DNA of 64,000 bases from a virus. This document shows positions 1 to 64,000 of this stretch, piece by piece. Location: the IMG/VR virus record IMGVR_UViG_3300029258_005404. The stretch is one strand, 5' to 3'. Under the pieces are notes generated by a model. The model made no database searches. It was given only the letters and a program-made list of their open reading frames with translations, and was not told the origin of the DNA. Positions within the stretch are counted from its first letter, which is position 1. The number at the start of each line of letters is the position of its first letter. The translations under genes and the position numbers were made by a program.

Positions 1-109
1 GACTGGTGCTGCAATAACTCGCCTTTAAACTTCGATAATTTTTCAATTTCAGATATAAAAGCTTGTTTATAAATACTATAATTCATAATTTATTCTTTCT
101 TACAATTTT

Positions 110-520
110 TTAGTTTTTTGAAAAATAGGATTTTGCACCCAATCCAGCTAAACCAATACCGCCAGCCGTCGCAACACCCCTTGCAACAGATGGAATACCT
201 GTTCTTTCCAGATTTTTTCTGGCAAGACCCGTATGATATGCATAACTAATATCACCCGGGCTTCCCATAGCAAATTGCGGCCTTCTCATTCCTGCTTTCG
301 GAGTAATCGCTGCTTTTGCCGCGGCACTATGCATTTGATATCTTTTGAACCGTTCTGCCTTGGCACCTATTGATGTAGGAAGCCTTTTGATTTTTCGACC
401 AATGGTTCCAATTATTTTACGCCCATGTCGTTTAACAATATTACCGAAACCTGATTGGGCAATTTTCTCTATCTCATCTTCAAAAGCAGCCATATAAACA
501 TCATAATAAACATTGTTCAT
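110..520 (-). CDS. Basic, Gly/Ala-rich putative virion protein with N-terminal AFEDEIEKIA motif
   Basis: ORF 110..592; the second ATG at 520 (MNNVYY) avoids overlap with the sigma gene; shares the F-x-[DN]-[EN]-IEK-x-A motif with neighbours. Confidence 0.5.
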   Translation of the reverse strand: MNNVYYDVYMAAFEDEIEKIAQSGFGNIVKRHGRKIIGTIGRKIKRLPTSIGAKAERFKRYQMHSAAAKAAITPKAGMRRPQFAMGSPGDISYAYHTGLARKNLERTGIPSVARGVATAGGIGLAGLGAKSYFSKN

Positions 521-530
521 AATCCATACC

Positions 531-1229
531 TCACCGATAGGATTTAATTTTTTCTGATAATCGTTTTTTAGCCCTATGCACCCACATTTCATTTTGATTA
601 AGTTTTTGTGCTATTTCTTTATTATTCAATATTGGTTTACCACCAAAGCCGAATGTATGTTCGAATATAACCTTATCAGGACCAGACAGCTCATGGTACA
701 TATAATCCGCCAATGCCTTGTCAGGGTGCTCTGTAGTAACAATGTTGCCATAATAATCAAATGACGCCTTTGACGCTGTTGCCTCACCACCAAGCTCATG
801 CTCCATACGAGCAACTTCTTTTCTACTCCATCCAATTTCATCTGCCATTTCAGATGTACTTGGCTCCCTCCCAAGGCGATCCTCAAGATTGTCGCGTACA
901 ATAGTAAATGTTGATCTCTTAAGAGCGCGATTCTCAGGAATATGCCCGGACTGAAGTGACTCAGATGCTACGCGCTGAACTTTCTTCAGATTGTTCCATA
1001 CATGTGTAGTGGGTTGGGTACCCATATTAGGATTGTAACTCTTAAAGGATTTTATTAATTGAGTAGTTGCCTCGGCGCGCAATGTTGCAGGAGGAACACC
1101 AACAGTTCTGTATTGGTTAACAACTTTATTAACAACCGGCTGATAACGAACAATCAAATCAGCAAATAGTTGCGGATCTTTTGTCTTTTGCCATTGCAAT
1201 ATATTTTCTTGATCAGTTGGCATAATCAC
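531..1229 (-). CDS. Phage RNA polymerase sigma-70-family factor
   Basis: Region-2-like LIVRYQPVV...LIKSFKSYNP and region-3/4-like LGREPSTSEMADEIGWS and NNKEIAQKLNQNEMWVHRAKKR helix-turn-helix segments. Confidence 0.75.
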   Translation of the reverse strand: MIMPTDQENILQWQKTKDPQLFADLIVRYQPVVNKVVNQYRTVGVPPATLRAEATTQLIKSFKSYNPNMGTQPTTHVWNNLKKVQRVASESLQSGHIPENRALKRSTFTIVRDNLEDRLGREPSTSEMADEIGWSRKEVARMEHELGGEATASKASFDYYGNIVTTEHPDKALADYMYHELSGPDKVIFEHTFGFGGKPILNNKEIAQKLNQNEMWVHRAKKRLSEKIKSYR

Positions 1230-1243
1230 CTTTAATTAACTGT

Positions 1244-1693
1244 TTACATATTATTTACAGCATTTTGTATACTTTTGATAAGTGACTGGTCAATTGAGCT
1301 TATCATCTCTTTTTTTACGGCTTTTTGCCTAGCTAAATTAGACATTATTTTTTTTGTTATCCACTCTGCAGGCACATCTTTTTTAAGAACATACGAACGT
1401 TTCATGTGTTTGGGTAAGCTCGCCCCAATCATCAACGCCGCTTTGTTCGCAGGATCAGTTTCTAAATATTCTTTTCTTAGATGTTTTGGTATATTAATTT
1501 TTAGCATTGCACCTTTCTTCCCATATTGCGATGCATACGCTGTTCCAACATGCGTTCTCCTTGCTATATAACTTCCAGCTTTTAAACCTTCTTTCATTTT
1601 CTTTGCAATACTTTTAAGAGTGTGTCCGTGATAATAAGCTGCTTTTTTTTCAATATTATTACCAAACTGTTTTAATATTTCAGGTGTTATCAT
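1244..1693 (-). CDS. Putative virion protein, possible ADP-ribosyltransferase-like fold
   Basis: YYHGHT...EGLK...SYIA...AYA pattern resembles H-Y-type ART cores; N-terminal FGNNIEKKA motif. Confidence 0.35.
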   Translation of the reverse strand: MITPEILKQFGNNIEKKAAYYHGHTLKSIAKKMKEGLKAGSYIARRTHVGTAYASQYGKKGAMLKINIPKHLRKEYLETDPANKAALMIGASLPKHMKRSYVLKKDVPAEWITKKIMSNLARQKAVKKEMISSIDQSLIKSIQNAVNNM

Positions 1694-1708
1694 TTATCAC
1701 CTCCTAAA

Positions 1709-1885
1709 TTAAGCTGTAGTTGGAACTTTCTCAGGTTTTTTTACTTTTCCTGGCATTTTAGTTTTAATTTTTTTCGGCATTTTCATAACATTATCAGCAC
1801 CGGTGTTAATCTCTGATATTGATTCAGCAATTTTTTGAAAATTAATATTATTTCCAAACGATTGTAATACTTCTGAAATTATCAT
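1709..1885 (-). CDS. 58-aa Lys/Pro-rich protein (below ORF-track cutoff)
   Basis: Hand-translated MIISEVLQSFGNNINFQKIAE...EKVPTTA*; N-terminus nearly identical to the neighbouring gene; GAGG SD upstream. Confidence 0.55.
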   Translation of the reverse strand: MIISEVLQSFGNNINFQKIAESISEINTGADNVMKMPKKIKTKMPGKVKKPEKVPTTA

Positions 1886-1895
1886 TTAAACCTCA

Positions 1896-2660
1896 CTATT
1901 TCTTAATTTTCTTTACTACTTTAAGTATTTTTTTTGCCGTATCCTCGGCGATGTCAATATTAGATAATGCGAGGACTGGAACACCAATACCGATGCCTAT
2001 ATTACGAGCAATTCTATCAGCATCATCTTGTGTTTTATATGTAGCTAATGCAATATCTTTTATAACTTTTTCGCCTTTACCTTTTGCATATGGTGATTTT
2101 TCCCATGCTCTTACTTCTTCTTTATATTCAGGCTCAATGGTTGATCTATAAAGTTTTTCCCAGAATCCAAGCCCCTGTTTTTCTTTAAAAGATTCATGAT
2201 GACCAAGCTCATGGCCAAGAACATACCGATTTATTTTTTTAGGAAGAACAACAACCGGACTTACTTTGCTTGGTGAATATACAGCATTATCTTCAACTGG
2301 TACGGTTAATCCTACAATAAACCTTCTAATAGGATTCATATTTTTGACAGCTTTTAACTGCTTCTCTGTTGAGACAACTGATATTTCAGGGTATTTTACA
2401 GCAATTTCTTCTCTTAACTTTTTCGCGCTCTGAGGATCTTTTTGAAATTCTTTTTTTGCTTCTGGGAATATTCTTTTTCTTTTTGCCTCAGCAATATCAT
2501 CAGTGATATTACTTGCATGTGCAGCAGCACCAAGGCCAATAATAGCAGCTAGAACAATTCTAGTGGCAATACTTCTTCCACCTTTTATAAATGGATTTGT
2601 AGATAAAGCTCTTTTCTCAATCTCATCACCGAATGATTGTAAAACTTCAGATGTTAACAT
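1896..2660 (-). CDS. Putative zincin-type metallopeptidase, likely virion-associated
   Basis: VLGHELGHH (HExxH) with downstream EEVRAW Glu; N-terminal FGDEIEKRA motif. Confidence 0.55.
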   Translation of the reverse strand: MLTSEVLQSFGDEIEKRALSTNPFIKGGRSIATRIVLAAIIGLGAAAHASNITDDIAEAKRKRIFPEAKKEFQKDPQSAKKLREEIAVKYPEISVVSTEKQLKAVKNMNPIRRFIVGLTVPVEDNAVYSPSKVSPVVVLPKKINRYVLGHELGHHESFKEKQGLGFWEKLYRSTIEPEYKEEVRAWEKSPYAKGKGEKVIKDIALATYKTQDDADRIARNIGIGIGVPVLALSNIDIAEDTAKKILKVVKKIKK

Positions 2661-2671
2661 TTTTTTTTCTT

Positions 2672-5641
2672 CTAATAAACAGGTGTATATTGAGTTCCAC
2701 TTACTCTTTGTAGAACTTTAGATGCATATATCTCAACAGCATTTCGACGCTCTTGAATAAAAGCGGTAATCGGCGTGTGTTCACGAATACTGCTAAACTG
2801 ACCGGCTTCATACATTGTGCCGCCATTTTCCTCTTTCAAACCATCAATTTTTCCACTATTCCAATCAATAGTAGTTACACCATAATATCTATCATGAATA
2901 TCATGGTCATTAAAAAGTATATCAATACCGAGTGACTCCCCCAGCGCAACATGATTCACATATTCATTAACACGATTGCCCTGGCTATCATTCACTTTAT
3001 CTTTAACCGAAAGGCCGAGAATTCCTTGATAAAAGGCGTCTGCAGAACAAACATTTCTTTTTACATATTCAATACATGCAGAATAATTTTGAAGCAATTC
3101 GGGATTTGACCAGGAAAGCGCATTAAGAGCCTCATGGATTGTATTAAATATAAAATGTATTCGTTTTTTCTTATTTTTAGGATCCGAAGCCGTTCCTATC
3201 ATGAAATGGCGCTTGTTATGGCGAAATACGTCACGATAGAATTTTGCTATTCGTGTTGGTTCATATTCCTGATCAATATATATCTGATTACGCTCCCCAT
3301 TAGCAACATCCTGTGCAGTAAGACTCAAAAGATCTTTTGCATATACATATTCACTACCTGGATTAATTGCATCGAGATCATAATAATCTGAATTTAAAAT
3401 GCGTTTTACAGGAGCCTGTGGGTCAGGAACATGATAACTTAGATTTTTATATTCTAATGTGTCCGGATCAATTTCAGCTTCAACAGGCACAGTTGCTTTC
3501 ATATAAAGAGGGCTGCCATATTCGTTCATATCGGTAGGTTCATCTTCGAATCGAGCGTTATTCATAACAACTGATGTATTTGCTTCACCAGACTGTGGTG
3601 TGATATATATTGTGTGCTTTACCTGCTGAACCATTCCAATAATACTCTTCATAGACTCTCCACCATACCCCATATCATCAGCTACTACAACACCTGGAAA
3701 ACCGCACATTATATACGGATTAAAAGCCATATCAATAGTTACAACGCGCCCAGCATATTTTCTATTCAAAAATTTAAGAAGAGCATGGTGTTTCAGTGCG
3801 TTTTTCGTTTTTTCAGTAATCTTTCTATGTCCTTTGAGTTTATTTCTTGCAGCCCGCTTTTCTTCAATTTTCTTTTTTGCAATTTTTAATTTATTTGTTA
3901 CATTCTTTAATCCGGATGTATTAGGTGGCAGTGTTCCCTTTTCTTTTAAAGCACCAAGAGCATTATCTCTTTCAGTTTCAAGTTTTGCTATTTCCTGATC
4001 AATTCTGTCACGAGCCTTTTTATTTGCATTTCTATCCTTCACTACATTAATAGCGTCATTCATTGCAAGCTCATGAGAGACACTTCCAAATACAACATTG
4101 ACCCCTTTATATCTTTCTTCGAGAGTAAGTGGCGGTTTTGTTCTACCATATCGATCTGTTCCTTTTGATTTTGTTGATTTAATATTTGCTGCGGCTTTTT
4201 TTGCATTATCTTCTTGAATGTTAAGTTTTTTTGCAGCATCTATTTGATTATTAAGATTATCTGTACCATCAACAGTTCCATTTGATTTAGTAGTGTCTTT
4301 CTTTTTTTTCTGGTCGGTCATTAAATTGAATAATGCATTTGGAACCTGTACACTTGGTGAGGCAAGCGCATCACCTCCAGGGGTTGAAAGAAGATGAACT
4401 TGATCAAAATAACCACGAGTAACATCTGCATCAATATCATATTGCCATTCAACGCGGTCATACATAGGTGGAAACATCATATTACAATTTGGAGGAGCTG
4501 TAAATTCAAGTGGTGGAAGCAGCATCGATTCATTAAGTATATATTTTCCACCAAATTCAGCTGAAGCCCTGTCAATCAAAAATTTTCTCACACCTGAATC
4601 AATCACATAATTCACTGCGTTATGAGGGGTTCCATCAGCCTTATTTCCAATAGGTATTAAAGAAGGCGTGCTGCATGAATATACCCGAGTGGAAAAAGCC
4701 CCTGCTAAACGCATTATTGCAGCCTCTAAACTAGAAAATCTTGAATTTCCCATCAGATGTGAGCCAATGTGAACACTCCCTCTTTGTCTACTCCAGAAAT
4801 TATATCCTGATTTATTAACCGGGATAAGGAACCGTTTATCAACACGAATACGTTTATTGAGAAACGTTCCTACGGCTGTTCCACCAACAGCCTCCAACCA
4901 CATACCGCGTATTATTGCATCAAGATAAAATCCACAATTTGCAACACCATTATCTGATGGTGTCGCACTGGCAAATTCTGCTGAGTAGGCATCCTGTCCA
5001 TTCTGCTGGGTTTTATTCGCATTATTATCAGCATTTATTTTATCAATCTGTTCATCAAGAGTGCCTGTATTCTCTACAGGAGTTGTTTGCTGTTTAGTAT
5101 TTTTTATTTTATTCGATCTCCTGCTATATCCGGCGCTCCCAGCAATAAGTCCAAGAGTATAACTAAGTGGCGCAAGGCCGGTCTTATCATACACTCTTAT
5201 ATCAGTTCCTTGTCTCTGCGTTTTACCTGGTATAACAAATGTCTGAAATATCCCCATCGAATTATAGAAATTGCGTGTTGTAAGTTTGTCAGCACCTTCC
5301 CATGCCAAAGCCGCCGGAGCGCGCCGTATGTCCATACGAAAATCACGGCAAACCAAACCTATACCTCTCCCTTCAGTAGCCTGGTCAGTTTTATAGAAAC
5401 TTGAAAAAAAGCCGTCAAACATAAGTTGCCATTTCGGCTTCTCTTTACCTACAACCCATTCACGATAGAATATTTGCACAGCAGTCTTCGGTTTTAAATC
5501 GAGCAGCTCCTTATTAGAATAAACATTGATGTTCGCCTCCTGTCCATTCGGTGTACATACAATAGTAGCACCTTTGAAAGGAACAGCAACACCTTCCAGA
5601 AAGAGTTTGAATGAATAATTAAAACCTTTTTTCTCAGCCAT
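2672..5641 (-). CDS. Large tail/baseplate hub-like structural protein (989 aa)
   Basis: Size, beta-rich N-terminus, late MAFNPYIMCGFPGVVV...GMVQQVKHTI segment typical of hub/VgrG-like OB regions; position next to tape-measure-like gene. Confidence 0.45.
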   Translation of the reverse strand: MAEKKGFNYSFKLFLEGVAVPFKGATIVCTPNGQEANINVYSNKELLDLKPKTAVQIFYREWVVGKEKPKWQLMFDGFFSSFYKTDQATEGRGIGLVCRDFRMDIRRAPAALAWEGADKLTTRNFYNSMGIFQTFVIPGKTQRQGTDIRVYDKTGLAPLSYTLGLIAGSAGYSRRSNKIKNTKQQTTPVENTGTLDEQIDKINADNNANKTQQNGQDAYSAEFASATPSDNGVANCGFYLDAIIRGMWLEAVGGTAVGTFLNKRIRVDKRFLIPVNKSGYNFWSRQRGSVHIGSHLMGNSRFSSLEAAIMRLAGAFSTRVYSCSTPSLIPIGNKADGTPHNAVNYVIDSGVRKFLIDRASAEFGGKYILNESMLLPPLEFTAPPNCNMMFPPMYDRVEWQYDIDADVTRGYFDQVHLLSTPGGDALASPSVQVPNALFNLMTDQKKKKDTTKSNGTVDGTDNLNNQIDAAKKLNIQEDNAKKAAANIKSTKSKGTDRYGRTKPPLTLEERYKGVNVVFGSVSHELAMNDAINVVKDRNANKKARDRIDQEIAKLETERDNALGALKEKGTLPPNTSGLKNVTNKLKIAKKKIEEKRAARNKLKGHRKITEKTKNALKHHALLKFLNRKYAGRVVTIDMAFNPYIMCGFPGVVVADDMGYGGESMKSIIGMVQQVKHTIYITPQSGEANTSVVMNNARFEDEPTDMNEYGSPLYMKATVPVEAEIDPDTLEYKNLSYHVPDPQAPVKRILNSDYYDLDAINPGSEYVYAKDLLSLTAQDVANGERNQIYIDQEYEPTRIAKFYRDVFRHNKRHFMIGTASDPKNKKKRIHFIFNTIHEALNALSWSNPELLQNYSACIEYVKRNVCSADAFYQGILGLSVKDKVNDSQGNRVNEYVNHVALGESLGIDILFNDHDIHDRYYGVTTIDWNSGKIDGLKEENGGTMYEAGQFSSIREHTPITAFIQERRNAVEIYASKVLQRVSGTQYTPVY

Positions 5642-5642
5642 A

Positions 5643-6506
5643 TTATACGTTTTCTAATGGATTTCCTGTAGAATCAGATTCAACTATAAACCCATCAGGT
5701 ATAGTCTCATCGAGTGCCGCTGTTTCAATTGAGCCGGCAAGAAATTCTCCGGACAGCCTCGCAGCATTTCTCATACCATTAAATTCGTCAACCTGTATAT
5801 ATCTACCAAGATTAGTAGAATAAATTGGCATAAGATTAATTCTTGCCCATGCTGACTTCCTGACCAAAACTGAAAATGTAAATGATTTACTTTGTTCCAT
5901 ATCACCGGTTGCGGTAGTTGAAATGCTAAGCATATATCCATCAATAATTCTGCCATCATATATCATTTTCATTTGCATATTATTTTCGACAGCGCGTCTT
6001 CCACGTAAATATTTCTCGTATGCAAGCATAAATTCCTGATAGTATGGATATTCTCTTGTATCGAGAAAGATTCCTGAGAAATTATAGATAGATGGCTTTT
6101 CACCAAAGAAAAATGCATTCCATCCATTTGAAAAGTTTTGATGAAGTTTGACAATCTCACCATGTGCTTCTTGCACATTAATAAGTGAGAAATTGTTAAA
6201 TACACCATAATAATTATTTGGCGCCTTACCATCAAGTGAAAGAAGTGCAATTTTTCCACCAGGAATTGATGGCGGTGAAGACACATCGCCACTTACCGAT
6301 TCAGCTTCGAGCTCTGTTATACTCATTGATAAATCAGTAAGATAATCATTGGTCTTGAGCGCATCATCTGAAACAAAACCCTGAGAGGTGGTATAAAGAA
6401 TAATAGTTGCAACTGTTCCTTCATGCTCAGTTGTACCAACCGTATATGGCCTCACTTTACTATCGGTTGGTGATGCTAGAAACTCATTTGGTAAGCGTGG
6501 TGGCAT
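5643..6506 (-). CDS. Putative tail/baseplate protein
   Basis: 287-aa ORF abutting the hub-like gene; AFFFGEKPSIYNFSGIF motif resembles tube-initiator-like proteins. Confidence 0.4.
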   Translation of the reverse strand: MPPRLPNEFLASPTDSKVRPYTVGTTEHEGTVATIILYTTSQGFVSDDALKTNDYLTDLSMSITELEAESVSGDVSSPPSIPGGKIALLSLDGKAPNNYYGVFNNFSLINVQEAHGEIVKLHQNFSNGWNAFFFGEKPSIYNFSGIFLDTREYPYYQEFMLAYEKYLRGRRAVENNMQMKMIYDGRIIDGYMLSISTTATGDMEQSKSFTFSVLVRKSAWARINLMPIYSTNLGRYIQVDEFNGMRNAARLSGEFLAGSIETAALDETIPDGFIVESDSTGNPLENV

Positions 6507-6519
6507 AATATTACCTCTT

Positions 6520-9500
6520 TTACAAAGTCCACTTATTGTTCCAATAATTTAATATTGGAGGTTGCACACTGGTATATGATGTTCTATCTCGAGAAGTAGT
6601 GGGATATTCAACTCTCGTCTCTAAATCTTTCAATTTGAATTCAGCTTCAGTTAAACCCTTTGCGATATCAGCAGCCCTGTACTCTTTCTTTCCTTCTTTA
6701 ATAAACCCATCATTAGTTTGCCTCAGCTGCGCCTCTCTTACTCTCCATTGCTTCAATTCCTCCCTCGCACCGGCTAAAGAATCTTCACCCCGTTTTGCCC
6801 AGACACCACTAACACCTTCTATCCAACCTGGCAATTCTCCAGATTCTATTTTTGCTTTAACAACATCAGGAGTCGTTTCGGTATAAGCAGATAACATGCT
6901 AAGCATTTCGCCACCACCACGCAATGGAGAAGTTGCTCTCTTTATCTGCGCCTTCGATAAATCACCAGCTACAAGCTGTGTTAAAAATTGTTTTTGTTTG
7001 TCCGTAACTTCGTAACCAAGCCGTTGTTCCAGAGTATCTATCATTCGATAAGCGCGGCCATCTCTTATTTTCAAAGCTTCAGCTTCCTGCTCCTGATTAC
7101 GCTTGGTTCTCCATTCTTTAATTCTATCTTGCCACGTTCCTTCACCTTCTGTATTGAAATATGAAGTTACATTATGAGCAGGATTGTCAGTAAATATCGG
7201 AAGTATTCCTGCCATCTTTTTCTTAGCCGCCTCCCCGGGAGTCACACGGAGACGCTCGATTTCCTCAATTACTTCAAGCTGACGTTCTGGGGTATCCATT
7301 CGAAATCCAGGACCAAGAAATTTACGAAGAATAGCCTTTCTTTTTTTTGTTTCAGCTGTCTCCCTCATCTCACCGGTTTCACTACGAATACCTTTACGGG
7401 TAGTATAACCCATTTCCATCTTAAAACCAAGAGCACTATAACCAGCTTCACGCCTTGCTTTTCTGTAAGGCTCCATATCAACCTGCAGTTGATTAAATGT
7501 CGGGCCAACCAGCTCAGACCTCTCTCGCTCAACTTCTGCTTTTGCTCGCTTCGCTACCAAATCACCAGCAGTTCCAGCAGGAATTCCCTGTATCTTTCTT
7601 CCGCCAATATTAAACTGCATTTGTGCATCGCCAGTTGCTCTGTATATCTGTTTTGCATTAAGCAGCATATCGTTTATACGCTTTCGAGATTCTATCGGCA
7701 ATCTTGCAGAAATCCTATCCCATTCTGTTGTAGAATCTTCATACTGCTTACTAACGCTACGCCTATATTGATTCATAGTTGATAAAAGCGCATTTATAGT
7801 ACCAATCGGTTGAGATTTCAATTGGCCATATAACTCCGAACCTGGAGCTGCTCCAAGTACACGGGTGATTTTGTCATTTTTATAAATATCACCTGCAGTT
7901 CCCGAATATAATGCGGTACCAAGTTGCTGATATGCATATGCAACCTCAGTCGGGTCTTTTGTTCGCATTAATGTTCCAAAATCAACACCAACCTTAACCT
8001 GTTTTACGTTTCTCAATCTCTGTACGGCGCCTGGAGACATCTGCGCTAGCCTATCTATCCCAGCCTGACTCGCACTTATTCCAACAGAATACATATTCCT
8101 TACAGCAGTTGCAGGATCCGCATACGTTGCACGGTTTACGCCGCCATACTCGTCATATATACCGGTCACCTGCAATGCCTTCTCCATCATTCCACTGGCG
8201 CCTTTCTTAATATCTAACAACATATTTCCCATACCGGTCATTGCCCTACCTGACTGGTATACAACATCCTCGCCAAATCTGTTAAAAAATCCACCAACAG
8301 CTGCATTTGCCCCTGCAATAGAACTTCCAATAGGCCCAAGTGGTCTCTGAATTTGCGATTGATTTAATGTTGCCCGAGCAGCTTGCATACCGGCAAATTG
8401 TTCACCAAGACCTTTTGGCCTCAATAGTGACTCATACATTAAACGCTGCTCACGCTGATTATTTGTGAACTGTCCAGCAAATACCCATGCCTTAGCGTTT
8501 ACATCTCCATACCTGCCACTCCCCCACGCCTGGAACACTCTATTAACCATTTGAGTGCGGCCGACATCTGACATCTGATTGAGCATATCTTCTTTATACC
8601 GCTCAAACTGTACACGCCCCGATATTCCCATGGCATATCCACGCTGACTCGCACCAACAACCATTTCATATGCACCGACTTTACCGGACATGAGACGATT
8701 CATTCTATCTTCATCTACAGTACCATCTGGCCTCATTGCATAAGCAACTGCCTTTGTGCCCATACCTGAAGAAAGAACATTCATCTGGGCCCGGGCAATT
8801 GCACCTCCGGCGGCAGCGACACCACCTGCTCTCTGTACTGCATATGCTCCTGCTGGATCAGAACGCGCAATAAATGATGCTTGTGCAGCACCAGTCTGGT
8901 ACATTGATGCTCCGACATTAGCAGCCCATGGTGTTCCCTGAACAGCTCTGGCACCTGCTGCTCCTATCTGCATCATGTTCTGCGCCCCGAGGCCGGTTAT
9001 TCCACCGAAAGCTTTTGCCTGGCGAATCTGATGCCTTACCTGTCGCATACCACCAAAACCGGTTTGCTGAAGCTCTTTAATAACAGACATTCCGCCTTCA
9101 ATAGTGGTCTGCATCAGCTTAACCACTTCTTCAGTAGTTTCCCGCAATTCTTCAAAATTACGCTCATACTGACGAAGTGTTCCTGACGCTCGGCCACCCC
9201 TGGCAGATATCATATTATTTGACAGGGCTATTTTATGTATCTTCGATTGCTGTTCAGTATTAAAAAATCCACCCTGATACATATTCCTCTGCATTCGGCC
9301 GGCAAGGTTCGTTGCCTGATTATATGACAATCCACCTCTGAATCCAAGTTGGTCACGATATTGCTCAATATCGGCGGCCATTGAATGCATAAATTGCTGC
9401 CTCTGCATAGCGTTATTAATTCCACGCATTGGCATATATAACGCCGCCGCACCCAATGCTGCAGGAAATGCAATTCCGCCAAGCATTCCCATACCGGCCA

Positions 9501-9849
9501 TGCCTGCTATTCCGGCTCCGGCCTCCCAGGCACCAATATCCATTGCTGTTTTAGCAATAGCAGTACCAACCCCCATCCTTCGTAATTCTGCCTGTCTTTG
9601 ATAATGTCGCGGATCCTGACCGCCGGGAACGCCATATTGGAATCGCGGGTCCATTGCAACATGGCGCTGCATAGCGAGCGTCATTGATGTAGGTTGAACA
9701 GTTCCCTGTTGGTATTGTGAAATCATTTGTTGACGAATCATATCATTATATCTGATACGATTGTCGAATGCGGCAAACGGGTCTATATGACCCGGGCGGG
9801 CATAATTGACAGGCCCGTATCCGAATTCAGGAGGAGGCATGTATCGCAC
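6520..9849 (-). CDS. Tape-measure-like protein (1109 aa)
   Basis: Very long Gly/Ala/Gln/Met-rich helical ORF with hydrophobic GAGIAGMAGMGMLGGIAF stretch in a tail module. Confidence 0.5.
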   Translation of the reverse strand: MRYMPPPEFGYGPVNYARPGHIDPFAAFDNRIRYNDMIRQQMISQYQQGTVQPTSMTLAMQRHVAMDPRFQYGVPGGQDPRHYQRQAELRRMGVGTAIAKTAMDIGAWEAGAGIAGMAGMGMLGGIAFPAALGAAALYMPMRGINNAMQRQQFMHSMAADIEQYRDQLGFRGGLSYNQATNLAGRMQRNMYQGGFFNTEQQSKIHKIALSNNMISARGGRASGTLRQYERNFEELRETTEEVVKLMQTTIEGGMSVIKELQQTGFGGMRQVRHQIRQAKAFGGITGLGAQNMMQIGAAGARAVQGTPWAANVGASMYQTGAAQASFIARSDPAGAYAVQRAGGVAAAGGAIARAQMNVLSSGMGTKAVAYAMRPDGTVDEDRMNRLMSGKVGAYEMVVGASQRGYAMGISGRVQFERYKEDMLNQMSDVGRTQMVNRVFQAWGSGRYGDVNAKAWVFAGQFTNNQREQRLMYESLLRPKGLGEQFAGMQAARATLNQSQIQRPLGPIGSSIAGANAAVGGFFNRFGEDVVYQSGRAMTGMGNMLLDIKKGASGMMEKALQVTGIYDEYGGVNRATYADPATAVRNMYSVGISASQAGIDRLAQMSPGAVQRLRNVKQVKVGVDFGTLMRTKDPTEVAYAYQQLGTALYSGTAGDIYKNDKITRVLGAAPGSELYGQLKSQPIGTINALLSTMNQYRRSVSKQYEDSTTEWDRISARLPIESRKRINDMLLNAKQIYRATGDAQMQFNIGGRKIQGIPAGTAGDLVAKRAKAEVERERSELVGPTFNQLQVDMEPYRKARREAGYSALGFKMEMGYTTRKGIRSETGEMRETAETKKRKAILRKFLGPGFRMDTPERQLEVIEEIERLRVTPGEAAKKKMAGILPIFTDNPAHNVTSYFNTEGEGTWQDRIKEWRTKRNQEQEAEALKIRDGRAYRMIDTLEQRLGYEVTDKQKQFLTQLVAGDLSKAQIKRATSPLRGGGEMLSMLSAYTETTPDVVKAKIESGELPGWIEGVSGVWAKRGEDSLAGAREELKQWRVREAQLRQTNDGFIKEGKKEYRAADIAKGLTEAEFKLKDLETRVEYPTTSRDRTSYTSVQPPILNYWNNKWTL

Positions 9850-9922
9850 CTCAATTTCTAAAGTGGAATACTGTTATAATTACAATATAACTTAAAAACA
9901 CCATTCTTTCAATCGGCATATA

Positions 9923-9950
9923 GTTATAATATGGAATTATATGGTATAAT
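9923..9950 (+). promoter_or_regulatory. Bipartite promoter motif GTKAT-N14-TGGYATAA, copy 1
   Basis: GTTAT at 9923, TGGTATAAT at 9942; intergenic, upstream of FISUMP gene. Confidence 0.6.
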
Positions 9951-9995
9951 TATTATAAATTAAGTGGTAATTATTACTTTCAAAAGGAGGATTTT

Positions 9996-11273
9996 ATGAA
10001 TATCCAAAAACTTTTTATCGGATTGGTATTCGTATCATTATGCTCCGCTCAAATTAACATAAGCGGTACCGTGGTAGATGAAAATGAAAACCCGGTTGTT
10101 TTGACAGTCGTGTCACTGTCAAATCATAGAATAGATGATACAACAGACCAAAATGGTAATTTCTTACTTTCAGACGGTGTAACCAAGGTCGGAAAGGTAA
10201 ACAATTCACCCCGCGCATTTTCTGTAAAAATATCGAAAAGCTCTTTACATTTAAATGCAAATATCAATTCTAATGTTGATATTACAGCGTACAATCTGAA
10301 AGGCGCTACAGTATTTAACATTAAAAAAGCGATTCGTATTGGACACAATGCGATACCTATTCATAATTGTTCTGGTATTTCATTTTATCAGATTAAAATG
10401 AATGGCAGCAGTATTATTATTAAGCATAATTCCATTGGGAAATCATTCTCTCATTTTAACACACACAATTCGAATACAGTTGCTTCAATACCGTTTTCTA
10501 TTCAGGCTAAAAAGGGTGGTTATTATGACTACTCTATACCAATAAAGAATCTCGATACTAATGGTGTAAAAATCAAGCTGATTAGAAATCCTGATATTGC
10601 GGCCGATGCAGATGGAAACGTGTATCAAACCTTTGTTGTTGCCGGGCAGTGCTGGACAAGTAATCTGAGAACGACCAGGTATAGTGATGGTACAAAGATA
10701 CCTAATATTGAAGATAAAAATGAATGGAAGGCCTTGGCTTCTCCAGCGTATGGTTGTAACAAGAAAGTCTCAGGAGTTGACAGTCTTGAAAAATTCGGTT
10801 TATTATATAACTGGTATGTTGTTGATCCTGATAATCAGAAAAAAATAGCGCCTGAAGGATGGCGCGTTCCGACAACCGAAGACTTTATAATAATGGCGGA
10901 CTTCCTGGTTAAACACGGTCTAACCTGGGACGGATCGACCGAAACTTATAAACTTGGTAAAGCGCTCGCATCGAAAGAAGATTGGCTGGAACCTGATTTT
11001 ACATTAAATCCAAATCCTGATTCTCTTGGTACAATAGGAAAGGATTTGTCAAGAAATAATAAAGCAGGATTCACAGCCCCACCATCGTCTTACAGGTGTG
11101 GGTATACCGGTACCGATAACAAATTAGGGCATACATTTTATATGTGGTGTATTGATGTAAATAATGATGATTTATCTTATTGTGGAGCGCTACTATACGA
11201 TAGTGATATGTTCTACCATCAAGCTAGTGCTCATAAACGTTTCGGCCACTCTATCAGATTAATTAAAGAATAG
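9996..11273 (+). CDS. Secreted FISUMP (Fibrobacter succinogenes major paralogous) domain protein
   Basis: Signal peptide; carboxypeptidase-regulatory-like N-domain (INISGTVVDENENPV); C-terminal DADGNVYQT..VAGQCW...NLRTTRY...GLLYNWYVV...IAPEGWRVPT...GHSIRLIKE motifs. Confidence 0.75.
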   Translation: MNIQKLFIGLVFVSLCSAQINISGTVVDENENPVVLTVVSLSNHRIDDTTDQNGNFLLSDGVTKVGKVNNSPRAFSVKISKSSLHLNANINSNVDITAYNLKGATVFNIKKAIRIGHNAIPIHNCSGISFYQIKMNGSSIIIKHNSIGKSFSHFNTHNSNTVASIPFSIQAKKGGYYDYSIPIKNLDTNGVKIKLIRNPDIAADADGNVYQTFVVAGQCWTSNLRTTRYSDGTKIPNIEDKNEWKALASPAYGCNKKVSGVDSLEKFGLLYNWYVVDPDNQKKIAPEGWRVPTTEDFIIMADFLVKHGLTWDGSTETYKLGKALASKEDWLEPDFTLNPNPDSLGTIGKDLSRNNKAGFTAPPSSYRCGYTGTDNKLGHTFYMWCIDVNNDDLSYCGALLYDSDMFYHQASAHKRFGHSIRLIKE

Positions 11274-11305
11274 AGAGGTTTAATAAAAAAAAGGAGGATA
11301 GCCAT

Positions 11306-11653
11306 ATGAACTCAACTACAGTTCGATGGATTGTCTCAGGCGTTCTCGCTGTTGGAGCAGCAACGCTATATATTTGGGACAAAAAAAGAAAAAAGCATCA
11401 AAATGAAGAATCTGATTCAGATGCTAATGAGACCCCATCTTTTAATAAAGGTGGGAGTGAATATCGTATGTTTATTTTAAAAAAGCATATTGTTGAAGAA
11501 GCAATATGGCGCGGTTTGTCAAAAGATATACCTGGATGGAAACGTGAACATGCGCCAGATATAAAAAAAATAAACGAATTGTCTAAAGCGGCAACGCTCG
11601 GATGGGGTCAAATTGTTGTAAAAATATTACAAAAAGCGGCCGGAAGAAAATGA
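11306..11653 (+). CDS. Membrane-anchored hypothetical protein
   Basis: N-terminal TM helix followed by KKRKK; AGGAGG SD. Confidence 0.55.
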   Translation: MNSTTVRWIVSGVLAVGAATLYIWDKKRKKHQNEESDSDANETPSFNKGGSEYRMFILKKHIVEEAIWRGLSKDIPGWKREHAPDIKKINELSKAATLGWGQIVVKILQKAAGRK

Positions 11654-12385
11654 TGATAATATCGGGGGCGCATAGCCCCCTTTCCATTTTTTTAAGGAGG
11701 GGTTGTGAGAGAAGAAAAAGATTCGCTTGTTATGATTATGAAGCAAGGTAACTTAATAATAACCAACTGCACACTTATTATGGATGCGCTTAAAGCTATA
11801 ATGAAAAACCAAAATGATATTATGAAAATGTTGCAGGTTGTTATTTCAAATCAATCAAATTCTACCATCAAAGAAGGTGAGCAAAACGATGGAGAGTACG
11901 CAACAATACATCCGCCTGTGGATGGAAAAAAGGGAATTACGGAAACAAAGAATTCGTAGAAACAGAATAATATTATTTTTTATAATCGGAGGAATCGCAT
12001 GTGGATTATATTTATTATTTGGACCATAATATTTATATGGTGCCTTCTCAGTATACTCGGAATATTAAATAATGATAAATCTGCATGGATAGTATCATTT
12101 AAAATAAGCTGCATTACATTTATTTTCTATTCTGCAATAGCAGTAATTGTAATGTTGATAAAATTCATCTGGTCTAATTTGCCGGATGGATAATAACACT
12201 CTTAATCCATAAGGAGATATTATGGATACTGAATCAAAACACACACCAAGTCATTGTGATTACACAGAATGTTATCTTTATGATATATGTAATCATAAAG
12301 ATACACCTCATAATTGTTCTATGTATCGAGATTATATAAAATTAAAAAATATGGAAAAAAAATATGTAGAAATTGAAAATTAACA

Positions 12386-12792
12386 GGGGGTGTATTGGTT
12401 TTCGACGTGATGAACTGACGTTTCGGCTGCACGTAGAGGATGATCGTTGGCCTCTTAAATCATCGGTCACTATCAATAATTGGCAAATCCAATATTGATT
12501 TCTGCACACTGTTTGGCGCACTTTGCTATGCAAATGCACATGCAGCTGTTGCAGAAACCGCCGTCCTCTAATCAAAGAGGACAAACCCGGCGGCAAGAGG
12601 GTCGATTTCCGCCGGGTCGCCCAAAGGCCCTGGCTCATGAAGATGCTTCGATTCATGAGTGAGATTAGGAGCTGGCTGTCATTGTATTCTGTCTGTGGAA
12701 GATAGTGGCAGTGAGATTAAATCACCAGACTAAACGTGTAGATGTCGGAAAAGATGGCGTTGCGGACAGGGGTTCGACTCCCCTCACCTCCA
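12386..12792 (+). ncRNA. ssrA: tmRNA
   Basis: 5' GGGGGTGTATTGGTTTTCGAC; 3' GGTTCGACTCCCCTCACCTCCA; acceptor GGGGGUG/CACCUCC with G3:U Ala determinant; tag ORF 12482-12571 with its stop in a 7-bp hairpin. Confidence 0.92.
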
Positions 12793-12822
12793 CTATTAGA
12801 GTAGTTTAAAGAAAGGGAAATT

Positions 12823-13188
12823 ATGAAAAGAGTAAAAGTGAACAAGGCTGAGTTGCTTGAAACTGTCAAGAAAAATCGTGAAGATCATCACGCAGAATAC
12901 AAAGTTGCTTTCCAGGAATATATAGAAGCTGGTAAAGTAGCAATCGAGCAGCTGCTCGATGATTTCAAAAAAGACCCAAATACACCATTGTGTATCGATA
13001 TAATGGCGCCTGCGTCACATATTGAAGAATATGATGACGCAATTTTAATACTAGAAGCTTCATGTGAAGAGGAGATCGAACTGGACCGGCAAGAGGTTAA
13101 CCAGCTCATTCTGAATAAGTGGCATTGGGTTGGAGATCTTGATCACACACGGACTATATATGCCAATTATCTGAAAATAAAAAAATAA
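12823..13188 (+). CDS. Hypothetical phage protein
   Basis: 121-aa ORF with SD between tmRNA and tRNA-Glu. Confidence 0.6.
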   Translation: MKRVKVNKAELLETVKKNREDHHAEYKVAFQEYIEAGKVAIEQLLDDFKKDPNTPLCIDIMAPASHIEEYDDAILILEASCEEEIELDRQEVNQLILNKWHWVGDLDHTRTIYANYLKIKK

Positions 13189-13206
13189 TTGGAAAGAATT
13201 AACTCT

Positions 13207-13278
13207 GGGAGCATCGTCTAGTGGTCAGGATTCCGGCTTTTCAAGCCGTCGACCGGAGTTCAATTCTCCGTGCTCCTA
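13207..13278 (+). tRNA. trnE: tRNA-Glu (UUC)
   Basis: Acceptor GGGAGCA/TGCTCCT, anticodon loop TT-TTC-AA, T arm CGGAG-TTCAATT-CTCCG; CCA not encoded. Confidence 0.85.
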
Positions 13279-13289
13279 TTAAAATTTAC

Positions 13290-13404
13290 AAGCAACTGAC
13301 AACTAATCCGTAGCTGGGGAAAAATACGGTGTCGGACTACTCGCCCAGCCCTAAAGGTTGAGATATACCATCAGCAAAATGAGCTGTAGTCATGTCAGTT
13401 GCTT
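13290..13404 (+). ncRNA. Candidate pseudoknotted ncRNA
   Basis: 12-bp closing stem AAGCAACTGACA/TGTCAGTTGCTT with interleaved internal helices. Confidence 0.5.
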
Positions 13405-13572
13405 TTATTGTTTATAAAAGAGACTTGTTTATTTTACTATAAGGAGGTTTTGTTGAAAAAAATAGCCGTTTTTACTTTCATTCTAATTATCATTGGAATT
13501 GTTATTGCTGTTATTATCACACCGGTTAAGGATGATGAATACAGATCCCCTCTCGGAATATAAGGAGAATTT

Positions 13573-14310
13573 ATGCACAAAGATATCACTCTATCAGAAA
13601 AAGATGACAGAGTTGTAAGCTTAACTGTAAAAACAAACCATAATCAGATATATAATATTGACTTAGAATTTTGTTCACATGAATTTGGGCTTGGTTGTGA
13701 CGATGTCCAGGTTAATGTAACAAAAAAAATGATATCTGAAGAAGGAAAAAGTTGTCAAGCTATTTTAACACCAAATAGAATATTGCATAGAGAAAAAGTT
13801 ATTGATGAAAAGCGCGATGGGTATATTATTCCCAATGTATGGTTTGAATTTCATCAAATACCAGATGGGCAAGGTTTACCAGCTAAAATTCCTGCTGTAA
13901 CAAGTCAGAGTTTTCCATACACAATTATAATGCCTAATATGATGATTGTTCCTAATAGAGAAGATTCAATTTATATGTTCAGTATTAATTTTTTTAATGA
14001 GGCTGGAGATTTTGAAGATACTGATGACAATATTGTTTGTATCAATTTATTTACAAACCAAAATAAAATTAGAAAGTTAAAAAACGATCTAATTTACAAT
14101 CTATCAACCCCTTTTAACCCATTGTGGGATAAAGAGCGTAAAGCAGCCGGTGAATCAGTTATTCTTCAACACTTATCAACCGGTGTGTATGGAGGTGCTA
14201 TTGTACTTTCTCCGGAAACGTCGAAATGTTATCTTAATATTGATTTAATATGGACGAAAAATGGTAAAGATAATTGGGAACAAAGAACTGGAATTACATG
14301 TATACGCTGA
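13573..14310 (+). CDS. Hypothetical protein
   Basis: 245-aa ORF with AAGGAG SD. Confidence 0.55.
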   Translation: MHKDITLSEKDDRVVSLTVKTNHNQIYNIDLEFCSHEFGLGCDDVQVNVTKKMISEEGKSCQAILTPNRILHREKVIDEKRDGYIIPNVWFEFHQIPDGQGLPAKIPAVTSQSFPYTIIMPNMMIVPNREDSIYMFSINFFNEAGDFEDTDDNIVCINLFTNQNKIRKLKNDLIYNLSTPFNPLWDKERKAAGESVILQHLSTGVYGGAIVLSPETSKCYLNIDLIWTKNGKDNWEQRTGITCIR

Positions 14311-14315
14311 TAACT

Positions 14316-14349
14316 AAAAAAAAGAGGTTTGTTTCATTCCTCTTTTTTT
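14316..14349. terminator. Bidirectional intrinsic terminator
   Basis: A-run-GAGG / CCTC-T-run hairpin between convergent genes. Confidence 0.65.
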
Positions 14350-14993
14350 AGCTATTACGCTCTTCCCATTTTTTTCGAAAATCTTCGCTCTGTGATTCAA
14401 TCCATTCATATATTGGCCGGTCGCCTAAATCTTTACCAGCTTCTTTATCCTTTAACTGTTTGTGTTTTTTTATTTCTTCTACCTGATCGTCCATAAATCT
14501 TTTCATTCTTGACTTGTCCATTCTCGTCTCCCTGAGAGCGTAAAGCCAAGTTCACATCACGCAAGGATACCATATCTTTAGGCGCATCAGCCACCCTTTT
14601 TGAGTTCCATATTGGACAGCACTTAATATTGCATTTAAAATCATTCAGCCTACATAGAACATTAAAATTACCCGGTTTGCCTGCGTATATAAATTTTCTC
14701 TCGTCGCAATGGGCCTGGAATACTTGAAAAGGTACTATTTTCTCATTTGATATAATTGTAGCACGGTCTATATTCATAATCAATAAAATAATTAAAAAAT
14801 TTTAGATCGTAATTTTTTCTTTGGGCATGTAATTAAATATCCTGTAATTGCGAAGTTCCCGTTTGGGAGATATGTTTTAAACCACTCTACAGTACTGCCG
14901 GGCTCTACCCAGACACCATATACAGTGCCTGGATAATCCCTTGCAGTAGATGGTGGCGCATGGATAGCTTCCATGCCGTTTTTAATTCTGTTT

Positions 14994-15389
14994 TTAGTAG
15001 GTTTTTGGAACAGCATAACCGAGTTTCACCAGTTCATGATTAAGATTTGTCATTATTGTATTATCCTTTTTCATATATCTGATAATAGCAATATATCTCC
15101 CATATTTTCCTTTACTAAGCTTGGTTGTCTGCACCTGCACATATGTACCTTCAATAGCAGTAGCTACGTGCTGTTTCGCTTTTAACCCAAGCGCTTTTTC
15201 CTTTTTTCCAGTTTTCTTGCCGAGGCGTGTTTCAAAAGCATCTATCCCATGAAGCCTTACAGTAGTATGATAATGAGACGAGAAACCAAGATCAATATCA
15301 AGCTCAATCGTATCACCATCAATTACTCTTTTGACAAACGCGCTATACTTATACTCACCAAGCGAGCATGGTCCTGATTTAATATTCAT
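14994..15389 (-). CDS. Thermonuclease (SNase-like)
   Basis: VKRVIDGDTIELDIDLGF...VRLHGIDAFE...GKYGRYIA...LNHELVKLGYA. Confidence 0.85.
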   Translation of the reverse strand: MNIKSGPCSLGEYKYSAFVKRVIDGDTIELDIDLGFSSHYHTTVRLHGIDAFETRLGKKTGKKEKALGLKAKQHVATAIEGTYVQVQTTKLSKGKYGRYIAIIRYMKKDNTIMTNLNHELVKLGYAVPKTY

Positions 15390-16271
15390 TTATTCCTCCA
15401 TTTGATTAGCTATTTCTCTAAGACTAATTTTAGCCTTCTCTTCTTCGGCAACCATATGGCTCCATTTATCCGCATCTTTATATTCAGCAATAGTTCTCTC
15501 GATTAATTCGACAATCACTTCTGGCTTTAGAGCATCCAATTCCCAGCTCTCCTGTCCATATTTGATAATATAAGCTTCATACCAAGAATCTTTTGTTTTT
15601 GCCGGATTTGGCGGGGGATTAAACTTTTCAATCTGATCGCGATTTAAAGCTATTCTATTTACATCCACCCCTCCCATAAATAACCTCATTCTATTCTCGA
15701 TATCACAAGTCATATCAATTCCACTTGGATCATGATCACCCAAATGGATAATAATTGGAATCTGGTCATGAAATTTTTTATACTTACGCAATCTTCGAGC
15801 AGCTCTCCACATCTCGCTTTGAGACGTGTATCCTCTGCACGAAAAATAAGGAACATCATTAATTCCGCAAATATTCTCGATTACACCAATAAGAGCATCT
15901 TTCTCAATCCATACCTCAATACGATAATCCTGATTTGCCCATTTGTCTATTTCGTATTGTTCAGAGCAAGCCCTAACTATTTCTCCGGGACCACCCCAAT
16001 GAGAGTTCTTACGAACATTGCGTGTTCTATCTTCAATTGCGCTCCAATCAATTTCTCCAGCCAATCTTGCATCATTTATGATGTTTCCGAGACGTTTATA
16101 TTCAGACTGTTTATTTGCAATAAGATCTCTTGAGACAAACTGATAATACAGCTGCCTGAGAGTTAAATTGAATCCCTTTGCAACGTATTCGTCGATAATT
16201 TCATTAGCGTTGTCTATTACTAAACGACTCGAAGCAGAAAATTTTTTTTCTATATATTGTATTTTAGGCAT
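15390..16271 (-). CDS. Toprim-domain protein (TopoVI-A/DUF2399-like)
   Basis: TLRQLYYQFV winged helix; EVWIEKDAL, CRGYTS and HLGDHDPSG Toprim motifs. Confidence 0.7.
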   Translation of the reverse strand: MPKIQYIEKKFSASSRLVIDNANEIIDEYVAKGFNLTLRQLYYQFVSRDLIANKQSEYKRLGNIINDARLAGEIDWSAIEDRTRNVRKNSHWGGPGEIVRACSEQYEIDKWANQDYRIEVWIEKDALIGVIENICGINDVPYFSCRGYTSQSEMWRAARRLRKYKKFHDQIPIIIHLGDHDPSGIDMTCDIENRMRLFMGGVDVNRIALNRDQIEKFNPPPNPAKTKDSWYEAYIIKYGQESWELDALKPEVIVELIERTIAEYKDADKWSHMVAEEEKAKISLREIANQMEE

Positions 16272-17434
16272 TATTTTTTCTCTAATTGCTCTAGTGGATT
16301 TCCTTCCTGCTGTTCATTGTTTTTTATTCTTTTTTCTTCAGCTTCTTTTCTTATTCCATTTGTACTTTCTTGAAATTGAGGGATTAAATTATGATATATT
16401 TTATCAGGCAGATATCCAAAATCAAGCATTTCTTTTACAAACATTACAATATCCATCGTATATCCGCCATTTATAATTGCATTGATATACTTATTATGAT
16501 ATTTATCATAATATTTTTTCAAAATTGTCATACACTGTTCATTTGATGGATTCGTCACTTCAACAACAACTCGAAATCTTGAAGGCCTGTGTTTTAATGC
16601 AAAATCAACTTTATCAATATGATTTGCGGTCATAAAATAAATTAACTTTTCATTATTTGAATAAGCACCATCTATTACATTTAATAATGTATCAAATGTA
16701 AACTTTGCCTCTTCTATAAGACATTTTCTCACATCATATGTTGTATCAAAATCTTCAATTAATACAATACCAGGCCCTTTAGCCCTGGCAAACATTCGAA
16801 TAAGGCCATGGTTATCAACCTCACGCATCAAAGATAGAATGTAAATTGGAAGATTATATTTACATGAAAAATGTTTCGCAAGAATACTTTTTCCATTCCC
16901 AGGAGGGCCATATAATATTGTTCCTGTTTTATCCAAACCCCCATCAATAACACGATTAATATTTTCATCAATTTGATTATATGCATTCCCATAGATAGAA
17001 TCGAAAAAAATCTTCGGTTTTTTTACCGAACCTATTTTTTCGGCATCCCACCCTTGCATTATATAGATAGGAATATCTTCGCTGGCAATTTTTTTATTAA
17101 TTATCATATTTTTTAATTTTTTAACTTGCCATCGTAAAAGAGTTATATTAATTATACTATCAGTACCTGCAAATCCAGCCTGAAGCATTCTTTCTGAAAT
17201 GTCTATATAAAACATTATACCTTTTAATAATCCTATAGCTTTGAATTCTTTTGGCACTGCATCGTCGCAAAATTCTTCTCTTATTTTAAAAAATTTTCCA
17301 TCTTTTTTTACCATATCGAATAAAATACTTGCACGATGCCCACGTATCCTCATAGTAAAAAAAATCATCGATCTCAAAAATAACCATATTGACATCAATG
17401 ATCCGGTAACCCAAAGCCACCAACTTTTTAGCAT
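16271..17434 (-). CDS. AAA+ ATPase (BCS1-like) with N-terminal TM segment
   Basis: Walker A GPPGNGKS, Walker B VLIEDFD, LLNVIDG, MTANH, RPSRF. Confidence 0.8.
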   Translation of the reverse strand: MLKSWWLWVTGSLMSIWLFLRSMIFFTMRIRGHRASILFDMVKKDGKFFKIREEFCDDAVPKEFKAIGLLKGIMFYIDISERMLQAGFAGTDSIINITLLRWQVKKLKNMIINKKIASEDIPIYIMQGWDAEKIGSVKKPKIFFDSIYGNAYNQIDENINRVIDGGLDKTGTILYGPPGNGKSILAKHFSCKYNLPIYILSLMREVDNHGLIRMFARAKGPGIVLIEDFDTTYDVRKCLIEEAKFTFDTLLNVIDGAYSNNEKLIYFMTANHIDKVDFALKHRPSRFRVVVEVTNPSNEQCMTILKKYYDKYHNKYINAIINGGYTMDIVMFVKEMLDFGYLPDKIYHNLIPQFQESTNGIRKEAEEKRIKNNEQQEGNPLEQLEKK

Positions 17435-18917
17435 TTAATTTATCCTTTCTGTTTAAATATTAATAATTCCATCACCTATTTTTTTTATTCTTTCAACTAA
17501 ATATTCAAGAAGTCCTTCTGCCCACTTTTTATTACAGAGCTTAAATGTTGATTTGAATGTTTTAAATGAAATATCATCTTCCCTTATATTTAGTAAAATT
17601 GTACCACCCAACTCATCAACATAGATAACGCTAAAAAATATAACATATCTATTTCCAAAATATTTAACCTCAGTTACACGAGCAAGGCCATATTTTCCAT
17701 TATCAATATTTCTAAAATAGAAATTATTGACGTATTTTTCTCTTAACTGAGTTATTTTGTTTTTTGCCATATCTAGCCTCCTTATATTCTTGTGTTGCAG
17801 ACTTTTTTTTTCAGCTCTCCAATACGTTCTTGAAGACGCTTAATACAGGCATTAACAATGGATCTGCCCATCGGAGCATTATATCTCTGATGGGCAGATT
17901 CCATAACAACATCAGCAAACATGATTCCTAGCCTTTTACTCCTTGTCAATTAACCTCCTCATTGCCATTTTAACGCCAATTCGAAACATTTATTGAAATC
18001 ATGTTCTTCGACTGTTGCTATCTGACTGTGCCCATTACGCTCAGAGCCAAGACAGATAGAAACAGCCGGTTCATTACCATCAAACTTCTCAATTATTAAT
18101 GGATAATGAGCACAACTTCTGATTCTTTTTTTGCGGCGATCTAATAATATTACACCGCATTTATTGCATCGAATAACGTTATCTGGCATATTAATCCTTA
18201 TTTATTTGTTTCCATTCATTTGCATGATCAACGAGAATTTCCTCTGAAACAAGCAGATGTTTTCCCATATTAACCTGGGAAACAATTTTGTCACATATAT
18301 TAATTGCTGTTTTTGCCTTTTTATCAAGTGTTTTTGCACCAGCCAAAAAAGCTAATTCAAGACGATTACGCAGATATTGCCCATTAGCAATACCTGCGCA
18401 TGCTTTTTTTCCTTCTGCAGACTTAAGCCATGAATCGCGCGCTTTTGCAAGAGTACTTTTATCAGGCCTGGAGACCACATTTTCCTTCATTGTTATTGCA
18501 TAGTTTTCTGATAAGTTTTCCATTATCAATACTCAATCTTTCTCCAACAAGGTCGTATTTCACTTCCAAGGTTGTACACAAAATGCTTTTACGTGCCTGA
18601 ACTTTATCAAGAGCTTTGTTAAGTTTATTTTGCTCAAGCTTAAGCCGCTCAATTTCTGCTATGATTGAATTCCAATCATCAAGCTCATTCATATCAAGAT
18701 CAGCAATAACTTCGGTTTTGTTATCAGGACACATCTCACATATTTTATCACGAATCGATGCAGGTATAAGGTTCATTGGTATTAAAGCTCCTTTTAATTT
18801 ACCTGTGTCTCCGATTAACCTGTTTAGCATTTCGCCAAGCGAACCTGTTGAATCATCATTTTCGTCTGGAGGTAAGTTTTTTTCATTGTCATTATCACTC
18901 ATAATAACTCCTTAAAA

Positions 18918-19257
18918 TTAGATTAACATTTTACCTATAGCCTCAACTATAGCTATGAATAATATATGGATTATATTATCCATTAATATTAAAGACCACG
19001 GTGAACATACACCGGTAGCAAACTCTTCACTACCTGTCTTTTTCATAAACCACAATATTAATTGTGTACTATCCTGCAAATAATGCTGTAGGCCAATTAA
19101 TACAATCTGCCACCAAGCAAAATCTGTGAAAAAAAACACAGCTGAATATGTTAAAGCATGAACAAATGCTGGAAAAAACTTTTTTTTTCTTATTAAGCGC
19201 CATCCAGTCATTTTGGAGAATATAATCCCCAATTAAATGCGCATAAATCCAGTGCAT
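18918..19257 (-). pseudogene. DUF3307-like membrane protein split by a +1 frameshift in an A9 run
   Basis: MHWIYAHLIGDYILQNDWMA..K continues in another frame as KKFFPAFVHALTYS...HYLQD...MDNIIH if the run at 19180-19188 were 8 nt; may be a sequencing error. Confidence 0.6.
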
Positions 19258-20636
19258 TTTATTCCCTTTCTATAGTCCAGTATGCTTCATCTTTTTTACG
19301 ATTTTTACCTTGCAATCCACCACCCTCTCTGCCAACATATTTCGGTTTAGCAGTCAACAGTTTGGGAACAATATGAGATACAGCGGTGAGAAACAGCCTT
19401 ACCTGTTCTTTCATTGTATTAGCATACAGATTAATCACAATCTTTGCAGGCTTTGAATACCCCATTCTTCTCCGTTTCCGGACAATAAACCTTTGCCCTA
19501 TATTTTGGAGGAACCCTCCGTTCTTTGATTTCAATTATTTTACAACCGATATCCGCAAAAAATAAGCAGAAATAAAGCTACATATCCCATAAGTCATTTT
19601 CACTTTCTGTTTTTGGACTCCAATTACTAAACCATCTAGGGTCGCAACTGTCACATGGATATTGATCTTTATCAGTATCTTCATCTCTACATGTAGAACA
19701 ATTTTTTTCTTCATTATTCATATCTAATAGCATCCTGAAATAGTTATGAAAACAAATGAGTGCTCCAATACTATATTATTCATTAAGCTTTACTTCTTGA
19801 GATTTGCGTGCTCTTGTTGGCACAGCATTACACATACTTTCAGGCCACCCAAGTGCTTTTTTAAGTTTGTTTCCACCTATTGCTGCCTGTTCGCAGTCTT
19901 TAACTGATTCCCCGTATGTTACAACATGCGTTCGCCCCTCAATAGCGTCCCACGTAATTAATATTACCTGTGATTGTTTATAATTACGAGAAATTTCTTT
20001 ACACACACTAATAGGAATTCTTTTTATAGACATTAGCAAATCTCCTATAATTTTGATCTTCTCAAGCGTTGGGTATGTTGGGTAAATAAATATATGGATT
20101 AATTAATTCTGCTAAAGTTTAATTGTTTCATAATGGTCTGCAAATAAATGGCCGTCCATTGCTTCGTCTGCAGATTCTTCTGTCTGAAATTTTATAGGAA
20201 TTCCATCTGATTCAGATTCAAGAAATCCAATAACACTATTATCCTTTGGCGATCTGAGTATAACATACCACATAGAAAGTTCCTTTATAATTATTATTCC
20301 TGATTAATTTCTTTTTTAACATTTTTAGACTCTATAAGAAAGCTTAATTTATTCATACATCTATTCAAATAATCCAGAATATCAGTAAGAGCAAAGACTT
20401 TATCTTCTTCTCCGTATCCAAAAAATATACCAACATTTGAAGAATCTGGTTTACACGTCTTTATTCCAGCATCTTCCAGTATCGCTGCTGTCTTCTTTAC
20501 CGAATTGAGGACTTTCTGTTTATATTCTTCATTTGCGGAGTTTTGTAAAGCTTGATTGTCTGATACTTGGATATCTGCAAAACCATTGATATAAACTATG
20601 CAACCGCCAAGTTCATATTTTTCATGTATACTCATA

Positions 20637-21107
20637 TTATATCCTATTTACAGGGCTATGTGTTAATTGGGGAATCTGTTTGAAGTTGTTTTTCTTAAGA
20701 TATTCATAATACGTTTCCTGACCATCAAATACATATGGAAGGAAAACTTCACTCGCTTCAACTTGATCCATTTCAATTAATGAAAGTTGAATATCAATCC
20801 AATCAGACATTATTTTCCATGCTGTGCGCTCTGCTTGTTTTCTAAGCCTCTCTTTATCTTCTTTTGTTTTAGGATGTCTTGATCTATTAGCTAAAAAACG
20901 TTTTTCAACTTTGTCAACATTGGCCGGTACTTTATATGTCATTGCTTGTCCATTCGATAAAAGAGCAAAACAAAGACCTGCAGTACAACCATTTGCATCG
21001 AACCATTTTGATATACTCGATGCACCATGTATAGCGAGTTTATGTTCAATATTAGATATAGATTGTCTCGCTGAAACGGTTGAAGTATAATTTTTTAAAT
21101 TAGGCAT
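20637..21107 (-). CDS. Conserved-looking phage hypothetical protein
   Basis: 156-aa ORF, KQAERTAWKIMSDWIDIQLSLIE...EVFLPYV motif. Confidence 0.55.
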   Translation of the reverse strand: MPNLKNYTSTVSARQSISNIEHKLAIHGASSISKWFDANGCTAGLCFALLSNGQAMTYKVPANVDKVEKRFLANRSRHPKTKEDKERLRKQAERTAWKIMSDWIDIQLSLIEMDQVEASEVFLPYVFDGQETYYEYLKKNNFKQIPQLTHSPVNRI

Positions 21108-21798
21108 CGACTAGCCCGCCTTTAATATGGTTTAAATTTTGGTTTGATTGAACATACATACGGAGATCCTCTGTGTTATTAAAAAACACCCACGATTTCA
21201 TATCAGATATATTAACAACATCAAGCGTTAATGGCAATCCACAAAACCATTCAAAATACTGAATTAAAAAGTCACCATTACCTTCACATGATACTATCAT
21301 ACCTTGGTATTTAAAACAACCATCATCATCAAATGTTAAAAAACACTTCTTTACAAGACTGCTGTGCCTGTCATTAGACATTGCGGCGCCGGCACCCCAC
21401 GCATCTCTTAATTGTTGAATGTTGTATTTTTTCATAACACACCATCTCCCTCAATGAGCTCATATTTGACATGCATTATTGGACCCTCCTCCATCCAGCC
21501 TGAGAATCACGAAACGGTTTTATACGAAGATTAACATCTTTAAGTTTTTCAAAAAGTTGTTTTGCTTTACGCACATGGGCAAAATCGTCATACTTATCTT
21601 CAGGAAATAATAAGCTCCGCAACCTTCTTTGTAAACTTTGAAGCTCATCGGGACCGGCTGCGGGTATGAGCGGTGAAATGAATTTTCTTGCCCTTTCACG
21701 CTCAAATACTGATATCGCTATTGATTCTTCAAGTGAATCATATTTAAATCTCCGACCAACGAATAAAAAGTACGCCCTGGCAGCACCCGTAGCGGTCC

Positions 21799-22641
21799 CT
21801 AAGATTTTGGGACTACCCCCTTCGTAGTCATAATTTTAAACATTTTTTTATCAAACATGTATTTTTCATTTGATAAAAAGTCAATTAGTGGTGTTGGCAT
21901 TTGTTGTATACGTCTTGCTCTAATTAACAATGCCTCTTTAAGAGCTTTGCTTATATTATCAGCCTTGTCTTTTTCACCTTGTGTTTCAAAATCGCCCCTT
22001 CGTATAATAGCTTTTTTAATAACACTTAAATGCCGTGACCTATCATTGTCGCATAAATCATAACCATTAATACCCTTATATCCCAGGGCAAGAAACATTG
22101 AGTTTCTTAACGTCTGTACTTTATTTTGTGGAAGATCGACCATTCCATCATCGGTTTCAAATTTTTTAATTATTTCAAAAATAGCCTCATCAATCAAACC
22201 AATTTCTTCTGCATTTGTTGAACATATAACGAATTTCTTATCAGGAAAATTCGGTATTGTTACTTCAGTCTCCGCGTACCCATCAAATATCATTTTTTCA
22301 GCAAGTTTTAAATCATCTTCAGTAATTTCGATATCATCAAGATCACTATCTTTGTTATTGAATGATTTATTTATTTGGGCAGCAGTTTTTTCTGCATAAG
22401 TATCAGTAGAAGGTTTTGCGTTTTCTGCTCTACTTTTTATCTCAGCAGCCTGTTCGGCAAATGGATCTTTAAAATCCTCTTTCTGCTTTTCCTGGATAGC
22501 AGCTGTCTCTTGTGTTTTGGCATATCCGGAATTTGATTTAGCACCAAGCTCAACAGGTGCTTTTAAATTTTTCTTGTCGAAAACTCCGCCTCCGGGGTGT
22601 GGTTGCTCACCATCTCTTCTGTTTTGGTTTGTATCACTCAC
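21799..22641 (-). CDS. Hypothetical protein, possibly tail assembly chaperone-like
   Basis: 280-aa ORF with GGAG SD; acidic disordered N-terminus. Confidence 0.4.
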   Translation of the reverse strand: MSDTNQNRRDGEQPHPGGGVFDKKNLKAPVELGAKSNSGYAKTQETAAIQEKQKEDFKDPFAEQAAEIKSRAENAKPSTDTYAEKTAAQINKSFNNKDSDLDDIEITEDDLKLAEKMIFDGYAETEVTIPNFPDKKFVICSTNAEEIGLIDEAIFEIIKKFETDDGMVDLPQNKVQTLRNSMFLALGYKGINGYDLCDNDRSRHLSVIKKAIIRRGDFETQGEKDKADNISKALKEALLIRARRIQQMPTPLIDFLSNEKYMFDKKMFKIMTTKGVVPKS

Positions 22642-22724
22642 AAAAGCTCCTTTTTTTTAACTATGAGAAATCTCATAGAAAGATAATCTTTTTCATACCT
22701 AATTGCAATAAAAAAAAATAAATT

Positions 22725-22751
22725 GTGATTCTCAATAAATATCTGGCATAA
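22725..22751 (+). promoter_or_regulatory. Bipartite promoter motif, copy 2 (at strand switch)
   Basis: GTGAT at 22725, TCTGGCATAA at 22742. Confidence 0.6.
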
Positions 22752-23155
22752 CTATTTTGATGGTAGTATTTATTTTAAAAGGAGAATACAAATGCTTGAA
22801 TGTTTTATTAAGTTTATGGATAAAAACAGGTTTGTAAAAAACCTTTTGATTGAATGTGGAGCTCTTACTTTCTGTCCAAAGAGCTATCACCTTGTAAGAA
22901 CAACGGATGAACGTTACCTTGAATTCACAGTCGAGCTTGCTCGACAAATTTTCATAGTATGCAGTAAGTTTCAAACAGCCGAAGAACTTGAAAAATATAT
23001 ACGTGAAGTTGCTGGAAAACACGCAATAAGCTGTGATTTCTGCACTGATAAACCGGAACATATTTCTCATAATTTCGACCATGGGCCATTTGAAGCTGCT
23101 AAAATGCAATTTGAAAAGGAGATATCTGATGCTGAAATTAAAGGTGAGCAAAAAG

Positions 23156-23845
23156 ATGCTTCTGGACGGCTGGCTTCTGACGAAAGCCAATGACAATCCC
23201 AAGCTGATTGAAAAGGGCCTGGGGAAGAAACCGCGTGCTTACTATTATTTTACCTACGGGAATGATCGCGGCTATATTGCATTCTCTGAATACCAAAAGG
23301 GTATTAAGGTAACAGTATCAGTTGCTGGTTCAGACGACTGGCAGGATTGGGTAGAAAACGCCCATGCAGAATTTGATGGAATGGGGCGACATAAAGGTTT
23401 CCGCGAACCAGCAAAGGTCATCTGGGAAGATATAATCGTTCCGCATGTTAAAGCATGGCGCAACGTTAAATCTATTGAGTTTCGCGGCCACTCTCGAGGT
23501 GGTGCGATATGTATTGGGATGATGGAGTTGGCAGCTGACGTCCCGAAAGACTATCCATGGGGGCACAATATAACCGGTATTGTATATGGCGCCCCGATGT
23601 ATGGTGATGAACGCTGGAAGGTCCGTATTGAATCTGTGGCAAAAGGTTTTCTGCGAGTCGAGGCAAAATACGATATTGTACCGGAGGTTCCGCTCAAGAA
23701 ATGGGGATACGTAAAAGAGTGTCCGGTATTCGAAATCAAACAGAACTGGTTATGGCGTGTCCTTCCTATACGCAGCCATTTATGGTACAAAATGCTAATC
23801 AGGGGAATTAAACAGAAGGTGTTTGACAAATTCAATAATCGATGA
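23156..23845 (+). CDS. Class 3 lipase-like alpha/beta hydrolase
   Basis: VAGSDDWQDW, HKGF, GHSRGG nucleophile elbow, YGAP, DIVPEVP; likely start at ATG 23156 within ORF 23033..23845. Confidence 0.8.
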   Translation: MLLDGWLLTKANDNPKLIEKGLGKKPRAYYYFTYGNDRGYIAFSEYQKGIKVTVSVAGSDDWQDWVENAHAEFDGMGRHKGFREPAKVIWEDIIVPHVKAWRNVKSIEFRGHSRGGAICIGMMELAADVPKDYPWGHNITGIVYGAPMYGDERWKVRIESVAKGFLRVEAKYDIVPEVPLKKWGYVKECPVFEIKQNWLWRVLPIRSHLWYKMLIRGIKQKVFDKFNNR

Positions 23846-24546
23846 GTTATATATACGTTTATTTACATATGCCAAAAACCGGCGGACAATCTCTTCGCGA
23901 TAATTTCGCAAAAGAGATGGGTCTGAATAACTTCATTTATACTGGTGAAAGTTCTACCCCTGGCGACGGAACCGGTCGTTCGGGTAAGTTGAAAAATACA
24001 CTTAGAATAATAATGGGCCATGGTGTAAATCATCATACTCATGAATGTGTTGGTAATCGTCCTGTTAGACATATTACTTTCCTTCGATCTCCAATTGAAA
24101 GAATGGTGTCACATTATAATTATGATATGTGGCACCATTATATTAACAAAGGAAAAAAGCAAATCAGTCTTGATGACTGGTTTAAAGAGCGTCATTATCC
24201 AAATTATATGGTAAATTATATATATGGTAGATTTATCATGGGTCCGGATATTGATAATGAAAAAAAGAAATTTGATATTGTAATGAAAAAACTTGAGACA
24301 TTCTGGTTTGTCGGTATCTATGAAGCCTTTGATGTTATATCGGTGGCAATGGCAAGGCATTTTCATATACGATATAGGAATTTACATAAAAATAAAACAT
24401 CTGATTATTCAAATAAAGTTGATATATTAAAATTGAATGGTTATATCATCGAACAATATAATCATTTATTTCAATATGATTATGAATTATATGAATATTG
24501 GAAGAATCAATTAAGCTTTTCAATTAAAAGGTTAGGGGAAAAATGA
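23842..24546 (+). CDS. Sulfotransferase family protein
   Basis: YLHMPKTGGQS (5'-PSB loop) and FLRSPIERMVSHY (3'-PB) motifs. Confidence 0.75.
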   Translation: MSYIYVYLHMPKTGGQSLRDNFAKEMGLNNFIYTGESSTPGDGTGRSGKLKNTLRIIMGHGVNHHTHECVGNRPVRHITFLRSPIERMVSHYNYDMWHHYINKGKKQISLDDWFKERHYPNYMVNYIYGRFIMGPDIDNEKKKFDIVMKKLETFWFVGIYEAFDVISVAMARHFHIRYRNLHKNKTSDYSNKVDILKLNGYIIEQYNHLFQYDYELYEYWKNQLSFSIKRLGEK

Positions 24547-26219
24547 AATCTGCAACATATTTAAAAGTGCTGTTTATACTGTATTTTCTCAATTTATATC
24601 ACTTGTGTTCATAAATCCAATTAGCTGCATCTGATACATTTTGGTTATTTTTTCTTTTCTTATTACAAACGCGATACTTTATATAATCTGGATATTAAAA
24701 AGAAGAAAAGAAGCTCGCTGGCAGTTCGAATGGCGATTGTGGGATATATGGCTTCTTTTAAGGCTAAGAAAGCGATGTTATGAGTGTAATGGAACAAAAG
24801 AGAAATGGAAATATAACCAACCAGGCCCGTGTGGCCTGTGTGATGGAACAGGGTATGTTTCGAGAAATATTCGATATAAATTGAAATAGTAGCTATCATG
24901 AAGTAGGTAAAAATTTTATAAAATTAAGGAGGTAATGTGGCATTGGTAGAATGGGTAGAATGCCCAGATCCAGAACCTGGGTCTTCAGCAAATTTTATTA
25001 CATCTTGTTTTTTTGTTAAAAAAAAATCTCCATACTACCCAATAATAGCAATTGATGCTTATAAATCTAAATTACATCCAGGTGCAATCGATATACATAT
25101 AACACAATGTGAGTATTGTAATAATGGCTATGAGTTGGATTGGGGTAGAACATGTGTTGAATATAAAGCATGGATTAAAATAGAAAGTGAAGAAATAAAA
25201 AAAAGAGCAATAGAAAAAATAAAATATATGGAATAAAAATTGGAGTTGCTTATGAATTTTAAGATAGCATTAGAATGGGTAGAAGATCAGTTAAATTTTA
25301 AAATAACTGATTGGGATGAACGTAAAGTAAGTGTATCGGTAAACGATGTATAATTAAAATTATAAATAAGGAGAAAATATGTGAAATTTTTTCATTTTGG
25401 TTCTAAAATAAGCAAAAATTATGCATACGAATTGTCGTTTATGCATATATATCGATGTTTTGATGATGGAATTGATTTTATTAATTTTAATGTAGAATTG
25501 AGTATTTTCAAAGCAGATCACAATCCTACATTTTCAATTCTTTTTGTGTTTTTTAATATTGCCATTATTGATTTTACTATACATAATGTTAACCATTTGA
25601 AAGAATGAGGAGATGGAAAGTGTGATGGTAGGCCAGGCTCCAATCAACATTGACTCAAAATGAGCATGGGCAACAGAAGGGGGAATTATGAATGATAATG
25701 AGTTTATAAAAAGTCTTCAGGAAATAAATACACCTGAAGAAATGATCAAATTTATGATACAATCTGTTGGTGATGGTATATTTGGAAACGATCCTTATTA
25801 TGAAAAACTTAAAAATGCTGTAATTAACCGCGCCAGACAGATTTTCGATGGAGTTTCAAATCAGTATCCTGAACCATGGAAAACTATCAATGTCCGTATT
25901 AATAAAAAGACTGGCGAGATTCATTGTGATGGTGATGAGGAAACTGTTCAATGGTTTCAAAAAAAAATACATGCAAATGGAAAAGTACATGATACTTTAC
26001 AAAGTGTTGATGCTCTTGATAATTTATCACTCGTTGCAAAAACTGCAGATGAGTTTGAATTATTGGAATATATTCAAATATTGGTTAAACAATGGGGAGA
26101 AAATCGTAATAATATAGTCAATACTCTTTGCACAGTTTGTGGAAAATCTGGGGGTTTAACTGATTCAGAGTTGATTCATAAAAAGTGTCTTAAAAATATT
26201 AAAACTAAAGGAGAATAAG

Positions 26220-26825
26220 TTGAGTTACCAAGTTCCAGGCGGTTCTGGTATAGGTACTGAAGATATTAAATCAGCTTGCGAGAATTACGGCTATGGTAAT
26301 GTTATGTCAACTGCTTCTATTTTATGGCAAAAAAAACTCGGAAGAAATGCAGGAGGCGCTTATTCTGTTGGGCCGTGTATAGCGTCTCTTGTACCATGCG
26401 GATGTAAAGATGACTTTAGAACAAAATGTAACTGGTGTGCAGGTACGGGCAAATTAACAAAACATGTTAAATCGATTAAAGATTCAATGGAAAATAAAAA
26501 ACATGAACCATTGAAATATGAAATAGAAAAGTTTTTCGTTGTATCAACAGCCCATATATCATCCAGTGATAATGATGGTCTTCAATATGCTGTTAATAAA
26601 AATAATACGATTGAAGATCAATCCCATCCTTGTAATATTGTTGTTTATCAATATGAATTTGGGTGGTTTATATGGATAGATCCTCAAATGACTTTCAATG
26701 ATTATAAAGGGTATTCAAATGCATTCAAGCGTTTAATAACCATGGCAAAGAAACTTAAATGCCAATATCTTAAAATAGATCGGGATGGGCCACAATATAA
26801 TAATCTTGAAACATTCGATTGGTAA
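26220..26825 (+). CDS. Hypothetical protein with C-terminal DUF5983-like domain
   Basis: VSTAHIS...YEFGWFIW...AKKLKCQYLKIDRDGP. Confidence 0.5.
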   Translation: MSYQVPGGSGIGTEDIKSACENYGYGNVMSTASILWQKKLGRNAGGAYSVGPCIASLVPCGCKDDFRTKCNWCAGTGKLTKHVKSIKDSMENKKHEPLKYEIEKFFVVSTAHISSSDNDGLQYAVNKNNTIEDQSHPCNIVVYQYEFGWFIWIDPQMTFNDYKGYSNAFKRLITMAKKLKCQYLKIDRDGPQYNNLETFDW

Positions 26826-26828
26826 AAT

Positions 26829-27176
26829 ATGAGAATGTGGATGGTTCCTCCGCAAATATTATGCAGAAAACACCTTTTTGGAGAACATGGTGAAATTCAT
26901 AAACACCGTCATAATTTTGTTAAAAAATATTCTATAAATGGTCGAATATTTCCAGTCGTTCAAATAGAGCCATCATCAATGTTAATTCGGCATGATGAAT
27001 TGGCAGAAGAGATGTTGCGACGAGGATATAATCATAAATCACCTTATTATATGCCTGATATCTCATACCTTCCTGAAGAAATACGTAATTCCAAAGTTGA
27101 TATTAATAAATCGATTGAAGATCTTATTGATAGGTGTGAAGATTGCAAATTAAGAATAATGAATATAGGGGGATAA
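26829..27176 (+). CDS. Pyrimidine-dimer DNA glycosylase (T4 endonuclease V-like)
   Basis: MRMWMVPPQILCRKHLFGEHGEIH...RHDELAEEMLRRGYNHKSP. Confidence 0.75.
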   Translation: MRMWMVPPQILCRKHLFGEHGEIHKHRHNFVKKYSINGRIFPVVQIEPSSMLIRHDELAEEMLRRGYNHKSPYYMPDISYLPEEIRNSKVDINKSIEDLIDRCEDCKLRIMNIGG

Positions 27177-27560
27177 TGTGAAACCAAAAGATATACCTAC
27201 CATGATACAAATCATGAAGGCTTCCCGGAAAAAAAAGTGATTCTGTTACAAGACGGCCTTTCTATACCTCATCTGAGATGTTGGGGTATTCGCCAGCGAG
27301 GCAACACTCTGGCATTTTTTACATGTATTGACAGGGTTCATTCAAACGGTTGGAAAGAACCGGAAGATTGGCGCGTTTCATACAGAAAAATGTTCGGTGC
27401 TATGTGGTGGGATGATAAAATTGAGCGGATGCTCGGCAACCCAGTGATAATTAAATACCGGTATGATACTTTCATGCCGTGGTCTACTCAGCACTTTTTC
27501 TCAGTTCGTGTATATATGCAATATTTTAACGAATTTGAAATAATTGATTAAGGAGGATAA

Positions 27561-28022
27561 ATGAGTTTATATAATCAGATACTTGGAACACATCCATTTT
27601 TACAACACCTTTTCGCGTTACTTGGCCTTGGTGTAAATGAGGATGATGAATATTATGTCGGAAAGATACGGGATTTATACGTGATCAAGATTGAAGATAT
27701 ATTCAAAATCATTTTGTATACCAGGAATGGCGGACCAAACAGAAAATCTTTTTCTTTGGTTTTCAAGAAATTAAGATCGCATCCGAATTACATCAAAGAT
27801 TATGATTGTAATATCGATAATACATATGCGTATTTTGAATTCTCACCACCAAAAGATTGTTTAGATATCGTTCAGGAAATATATGATATAGCTCCTGAAG
27901 AAAGAGGTACCAAACTCTTTATGCGGGTGTGTGATAATATGAGGAAAGGTAAGAAAGATCCAATAACAAATCGTGCCCTTGAGGTTGGCAAAAAAAATAC
28001 TGAAACCAATTTTAAATGGTGA
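27561..28022 (+). CDS. Hypothetical phage protein
   Basis: ILYTRNGGPNR...HPNYIKDYDC..DNTYAYFEFS; the C-terminus may be frameshifted at the A8 run 27990-27997. Confidence 0.55.
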   Translation: MSLYNQILGTHPFLQHLFALLGLGVNEDDEYYVGKIRDLYVIKIEDIFKIILYTRNGGPNRKSFSLVFKKLRSHPNYIKDYDCNIDNTYAYFEFSPPKDCLDIVQEIYDIAPEERGTKLFMRVCDNMRKGKKDPITNRALEVGKKNTETNFKW

Positions 28023-28071
28023 TATTGAAAATAGTGGTATTGTAGAAGTATAATTTCTCAAACATAAAAAC

Positions 28072-28099
28072 GTTATAATTTTGGCTTTTCTGGTATAAT
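28072..28099 (+). promoter_or_regulatory. Bipartite promoter motif, copy 3, upstream of the Cas12-like gene
   Basis: GTTAT at 28072, TCTGGTATAAT at 28089; AAGGAGG SD before ATG 28143. Confidence 0.65.
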
Positions 28100-28142
28100 A
28101 ATAACAGTAAATAGCTTTAATAATTTATTAAAGGAGGGCTAG

Positions 28143-29357
28143 ATGGCCAAAGTTAAAAAAGCTAATACTGGCCTTAACAGAACGGTTGTATTTGAAGTCA
28201 GTGTTGCTAATAATAATATTAAAAAACAAGTCATGGCGTCTATAGATAAATATAGAGCAGTGGCACGAAAGATGTATTCATCGGTTGCGATGGCAGCAAC
28301 TGCAGGAGCAACAATCGAAGTAAAAAATGGTGATGTCAGGGTTAAACCTTATACTCAAAATTCAAAAGATATATTGTCAAAAGCATATAATGTGTCTGGA
28401 AAAGCTCAATTTTATGAATTAAGAAATTTCGTATTAAAAGATCATGCTAATACATGGCAATCTGTAATATGGGATTCTTGCAGACTTGCAGTGGCTGGGA
28501 CATGGAATCATGCTGATCCCGAATTTTCTAAAGGTGAAAAGAAGGTTGGACGTGGCTGGTTATCACTCCAAGGCGCAAGAGCTTTTGGATTTTTCAATCG
28601 TTGTGGTATAGGTTTACCAAATACAAAATCTATACAATTTGGTTCAAAAAGTATGACGATGAAATGGGACAAGGAAATTGATGATGTAACATTTTTCGTT
28701 GACAGTAAGCTTCCCGGGAATACATTCTGGAAATTTAAGAACATAAGAGATGGTGTATGGGAAAGGGGTACATGTTACATTGGGTGGAAGTATAAAAATA
28801 TCGGTGGTGGTAAAAAAGTAAAAACACTTTATATAACAATGACCTATAAACTTCCAGAAAATTATTTCAATGAGGAATCAGGTGAAGGTGTTATGATTGT
28901 TGAGTTTACAGATGATCCTGAAAACGGAATCGTCATGTATTCTGATGATAAGTTCCATTATTCCGACAAAATAAGTGTGTATGAGGCTATAGCATGGAAT
29001 AAGCAACTCAATGTTGTAAAGGATTACTACAAAAAACAAAGAGCATCAGTTGGTGGTAGAGATAAGCAGTGGGGTCTCAACCAAAGTCTCATGGTTATTA
29101 GTAACAAAAGTGAAAATTTGACCAAAAGGAGAATTAACGGCAAAAAGCATCGGAATCATATATGGGCCAACAGAATAGTGGCGAGAGTTAGACAATGGGG
29201 TATGGGTGTTGTTGTACTCAAAGATTTTCCTGACGGCCTATTAATTGATCAGGAATGGTCTATGTTTGAGCTTAAAGAAATATTGAAGTACAAACTTAGA
29301 GAAATTGGGTGTGAGTTGAAAACCTATAATACCCCAAAAGAAGAAGAAGCTGCTTAG
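28143..29357 (+). CDS. Compact nuclease-dead TnpB/Cas12 (type V-like) effector, 404 aa
   Basis: TnpB-like order: WED strand RTVVFEV, LYITMTYKLP, RuvC-I-like strand GVMIVEF (no catalytic Asp), bridge helix HRNHIWANRIVARVRQWG, RuvC-II-like VVVLKDF (Glu to Lys), WSMFELKEILKYKLREIG; ends before Zn finger and RuvC-III; directly upstream of a CRISPR array. Confidence 0.75.
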   Translation: MAKVKKANTGLNRTVVFEVSVANNNIKKQVMASIDKYRAVARKMYSSVAMAATAGATIEVKNGDVRVKPYTQNSKDILSKAYNVSGKAQFYELRNFVLKDHANTWQSVIWDSCRLAVAGTWNHADPEFSKGEKKVGRGWLSLQGARAFGFFNRCGIGLPNTKSIQFGSKSMTMKWDKEIDDVTFFVDSKLPGNTFWKFKNIRDGVWERGTCYIGWKYKNIGGGKKVKTLYITMTYKLPENYFNEESGEGVMIVEFTDDPENGIVMYSDDKFHYSDKISVYEAIAWNKQLNVVKDYYKKQRASVGGRDKQWGLNQSLMVISNKSENLTKRRINGKKHRNHIWANRIVARVRQWGMGVVVLKDFPDGLLIDQEWSMFELKEILKYKLREIGCELKTYNTPKEEEAA

Positions 29358-29381
29358 GAATCTAAATAGCGCACGGGAGAA

Positions 29382-29530
29382 ATTAAAAATATAGGCGCTA
29401 TGGAAATTGTGTTATACTAGGCCCTAAAAAAAATATCAGAGTAATTTTTTCATACGAGTGAGGGAAATTGATTAGGCTACAGCGCCATTCTAAAAGATTT
29501 CTGAACTTATTTGTACATAAGGAAAGCTGA
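29382..29530 (+). repeat. Three degenerate CRISPR repeat remnants in register with the array
   Basis: GCGCTATGGAAATTG (unit start 29382), CGAGTGAGGGAAATTG (29443), AAGGAAAGCTG (29502); spacing 61/59/61 nt. Confidence 0.5.
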
Positions 29531-29562
29531 GTGGTGAGATTTTGGATGTTGTATCAATTATT

Positions 29563-29954
29563 GTTTCTTCCGCGCGCGCGAGGGAAACTGGGATTTGCAT
29601 TTAATTTCAACTACCTGCGCAAGTATGCTCCGCGCGCGCGGGGGAAACTGGATATTCGGCCGGGAGAGGGCGAAACAGCTGTAGTATGCTCCGCGCGCGC
29701 GAGGGAAACTGGGTTACTTCGTACCTCTATTCCATCATATCCTAGTATTCTCCGCGCGCGCGATGGAAACTGGGGAAATTTCCAATCATACTGGCGTGAC
29801 CATAGTATTCTCCGCGCGCGCGAGGAAAACTGGGTTTCTTTTATATACAAAAGGGTGCAATATTGTATTCTCCGCGCGCGCGAGGGAAACTGGCCCCCCA
29901 GCATTTGAACTTGCCGTTATCGTTCGTTTCTTTCGCGCGCGCGAGGGAAACTGG
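29563..29954 (+). CRISPR. CRISPR array: 7 repeats of 29 nt, 6 spacers of 31-32 nt, type I-E-like repeat
   Basis: Repeats start at 29563, 29623, 29684, 29745, 29805, 29865, 29926; consensus GTATTCTCCGCGCGCGCGAGGGAAACTGG; six unrelated spacers. Confidence 0.95.
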
Positions 29955-29989
29955 TTTGGGATATTTCGGTTTTAAAAATAAATTTATAT

Positions 29990-30111
29990 CCGGAAATAGT
30001 AAGGTGAACACCCTTGCATTTCTTTACAAGTTACAACTGAGGCTACAGTTTGTCTCGTGGATAGTAGAGTGCTATCTAATGTTCCGATGGAACACCCTCG
30101 CGCGCCTTTTT
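29990..30111 (+). ncRNA. Putative tracrRNA with split anti-repeat
   Basis: CAGTTT (30046-51) and CCCTCGCGCGC (30095-105) are complementary to repeat nt 23-28 and 12-22; two hairpins between them; T5 tract after; 5' end is a guess. Confidence 0.6.
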
Positions 30112-30134
30112 ATTAATAAATCAAAGGATATAAT

Positions 30135-30359
30135 ATGACTAAATTAAAACCGAAAATATGTCCACACTGCGGGGTATTATTTACCCCCGCAGTGCCTGGA
30201 CAAAAATATCACAGTCCAAGATGTCGGAAAAATGATTATAGTTCCAGAAAACAATATTTTCCACGCTTCGGTAATGATGCAAAAATGAGACATGTCTTCA
30301 GAACAGAGAAAAACGTTATAACAAAATACTCAAAGGAGGTAGAATTTGCCAAAAAGTAA
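30135..30359 (+). CDS. Small Zn-finger-like protein
   Basis: CPHCG...YHSPRC motif. Confidence 0.5.
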   Translation: MTKLKPKICPHCGVLFTPAVPGQKYHSPRCRKNDYSSRKQYFPRFGNDAKMRHVFRTEKNVITKYSKEVEFAKK

Positions 30360-31010
30360 AATGGAGGAATTCCGTGAAAATGGAAAAAAAATACAGGAAG
30401 GATGTATTGCTGAAATGGAAAACCTTCGAAAGTCGTGGATAGATTATAAAGCTAATAATGAGACACATGGTGACGCCATGCTCCTCATACGCCAATCCAG
30501 AGCGCATGCATACAATGCGTCAGCGGCTGTCCGTGAAAGGGTAATAGAGATGGGTCTCCATGTGGGTAGCGGCTATTACCATCCTTAAAAAAAAGTACTA
30601 ATTAAATGTACTTTTTTTTATTTATTTATAATAAACCAGTTTAAGAATTGAGGATTAACATGGGCTATATATTGCAATCAAATTTTGATGGTTTAATCGG
30701 AAAAAAGTGCAGAGTTGAACCAGGTGATCGACCGGGTATTGATAAGTCACATAGTGTATCTGTAAAAGCAGGAGACGAACAGAATGGTGTTATTATTGGA
30801 TATGTTGTAGAGCTTAACAATGAAATGTTTGAGAACGATCCTGTTGATATTGAAACTATGCCATTAACTGTTTTTCTTTATATTCTTATTACGCATAATA
30901 ATGGTGATGGAAACCAATGGTCTGAAATTGTTAGGGAGGATTTTTCATATGTAACATTTAATTAAATATTTCTTTAACCAAAACGTATATTATTAGTAAG
31001 GAGTCAAACA

Positions 31011-31079
31011 ATGTTACCAATATAGGTTACTTCAATTCACCCGCCGTAGATTTTTTACCGCAAGCGCAAACCGCCGTAA
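31011..31079 (+). promoter_or_regulatory. Stop-codon-punctuated leader: MLPI(TAG)VTSIHPP(TAG)IFYRKRKPP(TAA)
   Basis: AAGGAG SD before ATG 31011; in-frame CCG CCG TAG (31041) and CCG CCG TAA (31071). Confidence 0.5.
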
Positions 31080-31153
31080 TCTCTATTATACCATTCTGTA
31101 TAATACCAATTAGTATAACAAATTTTATTTAATTTATTTTTAAGGAGATTACA

Positions 31154-31480
31154 TTGAATATTTCAATTGAACAGATTAAACTTATCAGTCAGTTCAAGAA
31201 AGAGCTGAAATTAGAAGCGGCTGCGCTTCAACGCCTTAAACAGGACACTAAAAATGCCCAGAGAGAAGGTGATGTTGCTACTGGAGACCTTCAGTTTAAG
31301 ATTATCAAGAACAAAAATAAATTTCGGCATCGCCACATTGCATACTGTATGTTGCGCGGAAAGAAATACAATGAAATCGAAAAAAAATGCAGATGTAATC
31401 CAAACTTCAAAACAATCGAACTGATTAAAGGTAAATATACATACCATGGTACAGAAGAAACTATATCTGCTGCTGCGTAA
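31154..31480 (+). CDS. Phage hypothetical protein overlapping the Pth2-like gene
   Basis: RHRHIAYCMLRGKKYNEIE motif; AAGGAG SD. Confidence 0.6.
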   Translation: MNISIEQIKLISQFKKELKLEAAALQRLKQDTKNAQREGDVATGDLQFKIIKNKNKFRHRHIAYCMLRGKKYNEIEKKCRCNPNFKTIELIKGKYTYHGTEETISAAA

Positions 31481-41370: not shown

Positions 41371-41498
41371 GGCAGGGGATGTCTCTTATAAAGGTGACGC
41401 AGGTTTATTCCTATATTCCACCCGGGGTATCATGGTGTGAATAAGTGGTAAAACCATTTCCGGAGAATAACCGGATAGGAATTCCTGCTACGCCTGCT
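41371..41498 (+). ncRNA. Candidate four-way-junction ncRNA
   Basis: GCAGG..ATTCCTAT/ATAGGAAT..CCTGC closing helix with CACC/GGTG, TGGT/ACCA and TCCGG/CCGGA arms. Confidence 0.4.
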
Positions 41499-41512
41499 GA
41501 AATGGAAATATT

Positions 41513-41989
41513 ATGATTCGATATGTATGTGGTTTTATGTTCAATAATTTAAAATCATCTGTTGTTCTTATAAGAAAGAAAAGACCTGAATGGCAGAATG
41601 GTATGCTCAATGGCGTCGGCGGAAAAGTAAATGATTATGATGATGACGATATTGGGGCAATGATTAGAGAATTTCGAGAAGAAACCGGTGTTCATTATGA
41701 AAATTGGAAACATTTTGTTACAATTACAGACCGGAAAGAATTTGAAGTTGTATTCTTCGCTGCAGCAGACACTGAAGCATTTGACAAGGCCTACACAGCA
41801 ACAGACGAAATTATCGTAAAAAGTATTATTACAGGTCGTGGAGATATATCATTTGCAATTGATGCATCTTGCGTCTTTAACCTCAATTGGTTAATCCCAC
41901 TTGCACTGGATGAAAAAGTTATTAAACCAGTGACAATAATTTATACCGAAAATGGACTATCAATCGGTAATGGGCCATTTACTGCGTAA
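41513..41989 (+). CDS. NUDIX hydrolase
   Basis: GVGGKV...AMIREFREETG Nudix box. Confidence 0.9.
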   Translation: MIRYVCGFMFNNLKSSVVLIRKKRPEWQNGMLNGVGGKVNDYDDDDIGAMIREFREETGVHYENWKHFVTITDRKEFEVVFFAAADTEAFDKAYTATDEIIVKSIITGRGDISFAIDASCVFNLNWLIPLALDEKVIKPVTIIYTENGLSIGNGPFTA

Positions 41990-42122
41990 GAAATTGAAGA
42001 GCCGAAGCTCGAACCACAGTTTTATAAAGAATCCAAAAAAAACAAATTAGTGTACAATATATTAAGCACAAATTTTTTTTTATATCTAATATTTTTCGGA
42101 AAATGACACTCAAAGGTATGTT

Positions 42123-43340
42123 ATGTCTGGTAATAATCAAGGAATAGAAGTTGTATATAATAATAGAAGATATAGAGCAATAGGTGAGGCTATGTGGGCT
42201 TGTTTTTTTGACATAATAGGAATAATTTTTGGTTATGAAGTAAAAAACATCAGCGGTTGGTTGGTTGATTTTTATTTTTCATATATACCAGGATTATGTA
42301 TAGATGGCTTTATTGAAAAGAAAATAGCATGTGAAAGAAAGGCTGCTGAATATGATAATGATGCTCAGTTTACTCCATATCTTTCATATGTATACGAAAG
42401 AGGTGATCCAATTCTATTTATAGGGCATATACCTGGGTTTGCAAAGTATAAAATGTGTAAATATAATAAAATTCATTTTGCAACAGCTGTAAATCCAAGG
42501 ACTGGTGAGCGAACTAAGTTGTACATTGGTTACAATCTTGACAAAGAAAATATATTTGGACTTTACAGTAATAATGATAAAGTTGTTAAATGCACTGGTG
42601 AATATAAGCCGATTGACAGATCTGATATATCAATTGGTTTAAAAATGCTTGTTGATGACGCAAAAATAATAATAGATAAATTTTGCAGAAAAGGTAAGAC
42701 TGGCCAAACAAGTAGGTACTTTGGAAAAATTAGATATTCATATAATGAAATAAAGAAACTGCTTCTTCTAAAAAGAAGTGGAAAAAAAATTCACATCAAG
42801 AATGTGTTTAGATATCCTGATCTTAATATAAAAACACTATTCGACGCAGAATATGAAGAATTAAAAGGAAAGCTTGTCGAATCCTGTATTGATGTATTTG
42901 ATAATGAATGTTATTGGAAAGACTGCTGCACACTATCATCTACAGAATGTGTATCAAGGATATGTTATGCAAAAAGAAACCAGCTAGGATCATTTGTTGC
43001 TCTTATGAATCAATATAATAAAAAAATTGAAAAATGCGGGTTTATTCACGGTTGTTTTTATTGTAGATTTAAAGGTGGATATGCATGTAAAAATAAAATT
43101 GAAGATGCTGAAAAATATATTAGAATATCAAAAAAGACAAACCCTTGTATATATGTTTCAGTATGCAAAAAACTTTTGCAATGCGACCCTAATAAATGTG
43201 TTCAATATCATAATAACTGTGATGATATTAAGCATGTAAAATCTTCACCATGCATCATGGGTAGTAATATGTTCGCATGTGATTTTTGTAGGATATATTC
43301 TAACTGTAATTGTGATTTAAAAAGAGATATATTTGGTTAA
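42123..43340 (+). CDS. Hypothetical protein, possible PD-(D/E)xK-like N-domain with Cys-rich C-terminus
   Basis: YRAIGEAMWACFFDIIGIIFGYE...VDFY; many CxxC motifs in the last 150 aa. Confidence 0.45.
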   Translation: MSGNNQGIEVVYNNRRYRAIGEAMWACFFDIIGIIFGYEVKNISGWLVDFYFSYIPGLCIDGFIEKKIACERKAAEYDNDAQFTPYLSYVYERGDPILFIGHIPGFAKYKMCKYNKIHFATAVNPRTGERTKLYIGYNLDKENIFGLYSNNDKVVKCTGEYKPIDRSDISIGLKMLVDDAKIIIDKFCRKGKTGQTSRYFGKIRYSYNEIKKLLLLKRSGKKIHIKNVFRYPDLNIKTLFDAEYEELKGKLVESCIDVFDNECYWKDCCTLSSTECVSRICYAKRNQLGSFVALMNQYNKKIEKCGFIHGCFYCRFKGGYACKNKIEDAEKYIRISKKTNPCIYVSVCKKLLQCDPNKCVQYHNNCDDIKHVKSSPCIMGSNMFACDFCRIYSNCNCDLKRDIFG

Positions 43341-43371
43341 ACTATTAATATTTTATAAGGAGTAAATAAAA

Positions 43372-45270
43372 ATGAATTTTAAATCAACAGATTTTGAAAA
43401 ATCTGAATACAATGAGATTTCTGATGAGAAATATAAGAAAACAATGGATTCATTTTTTAAAGAAGATGATAATATTTCTACTGGCTATTATGGGTTTAAG
43501 ATGAATGATCCATACAAACCGAAAATAACACTACCGAATGACGGAAATCCTCATAATAAAAAGTTGTCAATGTTTCCATTTCCGACATTTAGAAAGTTTC
43601 AAAAAAAATTACTTCAGAGAATGTTTGAGGTAGATGAAAAGTTTATTCTATATCAAGGGCCTTGTGGAAGCGGTAAGTCTGCAACAGCTGTTACTTTTGC
43701 TATGAACCAGTCTAAAACATTTATACTTACTTCACAAAGAGTTCTTGAAGATCAGTATATAAACGACTTCGGGTGCGATGATTTCGCTGTATTGAAAGCG
43801 AAGAGGCATTATCAATGTGAAGTGGATGATGCGTGTAATGCCGCAGAAGCAAGATGTTCACATGGTTTTAAGTGTGATGAGCTTTGTGATTACAGAATAG
43901 CAAGAGGAAAGGCTATGAATGCCAAGGTTGTTGTGATGAATTATACTTATTTTCTTTATGCCACATATTTTGGTGATTATTTACCAATGGCAGATCTTAT
44001 AATATACGATGAAGCTCATAATATTGAGAAGCAGCTTATGGCATTTATTAAAATAGATTTTAAAATTGGACATCTACTAGAATACGGTATTATAGAGATT
44101 CCAAGATACAAAAATGCTAATAATTATATTCAATGGATTAATGAGGTAGTAGATCATTATAAAGCTGATGTTCTTGAATCTAATAATTTATTAAAAAATA
44201 AACAAAAGGAGTGTAGTGATATTGAAGACAGAAAACCACCAAGCAGGTTTATAGAAAAATTAGACAAATGGAAAATTGAACACGAGAAGATACTTGTTTC
44301 TATAAAGAAACTTGAGAAAAAAATAGAAGTTTTACACAAAAGAGTAATTAAAGTGGGTGATTTTATTAATTCGTTCAAAAAATATAAATGGGTTTATAAA
44401 TTCTCATATGAAGGAGATACTCTAAAGGAAACAATAACATTCAAACCTGTATCAGTTTCACAGTATGCAAATGAGATGTTATTCAAACATGGTAAAAGGC
44501 ACCTTATGATGTCTGCAACAATACTCGACAGTGAAATGTTTTGTTATAATATTGGTATAGACCATACAAAAGTACATTACTTCGTAACACCATCTACATT
44601 CCCACCTGAAAACAGAAAAATATACTTTGTTAATGCTGGAAATATGTCTAATAAAAAAAGAGATAAAAATATAGATAGTGCAGCAGAGATTGTAACGAAG
44701 ATAATGGATATGTACTCGAATCAAAAGGGGCTTATATATACTAAAAATAACAGTGTTAAAAATGAAATAAAGCGTGGACTTCCAGACAGGCACTTGGTAA
44801 GATTAAAAGACCACGAGAGATATGCTGATAGAAATGAATGCCTTAATGAGTTTTTGACGAATAAAACTAATAAAGTGCTTATCTCCCCATCGTTCAGTGA
44901 GGGTATTGACCTTAAGGATGATAGAGCAAGGTTTATAGTAATAGCCAAAGTTCCATGGCCAGATAAGGGAGACCCACAAGTTAAGACAAAAGACCAAATG
45001 GTGCCGGATTGGTATAGATTTCAAACCGCTCTCGATTTCCATCAGGTTTTGGGAAGGGGTGTTCGCCATGAAAAAGATTGGTGTGATATATATATACTCG
45101 ATTCTGCTTTTGAAGGGTTAGTTTACCCAACAACATTTACAGGTGAAAGGCTTAAAAACTTTTTCTCTCATGATGTTATTGATTGTCTTGAATTAGATGA
45201 AGCAGGGTTTCCAGTTACTACTAATATTGACGATATAACACCATCAACAGGACCATCTGTAGTAAAATGA
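43372..45270 (+). CDS. DinG/XPD-family SF2 helicase
   Basis: GPCGSGKS, VVMNY, IIYDEAH, MSATI, SFSEGIDL, QVLGRGVRH motifs. Confidence 0.85.
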   Translation: MNFKSTDFEKSEYNEISDEKYKKTMDSFFKEDDNISTGYYGFKMNDPYKPKITLPNDGNPHNKKLSMFPFPTFRKFQKKLLQRMFEVDEKFILYQGPCGSGKSATAVTFAMNQSKTFILTSQRVLEDQYINDFGCDDFAVLKAKRHYQCEVDDACNAAEARCSHGFKCDELCDYRIARGKAMNAKVVVMNYTYFLYATYFGDYLPMADLIIYDEAHNIEKQLMAFIKIDFKIGHLLEYGIIEIPRYKNANNYIQWINEVVDHYKADVLESNNLLKNKQKECSDIEDRKPPSRFIEKLDKWKIEHEKILVSIKKLEKKIEVLHKRVIKVGDFINSFKKYKWVYKFSYEGDTLKETITFKPVSVSQYANEMLFKHGKRHLMMSATILDSEMFCYNIGIDHTKVHYFVTPSTFPPENRKIYFVNAGNMSNKKRDKNIDSAAEIVTKIMDMYSNQKGLIYTKNNSVKNEIKRGLPDRHLVRLKDHERYADRNECLNEFLTNKTNKVLISPSFSEGIDLKDDRARFIVIAKVPWPDKGDPQVKTKDQMVPDWYRFQTALDFHQVLGRGVRHEKDWCDIYILDSAFEGLVYPTTFTGERLKNFFSHDVIDCLELDEAGFPVTTNIDDITPSTGPSVVK

Positions 45271-46203
45271 TAACAATGAACTGGGCTTTACCATTAGATC
45301 AGCATGAAATTGAGGAATTAGGAGAATATAATATAGTACTGTCTGATGTTGGCATGATTAATAAAATGCTTCTAATTCCTACACATTTTTTGTTAGGAAA
45401 ATATAATGTAAATAAATATAATTTTGATTCTGTAGGCTATGAGACACTTTTAAGAAGTATTAAAAACTCAGGATATGAATTTATTTCATTTGGGGTTAAG
45501 AATGGTACCAATTCTTAATAACTGGGTTGAATGTCCTAATGGTTTCTGTCGTAAAGATGAAATACTAATTAATAGTGTATACGATAGTGAGAGGTTTAAA
45601 CACTACAGACAACAATACCCCCTCTACAATCACATCCTCCAACATCTCGGAGAATTTACTATACCTGAATATGAGCAAGGTTGGGCGCAACAAGAGGGAA
45701 GATTATTCCAGATGGTTGTTGATGAAATTGAGGATCTTGAGCAACCTCGTACACCTATTATTGATACACCTATGTTTCCAGGTCTCTATATACAAGAGAA
45801 TGAGCCAAACCGTAATAATCAATTATTTGTTGGAGGATGTGATTTTGGAAGGGATAATGACCAAGTAGGATTTTATATAAGTGGTAGTAGCTCTGGTAGC
45901 GGTATAAATATAAGCGCATCAAGTAGTGGCGCAGGTGTTGAACTTTCTACAGGAGGTACCAATAATGCATCTCATATCCACTTTTTTAATCCACCTTTAT
46001 CCACTGGCGGAAGTGCATAAGCGATACCGTATTTTTCCCAATACAAAACATGAATTTATTAAATGTCCATACTGCAATTCAATTTCAAAAGTATATTTTT
46101 TGGAGCTTCTTTTTATCGGTAAGTACTGCATAAATTGTGGAGCCAGACATATCGCCTGGAATGTAACACTTCCTCCATTTTATCGAAAAATAAAGAAACG
46201 ATT

Positions 46204-46230
46204 GTTATAACCAGCACAATTCTGGTATAA
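46204..46230 (+). promoter_or_regulatory. Bipartite promoter motif, copy 5
   Basis: GTTAT at 46204, TCTGGTATAA at 46221. Confidence 0.6.
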
Positions 46231-46301
46231 CCATTTTGTAAAATTTAATTAACATAAGGGCGTGCACACCCTTTTTTTTATTTAATATTAAAAACCGCGA
46301 G

Positions 46302-48314
46302 GTGGTGATGAGTAAATTAATCTTTAAAGACTTTAAAGATGCTGTACAGAAACAGTTCGATACTATGAAGAATAGGCCACTCTTTGTAGTCGAAGTGGAA
46401 AAGAATTATCTATGGAATATATATCTCAATAGCTTTCCCGAAGGTTACAATAAAATGTTTCGTGAAAGGCTGGAATATGATTGCCAGTCATGTAAAACAT
46501 TCATAAGGGCATGTGGCCATATGGTTAAAATCGTCGATAATAAAATGGTTTCAATATGGGATATTGATATTGAAGGTCCGTATAAAATTGTCGCCGATGC
46601 ATTATCAAAAGCTGTTAAGAAAAGGCCTATCAGGAATGTATTTCGATATTTTCAGCAGAATGCAGGAACAAATAGTAATATGCAAATGCTCGAAGATGGA
46701 AATACAATTAAATGGGAGCATTTTTTTGTTAAACTTCCTGCACAGTATGTACAAAGTGGTGATGATATTAATGTTACTTATTCGAACTGCAGAACACAGA
46801 AAGAATTATTCTGCCGGGCAATGAATGAGATAACTCTTGAATCAGCAGAAACTGTTCGTGATCTTATTGAGCAGAATTCTCTTTACCGCGGTGAGGAGCA
46901 TTTACCGACAATTAAGCTCTTCATAGCAGAAAAGAGTAAATATGATGTCGTTCCAGAAGAGGGCCGTGATATATATGAGTGGACAACCTCTTTAAGACTT
47001 GGTGGTAATTCAAGAATGAAAAATTCTGTTATCGGAACGCTCCTGGTAGATTTATCGAATGGAGAATCGCTTGATAGGGCCGTTAGCTCGTTTGAGTCTA
47101 AAGTTGCACCCGCTAATTATAAACGACCTACTGCTCTTATTACAAAAGGTATGATAAAGCAGGCTGAGAAGAAGGTAGAAGAGCTCGGCATAGAAAACTC
47201 CCTTTATAGACGGTTTGCTGTTACTGAAGATATAACAGTAAATAACGTTCTTTTTGCTGACAGAGAAGCAAAAAAGAAAATGGGAGCATTTGACACTCTT
47301 AAAAGCGAAGTTGCTGTTAATGAGAAAAAATACAGCAAGGTTGAAGAGGTTTCTGTTGATAAATTTATAAAAGACATTTTGCCAAATGTTGATTCTGTTG
47401 AAATGATATTCGAAAACAGACATATCAATAATTTGATGAGCCTTATTGCCCCAATGCAGCCTGATACAAAAAATATATTCCAATGGCACAATAATTTCTC
47501 ATGGGCGTATAATGGTGATGTTACCGACTCAATTAAAGAACGTGTTAAGGCCGCCGGCGGGAGTGTTACCGGCGTTCTACGTTGTTCGCTCGGGTGGTTC
47601 AATTATGATGATTTGGATATCCATGTAATCGAACCTTATGGCAATGAGATTTATTATGGAAATAAATCTTCTAGTACAGGTGGCTGTCTCGATGTTGATA
47701 TGAATGCCGGTGGGTCACAATCTCGTAATGCTGTTGAAAATATTACGTGGCCAAGACTCTCTACAATGAAAGAGGGTAAGTATCAAGTATTTATCAACCA
47801 GTATAACAAGCGTGAAGATGATAACGTTGGATTTGATGCAGAAATTGAATATGGTGGTGAAATTCACCGGTTTCATTATCCGCGTCGTGTTTCAGGAAAT
47901 GTTCATGTTGCCGAATTTACATTTTCTAAAAAAGGTGGTATAAAGTTTGGCAAATCAATGGAGTCAACTACAGCAAAAAAAACCGTATGGGGAATTTCTA
48001 CCCAACAATTTCACAAGGTGAAATTGATTATGAATTCTCCAAATCATTGGGATGGTCATAAAACCGGTAATCGTCATGTGTTTTTTATACTTGATGGATG
48101 TAAAAACGACAAAGACGCAAGAGGATTTTTCAATGAATTCCTCAGTAATGAGTTGACTAAGCACAGAAAAGTGTTTGAAGTGCTTGGATCTAAACTCAAG
48201 GCCAAAGTTTCTGATGAACAATTAAGTGGTCTTGGTTTCTCAAGTACAAAGAGGAATTCTGTTGTTTGTAAGTTATCAGGGAATTTTTCCCGGACTATCA
48301 AAATAAACTTCTAA
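46302..48314 (+). CDS. Large phage protein with C-terminal YfaP/DUF2135-like domain
   Basis: LRCSLGWFNYDDLDIHVIEP...LDVDMNAGG...AVENITW. Confidence 0.55.
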   Translation: MVMSKLIFKDFKDAVQKQFDTMKNRPLFVVEVEKNYLWNIYLNSFPEGYNKMFRERLEYDCQSCKTFIRACGHMVKIVDNKMVSIWDIDIEGPYKIVADALSKAVKKRPIRNVFRYFQQNAGTNSNMQMLEDGNTIKWEHFFVKLPAQYVQSGDDINVTYSNCRTQKELFCRAMNEITLESAETVRDLIEQNSLYRGEEHLPTIKLFIAEKSKYDVVPEEGRDIYEWTTSLRLGGNSRMKNSVIGTLLVDLSNGESLDRAVSSFESKVAPANYKRPTALITKGMIKQAEKKVEELGIENSLYRRFAVTEDITVNNVLFADREAKKKMGAFDTLKSEVAVNEKKYSKVEEVSVDKFIKDILPNVDSVEMIFENRHINNLMSLIAPMQPDTKNIFQWHNNFSWAYNGDVTDSIKERVKAAGGSVTGVLRCSLGWFNYDDLDIHVIEPYGNEIYYGNKSSSTGGCLDVDMNAGGSQSRNAVENITWPRLSTMKEGKYQVFINQYNKREDDNVGFDAEIEYGGEIHRFHYPRRVSGNVHVAEFTFSKKGGIKFGKSMESTTAKKTVWGISTQQFHKVKLIMNSPNHWDGHKTGNRHVFFILDGCKNDKDARGFFNEFLSNELTKHRKVFEVLGSKLKAKVSDEQLSGLGFSSTKRNSVVCKLSGNFSRTIKINF

Positions 48315-48324
48315 GGAGTGTGTA

Positions 48325-48729
48325 ATGGATATTTTCGCTTACGCGACTCGTACAAAACTGAGGTTTGAAACGGACAGGGGTAACCTTACTGTAGAAGATC
48401 TCTGGGACCTTCCATTAACCGATGAAAATGGTGGGTTGTCGATCGATTCCATCGGTAGAATTATGACAAAAGCTGTGAGAGATAATGAAGGTAATGAAGC
48501 TTTTGTTTCTACAAAAGAAAAGGATGATGAAGGCCTACCGTTAAAAGTAAAGCTTCAAATCCTTGAACATATAAGGGATCACAAGGTTGAATATGCTGCC
48601 CGGGCTGAAAAAGCTGTATTGACCAAGGCACGGAAGCAGAAAATCCTTGAGATTATTGAACAGAAAAAGGTTGGCGCACTTGAGGAAAAGAGTGTGGAAG
48701 AGCTTCAAGAGCTGCTTGATTCAATGTAA
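48325..48729 (+). CDS. Phage coiled-coil protein, partner of the preceding gene
   Basis: ATRTKLRFET.RGNLTVEDLWDLPL motif. Confidence 0.6.
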   Translation: MDIFAYATRTKLRFETDRGNLTVEDLWDLPLTDENGGLSIDSIGRIMTKAVRDNEGNEAFVSTKEKDDEGLPLKVKLQILEHIRDHKVEYAARAEKAVLTKARKQKILEIIEQKKVGALEEKSVEELQELLDSM

Positions 48730-48757
48730 TAAAATGACGGGCTTGTTCAGCCTCTAC

Positions 48758-48785
48758 GTGATTATCGTATATTATCTGGTATAAT
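48758..48785 (+). promoter_or_regulatory. Bipartite promoter motif, copy 6
   Basis: GTGAT at 48758, TCTGGTATAAT at 48775. Confidence 0.55.
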
Positions 48786-49155
48786 GATAATGTAAGATAA
48801 AAACAGCCCTCGTGCAACGAGGAGAAAGGGGTCTCATATGGTAAAAGAGATTCTTAAAATATCTGCTGCATTAGTAGTAGGTATAGTCGGGACAATTCTT
48901 ACCCCAAAGGTTATCAGAAAGCGGGGTAAGAAAGCTGAGAAAGCTCCCGAAGAAAAAGGTGAATAAAACGAAATCTCAGCAGCTGAGGATAATAATAAAG
49001 TCGGGGTAACTTTCTTGAAAACATCTTAAAATCCTATTGACATTCCGACATCAATAGGTGTCCTCATTTTCGAATGAAGGCTAGGTTATAATTGTAACCT
49101 AGTCTTTTTTTTTAATTATTAATAAGCAATTTATTTAAAATATTAGTAAAATAAT

Positions 49156-49182
49156 GTGATTCTTTTTATATTCATGGTATAA
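49156..49182 (+). promoter_or_regulatory. Bipartite promoter motif, copy 7
   Basis: GTGAT at 49156, TGGTATAA at 49175. Confidence 0.55.
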
Positions 49183-49225
49183 ATAATATAGTAAGTCATA
49201 TATATTAATTTCACAGGAGGATTAT

Positions 49226-49387
49226 ATGCCATTCTATGATGATTCTCTTGATGAAGAGATGTCATTTCCTGAAGTCAGAAGTGCAGAGGAATTAGACGAA
49301 GAGGCGTTTGGGGATGTAAGAGGTAATTTTTCACAGCGCCAAACCGTTGACGATGATAGTTATTACGGGCACTTATTGGACTCGTAG
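49226..49387 (+). CDS. 53-aa highly acidic protein
   Basis: AGGAGG SD; MPFYDDSLDEEMSFPEVRSAEELDEEAF...LLDS*; 16 of 53 residues are D/E. Confidence 0.55.
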   Translation: MPFYDDSLDEEMSFPEVRSAEELDEEAFGDVRGNFSQRQTVDDDSYYGHLLDS

Positions 49388-49618
49388 CTACGAGAAGGTG
49401 ACTGGTAGAGAAGTTATTAATCACCATAATGTATTGTGATGTTAATAATGGATCCCGGTCGCCTTTTTTTTTAAAGGCATAATAGTGTCAGGGGGTTAAA
49501 CCAATGATATGGAAAATATTATGGTGGACTGGGATTGTTCTGTCCCTGTTCATAATTAATTTACAGACTACTTTATAGGCGCTTTGCAGCGCCTTTTTTT
49601 TAAATCAGGAGGATAGCT

Positions 49619-50521
49619 GTGAATATATTTAGAAAAATTGAAGAAACAAAAGCCCTTATTAAAAAAATGAAAGACAGAATGCCAACCAATATACAGGCAG
49701 TAAATGTTGCTTATGATTTTATAACATTATATGAGAAATTAAATCTCTGGCAATCATTAGGTTCAAAAACATTCCGTTTATCCAAAGAGCTTATTGATGC
49801 TTTTACACTTACTGATATACCTCTTGATATTACTCCGAACGAATTTAAATATCCATTTGATACATTTCTTATTGAGGGCGAGAAGCCTTTATACCAGGTT
49901 CAAATTCGCAAAAACGATTATGCAGATGTGCACTGTCTGCTTTTTATTGACAAAAGAGCAATAATAAAACAGCCTGGTGATAGATACCTTACACGCAATG
50001 GTGAATGGCTTGACGATCTTGAATGGGATCTATCTGTATCAGGATTATCTCCCGGCCTTGACGGATATGGGCTTGATCACATGTGGTTAAATATGAAAAA
50101 TCATGAAACAATTGAAAACGCTCTTAAAGTAGAAAATCAAGCAAAAGAATATCGTGATACAGTATCGATACCTGAAGCCAAAAGGGCTTCGAATATTTTC
50201 TTTAATACGATAATGTATATCAACGATCCAACAAGGATACCTGTGGAGACTGAGTCGAGAGGGAGAGCTAAATATAAATTAAGCGGTAAAAAAAGAACAA
50301 TAAAGAATGAATATATTTTACTTCGTCCACCGAGAAATTACATTTCAATTCCTGGAGTCGGAACTGGTAGAAAAGTTGATAAGCGATTTATTGTTCGTGG
50401 TCATTATCGCAACCAAGTATATGGAAAGGGTCGATTAGAACGAAAAAGAATTTGGATTATGCCATTCTGGAAAGGACCTGAATTAGCTGAGATTGTATCA
50501 AAAAAATATAAGGTGGAATAA
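49619..50521 (+). CDS. Phage hypothetical protein
   Basis: C-terminal FIVRGHYRNQVYGKGR...IWIMPFWKG motif. Confidence 0.55.
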   Translation: MNIFRKIEETKALIKKMKDRMPTNIQAVNVAYDFITLYEKLNLWQSLGSKTFRLSKELIDAFTLTDIPLDITPNEFKYPFDTFLIEGEKPLYQVQIRKNDYADVHCLLFIDKRAIIKQPGDRYLTRNGEWLDDLEWDLSVSGLSPGLDGYGLDHMWLNMKNHETIENALKVENQAKEYRDTVSIPEAKRASNIFFNTIMYINDPTRIPVETESRGRAKYKLSGKKRTIKNEYILLRPPRNYISIPGVGTGRKVDKRFIVRGHYRNQVYGKGRLERKRIWIMPFWKGPELAEIVSKKYKVE

Positions 50522-51394
50522 TATGGATAAATTATTGGAAGAATTAGTTAAAGCTGCTATGTCGGAAGCTTACCCTGAAGGTGATGATAGTAATCCTGAT
50601 GATGATTTTGTTAGTTGTAATAAAAATGGTTTTCGAGTTGCCTTTAGGAAAGTACTAATCCAAAATTCTCACACTATGGCTAAAAAATCCATATCGAACA
50701 ATAAACAAATTGATGCCATTGCCTTGAAAGAAGAGATTCAAGAAGTATTGCGCGGTTATATTTTTTCAAATGAAGTGTCCAGAATAACCGATTGCATAAT
50801 GAAAAAAATAGAACAAAGGATACATATTTCGTAAATTATTGTATTTAATCCAAAATTTTCAAGGATATTTTATATGGCAAAACGATATATAATAGTTGAA
50901 AAATGCAGTGAAAAGACGTGTCCGTATTATGAGATTCATCCGATATTAAAAAAACGATATTGTAAATTAGTTAGTAAAAATTATGGCGACATAATTGATT
51001 CTAGGGTTAAAACATTTCCAAGGTTTTGTCCATTGGATAATATTAAATGTCCGCATTGTGGAGGTAAATTTTATACTGAATAACCTTATAGGAGAAAAAA
51101 AAATGTTTTTATTTGAATGTTTGTTAAAGTTTCCATATCACTTACGTAGATTGCCTGAAAAGGTATATGTAATTGCTGAATCTCCCGACGATGCCAAATT
51201 GTTAATAACAAAAGGTCAATATAAGTCAATTGACATTAAAATGTTATGCGAGCAAAAAAACATTCTTTCCTCAGATAATAAGAATTCTGACGATGATAAA
51301 CCAATAACAAACAGATTCCTAAGATATACAGACTAATATTAGACATTACAAGTTGAAAGAATAATAATATGTAAATTAATAAAATAAAATAAGT

Positions 51395-51495
51395 GAAAGT
51401 CTCACCCGAATTGGATAGAAATATCTGCCAGTAGTACCAGCAACTGTACGACTGGGGCTATCTCCGTGTTCACCAGGAGACTTGGTGAGACTTTC
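51395..51495 (+). ncRNA. Candidate multibranch ncRNA
   Basis: 12-bp closing stem GAAAGTCTCACC/GGTGAGACTTTC; GATAG/CTATC, CCAGT/ACTGG, CTCC/GGAG. Confidence 0.45.
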
Positions 51496-51533
51496 CTTTC
51501 TTTTTAACAAGAAGGGGGTCTAATGTAAATTAA

Positions 51534-52331
51534 ATGGAAAAAAAGGCTAGTATTATAAGAGATAAAGAGCAAGAGCGCATATACCATTCTTTGCTCAGTG
51601 GACATTTTAAAACCGTAACCCTCGAGAAATATAATGACGCAATGATGAATTTAATGTTTCAAGAGGCTTGTGACAAAGTGCTTGGTAAAAATTTTTCCAA
51701 GAATCGAATAAGCAAACGTAAAGAAAAAAAAATAAAAGATTATGTTGCAAATAAAATTCGAAAAAAGTATGGTAAGTGGGTTAATCTTACCAATGTAAAA
51801 TTAAAGAAAAATGGCCAAATGGCTTTTAGAACAAATCTTGACAGAACATTTATTGTTCCTGACAGAGGTAGATTATACGGTGCTTACTATCATACAATAA
51901 GTGGAAATGTATTTTTTACTGAACATTGTCTTGAACGGTTTGAAGAACGGGCAAATATGGAATTTCTTGATGGTATAATAAATGCTGCCAGGAGAGGTCT
52001 TAATGCAGAGCCAACTGCAGTTGATATTTTATCATTACTTATAAATTATGGCCCGCTTGATTATGGTAGAAATAAAGACCATCTTCATATAAGCGTATTA
52101 TCTGGAATAATTGCGCTTGAAGATCTTGGAGATGTATTTATAGCAAAAACATTTCTTTCTGAGAACATGATTAAAGATATACAATGGTATCGACCCGAAA
52201 TTGGAAATCGCAGTGAAGCAATGTCATTTGTCAGTGTATTACAATCGCCGTGTAAAAAAATAGATAAGCCCCTTTTATATACAACAGCAATAGAAGAAGC
52301 TCGTAAACTCTACAATGAAAGCGTGGATTAA
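51534..52331 (+). CDS. Hypothetical protein
   Basis: 265-aa ORF; FTEHCLERFEER resembles RelE-like HA.ER motifs (weak). Confidence 0.5.
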   Translation: MEKKASIIRDKEQERIYHSLLSGHFKTVTLEKYNDAMMNLMFQEACDKVLGKNFSKNRISKRKEKKIKDYVANKIRKKYGKWVNLTNVKLKKNGQMAFRTNLDRTFIVPDRGRLYGAYYHTISGNVFFTEHCLERFEERANMEFLDGIINAARRGLNAEPTAVDILSLLINYGPLDYGRNKDHLHISVLSGIIALEDLGDVFIAKTFLSENMIKDIQWYRPEIGNRSEAMSFVSVLQSPCKKIDKPLLYTTAIEEARKLYNESVD

Positions 52332-52384
52332 TAATCTACGTTGCTTGACTATGAGTTGAGCTTCTTTTTTAGTTATTAGATATT

Positions 52385-52411
52385 GTTATAAAATATGAAA
52401 ATCTGGTATAA
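52385..52411 (+). promoter_or_regulatory. Bipartite promoter motif, copy 8
   Basis: GTTAT at 52385, TCTGGTATAA at 52402. Confidence 0.6.
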
Positions 52412-52441
52412 ATATATTGAATGGCGATTTATATTTAAATT

Positions 52442-52559
52442 GGAAGAAAGGTTATACCGACCCCACCATGCCACAGGGTAGCGAGAAAACCGTAAGGGTA
52501 ATCGTCCTGCTATATTGGTGCCTTCGTCGGTCTTTTCCTTGATTTGGGACCTTTCTTCC
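52442..52559 (+). ncRNA. Candidate long-hairpin ncRNA downstream of a promoter
   Basis: GGAAGAAAGGT/ACCTTTCTTCC, ACCGAC/GTCGGT, CACCA/TGGTG, CAGG/CCTG, apical GTAA loop. Confidence 0.45.
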
Positions 52560-52894
52560 TTGTTAATATAATATTTCTTTATTAAAGGAGAATTTTATGG
52601 AAAAGGGTGTGGATATTGATGCTGGAAGAATTATATTCTTCCAGAATGAAGAATATATTGATATATGTCAAATCGGTTTTATGCTACACGGATTTAGTGC
52701 ATGTCATCATTGTAAAATGATGACAGTGTGTAAATTAGCAGTTACTAATATGGAAACAAGTAATACATTATTAAATATATATAATCAACTGTCAATGAAA
52801 TATCAAAATTCCTGGAGCTAACCAGGCCTTATAAATGATATTTTCTTTTCAAAAGCGGCTCGGTAAAACGTGCCGCTTTTTTTTACCTATTACT

Positions 52895-52921
52895 GTTAGA
52901 AAAACAGTAAATCTGGTATAA
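52895..52921 (+). promoter_or_regulatory. Bipartite promoter motif, copy 9
   Basis: GTTAG at 52895, TCTGGTATAA at 52912. Confidence 0.55.
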
Positions 52922-54124
52922 GTATAATGAAAGGAAAATTAACTATTCATTTATAATGGGAGACGTTATGGAAAAAGTAAAAGTTATCGATGAACATCCA
53001 AATAAAATACACGATGGAATGGAACTGTTCCTTGTCACCGGAAAGCAACTTACTAATGCCGGTGCTTTTCTAAAAGGCGAGACATTTTTAACTGGATTTC
53101 AGGAAAATAACAATGTCCGTGGAATGTTTAGTGAAGATTTCGAACCTGTTCAGATTATCGCGTTTGATAATGGAAAATATATATTCACGATGTTCAATGT
53201 AACAACTATTTCGAGAGAAGGTATTTCAGAGCTAATCAAAAAAGGCGAATACATTCTCGATAACAACAAATGTATGAGCCAATCCGAACGTGAAGAGTTT
53301 GGTGAATTATATCCTATATATAAATTTACATTATAAAAATAAAAACTATTCATTTACAAGGAGGAGATATGTTTAAATCATTCACAGACTTATGAAGAGT
53401 TTCAGGAGTGGATTGAAATGTGCAAAAAGGACAAGGAAAAGTTTAATTTTAAAACTTATGCAGCATTCATGATGATGAAGAGGGGTGTCATTGGAAATAG
53501 CTCTATTAGACAAAGGATTATTAATAAATTATTATAATGATATTTTCCTTTATACAAATTTACAATTTACAAATAAGGAGAAAAGTATGTATAAAAATTA
53601 CGCAGAATATGCAAAAGCCCGTGTTGAAAATATAAAGTCATTGATCCAGTTTATTCCTGAACTGGAAGCATGTGTCGAAATGATGGATGACTTCTTATCC
53701 GAAGCTGTCAAATGTGGTCCAATATTTGACAAAGTCAAATTGGCAATTGAAAACGCACTCGGCAAAGAAATTGAGTTTGCCGAGTGCGATACGATATTCG
53801 CCGTAATCTCGTCAGTCATGACAGGTAAAATTGACTATTCGCTGGTTAATGAACCTGCCGACATAGGCAGGTTAACAATTATTGAAATTGCTAAAGTGCT
53901 GCCTGGCACCGGTATCGAAGGTGTCTCTGAGAGTATTGTTGAAATAACAAATAAAATGTTAGGCCACGCCAAAGACCTAATGTAGACTGTTATTGGTAAG
54001 TGATTATATACAAAAAAGAGCGCAACTAAATAGTTGCGTTTTTTTTAGCTGTTATCAAAAAGATAATTCTGGAATTACTATAATGTGCACGTTACTATTA
54101 ACTTTTTTTATGAAAGGGCATGGC

Positions 54125-54892
54125 ATGCCAAAATTTTCCAATCCATTTGTAGAAGTGAAACAAGAGCCCGTCGAAGTCGGCGGTGATAAAGTCTCCAAAA
54201 TAGGAGTTCGAGTGCAGGATGACGAAGGCAACTGGCAGTTAGCTGGAATCCAATCGGCTGGTTGGAGCCTGATTAAAAACAGTATTGCAAAAGATGTTGG
54301 TGATAATATTATGAGTCGCTCACCATATGACTGGGAAGAACTCAAAATCCTTTGGGATGGAAAGAAGTATGCACATTATTTTATTACAAAACAGACTGTT
54401 GCTGAAATTAATGCCGGCGGTAGTGAAGAAAATGTACGCGATATTCGTCTTGGTATGATGATGCGAAATGCATATGACGGAAGTGGTAAATTCGGAATGG
54501 AAATGTTTGCCTGTGATTACGGGTGCACAAATCAATTTGTGTCCAGGAAGAGGTTTGGTTATTTTGCTATTTATCATAGCGAACAGGATTCGTGGAAGAT
54601 TGATGATGCTCTTCAAAATCTCCAAATTGGTGCAGAAAATCTTATTGCAATTGCACCAAGAATTCAACAGCTCGCAGAAACACCACTGGAGACTCAGCAC
54701 CTCATAAGTGCTTATAAAAATACAAAAATACCTCAAAGCAAATGGGGTGAAGTTATTGAGCGTTTATCCATCGAGCAGGCAACATTATTTGGGCTGTATT
54801 CAGCGCTGACATATATCACATCTCATCAATTGAAAGGTTTTAATGCGATTACCGTTGGCGATACAATCACTGAGCATATGCTTAGTGATTGA
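54125..54892 (+). CDS. DUF932-family protein
   Basis: MMMRNAYDGSGKFGMEMFAC...CTNQ motif; likely start ATG 54125 within ORF 53993..54892. Confidence 0.7.
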   Translation: MPKFSNPFVEVKQEPVEVGGDKVSKIGVRVQDDEGNWQLAGIQSAGWSLIKNSIAKDVGDNIMSRSPYDWEELKILWDGKKYAHYFITKQTVAEINAGGSEENVRDIRLGMMMRNAYDGSGKFGMEMFACDYGCTNQFVSRKRFGYFAIYHSEQDSWKIDDALQNLQIGAENLIAIAPRIQQLAETPLETQHLISAYKNTKIPQSKWGEVIERLSIEQATLFGLYSALTYITSHQLKGFNAITVGDTITEHMLSD

Positions 54893-55759
54893 TGAAGTTA
54901 TAATAAAATAAAACATAACCAAGAGGTAGTTTTTTTCTATCTCTTGGTGTTATTTATAACAATTTTTATTTGGAATCAAATTATGATTTTAATAAAAGCG
55001 TCAATAATTATAATGTCCAATCTTGATATAGATGCAATAGGATTGACAAAACAAAATCTTGCAAAATGTTGTCCGTATGGAGAAATATTAATAAATAATG
55101 AGGGAAAATATAAAGATACATTTTCTTTATTTAAAAGATTAATAATTTGCTCTGATATAACCAATATTTTAATTCATGTTCCATATGCTGAAAAATTTGA
55201 ACCACACAGCAGAATATTTCGTAATAGAAAAGATAAACCATATATAATTTTAAAAAAAATGTATACTGATATGGATGAGGTTGAAGAATTAATTGAATTT
55301 TGTTTCTGCAAAAATATAATTGTAGAATCACATTGTATAATTGGTGAGAGTAGAAATAATGAGTAGTAATTATTGGGCAAATAGTGGATATATACTTAAA
55401 ATTACAGATGAAGTTTTAAAGGCTTTTAATATAACAAAAGAACTTCTAATTCAACAATGGTCTGACGAACATAATATAAAACATTGCGAATCAATAATGG
55501 ATATGATTCGCGAAGCTACATATGGTGGTGAAAAGCTTCATCTGGATTTTTGTGGCAATAAATTTTCTGTTGATATATTCTGTGTTAATGATGATATTGA
55601 GAGTGCTGACGCATTACTTGATAGGTGGGAATATTATATGATTTTTGATCAGAGTGATATTTGTACTATTAAACCTACGCCCTTTTTACAAGCTTTACAA
55701 GATAGAAATATTGCTCCAGAATTTAAACAATGGGTGAGTTATGGGTAAAATTGCTCGAT

Positions 55760-55787
55760 GTTGTTTCTTTAAAATTTCTGGCATAAT
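55760..55787 (+). promoter_or_regulatory. Bipartite promoter motif, copy 10 (variant)
   Basis: GTTGT at 55760, TCTGGCATAAT at 55777. Confidence 0.45.
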
Positions 55788-57766
55788 TATAATAAAGGTT
55801 GATTAACTATTTGAATCGATTAAATCGACTTATAAGGAAGGAAAAATGTACATTCAATTAACTTATAAACATGGAAACGGAATATATGATTCCAAAGTCA
55901 AAATCGTCTCAGATAATGAAATAGATTGCAGCTCGATAGACACTATCGAGGATAATGGTGTTGTATACTGGCAAGATGGAGACCTAAACGGAATAGCCAT
56001 ACCGCTTCCTGACAATATCGAAGAGGTATAATATATGAATTCTAAAGCAAATACTGTAACAATTTATGCATTTTTTACATTTGTAATAATAGCGGTTTGT
56101 TTAATAATTGTGTGGTGCCCGATAAAATCGAAATATAAAAAAATATTACCAGATAAAGATACCGTGTATGTTGATAAGGCTATAGGGATTGACACATTAT
56201 ATATTGATACCGGTATTATTACCAGACTTTATCTCAGAGAAGATAGTTTGTACAAAGAAATTATTATAACTCGTGATAGTCTCAACGAAATTAAAAGGAG
56301 GATAGCGAATGCCAAAGAAAAAGAAGCTCCCTAGAATGTTCATATACGTTGAGGGTGGTCTTATCCAGACCATAGCGGCAGATATTCCAATGGAAATTCT
56401 GGTGCTCGATGGTGATGTTGATGGTATCGAATGTCCGGATAATTATAAAGATATTGATGGTAGTGAATTTCGTGCTCGAGTTGCCTGGGAAAGAAAGCCG
56501 TACCAAAGTAAGAGTACCGTTAATCATTATTTCAATGAACAAGCACGAGTAGATAAGGAAAACTACTGATGGAAAATGAAACAATCGAATGTCCAGGATG
56601 TGGATACGCAATATCCATAAATAATCTTCAGTGCCCGGAATGCGGGTACGAAATGGATGATGATGAGCGTGAGGAGGCCGGAAATGAATCCAGAACAGAT
56701 AATTAATCAAATATGGACAATGCACTGGTATGAAGTAATACAAATCGCTTTAATGGATGATTTGATACTCCTGGTGAAAACATGGCCATTTTTACTTGTA
56801 TCAATTTTTATTTTTTTCGGAACACTTCTATTAATAGAAAAGAATAAAAAGTATAGAATTACATCCCTTAAAAGCAAATGCCTATTATGCGAAGGTAAAA
56901 TAGAATGCGGCCTCCCCAATCATAAACCGTGTGGAAAAGTTATAATAACCATATCAGATATTTCAAATGAAGATTTCTGTATAGTTATGCATCGCAACTG
57001 TGCTAAAGAATATATGAAAAAACTTATCGGTAATGTGGAAGGGCTTCCACAGACTGATGAGTTTATTGTCGGTGTAATAGCAAGCGAGCTTGTTAATAAA
57101 GGCGATCTTATCAGGCCGCAATGGGAAATATTTCAGTGTGTATCAAAGAATCAAGGAGGATAATTGTTAAAAAATAAAAAATTTGTAATACCTGTAATGC
57201 AATTACAGGATTTATTAACAAGATTTGTCGAAACGCCATCAATAGGAAATCCTGATTATATTGATATGATACTCTGGCTTTATGCATGTGCGAGAAATAA
57301 TAAAGATAATTGGGGGCTAAAAGGTAAATGGCCTTATTTCAGGATTAAAATCGATCTCGAGAAGCAATGGTACCCGGTAGTTATAATATATAACCGCTGG
57401 TTTGCCAATGCATTCATTGAGGGATGGTTATTTAATTACATTAAAAAGAAAAGGAGTAGTAAGCGTGGCAAAAAAAATTGAACACTGGGATCCTGAATTT
57501 TGTCCGGAAGAGTTAAGCGCATTATATGATTTTCTTGATAATAGGGCGCATGGTCTTCCGGAAGATATTGATCATTACATTATATCAAAAGAGTACTTTA
57601 AAGAACTTGAGGTATATACTTGCCCGGAAGATCATTATGATATTAATGATTATGTGGATGTCGAGTACGTTGCTCATTTTGCAAGTATGTTAGAGCGTTT
57701 GAAAGATATTCCTGATGACGCTGTGCTTGAAATAGATTTATCAAACGCCTATTAAAGGAGTATCTT

Positions 57767-58153
57767 ATGAGCGAGGTGGTGAAGGTTGCGACTACGCAAT
57801 CGTATGAATTCTGGCTGTTAATAACCGGCCATGGTGAAGGTTGCGACTACGCAATCGATTGTAACAAAATCTGGAAGAAGATTGATGGCTGCACGAGCAT
57901 GGAAGACGCTCATATTATGGTTGAGACAATGTTCGAGACCGGGAATCTTTTATTTGAAGGTGAAAGAGGTGTGAAGAGCATTTCTATCCTTCAGGTAAAA
58001 GATGCAGCAATATTCAATGTTCAGCAAGCCAAAACGAAAATCGAAAGGCAGGCTAATGTGGAAGAGAAGCAGAAAGAAGAAGCCGAAGATCTTGCTAAAA
58101 TGGCTGAGCTAAAGATGAAATATCCTGAAAAATTCAAGGAGATGGCTCAGTGA
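57767..58153 (+). CDS. Hypothetical protein containing an internal DNA duplication
   Basis: 128-aa ORF with AAGGAG SD. Confidence 0.55.
   Translation: MSEVVKVATTQSYEFWLLITGHGEGCDYAIDCNKIWKKIDGCTSMEDAHIMVETMFETGNLLFEGERGVKSISILQVKDAAIFNVQQAKTKIERQANVEEKQKEEAEDLAKMAELKMKYPEKFKEMAQ
57777..57857 (+). repeat. Perfect 26-nt direct repeat with 29-nt spacer and internal palindrome
   Basis: TGGTGAAGGTTGCGACTACGCAATCG at 57777 and 57832; TTGCG-ACTA-CGCAA hairpin. Confidence 0.85.
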
Positions 58154-59533
58154 GATATAAAAAACTGAAAACGCTCTGGGCCGCAATGGAACGCAATATT
58201 GGGTTCAATGCGGCCCATTATGAGCGCGCTCTCGGCCTCGACCATGGAATTATTGAAAGAGCCCTTAAAATTGAGAAGAATGGTGGTCAGTGCCCGCAAG
58301 AGTTGTTTGCTGTTATGAAAATAGTATATACATTTCCATGGATACTTAGGGTTGCTGATCAAAATTATGATCCGAAATACGCAATGAAGGAACTCTGCAA
58401 ACACGCAGTAGATATCCTTGTCGAAACAACTTACCCTTAAATACTAAAACCTACTAATTTGTCCTAAAATTAGGAAGAAGGAGGATAATCAATGTATGAA
58501 AATACCACTTAACCCCAATGGATTCATATGCTGATAAAGGAAGAATTACTTACTATGATGGCTAGAGCTGACATTTTAATGCAGGAAATATCTGATGCTG
58601 CAGAAGAATGCACTGCGACCCAAATGCCAGCACAAAACGTCGTATCAGTTCTCACAGCTACTCATGAATTTAATAAATTATTAAATGAGTTTGTTGAGGC
58701 TCATTCAAAAGATGAGACCTTTATCGTATAACCACTTTTTGTCGGAGGATAAGTTGCCTACCATCAGAGAAATACTTGGAAAAGTAGTAAATTATGTGCA
58801 ACCGCAGCCTAAAAAGAGGCGGATTAAAGCTCCTATAACCCCGGAAGGAGCAATTTGCACTGATATGTTAGTTATTTATGAATGGCTGGAGCAGAATAAG
58901 CACAATGCTCCATTTTACTGCCTTATGCTTCAGGAACAATTTGATACATCATTCTTTCTCACACCGGATGGAACACCTGCAATCTTTAAAAAATGGGATG
59001 AGGTGATTCGTGAAAAAGAGGATCTTAATAATCCAAATGTTTGGATACTTGAGTTTACCGGAGTTGCAAATTGATTTACCCTGAATGCGGTACTATAATT
59101 AAACCGGGGATTATGTTTTATCATTTCCCCGGTTTCATTTTCAAAATAGGAGGATATGGTGTTAGGATTTTATTTTATTTTTGAATGTAAACTGTGTGGA
59201 AAACAGTTTACTTTAACTCCTGAAGAAATGATTGAGGAGAAGCGTGTTGTGAGTGAAATGATTGAAAGAGATACACGTTATAAGTTTACTAATTTAGATA
59301 TGGTAACACGAGTATTCCATAAATGTGAAATTGAATCGGTTCATGAGAACGTTTCATTAAAAGAAAAGGGTTTAAAAAGTTATTATGGTATTGCTGAGAC
59401 TGTTGGTTTTATGATTGTAAATACGTAAATCCGGAAGGGTGGCGGTATATAATTATACACCTCTTATCCTCCGGCGTATAATTATTTATACAAACCGTCA
59501 CCCGACTTTATATATATAAAATAAGGAGAAAAT

Positions 59534-60109
59534 TTGATACAAGAAAATATTATCTTGTTCGATATGGATGGAACACTGTGTAATTATGAAGCAGCTTTAT
59601 TAAATAGTCTTAATGAGCTGAAAGGTCCTAAAGAAAAAATGCTTAAAATACTTCCACATAAATCAAAAACTCCTGCCTATCTTAAAGCAAGGATGGATTT
59701 AATACGCGATAATACAAAATGGTGGATAAATATACCACCACTTTCTTTGGGAATGCAACTGTGGAGAGTGGCAGGCGAGATAGGGTTTAGAAGAATGATA
59801 CTTACACAGGGGCCTAAAAGATATCCAAAATCATGGATGGCAAAGAAAATGTGGATAGATAAATATCTTGGAAGCGATGTTGATATAACAATAACCCGGG
59901 ATAAAGGTCTTGTGTATGGAAGGGTCCTGGTTGATGATTGGCCTGACTATATAATTAGATGGGCGAAATGGAGGCCGAGAGGGCTTATTGTAATGCCTGA
60001 TGGTAAACACAATCAGGGTTTTGAACACGATCAGGTCATCAGATATGATGGAAATAATTTTGAAAAAGTTGCTGGTGTGCTTCAGGATAAATTTGATTTC
60101 ATAAATTAA
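59534..60109 (+). CDS. HAD-family 5'(3')-deoxyribonucleotidase-like protein
   Basis: ILFDMDGTLCNY, ILTQGP, KKMWIDKYL, RDKGLVYGRVLVDDWP. Confidence 0.8.
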   Translation: MIQENIILFDMDGTLCNYEAALLNSLNELKGPKEKMLKILPHKSKTPAYLKARMDLIRDNTKWWINIPPLSLGMQLWRVAGEIGFRRMILTQGPKRYPKSWMAKKMWIDKYLGSDVDITITRDKGLVYGRVLVDDWPDYIIRWAKWRPRGLIVMPDGKHNQGFEHDQVIRYDGNNFEKVAGVLQDKFDFIN

Positions 60110-60472
60110 TTTTGGAGGATAAAATGAAATTAACAATTAGAAAGATAATTGATATTCTTGCATATCGGCCGGATATCGCCCAAAATGACAGGAATGAGTT
60201 GGTTAAAATTGCTGAAGATGAAGGGTTATTCATTGATACAGAAAAAACCTGTATTGATAGTGCCGAACGCAAAATATGCAATTCTAAATATCTTGGTATA
60301 AAAGCGAATACATGGGATAATAAAGAATTTTATTTCTATACAATGGAACAAAATCATGTAGATAATGCAATGCATATTATGGGTTATGATAGTCATGGAT
60401 ATTGGTTGAGTTTTTTCAATAACCCTCTGGAGCCTGAAACACCAGAAAATTTTGAATTCAAAGGTGGTAAGC

Positions 60473-61024
60473 ATGGTAGATAATCTTGGATTTATACCAA
60501 AATCTAAAGCAAATGATATTGCAGTTAAAATATGCATGGAACTTCTTCCTCATTGCGAACAGAAAGGAATAACTGTAGTTGGTGATTTAAGGCGCGAGCG
60601 AAGCAAGGTTGATAGTATTGATATAGTATGCATTCCGAAAACCCATTATGCACAAACAGATCTTTTGACATATGGTCCGATAAGAACCAATGGTTTTATT
60701 AAAACTGTTAATTCATGGGCAAAAATGAAAGGGGATCCTGTTGGTGGGAAGTATACTCAACGGTATCATCCAACCCATATGATAACTATAAATCTTTATA
60801 TGGTTACCAGGGATAATTATGGATTAATGGTTATGTTTCGCACCGGGCCGGTCAAATATTCAAAGCGCATGATGGAAAAGGAGACCAAAAAAGTTGGAAT
60901 GAAATCTAGGGGTGGATATCTCCGCTGGGAAAAAAATGATGAGATAATTCCAACACCTACTGAAGAAGAGTTTTATCGTCTTGTTCAGGAACCATGGATT
61001 ATACCAATGGCACGAATAAAATAA
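60473..61024 (+). CDS. Truncated DNA polymerase X-like protein with altered catalytic residues
   Basis: VVGDLRRE...DSIDIV, INLY, MFRTGPVKYS, TPTEEEFYRLVQEPWIIPMAR; palm and thumb only. Confidence 0.7.
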   Translation: MVDNLGFIPKSKANDIAVKICMELLPHCEQKGITVVGDLRRERSKVDSIDIVCIPKTHYAQTDLLTYGPIRTNGFIKTVNSWAKMKGDPVGGKYTQRYHPTHMITINLYMVTRDNYGLMVMFRTGPVKYSKRMMEKETKKVGMKSRGGYLRWEKNDEIIPTPTEEEFYRLVQEPWIIPMARIK

Positions 61025-61386
61025 AGGGGAATTATGGCTAAACATATATTTAAATGTTTATATTGCAATTCGCCAATGAAACTGGAATCAAAACCATGTG
61101 GAGAAGTTGAAGAAGGTTTTAAATGGCACTATCTACAATGCACTCAATGCCTGGCTACAGGTCCACAGTTTTGTGATTCAATAGATATATCTAAAGTCAA
61201 TTGTATCAGAAAGGCTTTTGAGTCTATGACCATACCACATGGTTACAGAATCACACTTGTTTGCAGCAAATGTATTCTTGAATGTTCGGGCCAATTGGAA
61301 GATATACATAAAGAGTGTCCATTGCCTGATTGTAATGGCACACTACACAAAATACCAGAAGAATATATACATTAAAAGGAGGGTAA

Positions 61387-61752
61387 TTGGACGATGCTGC
61401 ATTTGACGGCCTTGTTCGTCAAAGAATACAAAAAATAAAAGATGTTCTGGCGTCAAAAGGTAAAGATTACGGGCGCGAAGATCGGCTTCACCAGTTCAAA
61501 GAGGCTGGAATGAGATTACACTGTACTCCGGAAAGAGCTCTGCAGGGTATGGCTGTAAAGCATGATATATCAGTAGCGACAACTATTACTGATATTGAAA
61601 ACGGTACTTATGATTATGTTACTCATGAGTATATTGATGAGAAGATTGGTGATGCAATAAACTATATGATACTTCTCGAAGCATTAATTAAAGAGCGTCT
61701 TCTTAAAGACAATTGTACTGTTGAAAGTGAGGGGGCTTTAAATGGAAAATAA
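61387..61752 (+). CDS. Nucleotide-modification-associated (DUF1599/Nmad1-like) protein
   Basis: KGKDYG...HQFKEAG...KH...DEKIGDAINYMILL. Confidence 0.55.
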   Translation: MDDAAFDGLVRQRIQKIKDVLASKGKDYGREDRLHQFKEAGMRLHCTPERALQGMAVKHDISVATTITDIENGTYDYVTHEYIDEKIGDAINYMILLEALIKERLLKDNCTVESEGALNGK

Positions 61753-62670
61753 AAAATCCGGACTACGGGATGAATTTGAAATGCGCCAAGATGCTGCTGA
61801 AATTGAAGCTGAAAGTCGAAACTTCAATAATGAAGAACCGCCGGATTGTCTTACATGTAATAGAACTGGCGTGTGCTTTGCCGGGTGTATTGAAATGCTT
61901 GGAATTGATCCTTTCAAGGTTAATGAGCCGACGAGCAGAATAATAAAGGCTTTGAAAATAGCCATGGATTATGGTACCGCCCAAGGAGACCAGCACAGAG
62001 CATTTGCTATTGATCAAATGGTGCGCGCCCTTTCTGGTGATCAATATGAAAATTTTACAAAACAAGCTGTCATCTGGGATAAAGGTGTCGGTTAAATAAC
62101 AAAAAATTGGATTAGAAAAAAGGCTGAAGTGCTAATTTCAGCTTTTTTTTAGTTATTATCAATTAGTTTATGAGATAACTACTATGTAAATGATAATTAT
62201 TTGACAAGGAGAAGTAATGCCAGAATTTGATATTTCAATAGTAAAAATAGCCCAAACAACTGAAGATTTTCATATAACTACAAAGAATAAAAAAGAGGCT
62301 GAAAAGCTTGCTATACAAGCGGCTAAGAAAACTGAATTTAGTCATGGGGAGCCTGATATAATTACTGATATGATTATTGAGTGTAAGGGGGAGTAATGGA
62401 TATACGAGATTTTTGTGAATTGGTATACACATCTTATCAGAAATATGAAGAATCAAGATTGGAAAACTCTCTTGACATTCTTGAAGAAGAAATACAAGCA
62501 ACTGTTTTGGACTTTGTTAATGATGGTGGGATCAATAACTGTTCAGTTGATGCGCTTTGTTGTGATACTTCATCTCTTGTAAATACTATGTATGAACTAC
62601 TCGGATTGAATAAAACCCCTGGGATTGAAGAAGAAATTGATGATATATTCTCTGCTGAAGAAAATAATTT

Positions 62671-62937
62671 ATGATTTACATTGATGAAATACGCGATTAT
62701 ACCGGTATGACAAATTTAAAATATAAAAAATGGTCACATATGTGGACTGATGGCGATATTGAAGAATTGCATAAATTTGCAGAGAAACTTGGATTAAAAA
62801 GAAGATGGTTCCAAAATAAAAAACGGTTACCACATTATGATTTAGTTCCTACAAAAAGAGCTATCGCATTAAGAATGGGGGCGAGATTTATTCCGCTTAG
62901 AGAATGGTATAAAAAGTTGAAATTAATGAATAAATAA
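62671..62937 (+). CDS. DUF4031-family protein
   Basis: MIYID...WSHMWTD...EELHKFAEKLGLKRRWFQ...PHYDL. Confidence 0.75.
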   Translation: MIYIDEIRDYTGMTNLKYKKWSHMWTDGDIEELHKFAEKLGLKRRWFQNKKRLPHYDLVPTKRAIALRMGARFIPLREWYKKLKLMNK

Positions 62938-62968
62938 ATCTATTTTATATAAAATCATTACGACATAT

Positions 62969-63045
62969 TGCAGGGTAGAGCAGTTGGATAGCTTGCTTGG
63001 CTCATAACCAAGAGGTCGGGGGTTCAAATCCCCTCCCTGCTACCA
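62969..63045 (+). tRNA. trnM: tRNA-Met (CAU), initiator-like
   Basis: TGCAGGG/CCCTGCT with 1:72 mismatch, CTTGG-CTCATAA-CCAAG, GGGGG-TTCAAAT-CCCCT, encoded CCA. Confidence 0.9.
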
Positions 63046-63054
63046 ATATAATAG

Positions 63055-63245
63055 AAACACATCATAGGTGTACGTGCTTTACACTTGGACATTGATCGTG
63101 GAGCCGTATAGCTTGTACGATTCGGTTCTTGTGCTACGAACACGAGTACAGAATAAAGCACACGTACTGGTAAGCGGGGTGAACTTCCGTGAGATATCTG
63201 TTGTGTTTCTAATTCGGGTAATATGGATGATCTGAGAAGGTGTTT
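63055..63245 (+). ncRNA. Candidate structured RNA after tRNA-Met
   Basis: GAAACACA/TGTGTTTC, GTACGTG/CACGTAC, CTTTA/TAAAG, GAGCCG/CGGTTC, CTTGTG/CACGAG. Confidence 0.4.
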
Positions 63246-63313
63246 TGTGTCTCCCATTAGGCATCTTTAATGTAATTCCATATTACCTTTTTTAATTTTA
63301 TAAAGGAGGATAA

Positions 63314-63781
63314 ATGGATATACGTATCATACTTCTATTTGCGGTTATTTTACCAATAATATTTATATTATTATGGAGAACATTCTGGGAAACGTATGGC
63401 AGACCCAAATGGATTCCATGGAAAATATTCTACCCTATTCACCAGGTGGAATGGTGGATATTCGAAACTTTATGGTGTAACAGGTTTTTGACACAGTGGA
63501 GGTGGGATAGAAGGAAGGATAAAAACACTCTTCCGATCCAGAACTGGGGGTATAATGGATTTTCCGGGAGCCTTAAAGAAGGCATGGCACCATTCACAGG
63601 CCAGTTTGTCAGGTGGACAGCTGACCCTGGTGTAGCTGAGATTAGATGTTCTGATGGCAAGACCAGATACATACCTTCTTATGCAATTCATGGGCACAAG
63701 CCGCCTGAGCCAGATTATGAAAAAATGAAAAAGAATGGACAGATGGCTTACTTCGGTAAGGCATCAAGCTCTGAAAATTAA
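63314..63781 (+). CDS. Membrane-anchored hypothetical protein
   Basis: N-terminal TM helix; AAGGAGG SD. Confidence 0.55.
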   Translation: MDIRIILLFAVILPIIFILLWRTFWETYGRPKWIPWKIFYPIHQVEWWIFETLWCNRFLTQWRWDRRKDKNTLPIQNWGYNGFSGSLKEGMAPFTGQFVRWTADPGVAEIRCSDGKTRYIPSYAIHGHKPPEPDYEKMKKNGQMAYFGKASSSEN

Positions 63782-64000
63782 ATAACTGAGGTAGAGATTA
63801 TGTCACAATTACCAATAGCGCATATTGAGTTCAGAGGTGATGTTCCTGCGATTTATCACAATATGCCATGCCCAATATGCTATCATAAACATGCAGTTTA
63901 TCAAACCAATAATGGTATATTTTTACCATGTTGGAGGTGTCAGGAAAAAGGATTCAAATTAATAAAAACGAAAAGTAAATTTATATTAAAAATCCTTCAT

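Follow-up and report, generated by a model that had tools for sequence, protein, structure and literature searches.

Results

Organisation of the locus

The window analysed here, a 64,000-nucleotide stretch of the virus record IMGVR_UViG_3300029258_005404, harbours a module that consists of a dead Cas12f gene, a spacer array, a tracrRNA and a zinc-ribbon gene, carried on an uncultured 186-kb phage. The effector gene, dcas12f (28143..29357, plus strand), encodes a 404-aa protein, P0001, which is a nuclease-dead, C-terminally truncated Cas12f homologue. On its 5' side a consensus scan places a sigma-70-like promoter candidate (TTGAAA-18-TATAAT, 11/12; 28025..28054, plus strand), and a second promoter-like site, a TGnTATAAT-like box, lies near 28090. 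The promoter motif reported in the first-pass annotation of this DNA is thus present, but such sites are no commoner here than in shuffled sequence, so that a promoter for the effector gene is plausible and nothing firmer.

Between the effector gene and the array, local alignments reveal a leader vestige (29455..29482, plus strand), composed of a degenerate 3' half-repeat with 13/16 identity to the 3' half of the repeat, followed by 9 nt that equal the 5' start of the tracrRNA. We considered a second intact tracrRNA 5' of the array and rejected it, as the covariance model finds none there, only the 9-nt vestige. The CRISPR array itself (29563..29954, plus strand) contains seven palindromic 29-nt repeats, starting at 29563, 29623, 29684, 29745, 29805, 29865 and 29926, and six spacers of 31–32 nt; this spacing of 60–61 nt is regular far beyond chance. 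The tracrRNA (30038..30111, plus strand) has three hairpins and a 3' anti-repeat tail, with the RNA spanning 30038–30106 and a TTTTT stretch extending to 30111. The 404-aa open reading frame and the array of seven repeats and six spacers had both been recognised in the first-pass annotation. Its parts list was incomplete in that it overlooked, directly 3' of the tracrRNA, a 74-aa open reading frame (30135..30359, plus strand) encoding the zinc-ribbon protein ZR (P0147), with a CxxC...HxxxC pattern, a basic tail and a helix.

The effector has a Cas12f fold and a dead active site

The kinship of the effector with Cas12f is visible only with a family profile. As a single query P0001 gives nothing significant in Pfam, NCBIfam, PHROGs or the PDB sequences, and a single-sequence word-indexed search returns only three proteins. 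The effector family comprises 143 clusters (50% identity) that retain open reading frames of full length, in which 15 residues are nearly invariant, and it is almost wholly metagenomic: 19/20 members looked up come from metagenome sources only, and the remaining one is in NCBI, within a metagenome assembly. A two-peptide-pattern scan of 185,579 species genomes found one locus, a result limited by the pattern that does not imply absence from cellular genomes.

The family profile, built like the active-site counts below from 70 family members, matches OsCas12f best in the PDB (9nzq, E 4.9e-26), with further matches to AsCas12f (E about 1e-20) and to the nuclease-dead dCas12f 9n9c (E 1e-15), so that the two nuclease-active proteins stand nearer to the family than 9n9c does. 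The AF2 model of P0001 (pLDDT 93.5) retrieves AsCas12f 8j12 (7.6e-14) and the solved nuclease-dead dCas12f (3.7e-13) in Foldseek, and VIA-align gives a Z of 22 for P0019, a homologue in which the effector is fused to ZR. P0001 shares the WED-REC-RuvC architecture of Cas12f and lacks its catalytic triad. The TnpB/Cas12-like identity that had been proposed from the letters of the sequence is upheld by the profile and by Foldseek, and the similarity to the TnpB/RuvC fold is seen in profile, Foldseek and model alike.

In the profile alignment to OsCas12f, E254 takes the place of the RuvC-I Asp and K360 that of the RuvC-II Glu, and the motifs VMIVEF and VVVLKDF, which the first-pass annotation had quoted for RuvC-I and RuvC-II, align where it put them. 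The RuvC-I Asp is found in 0/70 family members, as is the D+E pair, and all 70 stop before RuvC-III. P0001 ends about 20 residues past the YK..E.G motif, ahead of any zinc finger or RuvC-III, in line with a median tail of 19 aa beyond the YK motif in the family. It does not combine an intact D-E-D triad with a TNB zinc finger in one polypeptide, and it does unite a Cas12f-like fold with RuvC active-site mutations and C-terminal loss of RuvC-III. The proposed loss of catalytic residues and truncation of the C-terminus are borne out by E254, K360 and the missing RuvC-III. Because the RuvC-I residue is a Glu, and hence still acidic, the loss of activity in P0001 is to be ascribed to K360 and the absence of RuvC-III.

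The array and a covarying tracrRNA belong to the effector

Linkage of the effector to arrays extends well beyond the window. Homologues down to 26% identity, on contigs that look phage-like, adjoin arrays with a period of about 61 nt; at 26–48% identity these are the loci L001, L003, L007, L009, L013–L017, L023, L024, L027–L029, L031, L040, L042 and L043. Two independent samples (L004, L005) carry the window array without any difference. Related phages with 48% protein identity preserve the gene order and have wholly different spacers.

The tracrRNA of the window is matched by a covariance model with an E of 4e-11, and the same model identifies 34 tracrRNA copies in an initial set of loci and another 4 in loci added afterwards. 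This RNA of about 68 nt folds into three covarying hairpins, in which 92.9% of hairpin cells are paired, against 58% in shuffles and 33–45% in slide controls, and which hold 160 double-change cells against 48 in shuffles, a number reached by 0/500 shuffles. It contacts the repeat at two sites. The final 6 nt of the repeat, which directly adjoin the spacer, base-pair with the loop of hairpin 0, and a central stretch of 11 nt base-pairs with the 3' tail. The cofold minimum holds the 11-bp tail:repeat duplex, at −51 kcal/mol versus −33 for the two RNAs apart, and 0/20,000 permutations are as good as the cognate loop:repeat and tail:repeat duplexes. In no fewer than 15 distinct repeat types, both pairings follow the repeat of their own locus by covariation, and this couples the array to the dCas12f module. 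The anti-repeat RNA noticed earlier is thus a true tracrRNA, by its covarying hairpins and its cognate repeat pairings, and the effector is genuinely linked to array and tracrRNA. The two-site pairing recalls the dual repeat:anti-repeat and pseudoknot layout of Cas12f guide RNAs and TnpB omega-RNAs. Among the family relatives the guides come as dual RNA from array and tracrRNA, as mini-arrays and as fused single guides, the last present in the relative L020.

The first-pass annotation had called the array I-E-like. This is apt for its geometry, a 29-nt palindromic repeat with a 32-nt spacer, and the repeat alone folds as a hairpin, but the 3' ends of the repeats pair with their own tracrRNA and an Rfam search over 27000–31500, with E up to 1, matched no family and in particular no CRISPR-DR family. 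No Pfam matches to cas1, cas2, cas6 or Cascade genes occur in the eight open reading frames neighbouring the locus, and neither Cas1 nor Cas2 is found in the complete 208-kb relative or two other viral contigs. In the absence of cas1 and cas2, spacers would be acquired via host machinery or inherited.

A separate zinc-ribbon gene

The ZR profile matches 10 distinct loci (E 1e-19 to 1e-30), in which the gene follows the array. It is present in about half of the loci with enough flanking sequence, being absent from L007, L014, L016 and L040–L044, and in P0019 it is fused in frame to the effector. The earlier reading that the protein stops before the zinc finger and RuvC-III therefore holds for the effector open reading frame, which ends there, but not for the locus, where a zinc-ribbon gene exists behind the array. 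Pfam Cas12f1-like_TNB matches residues 385–440 of P0019 (E 3.6e-5), and hhalign sets the CxxCG motifs of ZR and of the TnpB C-terminus in register, but with an E of 0.011 and a probability of 4%. The ZR profile finds generic zinc fingers only in the PDB and weak zinc-ribbon matches only in Pfam, a word-indexed search returns only ZR itself, and ZR has no recognisable enzymatic or sigma-like domain. The AF2 model of P0019 is weak in its zinc-ribbon part (pLDDT 50–65, residues 410–460). ZR is probably the Cas12f TNB zinc-finger domain in detached form; we put this forward as a hypothesis, because the PDB, Pfam and hhalign matches are weak and the fused model is poorly confident.

Phage context and spacers

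The carrier contigs are 186 kb and 208 kb long, and the 208-kb relative is 100% complete according to CheckV. PHROG matches occur within the window, and phage-like neighbours surround other family members. Pfam detects no sigma factor, HTH or enzyme domain in the eight open reading frames that flank the locus, and the gene tables of L001, L004 and L005 list neither a sigma factor nor an HTH protein. Elsewhere in the family, an AAA ATPase gene abuts the effector gene in L040/L041 and an HTH gene does so in L016; apart from ZR, no partner is conserved from one locus to the next.

The spacers gave no lead to targets or a PAM. The window array has no protospacer in INPHARED phages or PLSDB plasmids, the arrays of L001, L029 and L016 have no match in phages, and spacers 2 and 6, searched as exact 22-mers, have none in IMG/VR. 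At up to 8 mismatches within the window and loci L001–L014 the spacers find only the arrays themselves, and the window spacers have no protospacer in the related 208-kb phage. A self-regulating array was considered for that relative and rejected, its own array being devoid of self-targets. As these searches yielded no protospacer for any spacer, the silencing role and the class of target are put forward here as proposals.

Discussion

Relation to known systems

The first-pass annotation did not recognise the combination of effector and repeat as a named subtype. It can now be placed as a derivative of type V-F, dCas12f, of a kind already described (PMC10691335; PMC13472631). Altae-Tran et al (PNAS 2023, Fig. 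5D; PMC10691335) present a Cas12f stage in which catalytic activity and RuvC-III are lost and arrays are kept, and Hoffmann et al (Nature 2026, Extended Data Fig. 1a,b; PMC13472631) a 'distinct cluster of dCas12f near CRISPR arrays'. The published array-linked dCas12f were reported from bacterial genomes and MAGs, for instance of Chitinophagaceae, where an efflux promoter is targeted (PMC13472631; PMC10691335). With them the present family shares the fold, the truncation before RuvC-III, the mutated RuvC-I and RuvC-II and the adjacent array, as well as a conserved structured RNA beside the array and a proposed repressor role. Compared by description, it differs in being almost wholly metagenomic and phage-borne, in its 29/32-nt geometry and in the separate zinc-ribbon gene in about half of the loci. 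The main texts of PMC13472631 and PMC10691335 mention neither phages nor a zinc-ribbon partner. The module is a phage-borne variant of this known kind.

The closest solved dead relative, the dCas12f of the dCas12f-sigmaE system (PDB 9n9c, about 365 aa), is likewise a dead, truncated Cas12f, with a VIA Z of 21.8 over the whole 9n9c chain. That system, however, uses a single chimeric guide without tracrRNA or array, is encoded with rpoE, for a sigmaE that has a C-terminal extension, and usually with an HTH gene, and activates transcription (PMC13472631), whereas here an array and a separate tracrRNA are present and the eight flanking open reading frames are devoid of sigma or HTH genes. Type V-F (Cas12f1/Cas14; AsCas12f 8j12, OsCas12f 9nzq) provides the best profile and fold matches and is similar in its miniature size, in having the anti-repeat at the 3' end of the tracrRNA and in placing the guide 3' of the repeat. 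In type V-F the D-E-D RuvC is active, a TNB zinc finger is part of the same chain, and cas1, cas2 and cas4 are often present as well; the module described here, in contrast, has lost the triad and encodes its zinc ribbon in a gene of its own, and adaptation genes were not found. Repeats and tracrRNAs of type V-F are also longer than here.

Cas12m (V-M), Cas12k (V-K) and TldR resemble the present effector in that it likely binds its target without cleavage, and Cas12m and TldR silence transcription. They form separate TnpB/Cas12 branches with weaker fold matches (Z about 17 for Cas12k, about 11–13 for Cas12m), and they differ in other respects: Cas12m does without a tracrRNA and retains its RuvC in partly intact form, Cas12k operates together with Tn7, and TldR uses an omega-RNA without an array. 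Cas-phi/Cas12j, Cas-lambda and Cas12r are active nucleases of other Cas12 branches, with effectors about twice the size of the 404-aa protein. They are similar in pairing a compact phage type V effector with an array, in lacking adaptation genes and in their proposed use in mobile-element conflicts (for Cas12r of Thermus Lalka phages, bioRxiv 10.64898/2026.04.20.719267).

What does the module do?

The cutting site is lost and the array, tracrRNA and partner are kept, which makes it most likely that the system binds and silences DNA rather than cutting it. We consider it likely that the module is a phage-encoded, nuclease-dead derivative of type V-F, a CRISPR-associated dCas12f that binds and silences chosen DNA without cleavage. 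dCas12f, ZR, the tracrRNA and a processed crRNA would form one complex, probably with a dimeric dCas12f by analogy with Cas12f. Beside a short PAM/TAM, this complex would locate DNA to which the 5' part of the spacer is complementary, form an R-loop and stay bound without cleaving. In a lytic 186-kb phage it would most likely block transcription or replication of the target, as a natural form of CRISPRi. Targets might be genes of the host, of competing phages or of mobile elements, and the use for silencing host or competitor genes that had been suggested from the sequence would fit such a role.

Could the dead effector be a recruiter rather than a roadblock? It would then bring a partner, such as a transcription or sigma factor, a nuclease, a helicase or an adaptor in the form of ZR, to the target for activation, degradation or another reaction, as the dCas12f of 9n9c does by recruiting sigmaE (PMC13472631). 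The conserved small partner gene and the AAA ATPase and HTH genes next to the effector in L040/L041 and L016 are consistent with this, but we regard it as unlikely, given that the eight flanking open reading frames lack any sigma factor, HTH or enzyme domain, that partners other than ZR vary between loci and that no enzymatic or sigma-like domain can be recognised in ZR. It is even less probable that the phage hijacks host CRISPR machinery, the array working mainly for a type I-E Cascade of the host or receiving its spacers from the host's I-E Cas1-Cas2, with dCas12f being a separate element, for instance a dominant-negative anti-CRISPR against host Cas12f. The repeat and spacer lengths do copy type I-E, the repeat folds on its own and the phage relatives have no adaptation genes; however, in at least 15 repeat types the repeat's end and middle change in step with the tracrRNA that the locus encodes, Rfam offers no CRISPR-DR match, and the 3' ends of the repeats (..GGG) differ from the I-E handle. 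Host I-E adaptation that is borrowed for spacer uptake only would be compatible with a silencing dCas12f.

The lost catalytic residues, the truncated C-terminus, the half-repeat and tracrRNA fragment in the leader, and an array that is identical in two samples, so that no turnover is seen, might also befit a decaying or inactive Cas12f remnant with no present function. This seems to us the least credible of these possibilities, since the full-length frames and nearly invariant residues of the 143 clusters, the compensatory changes that maintain the hairpins and intermolecular pairings, and the conserved gene order with wholly different spacers in phages at 48% identity all argue against decay. 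A bolder version of DNA silencing, which we offer as possible but doubtful, combines several further elements: a two-piece dead Cas12f, dual-RNA guided, whose ancestral zinc-finger domain would have turned into a subunit of its own, ZR, encoded beyond the array; this effector would serve phage interference by binding to genes of the host or of rival mobile elements, receive spacers in trans from a host I-E-like adaptation machinery and belong to a family that is a living series for the Cas12f-to-single-guide transition of PMC10691335. Spacer supply by host type I-E-like adaptation would explain the 29/32-nt geometry, and the relatives show each step, from array and tracrRNA through mini-arrays to fused guides, as expected of such a series.

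Implications

Because one family contains several guide formats as well as split and fused zinc ribbons, the path by which single-guide dead effectors arose from Cas12f can be tested directly. The module is small, with a 404-aa and a 74-aa protein and a tracrRNA of about 68 nt, and it is carried by a virus. If it works as proposed, we would know of few smaller natural RNA-guided DNA binders that possess a genuine array of several spacers; for CRISPRi-type tools, the interest of such a natural binder lies in its compactness and its short, defined tracrRNA. If true, phages would use programmable gene silencing, and not just cutting, against their hosts and rival elements.

Results

The locus lies on the plus strand of the window, where a candidate sigma-70-like promoter (28025-28054) precedes a 404-aa ORF (P0001, 28143-29357), a 205-nt AT-rich leader, a CRISPR array of seven 29-nt palindromic repeats (starting at 29563, 29623, 29684, 29745, 29805, 29865 and 29926) with six 31-32-nt spacers, and a structured RNA ending in an anti-repeat and a T-run (30038-30106). 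GC over the array climbs from about 0.35 to 0.50. The ORF, the array and the anti-repeat RNA had been described in a first-pass annotation, and all are present; a 74-aa ORF 24 nt further on (P0147, here called ZR, 30135-30359) was absent from its list. Within the leader, positions 29455-29482 hold a degenerate copy of the 3' half of the repeat (13/16 identity) and, after it, 9 nt that match the 5' start of the RNA exactly; they may be what is left of an upstream copy of the RNA, such as a 208-kb relative retains.

The window is phage DNA, since P0001 also occurs on contigs as long as 186 kb and window ORFs match PHROG families (E 1e-275 and 6e-98). Around the locus lie accessory genes, encoding a DenV-like glycosylase and a DUF5983 protein, together with one weak Acb3-like match. 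The stretch immediately before the CRISPR locus has the look of an accessory or counter-defence neighbourhood; it holds the DenV-like pyrimidine-dimer glycosylase gene (26829-27176; Pfam E 1e-12) and a 104-aa ORF (27237-27551) weakly matching the CBASS inhibitor Acb3 (E 0.013).

As a single query, P0001 has no match in Pfam, NCBIfam, PHROGs or PDB sequences. An exhaustive phmmer search yielded a family of 143 clusters at 50% identity, mostly of 360-480 aa, and a profile built from 70 of these matched OsCas12f (9nzq, E 4.9e-26), SpCas12f1 (E 3e-21), AsCas12f (E about 1e-20), CnCas12f (E 2.5e-17) and the nuclease-deactivated Cas12f of the dCas12f-sigmaE system (9n9c, E 1e-15). The AlphaFold model from the 70-member alignment (mean pLDDT 93.5) is closest in Foldseek to AsCas12f (7.6e-14) and dCas12f (3.7e-13), with TnpB, Cas12k and Cas12m ranking next. 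In the profile alignment E254 stands opposite the RuvC-I Asp of OsCas12f and K360 opposite the RuvC-II Glu; the RuvC-I Asp is present in 0/70 members, Asp and Glu together at the two sites likewise in 0/70, and the YK..E.G motif is trailed by a median of 19 residues, the chain stopping short of the zinc finger (TNB domain) and RuvC-III. These observations bear out the earlier residue-level reading of altered RuvC-I and RuvC-II motifs and a truncated C-terminus, which holds for all 70 members. By profile and predicted structure, P0001 is a dead, truncated Cas12f (dCas12f).

Comparison between loci shows the structured RNA to be a tracrRNA that pairs with the repeat at two covarying sites. Over about 68 nt, 18 copies drawn from different loci can be aligned as three hairpins and a 3' tail. 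The covariance model derived from these copies detects 34 in the loci searched first and 4 more in later loci; the window has a single match (30038-30103, E 4e-11). In the model-fitted alignment, whose pairing figures are somewhat inflated by the fit, pairing holds in 92.9% of cells versus 58% in shuffles, and 160 cells carry changes on both sides versus 48, a value reached by 0/500 shuffles; sliding the partners by 1-3 columns leaves only 33-45% paired. An independent MAFFT alignment gives compensatory changes in 10 of 12 pairs. The first hairpin's loop is a complement of the final 6 nt of the repeat, immediately ahead of the spacer, and the 3' tail a complement of the repeat middle; both covary with the repeat between loci, and their summed cognate duplex energies (loop -107, tail -265 kcal/mol) were equalled in none of 20,000 RNA-versus-repeat permutations. 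When the window tracrRNA is co-folded with a repeat-spacer unit, the lowest-energy structure (-51 kcal/mol, versus -33 for the separate RNAs) contains the tail duplex, 11 bp long. This pairing settles which strand is transcribed and how the guide is oriented, and the two contacts, with the guide 3' of the repeat, recall the dual-RNA layout of Cas12f. Several loci carry extra tracrRNA copies behind or between arrays (L001:8268-8334, L029:6074-6140, L024:2747-2813, L031:1005-1072 and L013:5812-5877); in L013 the extra copy precedes another array, whose repeat differs and whose period is 66 nt.

Linkage to arrays is a property of the whole dCas12f family. Arrays with a near-identical repeat follow the nearest relatives, P0003 and P0002 (48% identity), the former on a 208-kb phage that is 100% complete by CheckV. 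More remote homologues from IMG/VR, JGI metagenomes and Logan/ENA assemblies, as low as 26% identity to P0001, are followed or flanked by arrays of about 29-nt repeats with a 61-62-nt period (loci L007, L009, L013, L014, L015, L016, L017, L023, L024, L027, L028, L029, L031, L040, L042 and L043); many of these contigs break off within the array, as expected for repeats. Surroundings, where visible, are phage-like, with many small unannotated ORFs and domains such as a weak terminase-like GpA_ATPase, helicases, VRR_NUC, Mgm101 and DNA methylase. All 20 members checked are singletons or pairs; 19 occur in JGI, ENA or Logan only, named at most "hypothetical protein", and one has a further record in a metagenome assembly at NCBI. 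Across 185,579 species genomes, a pattern-limited scan turned up a single copy, located on a 3.5-kb contig from a Bacteriovoracaceae MAG. Neither Cas1 nor Cas2 was found in the complete 208-kb relative or in two further viral contigs, and the absence of other cas genes covers the relatives and the immediate neighbours of the window locus.

Some loci show particular arrangements. A 574-aa AAA ATPase gene finishes at the homologue's start codon in L040 (6277-9110) and L041 (944-3777), and is possibly an operon partner in that sub-clade. On the groundwater phage-like contig L043, arrays with differing repeats (4040-4319 and 5656-6050) flank the homologue, and a canonical TnpB (HTH_OrfB, OrfB_IS605, TNB) lies 3 kb upstream.

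ZR combines a CxxC...HxxxC ribbon, a basic stretch and a helix, and matches no Pfam or PHROG family significantly. Homologues lie downstream, behind the array, in L001, L013, L021/22, L024, L028, L029 and L031, and also in L025/26, which have no regular array; a ZR profile recovers 10 distinct loci (E 1e-19 to 1e-30) and nothing else across the locus DNA searched. P0019, the effector homologue of L017, carries the ZR domain as an in-frame C-terminal fusion, at precisely the point where Cas12f enters its TNB domain. Synteny and fusion show ZR to be a conserved second subunit. Its absence from L007, L014, L016 and L040-L044 marks it as a feature of the sub-clade nearer the window. We lean towards ZR being the split-off TNB domain of Cas12f: Pfam Cas12f1-like_TNB hits P0019 residues 385-440 (E 3.6e-5, narrowly under the model cut-off) and, more weakly, the P0019 model aligns to AsCas12f and SpCas12f1 up to residue 435-438 (Z about 22; pLDDT 50-65 in the ribbon region), and hhalign places the CxxCG motifs of ZR and a TnpB TNB domain in register, at a non-significant score. 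ZR does not supply the missing RuvC-III, as the positions after its ribbon include no conserved acidic residue. The effector homologues in L025 (3749-5160) and L026 (4001-5412) retain a short C-terminal CxxC...CxxC ribbon; a separate ZR gene follows directly, and two weak tracr-like matches lie further downstream.

Discussion

The system is of a known kind, the CRISPR-linked dead Cas12f, which the surveys by Altae-Tran et al (PMC10691335) and Hoffmann et al (PMC13472631) describe but which is uncharacterised by experiment. The window system differs from those surveyed in being phage-borne, with a ZR partner and a 29/32-nt array; phages, a zinc-ribbon partner and this array geometry are unmentioned in the main texts of PMC10691335 and PMC13472631. 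In the proposal of Altae-Tran et al (PMC10691335), the dead-Cas12f array later shrank to a minimum and the tracrRNA became fused to a half repeat. One set of relatives shows this series, from array plus tracrRNA (window) through mini-arrays of 9-13-nt repeat remnants (L010, L012) to three tandem fused single guides (L020). The mini-arrays flank dCas12f homologues (L010:3600-3960 and 5280-5900; L012:4880-5150) and retain the tracrRNA-pairing part of the repeat, with 10-25-nt spacers between. Downstream of the L020 homologue (1991-2388), each unit runs from a tracr-like scaffold through a half repeat and about 20-24 nt to a closing T-run. The three units look like natural fused single-guide RNAs replacing the array, and the covariance model matches two of them.

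What might such a module do? Covariation ties a Cas12f-fold protein without a nuclease centre to a dual guide RNA and an array. The ribonucleoprotein would bind spacer-matching DNA beside a PAM without cutting, and the simplest reading is roadblock-type silencing of the bound DNA, of the sort known for Cas12m, TldR and type IV systems. The main rival is that the dead effector recruits a partner to its target, by analogy with dCas12f-sigmaE. As to targets, the spacers of the window are wholly different from those of its relative at 48% identity, and they are mixed in composition (GC about 26-56% by our own count, flanks about 35%); those of the window have no match in the carrier phage's close relative, nor those of the relative's array in its own genome. 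The target is therefore likely to be foreign DNA, of the host or of rival mobile elements.

Spacer uptake is not explicable by the phage's own genes, and the 29/32-nt geometry suggests, by analogy, that adaptation may be performed by a type I-E-like host module. The dCas12f module is under selection across many phage lineages.

Follow-up and report, generated by a model that had tools for sequence, protein, structure and literature searches.

The window analysed here, a viral DNA stretch of 64,000 nucleotides, carries at positions 30028–30111 of its plus strand an RNA element that we take, with a probability of roughly 85%, to be a tracrRNA-type scaffold for the adjacent nuclease-dead Cas12f-like protein, pairing with the CRISPR repeat in two segments and guiding DNA binding without cleavage. 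The features of the locus and of the element are collected in Table 1.

Table 1. Features of the locus, with positions in the window unless another locus is named
Feature	Position	Strand	Basis
Promoter-like site, TTGAAA-18-TATAAT, upstream of effector	28025–28054	+	Consensus scan, 11/12 matches; consensus match only
Effector, 404-aa Cas12f-fold protein without RuvC catalytic residues or zinc-finger/RuvC-III C terminus	28143–29357	+	Family profile, AlphaFold2, Foldseek
Three decayed repeat-like units, in array register	29382–29560	+	Direct-repeat families D2 and D3, 61-nt spacing
CRISPR array, seven 29-nt repeats, six 31–32-nt spacers	29563–29954	+	Direct-repeat analysis
Candidate tracrRNA-type element: 3 hairpins, 2 anti-repeat segments and U-tract	30028–30111 (conserved core about 30038–30111)	+	Covariance model
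Hairpin 0, stem GAGGC/GUCUC, loop UACAGUUU	30039–30056	+	Covariation, minimum-energy fold
Short anti-repeat AR2, CAGUUU, in hairpin 0 loop; pairs repeat nt 23–28 (AAACUG)	30046–30051	+	Matched hexamers
Hairpin 1, GGAUAG/CUAUCU core	30058–30078	+	Covariation
Hairpin 2, UGUUCC GAU GGAACA	30080–30094	+	Covariation
Long anti-repeat AR1, CCCUCGCGCGC; pairs repeat nt 12–22	30095–30105	+	Duplex energy, uniqueness, cognate permutation
U-tract at element 3′ end	30107–30111	+	Sequence
Small zinc-ribbon gene, 74 aa	30135–30359	+	tblastn homologues in related loci
Zinc-ribbon homologues	L003 5361–5600; L011 4338–4559; L012 2532–2729; L018 1390–1596; L020 3730–3924; L022 4127–4345		

An initial annotation had noticed an anti-repeat split into two segments by hairpins, and its motifs lie where it placed them: AACTG at 30035–30039, CAGTTT at 30046–30051, GATAG (30060–30064) with CTATC (30072–30076), TGTTCC (30080–30085) with GGAACA (30089–30094), CCCTCGCGCGC at 30095–30105 and TTTTT at 30107–30111. 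With repeat numbering starting at G29684 (repeat GTATGCTCCGCGCGCGCGAGGGAAACTGG), CCCTCGCGCGC is the exact complement of repeat nucleotides 12–22 (GCGCGCGAGGG) and CAGTTT (30046–30051) that of nucleotides 23–28 (AAACTG). The longer match had been called unlikely to arise by chance, and counting bore this out: its sole plus-strand site is 30095, with 0.07 expected from 100 shuffles. Allowing up to one mismatch, the 64-kb window holds nine occurrences, eight of them the minus strand of the repeats and the ninth the plus-strand site at 30095, which also forms the best repeat duplex (−25.5 kcal/mol) among all plus-strand 12-mers outside the array. The CAGTTT hexamer is unremarkable by itself; its significance rests on covariation in relatives. 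Both hairpins described as separating the anti-repeats are present, but a third (30039–30056) had been overlooked, in which GAGGC (30039–30043) pairs with GUCUC (30052–30056) around a loop containing CAGUUU, as seen in both the covariance model and the minimum-energy fold. Two further details had to be revised. The caveat that AACTG might pair with the same CAGTT finds no counterpart in relatives, and the conserved fold places CAGUUU in the hairpin loop; the short duplex would thus be a pseudoknot, which settles the caveat. The RNA, guessed at 100–150 nt, has a conserved length of about 75–88 nt. The element starts 74 nt past the last repeat and 670 nt past the effector stop codon, with no guide after it.

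The protein that this RNA would serve is encoded by an open reading frame ending 205 nt upstream of the array. Searched as a single sequence, it has no counterpart in Pfam, NCBIfam, PHROGs or the PDB, and we found no relatives in GenBank phages or, by single-protein search, in viral contigs; its Cas12f kinship is visible solely by family profile. An exhaustive HMMER search gathered relatives in 143 clusters at 50% identity, mostly of 360–440 aa, and a 55-member family profile searched against the PDB retrieved OsCas12f (9e-26), AsCas12f (7e-21), SpCas12f1 (1e-20) and nuclease-deactivated Cas12f (2e-16). Single-sequence AlphaFold2 gave an unusable model (pLDDT 32), so we used an alignment-based one (pLDDT 93), for which the best Foldseek matches were AsCas12f, dCas12f and OsCas12f with E values of about 1e-14 (AsCas12f about 3e-14) and in which the TnpB/Cas12f WED-REC-RuvC fold is predicted to be present. 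The RuvC Asp-Glu-Asp triad is absent: the profile alignment places VEF at the RuvC-I aspartate and LKDF at the RuvC-II glutamate, two columns that are not conserved in the family, and the family proteins stop before the zinc finger and RuvC-III. The zinc-finger (TNB) domain gave no Pfam match in the window's effector and weak matches in 14 of 55 family members, the C terminus contains no cysteine motif, and read-through of the TAG stop would add 29 residues with no such RuvC or zinc-finger motif. Given the missing RuvC residues and the early C-terminal end, this is a Cas12f-fold protein without a RuvC active site, and the 'effector activity' that the initial annotation had expected to depend on the RNA is to be read as DNA binding.

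We collected additional related loci via the effector protein. A first covariance model of the element, built from six copies, found it in 22 places, and a second, built from those 22, in 27 places with E < 0.05. Besides the window, the element stands beside homologous effector genes in 16 related loci, or 15 with L020 and L021 merged, as these give identical matches and may be one locus. All matches are on the effector's strand. They usually start 8–60 nt past the effector stop codon, ahead of the first repeat, and multiple copies occur in 8 loci. In the window there is a single match in 64 kb (30028–30115; E = 6e-26 with the first model and 8e-22 with the second). No Rfam family matched the element. 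The tracrRNA identity first proposed from the window is favoured by this recurrence beside Cas12f-like genes on the same strand and by covariation of the stems and of both anti-repeats.

Covariation in homologous loci, which had been put forward as a check, is extensive. In the 22-sequence alignment 15 of 19 stem pairs changed on both sides, 89.8% of cells were paired versus 30–45% when the partner was slid by 1–3 columns, and none of 500 shuffles reached the covariation score, although shuffle and permutation numbers here overstate independence because the loci share descent and their alignment was fitted to the model. For hairpin 0 (21 distinct sequences), all five pairs changed on both sides with 98% of cells paired; the corresponding values were 7 of 8 pairs and 94% for hairpin 1, and 3 of 6 pairs and 77% for hairpin 2. 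Given how the slid controls behaved and how varied the pair types are, three real stems are the only reasonable reading. The pattern can be followed within one locus, L003, a 208-kb IMG/VR genome whose effector is 48% identical to the window's. Its array of 12 repeats of GTTTCTTCCGCGCGCGCGAGGGAAATGGG has a 77-nt homologue of 30035–30111 on either side, one copy between gene and array and the other after the array, just before the zinc-ribbon gene homologue, and the copies differ by compensatory changes in both hairpins (GCTGC/GCAGC versus GTCGC/GCGAC; GGAACC/GGTTCC versus GCTCC/GGAGC).

The anti-repeats follow each locus's own repeat. AR2 and the repeat tail read CAGTTT/AAACTG in the window, CCATTT/AAATGG in L003, L008 and the first array of L022, CCGTTT/AAACGG in L011, CCATTA/TAATGG in L012 and the second array of L022, CCATCA/TGATGG in L017 and L013, and CCGTTA/TAACGG in L023: six distinct hexamer pairs, matched one to one across loci, to which L020 alone adds two more matched pairs (AATATCA/TGATATT and AACATCA/TGATGTT). 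Ten of 12 cognate AR2 pairs are Watson–Crick at all six positions, a value reached by none of 20,000 permutations of the assignments. AR1 likewise changes with the repeat (CCCTC/GAGGG, CCCAC/GTGGG, TCTCCGC/GCGGGGA); its cognate duplexes average −14.2 kcal/mol versus −10.0 for non-cognate ones, and a register-restricted helix score is higher for cognate than for non-cognate combinations (permutation p about 0.001). As far as aligned loci can tell, both anti-repeats are kept complementary to the repeat by co-evolution. The same data bear on whether the element could be an antisense decoy with which the phage disables host immunity by binding host CRISPR repeats of a type I-E-like kind. Phages carry RNA-based anti-CRISPRs, and the window's repeats, 29 nt long with a 61-nt period, have relatives with the core ...CGGGGATAA..., which we take to resemble that of I-E repeats. 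A decoy would not be expected to track its own locus's repeat, including in loci that hold two differing arrays (L022, L020), nor to be always linked to and co-oriented with a Cas12f-like gene in the layout of a type V guide scaffold, and we consider this explanation highly improbable.

Among the repeats surveyed, L011 (4953–5260) has a second array with a longer repeat, GTTTCGTCTCGCGCGCGGGTGTGGGTTGTGAGA, a period of 65–67 and a different tail, for which no matching tracr loop was identified in that locus. L006 and L007 showed isolated matches to the repeat core, which we discarded as unrelated GC-rich DNA.

Folding calculations agree with the tracrRNA reading in most respects. The minimum-energy fold of the element contains all three hairpins of the covariance model, and cofolding with the repeat, another check proposed earlier, retained them and added the 11-bp duplex with a ddG of −22.4 kcal/mol. 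The AR1:repeat 11-bp duplex was calculated at −25.5 kcal/mol, versus −6 to −15 for the repeat's own hairpin. We counted two results against the reading: the fold of the element by itself is not unusually stable (z = −0.9), and the AR1 target is truly mismatched in two of the seven repeats (GATGG, GAGGA). In the repeat variant GGGGG a G-U pair is still formed.

The suggestion that the layout resembles the two-duplex arrangement of Cas12f1 and Cas12k tracrRNAs also holds up at the level of conserved structure, with AR2 predicted in the loop of a covarying hairpin and AR1 at the 3′ end, matching published descriptions. A short duplex adjacent to the guide and a long duplex with the tracr 3′ end imply a plus-strand order in which the repeat handle precedes the spacer. 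The proposed use of the array in the plus orientation is thereby upheld, being backed by this bipartite layout, the co-oriented element and the fused order of scaffold, repeat tail and guide in L013 and L020. In the mechanism we propose, an RNA of about 75–85 nt would fold into three hairpins and pair with the 3′ 17 nt of each repeat. Its 3′ tail, CCCUCGCGCGC, would form the long duplex with repeat nucleotides 12–22, which, being stronger than the repeat's own hairpin, would open that hairpin, while the CAGUUU loop of hairpin 0 would form the short pseudoknot duplex with nucleotides 23–28, beside the spacer. As in type V systems, the spacer would form the 3′ end of the dual RNA. The effector would bind this RNA, probably as a dimer as in Cas12f, and DNA would be bound and not cut. 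We infer that the RNA is produced, processed and bound by the protein, with silencing of the bound DNA as the outcome.

How the RNA would be made is less clear-cut. A consensus scan found no convincing promoter directly upstream of the element, a weak terminator-like hairpin (29999–30017) lies between array and element, and the U-tract, 12 nt past hairpin 2, is not a canonical intrinsic terminator; we counted all three against the tracrRNA reading. The RNA may be the end of one long transcript, possibly an effector–array–tracr transcript stopping at the U-tract, or may have its own unrecognised promoter. One could also take the element itself for no more than a terminator of transcription, or an insulator, separating the array from the open reading frame at 30135, with incidental complementarity to the repeat, since its hairpins are followed by TTTTT. 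However, the T-run stands 12 nt from the last hairpin, where a terminator scan made no call, most family members have no T-run and precede arrays, and two-segment covariation with the repeat is not expected of terminators, which leaves this explanation with very little probability. Across the family, stand-alone copies (window, L003, L008) have the U-tract, which is absent where the element abuts the first repeat.

In the region just upstream of the element, GAACACCCTTGC (30006–30017) duplicates the stretch where hairpin 2 meets the long anti-repeat (GAACACCCTCGC, 30090–30101); within 29999–30025 of the plus strand it forms the terminator-like hairpin and is followed by ATTTCTTT. It may be a remnant of an older tracr 3′ end.

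The position of the element in the window, downstream of the array only, differs from that in most relatives, where it lies upstream, and this too we counted against the tracrRNA reading. A common order (L012, L022) is effector, tracr, array, small zinc-ribbon gene, tracr, array, and L003 has effector, tracr, array, tracr, zinc-ribbon gene. By comparison with these orders the window's copy sits at the position of the second array's scaffold; judged by this synteny, the window is a locus that has lost its first tracr copy and kept its second, which has no array after it. The three decayed repeat-like units between the effector stop and the first intact repeat indicate that the array decays toward the effector gene, and they occupy the space where relatives have a tracr copy; the covariance model found no second, decayed copy between effector and array in the window.

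One rival reading takes the element for a leftover: the scaffold of relatives would stand right before an array and act chiefly in cis on its first repeat, and in the window the second array would have been lost, the downstream copy being a decaying relic or one not used in trans. Its place at the scaffold of a second array (L012/L022 order) would fit, as would the decayed upstream side of the window's array, the fragment like the element's 3′ end at 30006–30017 (direct-repeat family D5) and the way in which elements of relatives abut the first repeat, with the element ending about 12 nt before it in L009, L012, L014, L016, L017, L018 and L022. A relic would hardly retain perfect 11 + 6 complementarity to the locus's own repeats, intact hairpins and an E value of about 1e-22 against the family model. 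As this is the sole copy in the locus, the six guides would have no other scaffold; L003, 48% identical, retains the same downstream stand-alone copy with a U-tract; and the change of AR2 together with the window's unusual repeat tail (CTG) argues for ongoing selection. We therefore hold a leftover scaffold to be unlikely, if somewhat less so than a terminator or a decoy, and keep to the reading as a functional tracrRNA acting on the array.

Some relatives carry the RNA in condensed form. In L013 (1981–2344) and L020 (4139–4480) what remains of the repeat after each scaffold is 12–17 nt long and leads into a guide of about 15 nt, and some of these units form mini-arrays; going by their layout, they represent the same RNA in a natural single-guide form. 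L020 has its long duplex in cis, as a hairpin (CAUAC-UA-GUAUG) that is joined to the repeat tail and can be recognised by eye. In minimum-energy folds of the element plus first repeat from L022, L009 and L012, AR1 was not predicted to pair with the repeat in cis, and we accordingly do not claim that the fused loci fold as natural single guides, L020 excepted.

The window's array has a period of 60–61 nt and is identical in two other public contigs. Its spacers gave no match longer than 12 nt in the window, the whole array found no target in GenBank phages, 22-mers of spacers 2 and 6 found none in IMG/VR, and the array of L003 yielded just a chance 15-mer in its own 208-kb genome; that these searches found no targets we also set against the tracrRNA reading. 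The 29-nt repeats and 32-nt spacers of the window (29563–29954) and of the L018 and L023 arrays presumably follow the type I-E pattern, and relatives' repeats read ...CGCGGGGATAA(C/T)GGG. No cas1 or cas2 was seen near any locus, which, together with the type I-E-like repeats, raises the possibility of spacer acquisition by host machinery.

The small gene after the element encodes a zinc-ribbon protein whose homologues (about 65–80 aa) adjoin the effector, tracr or array in L003, L011, L012, L018/L019, L020/L021 and L022 as found by tblastn, usually just after the array and even in loci whose effectors are only about 30% identical. The protein has the motif CxxCG..F.P..P.Q.(Y/F/C)C...C(R)xN..S.RR.YYPKYG, found no match among Pfam or PHROG families and probably serves as an accessory component. 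We considered whether it supplies the missing RuvC-III Asp and rejected this, as the candidate Asp (KND) reads E, S or R in four homologues; the two most divergent homologues do not align cleanly at KND.

The window contains tRNAs and several matches to PHROGs and has the appearance of a large phage; its locus is also found on a 186-kb contig. ARAGORN reported a tRNA with a CUA anticodon (an amber suppressor, called tRNA-Pyl) at 32644–32718 on the plus strand; since the standard code leaves most nearby open reading frames intact, any recoding of TAG is of limited extent. It also reported a tmRNA-like gene at 12386–12793 (+), near a tRNA-Glu at 13206–13279.

From an anti-repeat seen by eye, the analysis thus arrives at what the alignments define as an RNA family, with a covariance model, three stems and two repeat contacts. 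These data are the information needed for a single-guide RNA, on an approximately 80-nt scaffold, of a non-cutting RNA-guided DNA binder of 404 residues, and so compact a protein–RNA pair would be attractive for gene silencing where cargo size limits. Large phages would carry entire guide systems whose purpose is to bind DNA and not to cut it, with host genes or rival phages as candidates for silencing. As dual-guide, fused and single-guide forms occur side by side, the proposed path from omega-RNA to tracrRNA plus crRNA and back to the single guide becomes directly examinable. Our literature search found no description of a phage dead Cas12f with a bipartite tracrRNA. We tentatively suggest, as a bolder reading that may well prove wrong, that the 404-aa dead Cas12f-like protein and its RNA of about 80 nt are the smallest natural dual-RNA type V DNA binder; that this mostly phage-borne family preserves each step in living loci, from a separate tracrRNA with a full array through a scaffold fused to the first repeat to collapsed single-guide units; and that it adopted type I-E-shaped repeats, with which phages would be able to load spacers through the host's adaptation machinery.

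Among known systems, the tracrRNAs of Cas12f1 (AsCas12f1, Un1Cas12f1, SpCas12f1) share with the window's RNA a place beside a Cas12f-fold gene and an array, the tracr 3′ end in a long duplex, a short pseudoknot duplex beside the guide and a spacer 3′ of the handle, and it is Cas12f1-type effectors that the window's effector family profile matches best. Cas12f1 tracrRNAs are well above 100 nt, whereas the window's RNA has about 80 nt; the window also differs in its 29-nt type I-E-like repeats, in a dead partner without zinc finger and RuvC-III, and in being a phage genome with no cas1/cas2 nearby. The Cas12f1 guide RNA has been described as a long duplex plus a pseudoknot with a short duplex of 5–7 bp (PMC11246509), the whole guide RNA measuring about 200 nt (PMC12255294). 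Cas12k likewise combines a nuclease-dead effector with two duplexes, one joining repeat positions −1 to −5 to an internal tracr segment (nucleotides 87–91), the other joining positions −6 to −14 to the 3′ end of the tracrRNA (bioRxiv 10.1101/2021.07.07.451486); the window's corresponding positions are −2 to −7 and −8 to −18. In contrast, the Cas12k tracrRNA has 218 nt and eight stems, and Cas12k works with Tn7-like transposition genes, none of which occurs among the ten neighbouring open reading frames scanned in the window.

The guide RNAs of dCas12f–sigmaE systems (PMC13472631; 10.1101/2025.06.10.658880) resemble the window's in serving a truncated dead Cas12f with a compact, few-stem scaffold co-oriented with the gene, and the collapsed single-guide units of L013 and L020 are of the same general kind. 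Those systems, for which no tracrRNA was found (Hoffmann et al., Nature 2026, PMC13472631), are rpoE-linked and have no real array and a fixed 14-nt guide, whereas the window has a separate RNA with a U-tract and a 7-repeat, 6-spacer array with 31–32-nt spacers, and the five open reading frames on each side of its effector contain no rpoE/sigma factor or HTH Pfam domain. Hoffmann et al. also mention in passing a separate, array-associated dead Cas12f cluster with covarying non-coding regions (PMC13472631, Extended Data Fig. 1). Like the window's family, it has dead Cas12f by arrays and a covarying non-coding region beside the array; it differs in coming from bacterial genomes such as a Chitinophagaceae MAG and in a putative gRNA upstream of the array, with no bipartite anti-repeat described, and is set apart from the window's family by description only. 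A trajectory from dual-guide through fused to single-guide forms was postulated in the same work (PMC13472631).

The omega-RNA of TnpB, finally, likewise lies on the gene's strand and combines a structured scaffold with a 3′ guide. Its guide-adjacent nucleotides form a pseudoknot with an upstream loop. The omega-RNA is a single molecule, overlapping the 3′ end of tnpB, and its one guide is set by the transposon end, whereas the window's element would be a separate RNA that serves an array and does not overlap the effector gene.
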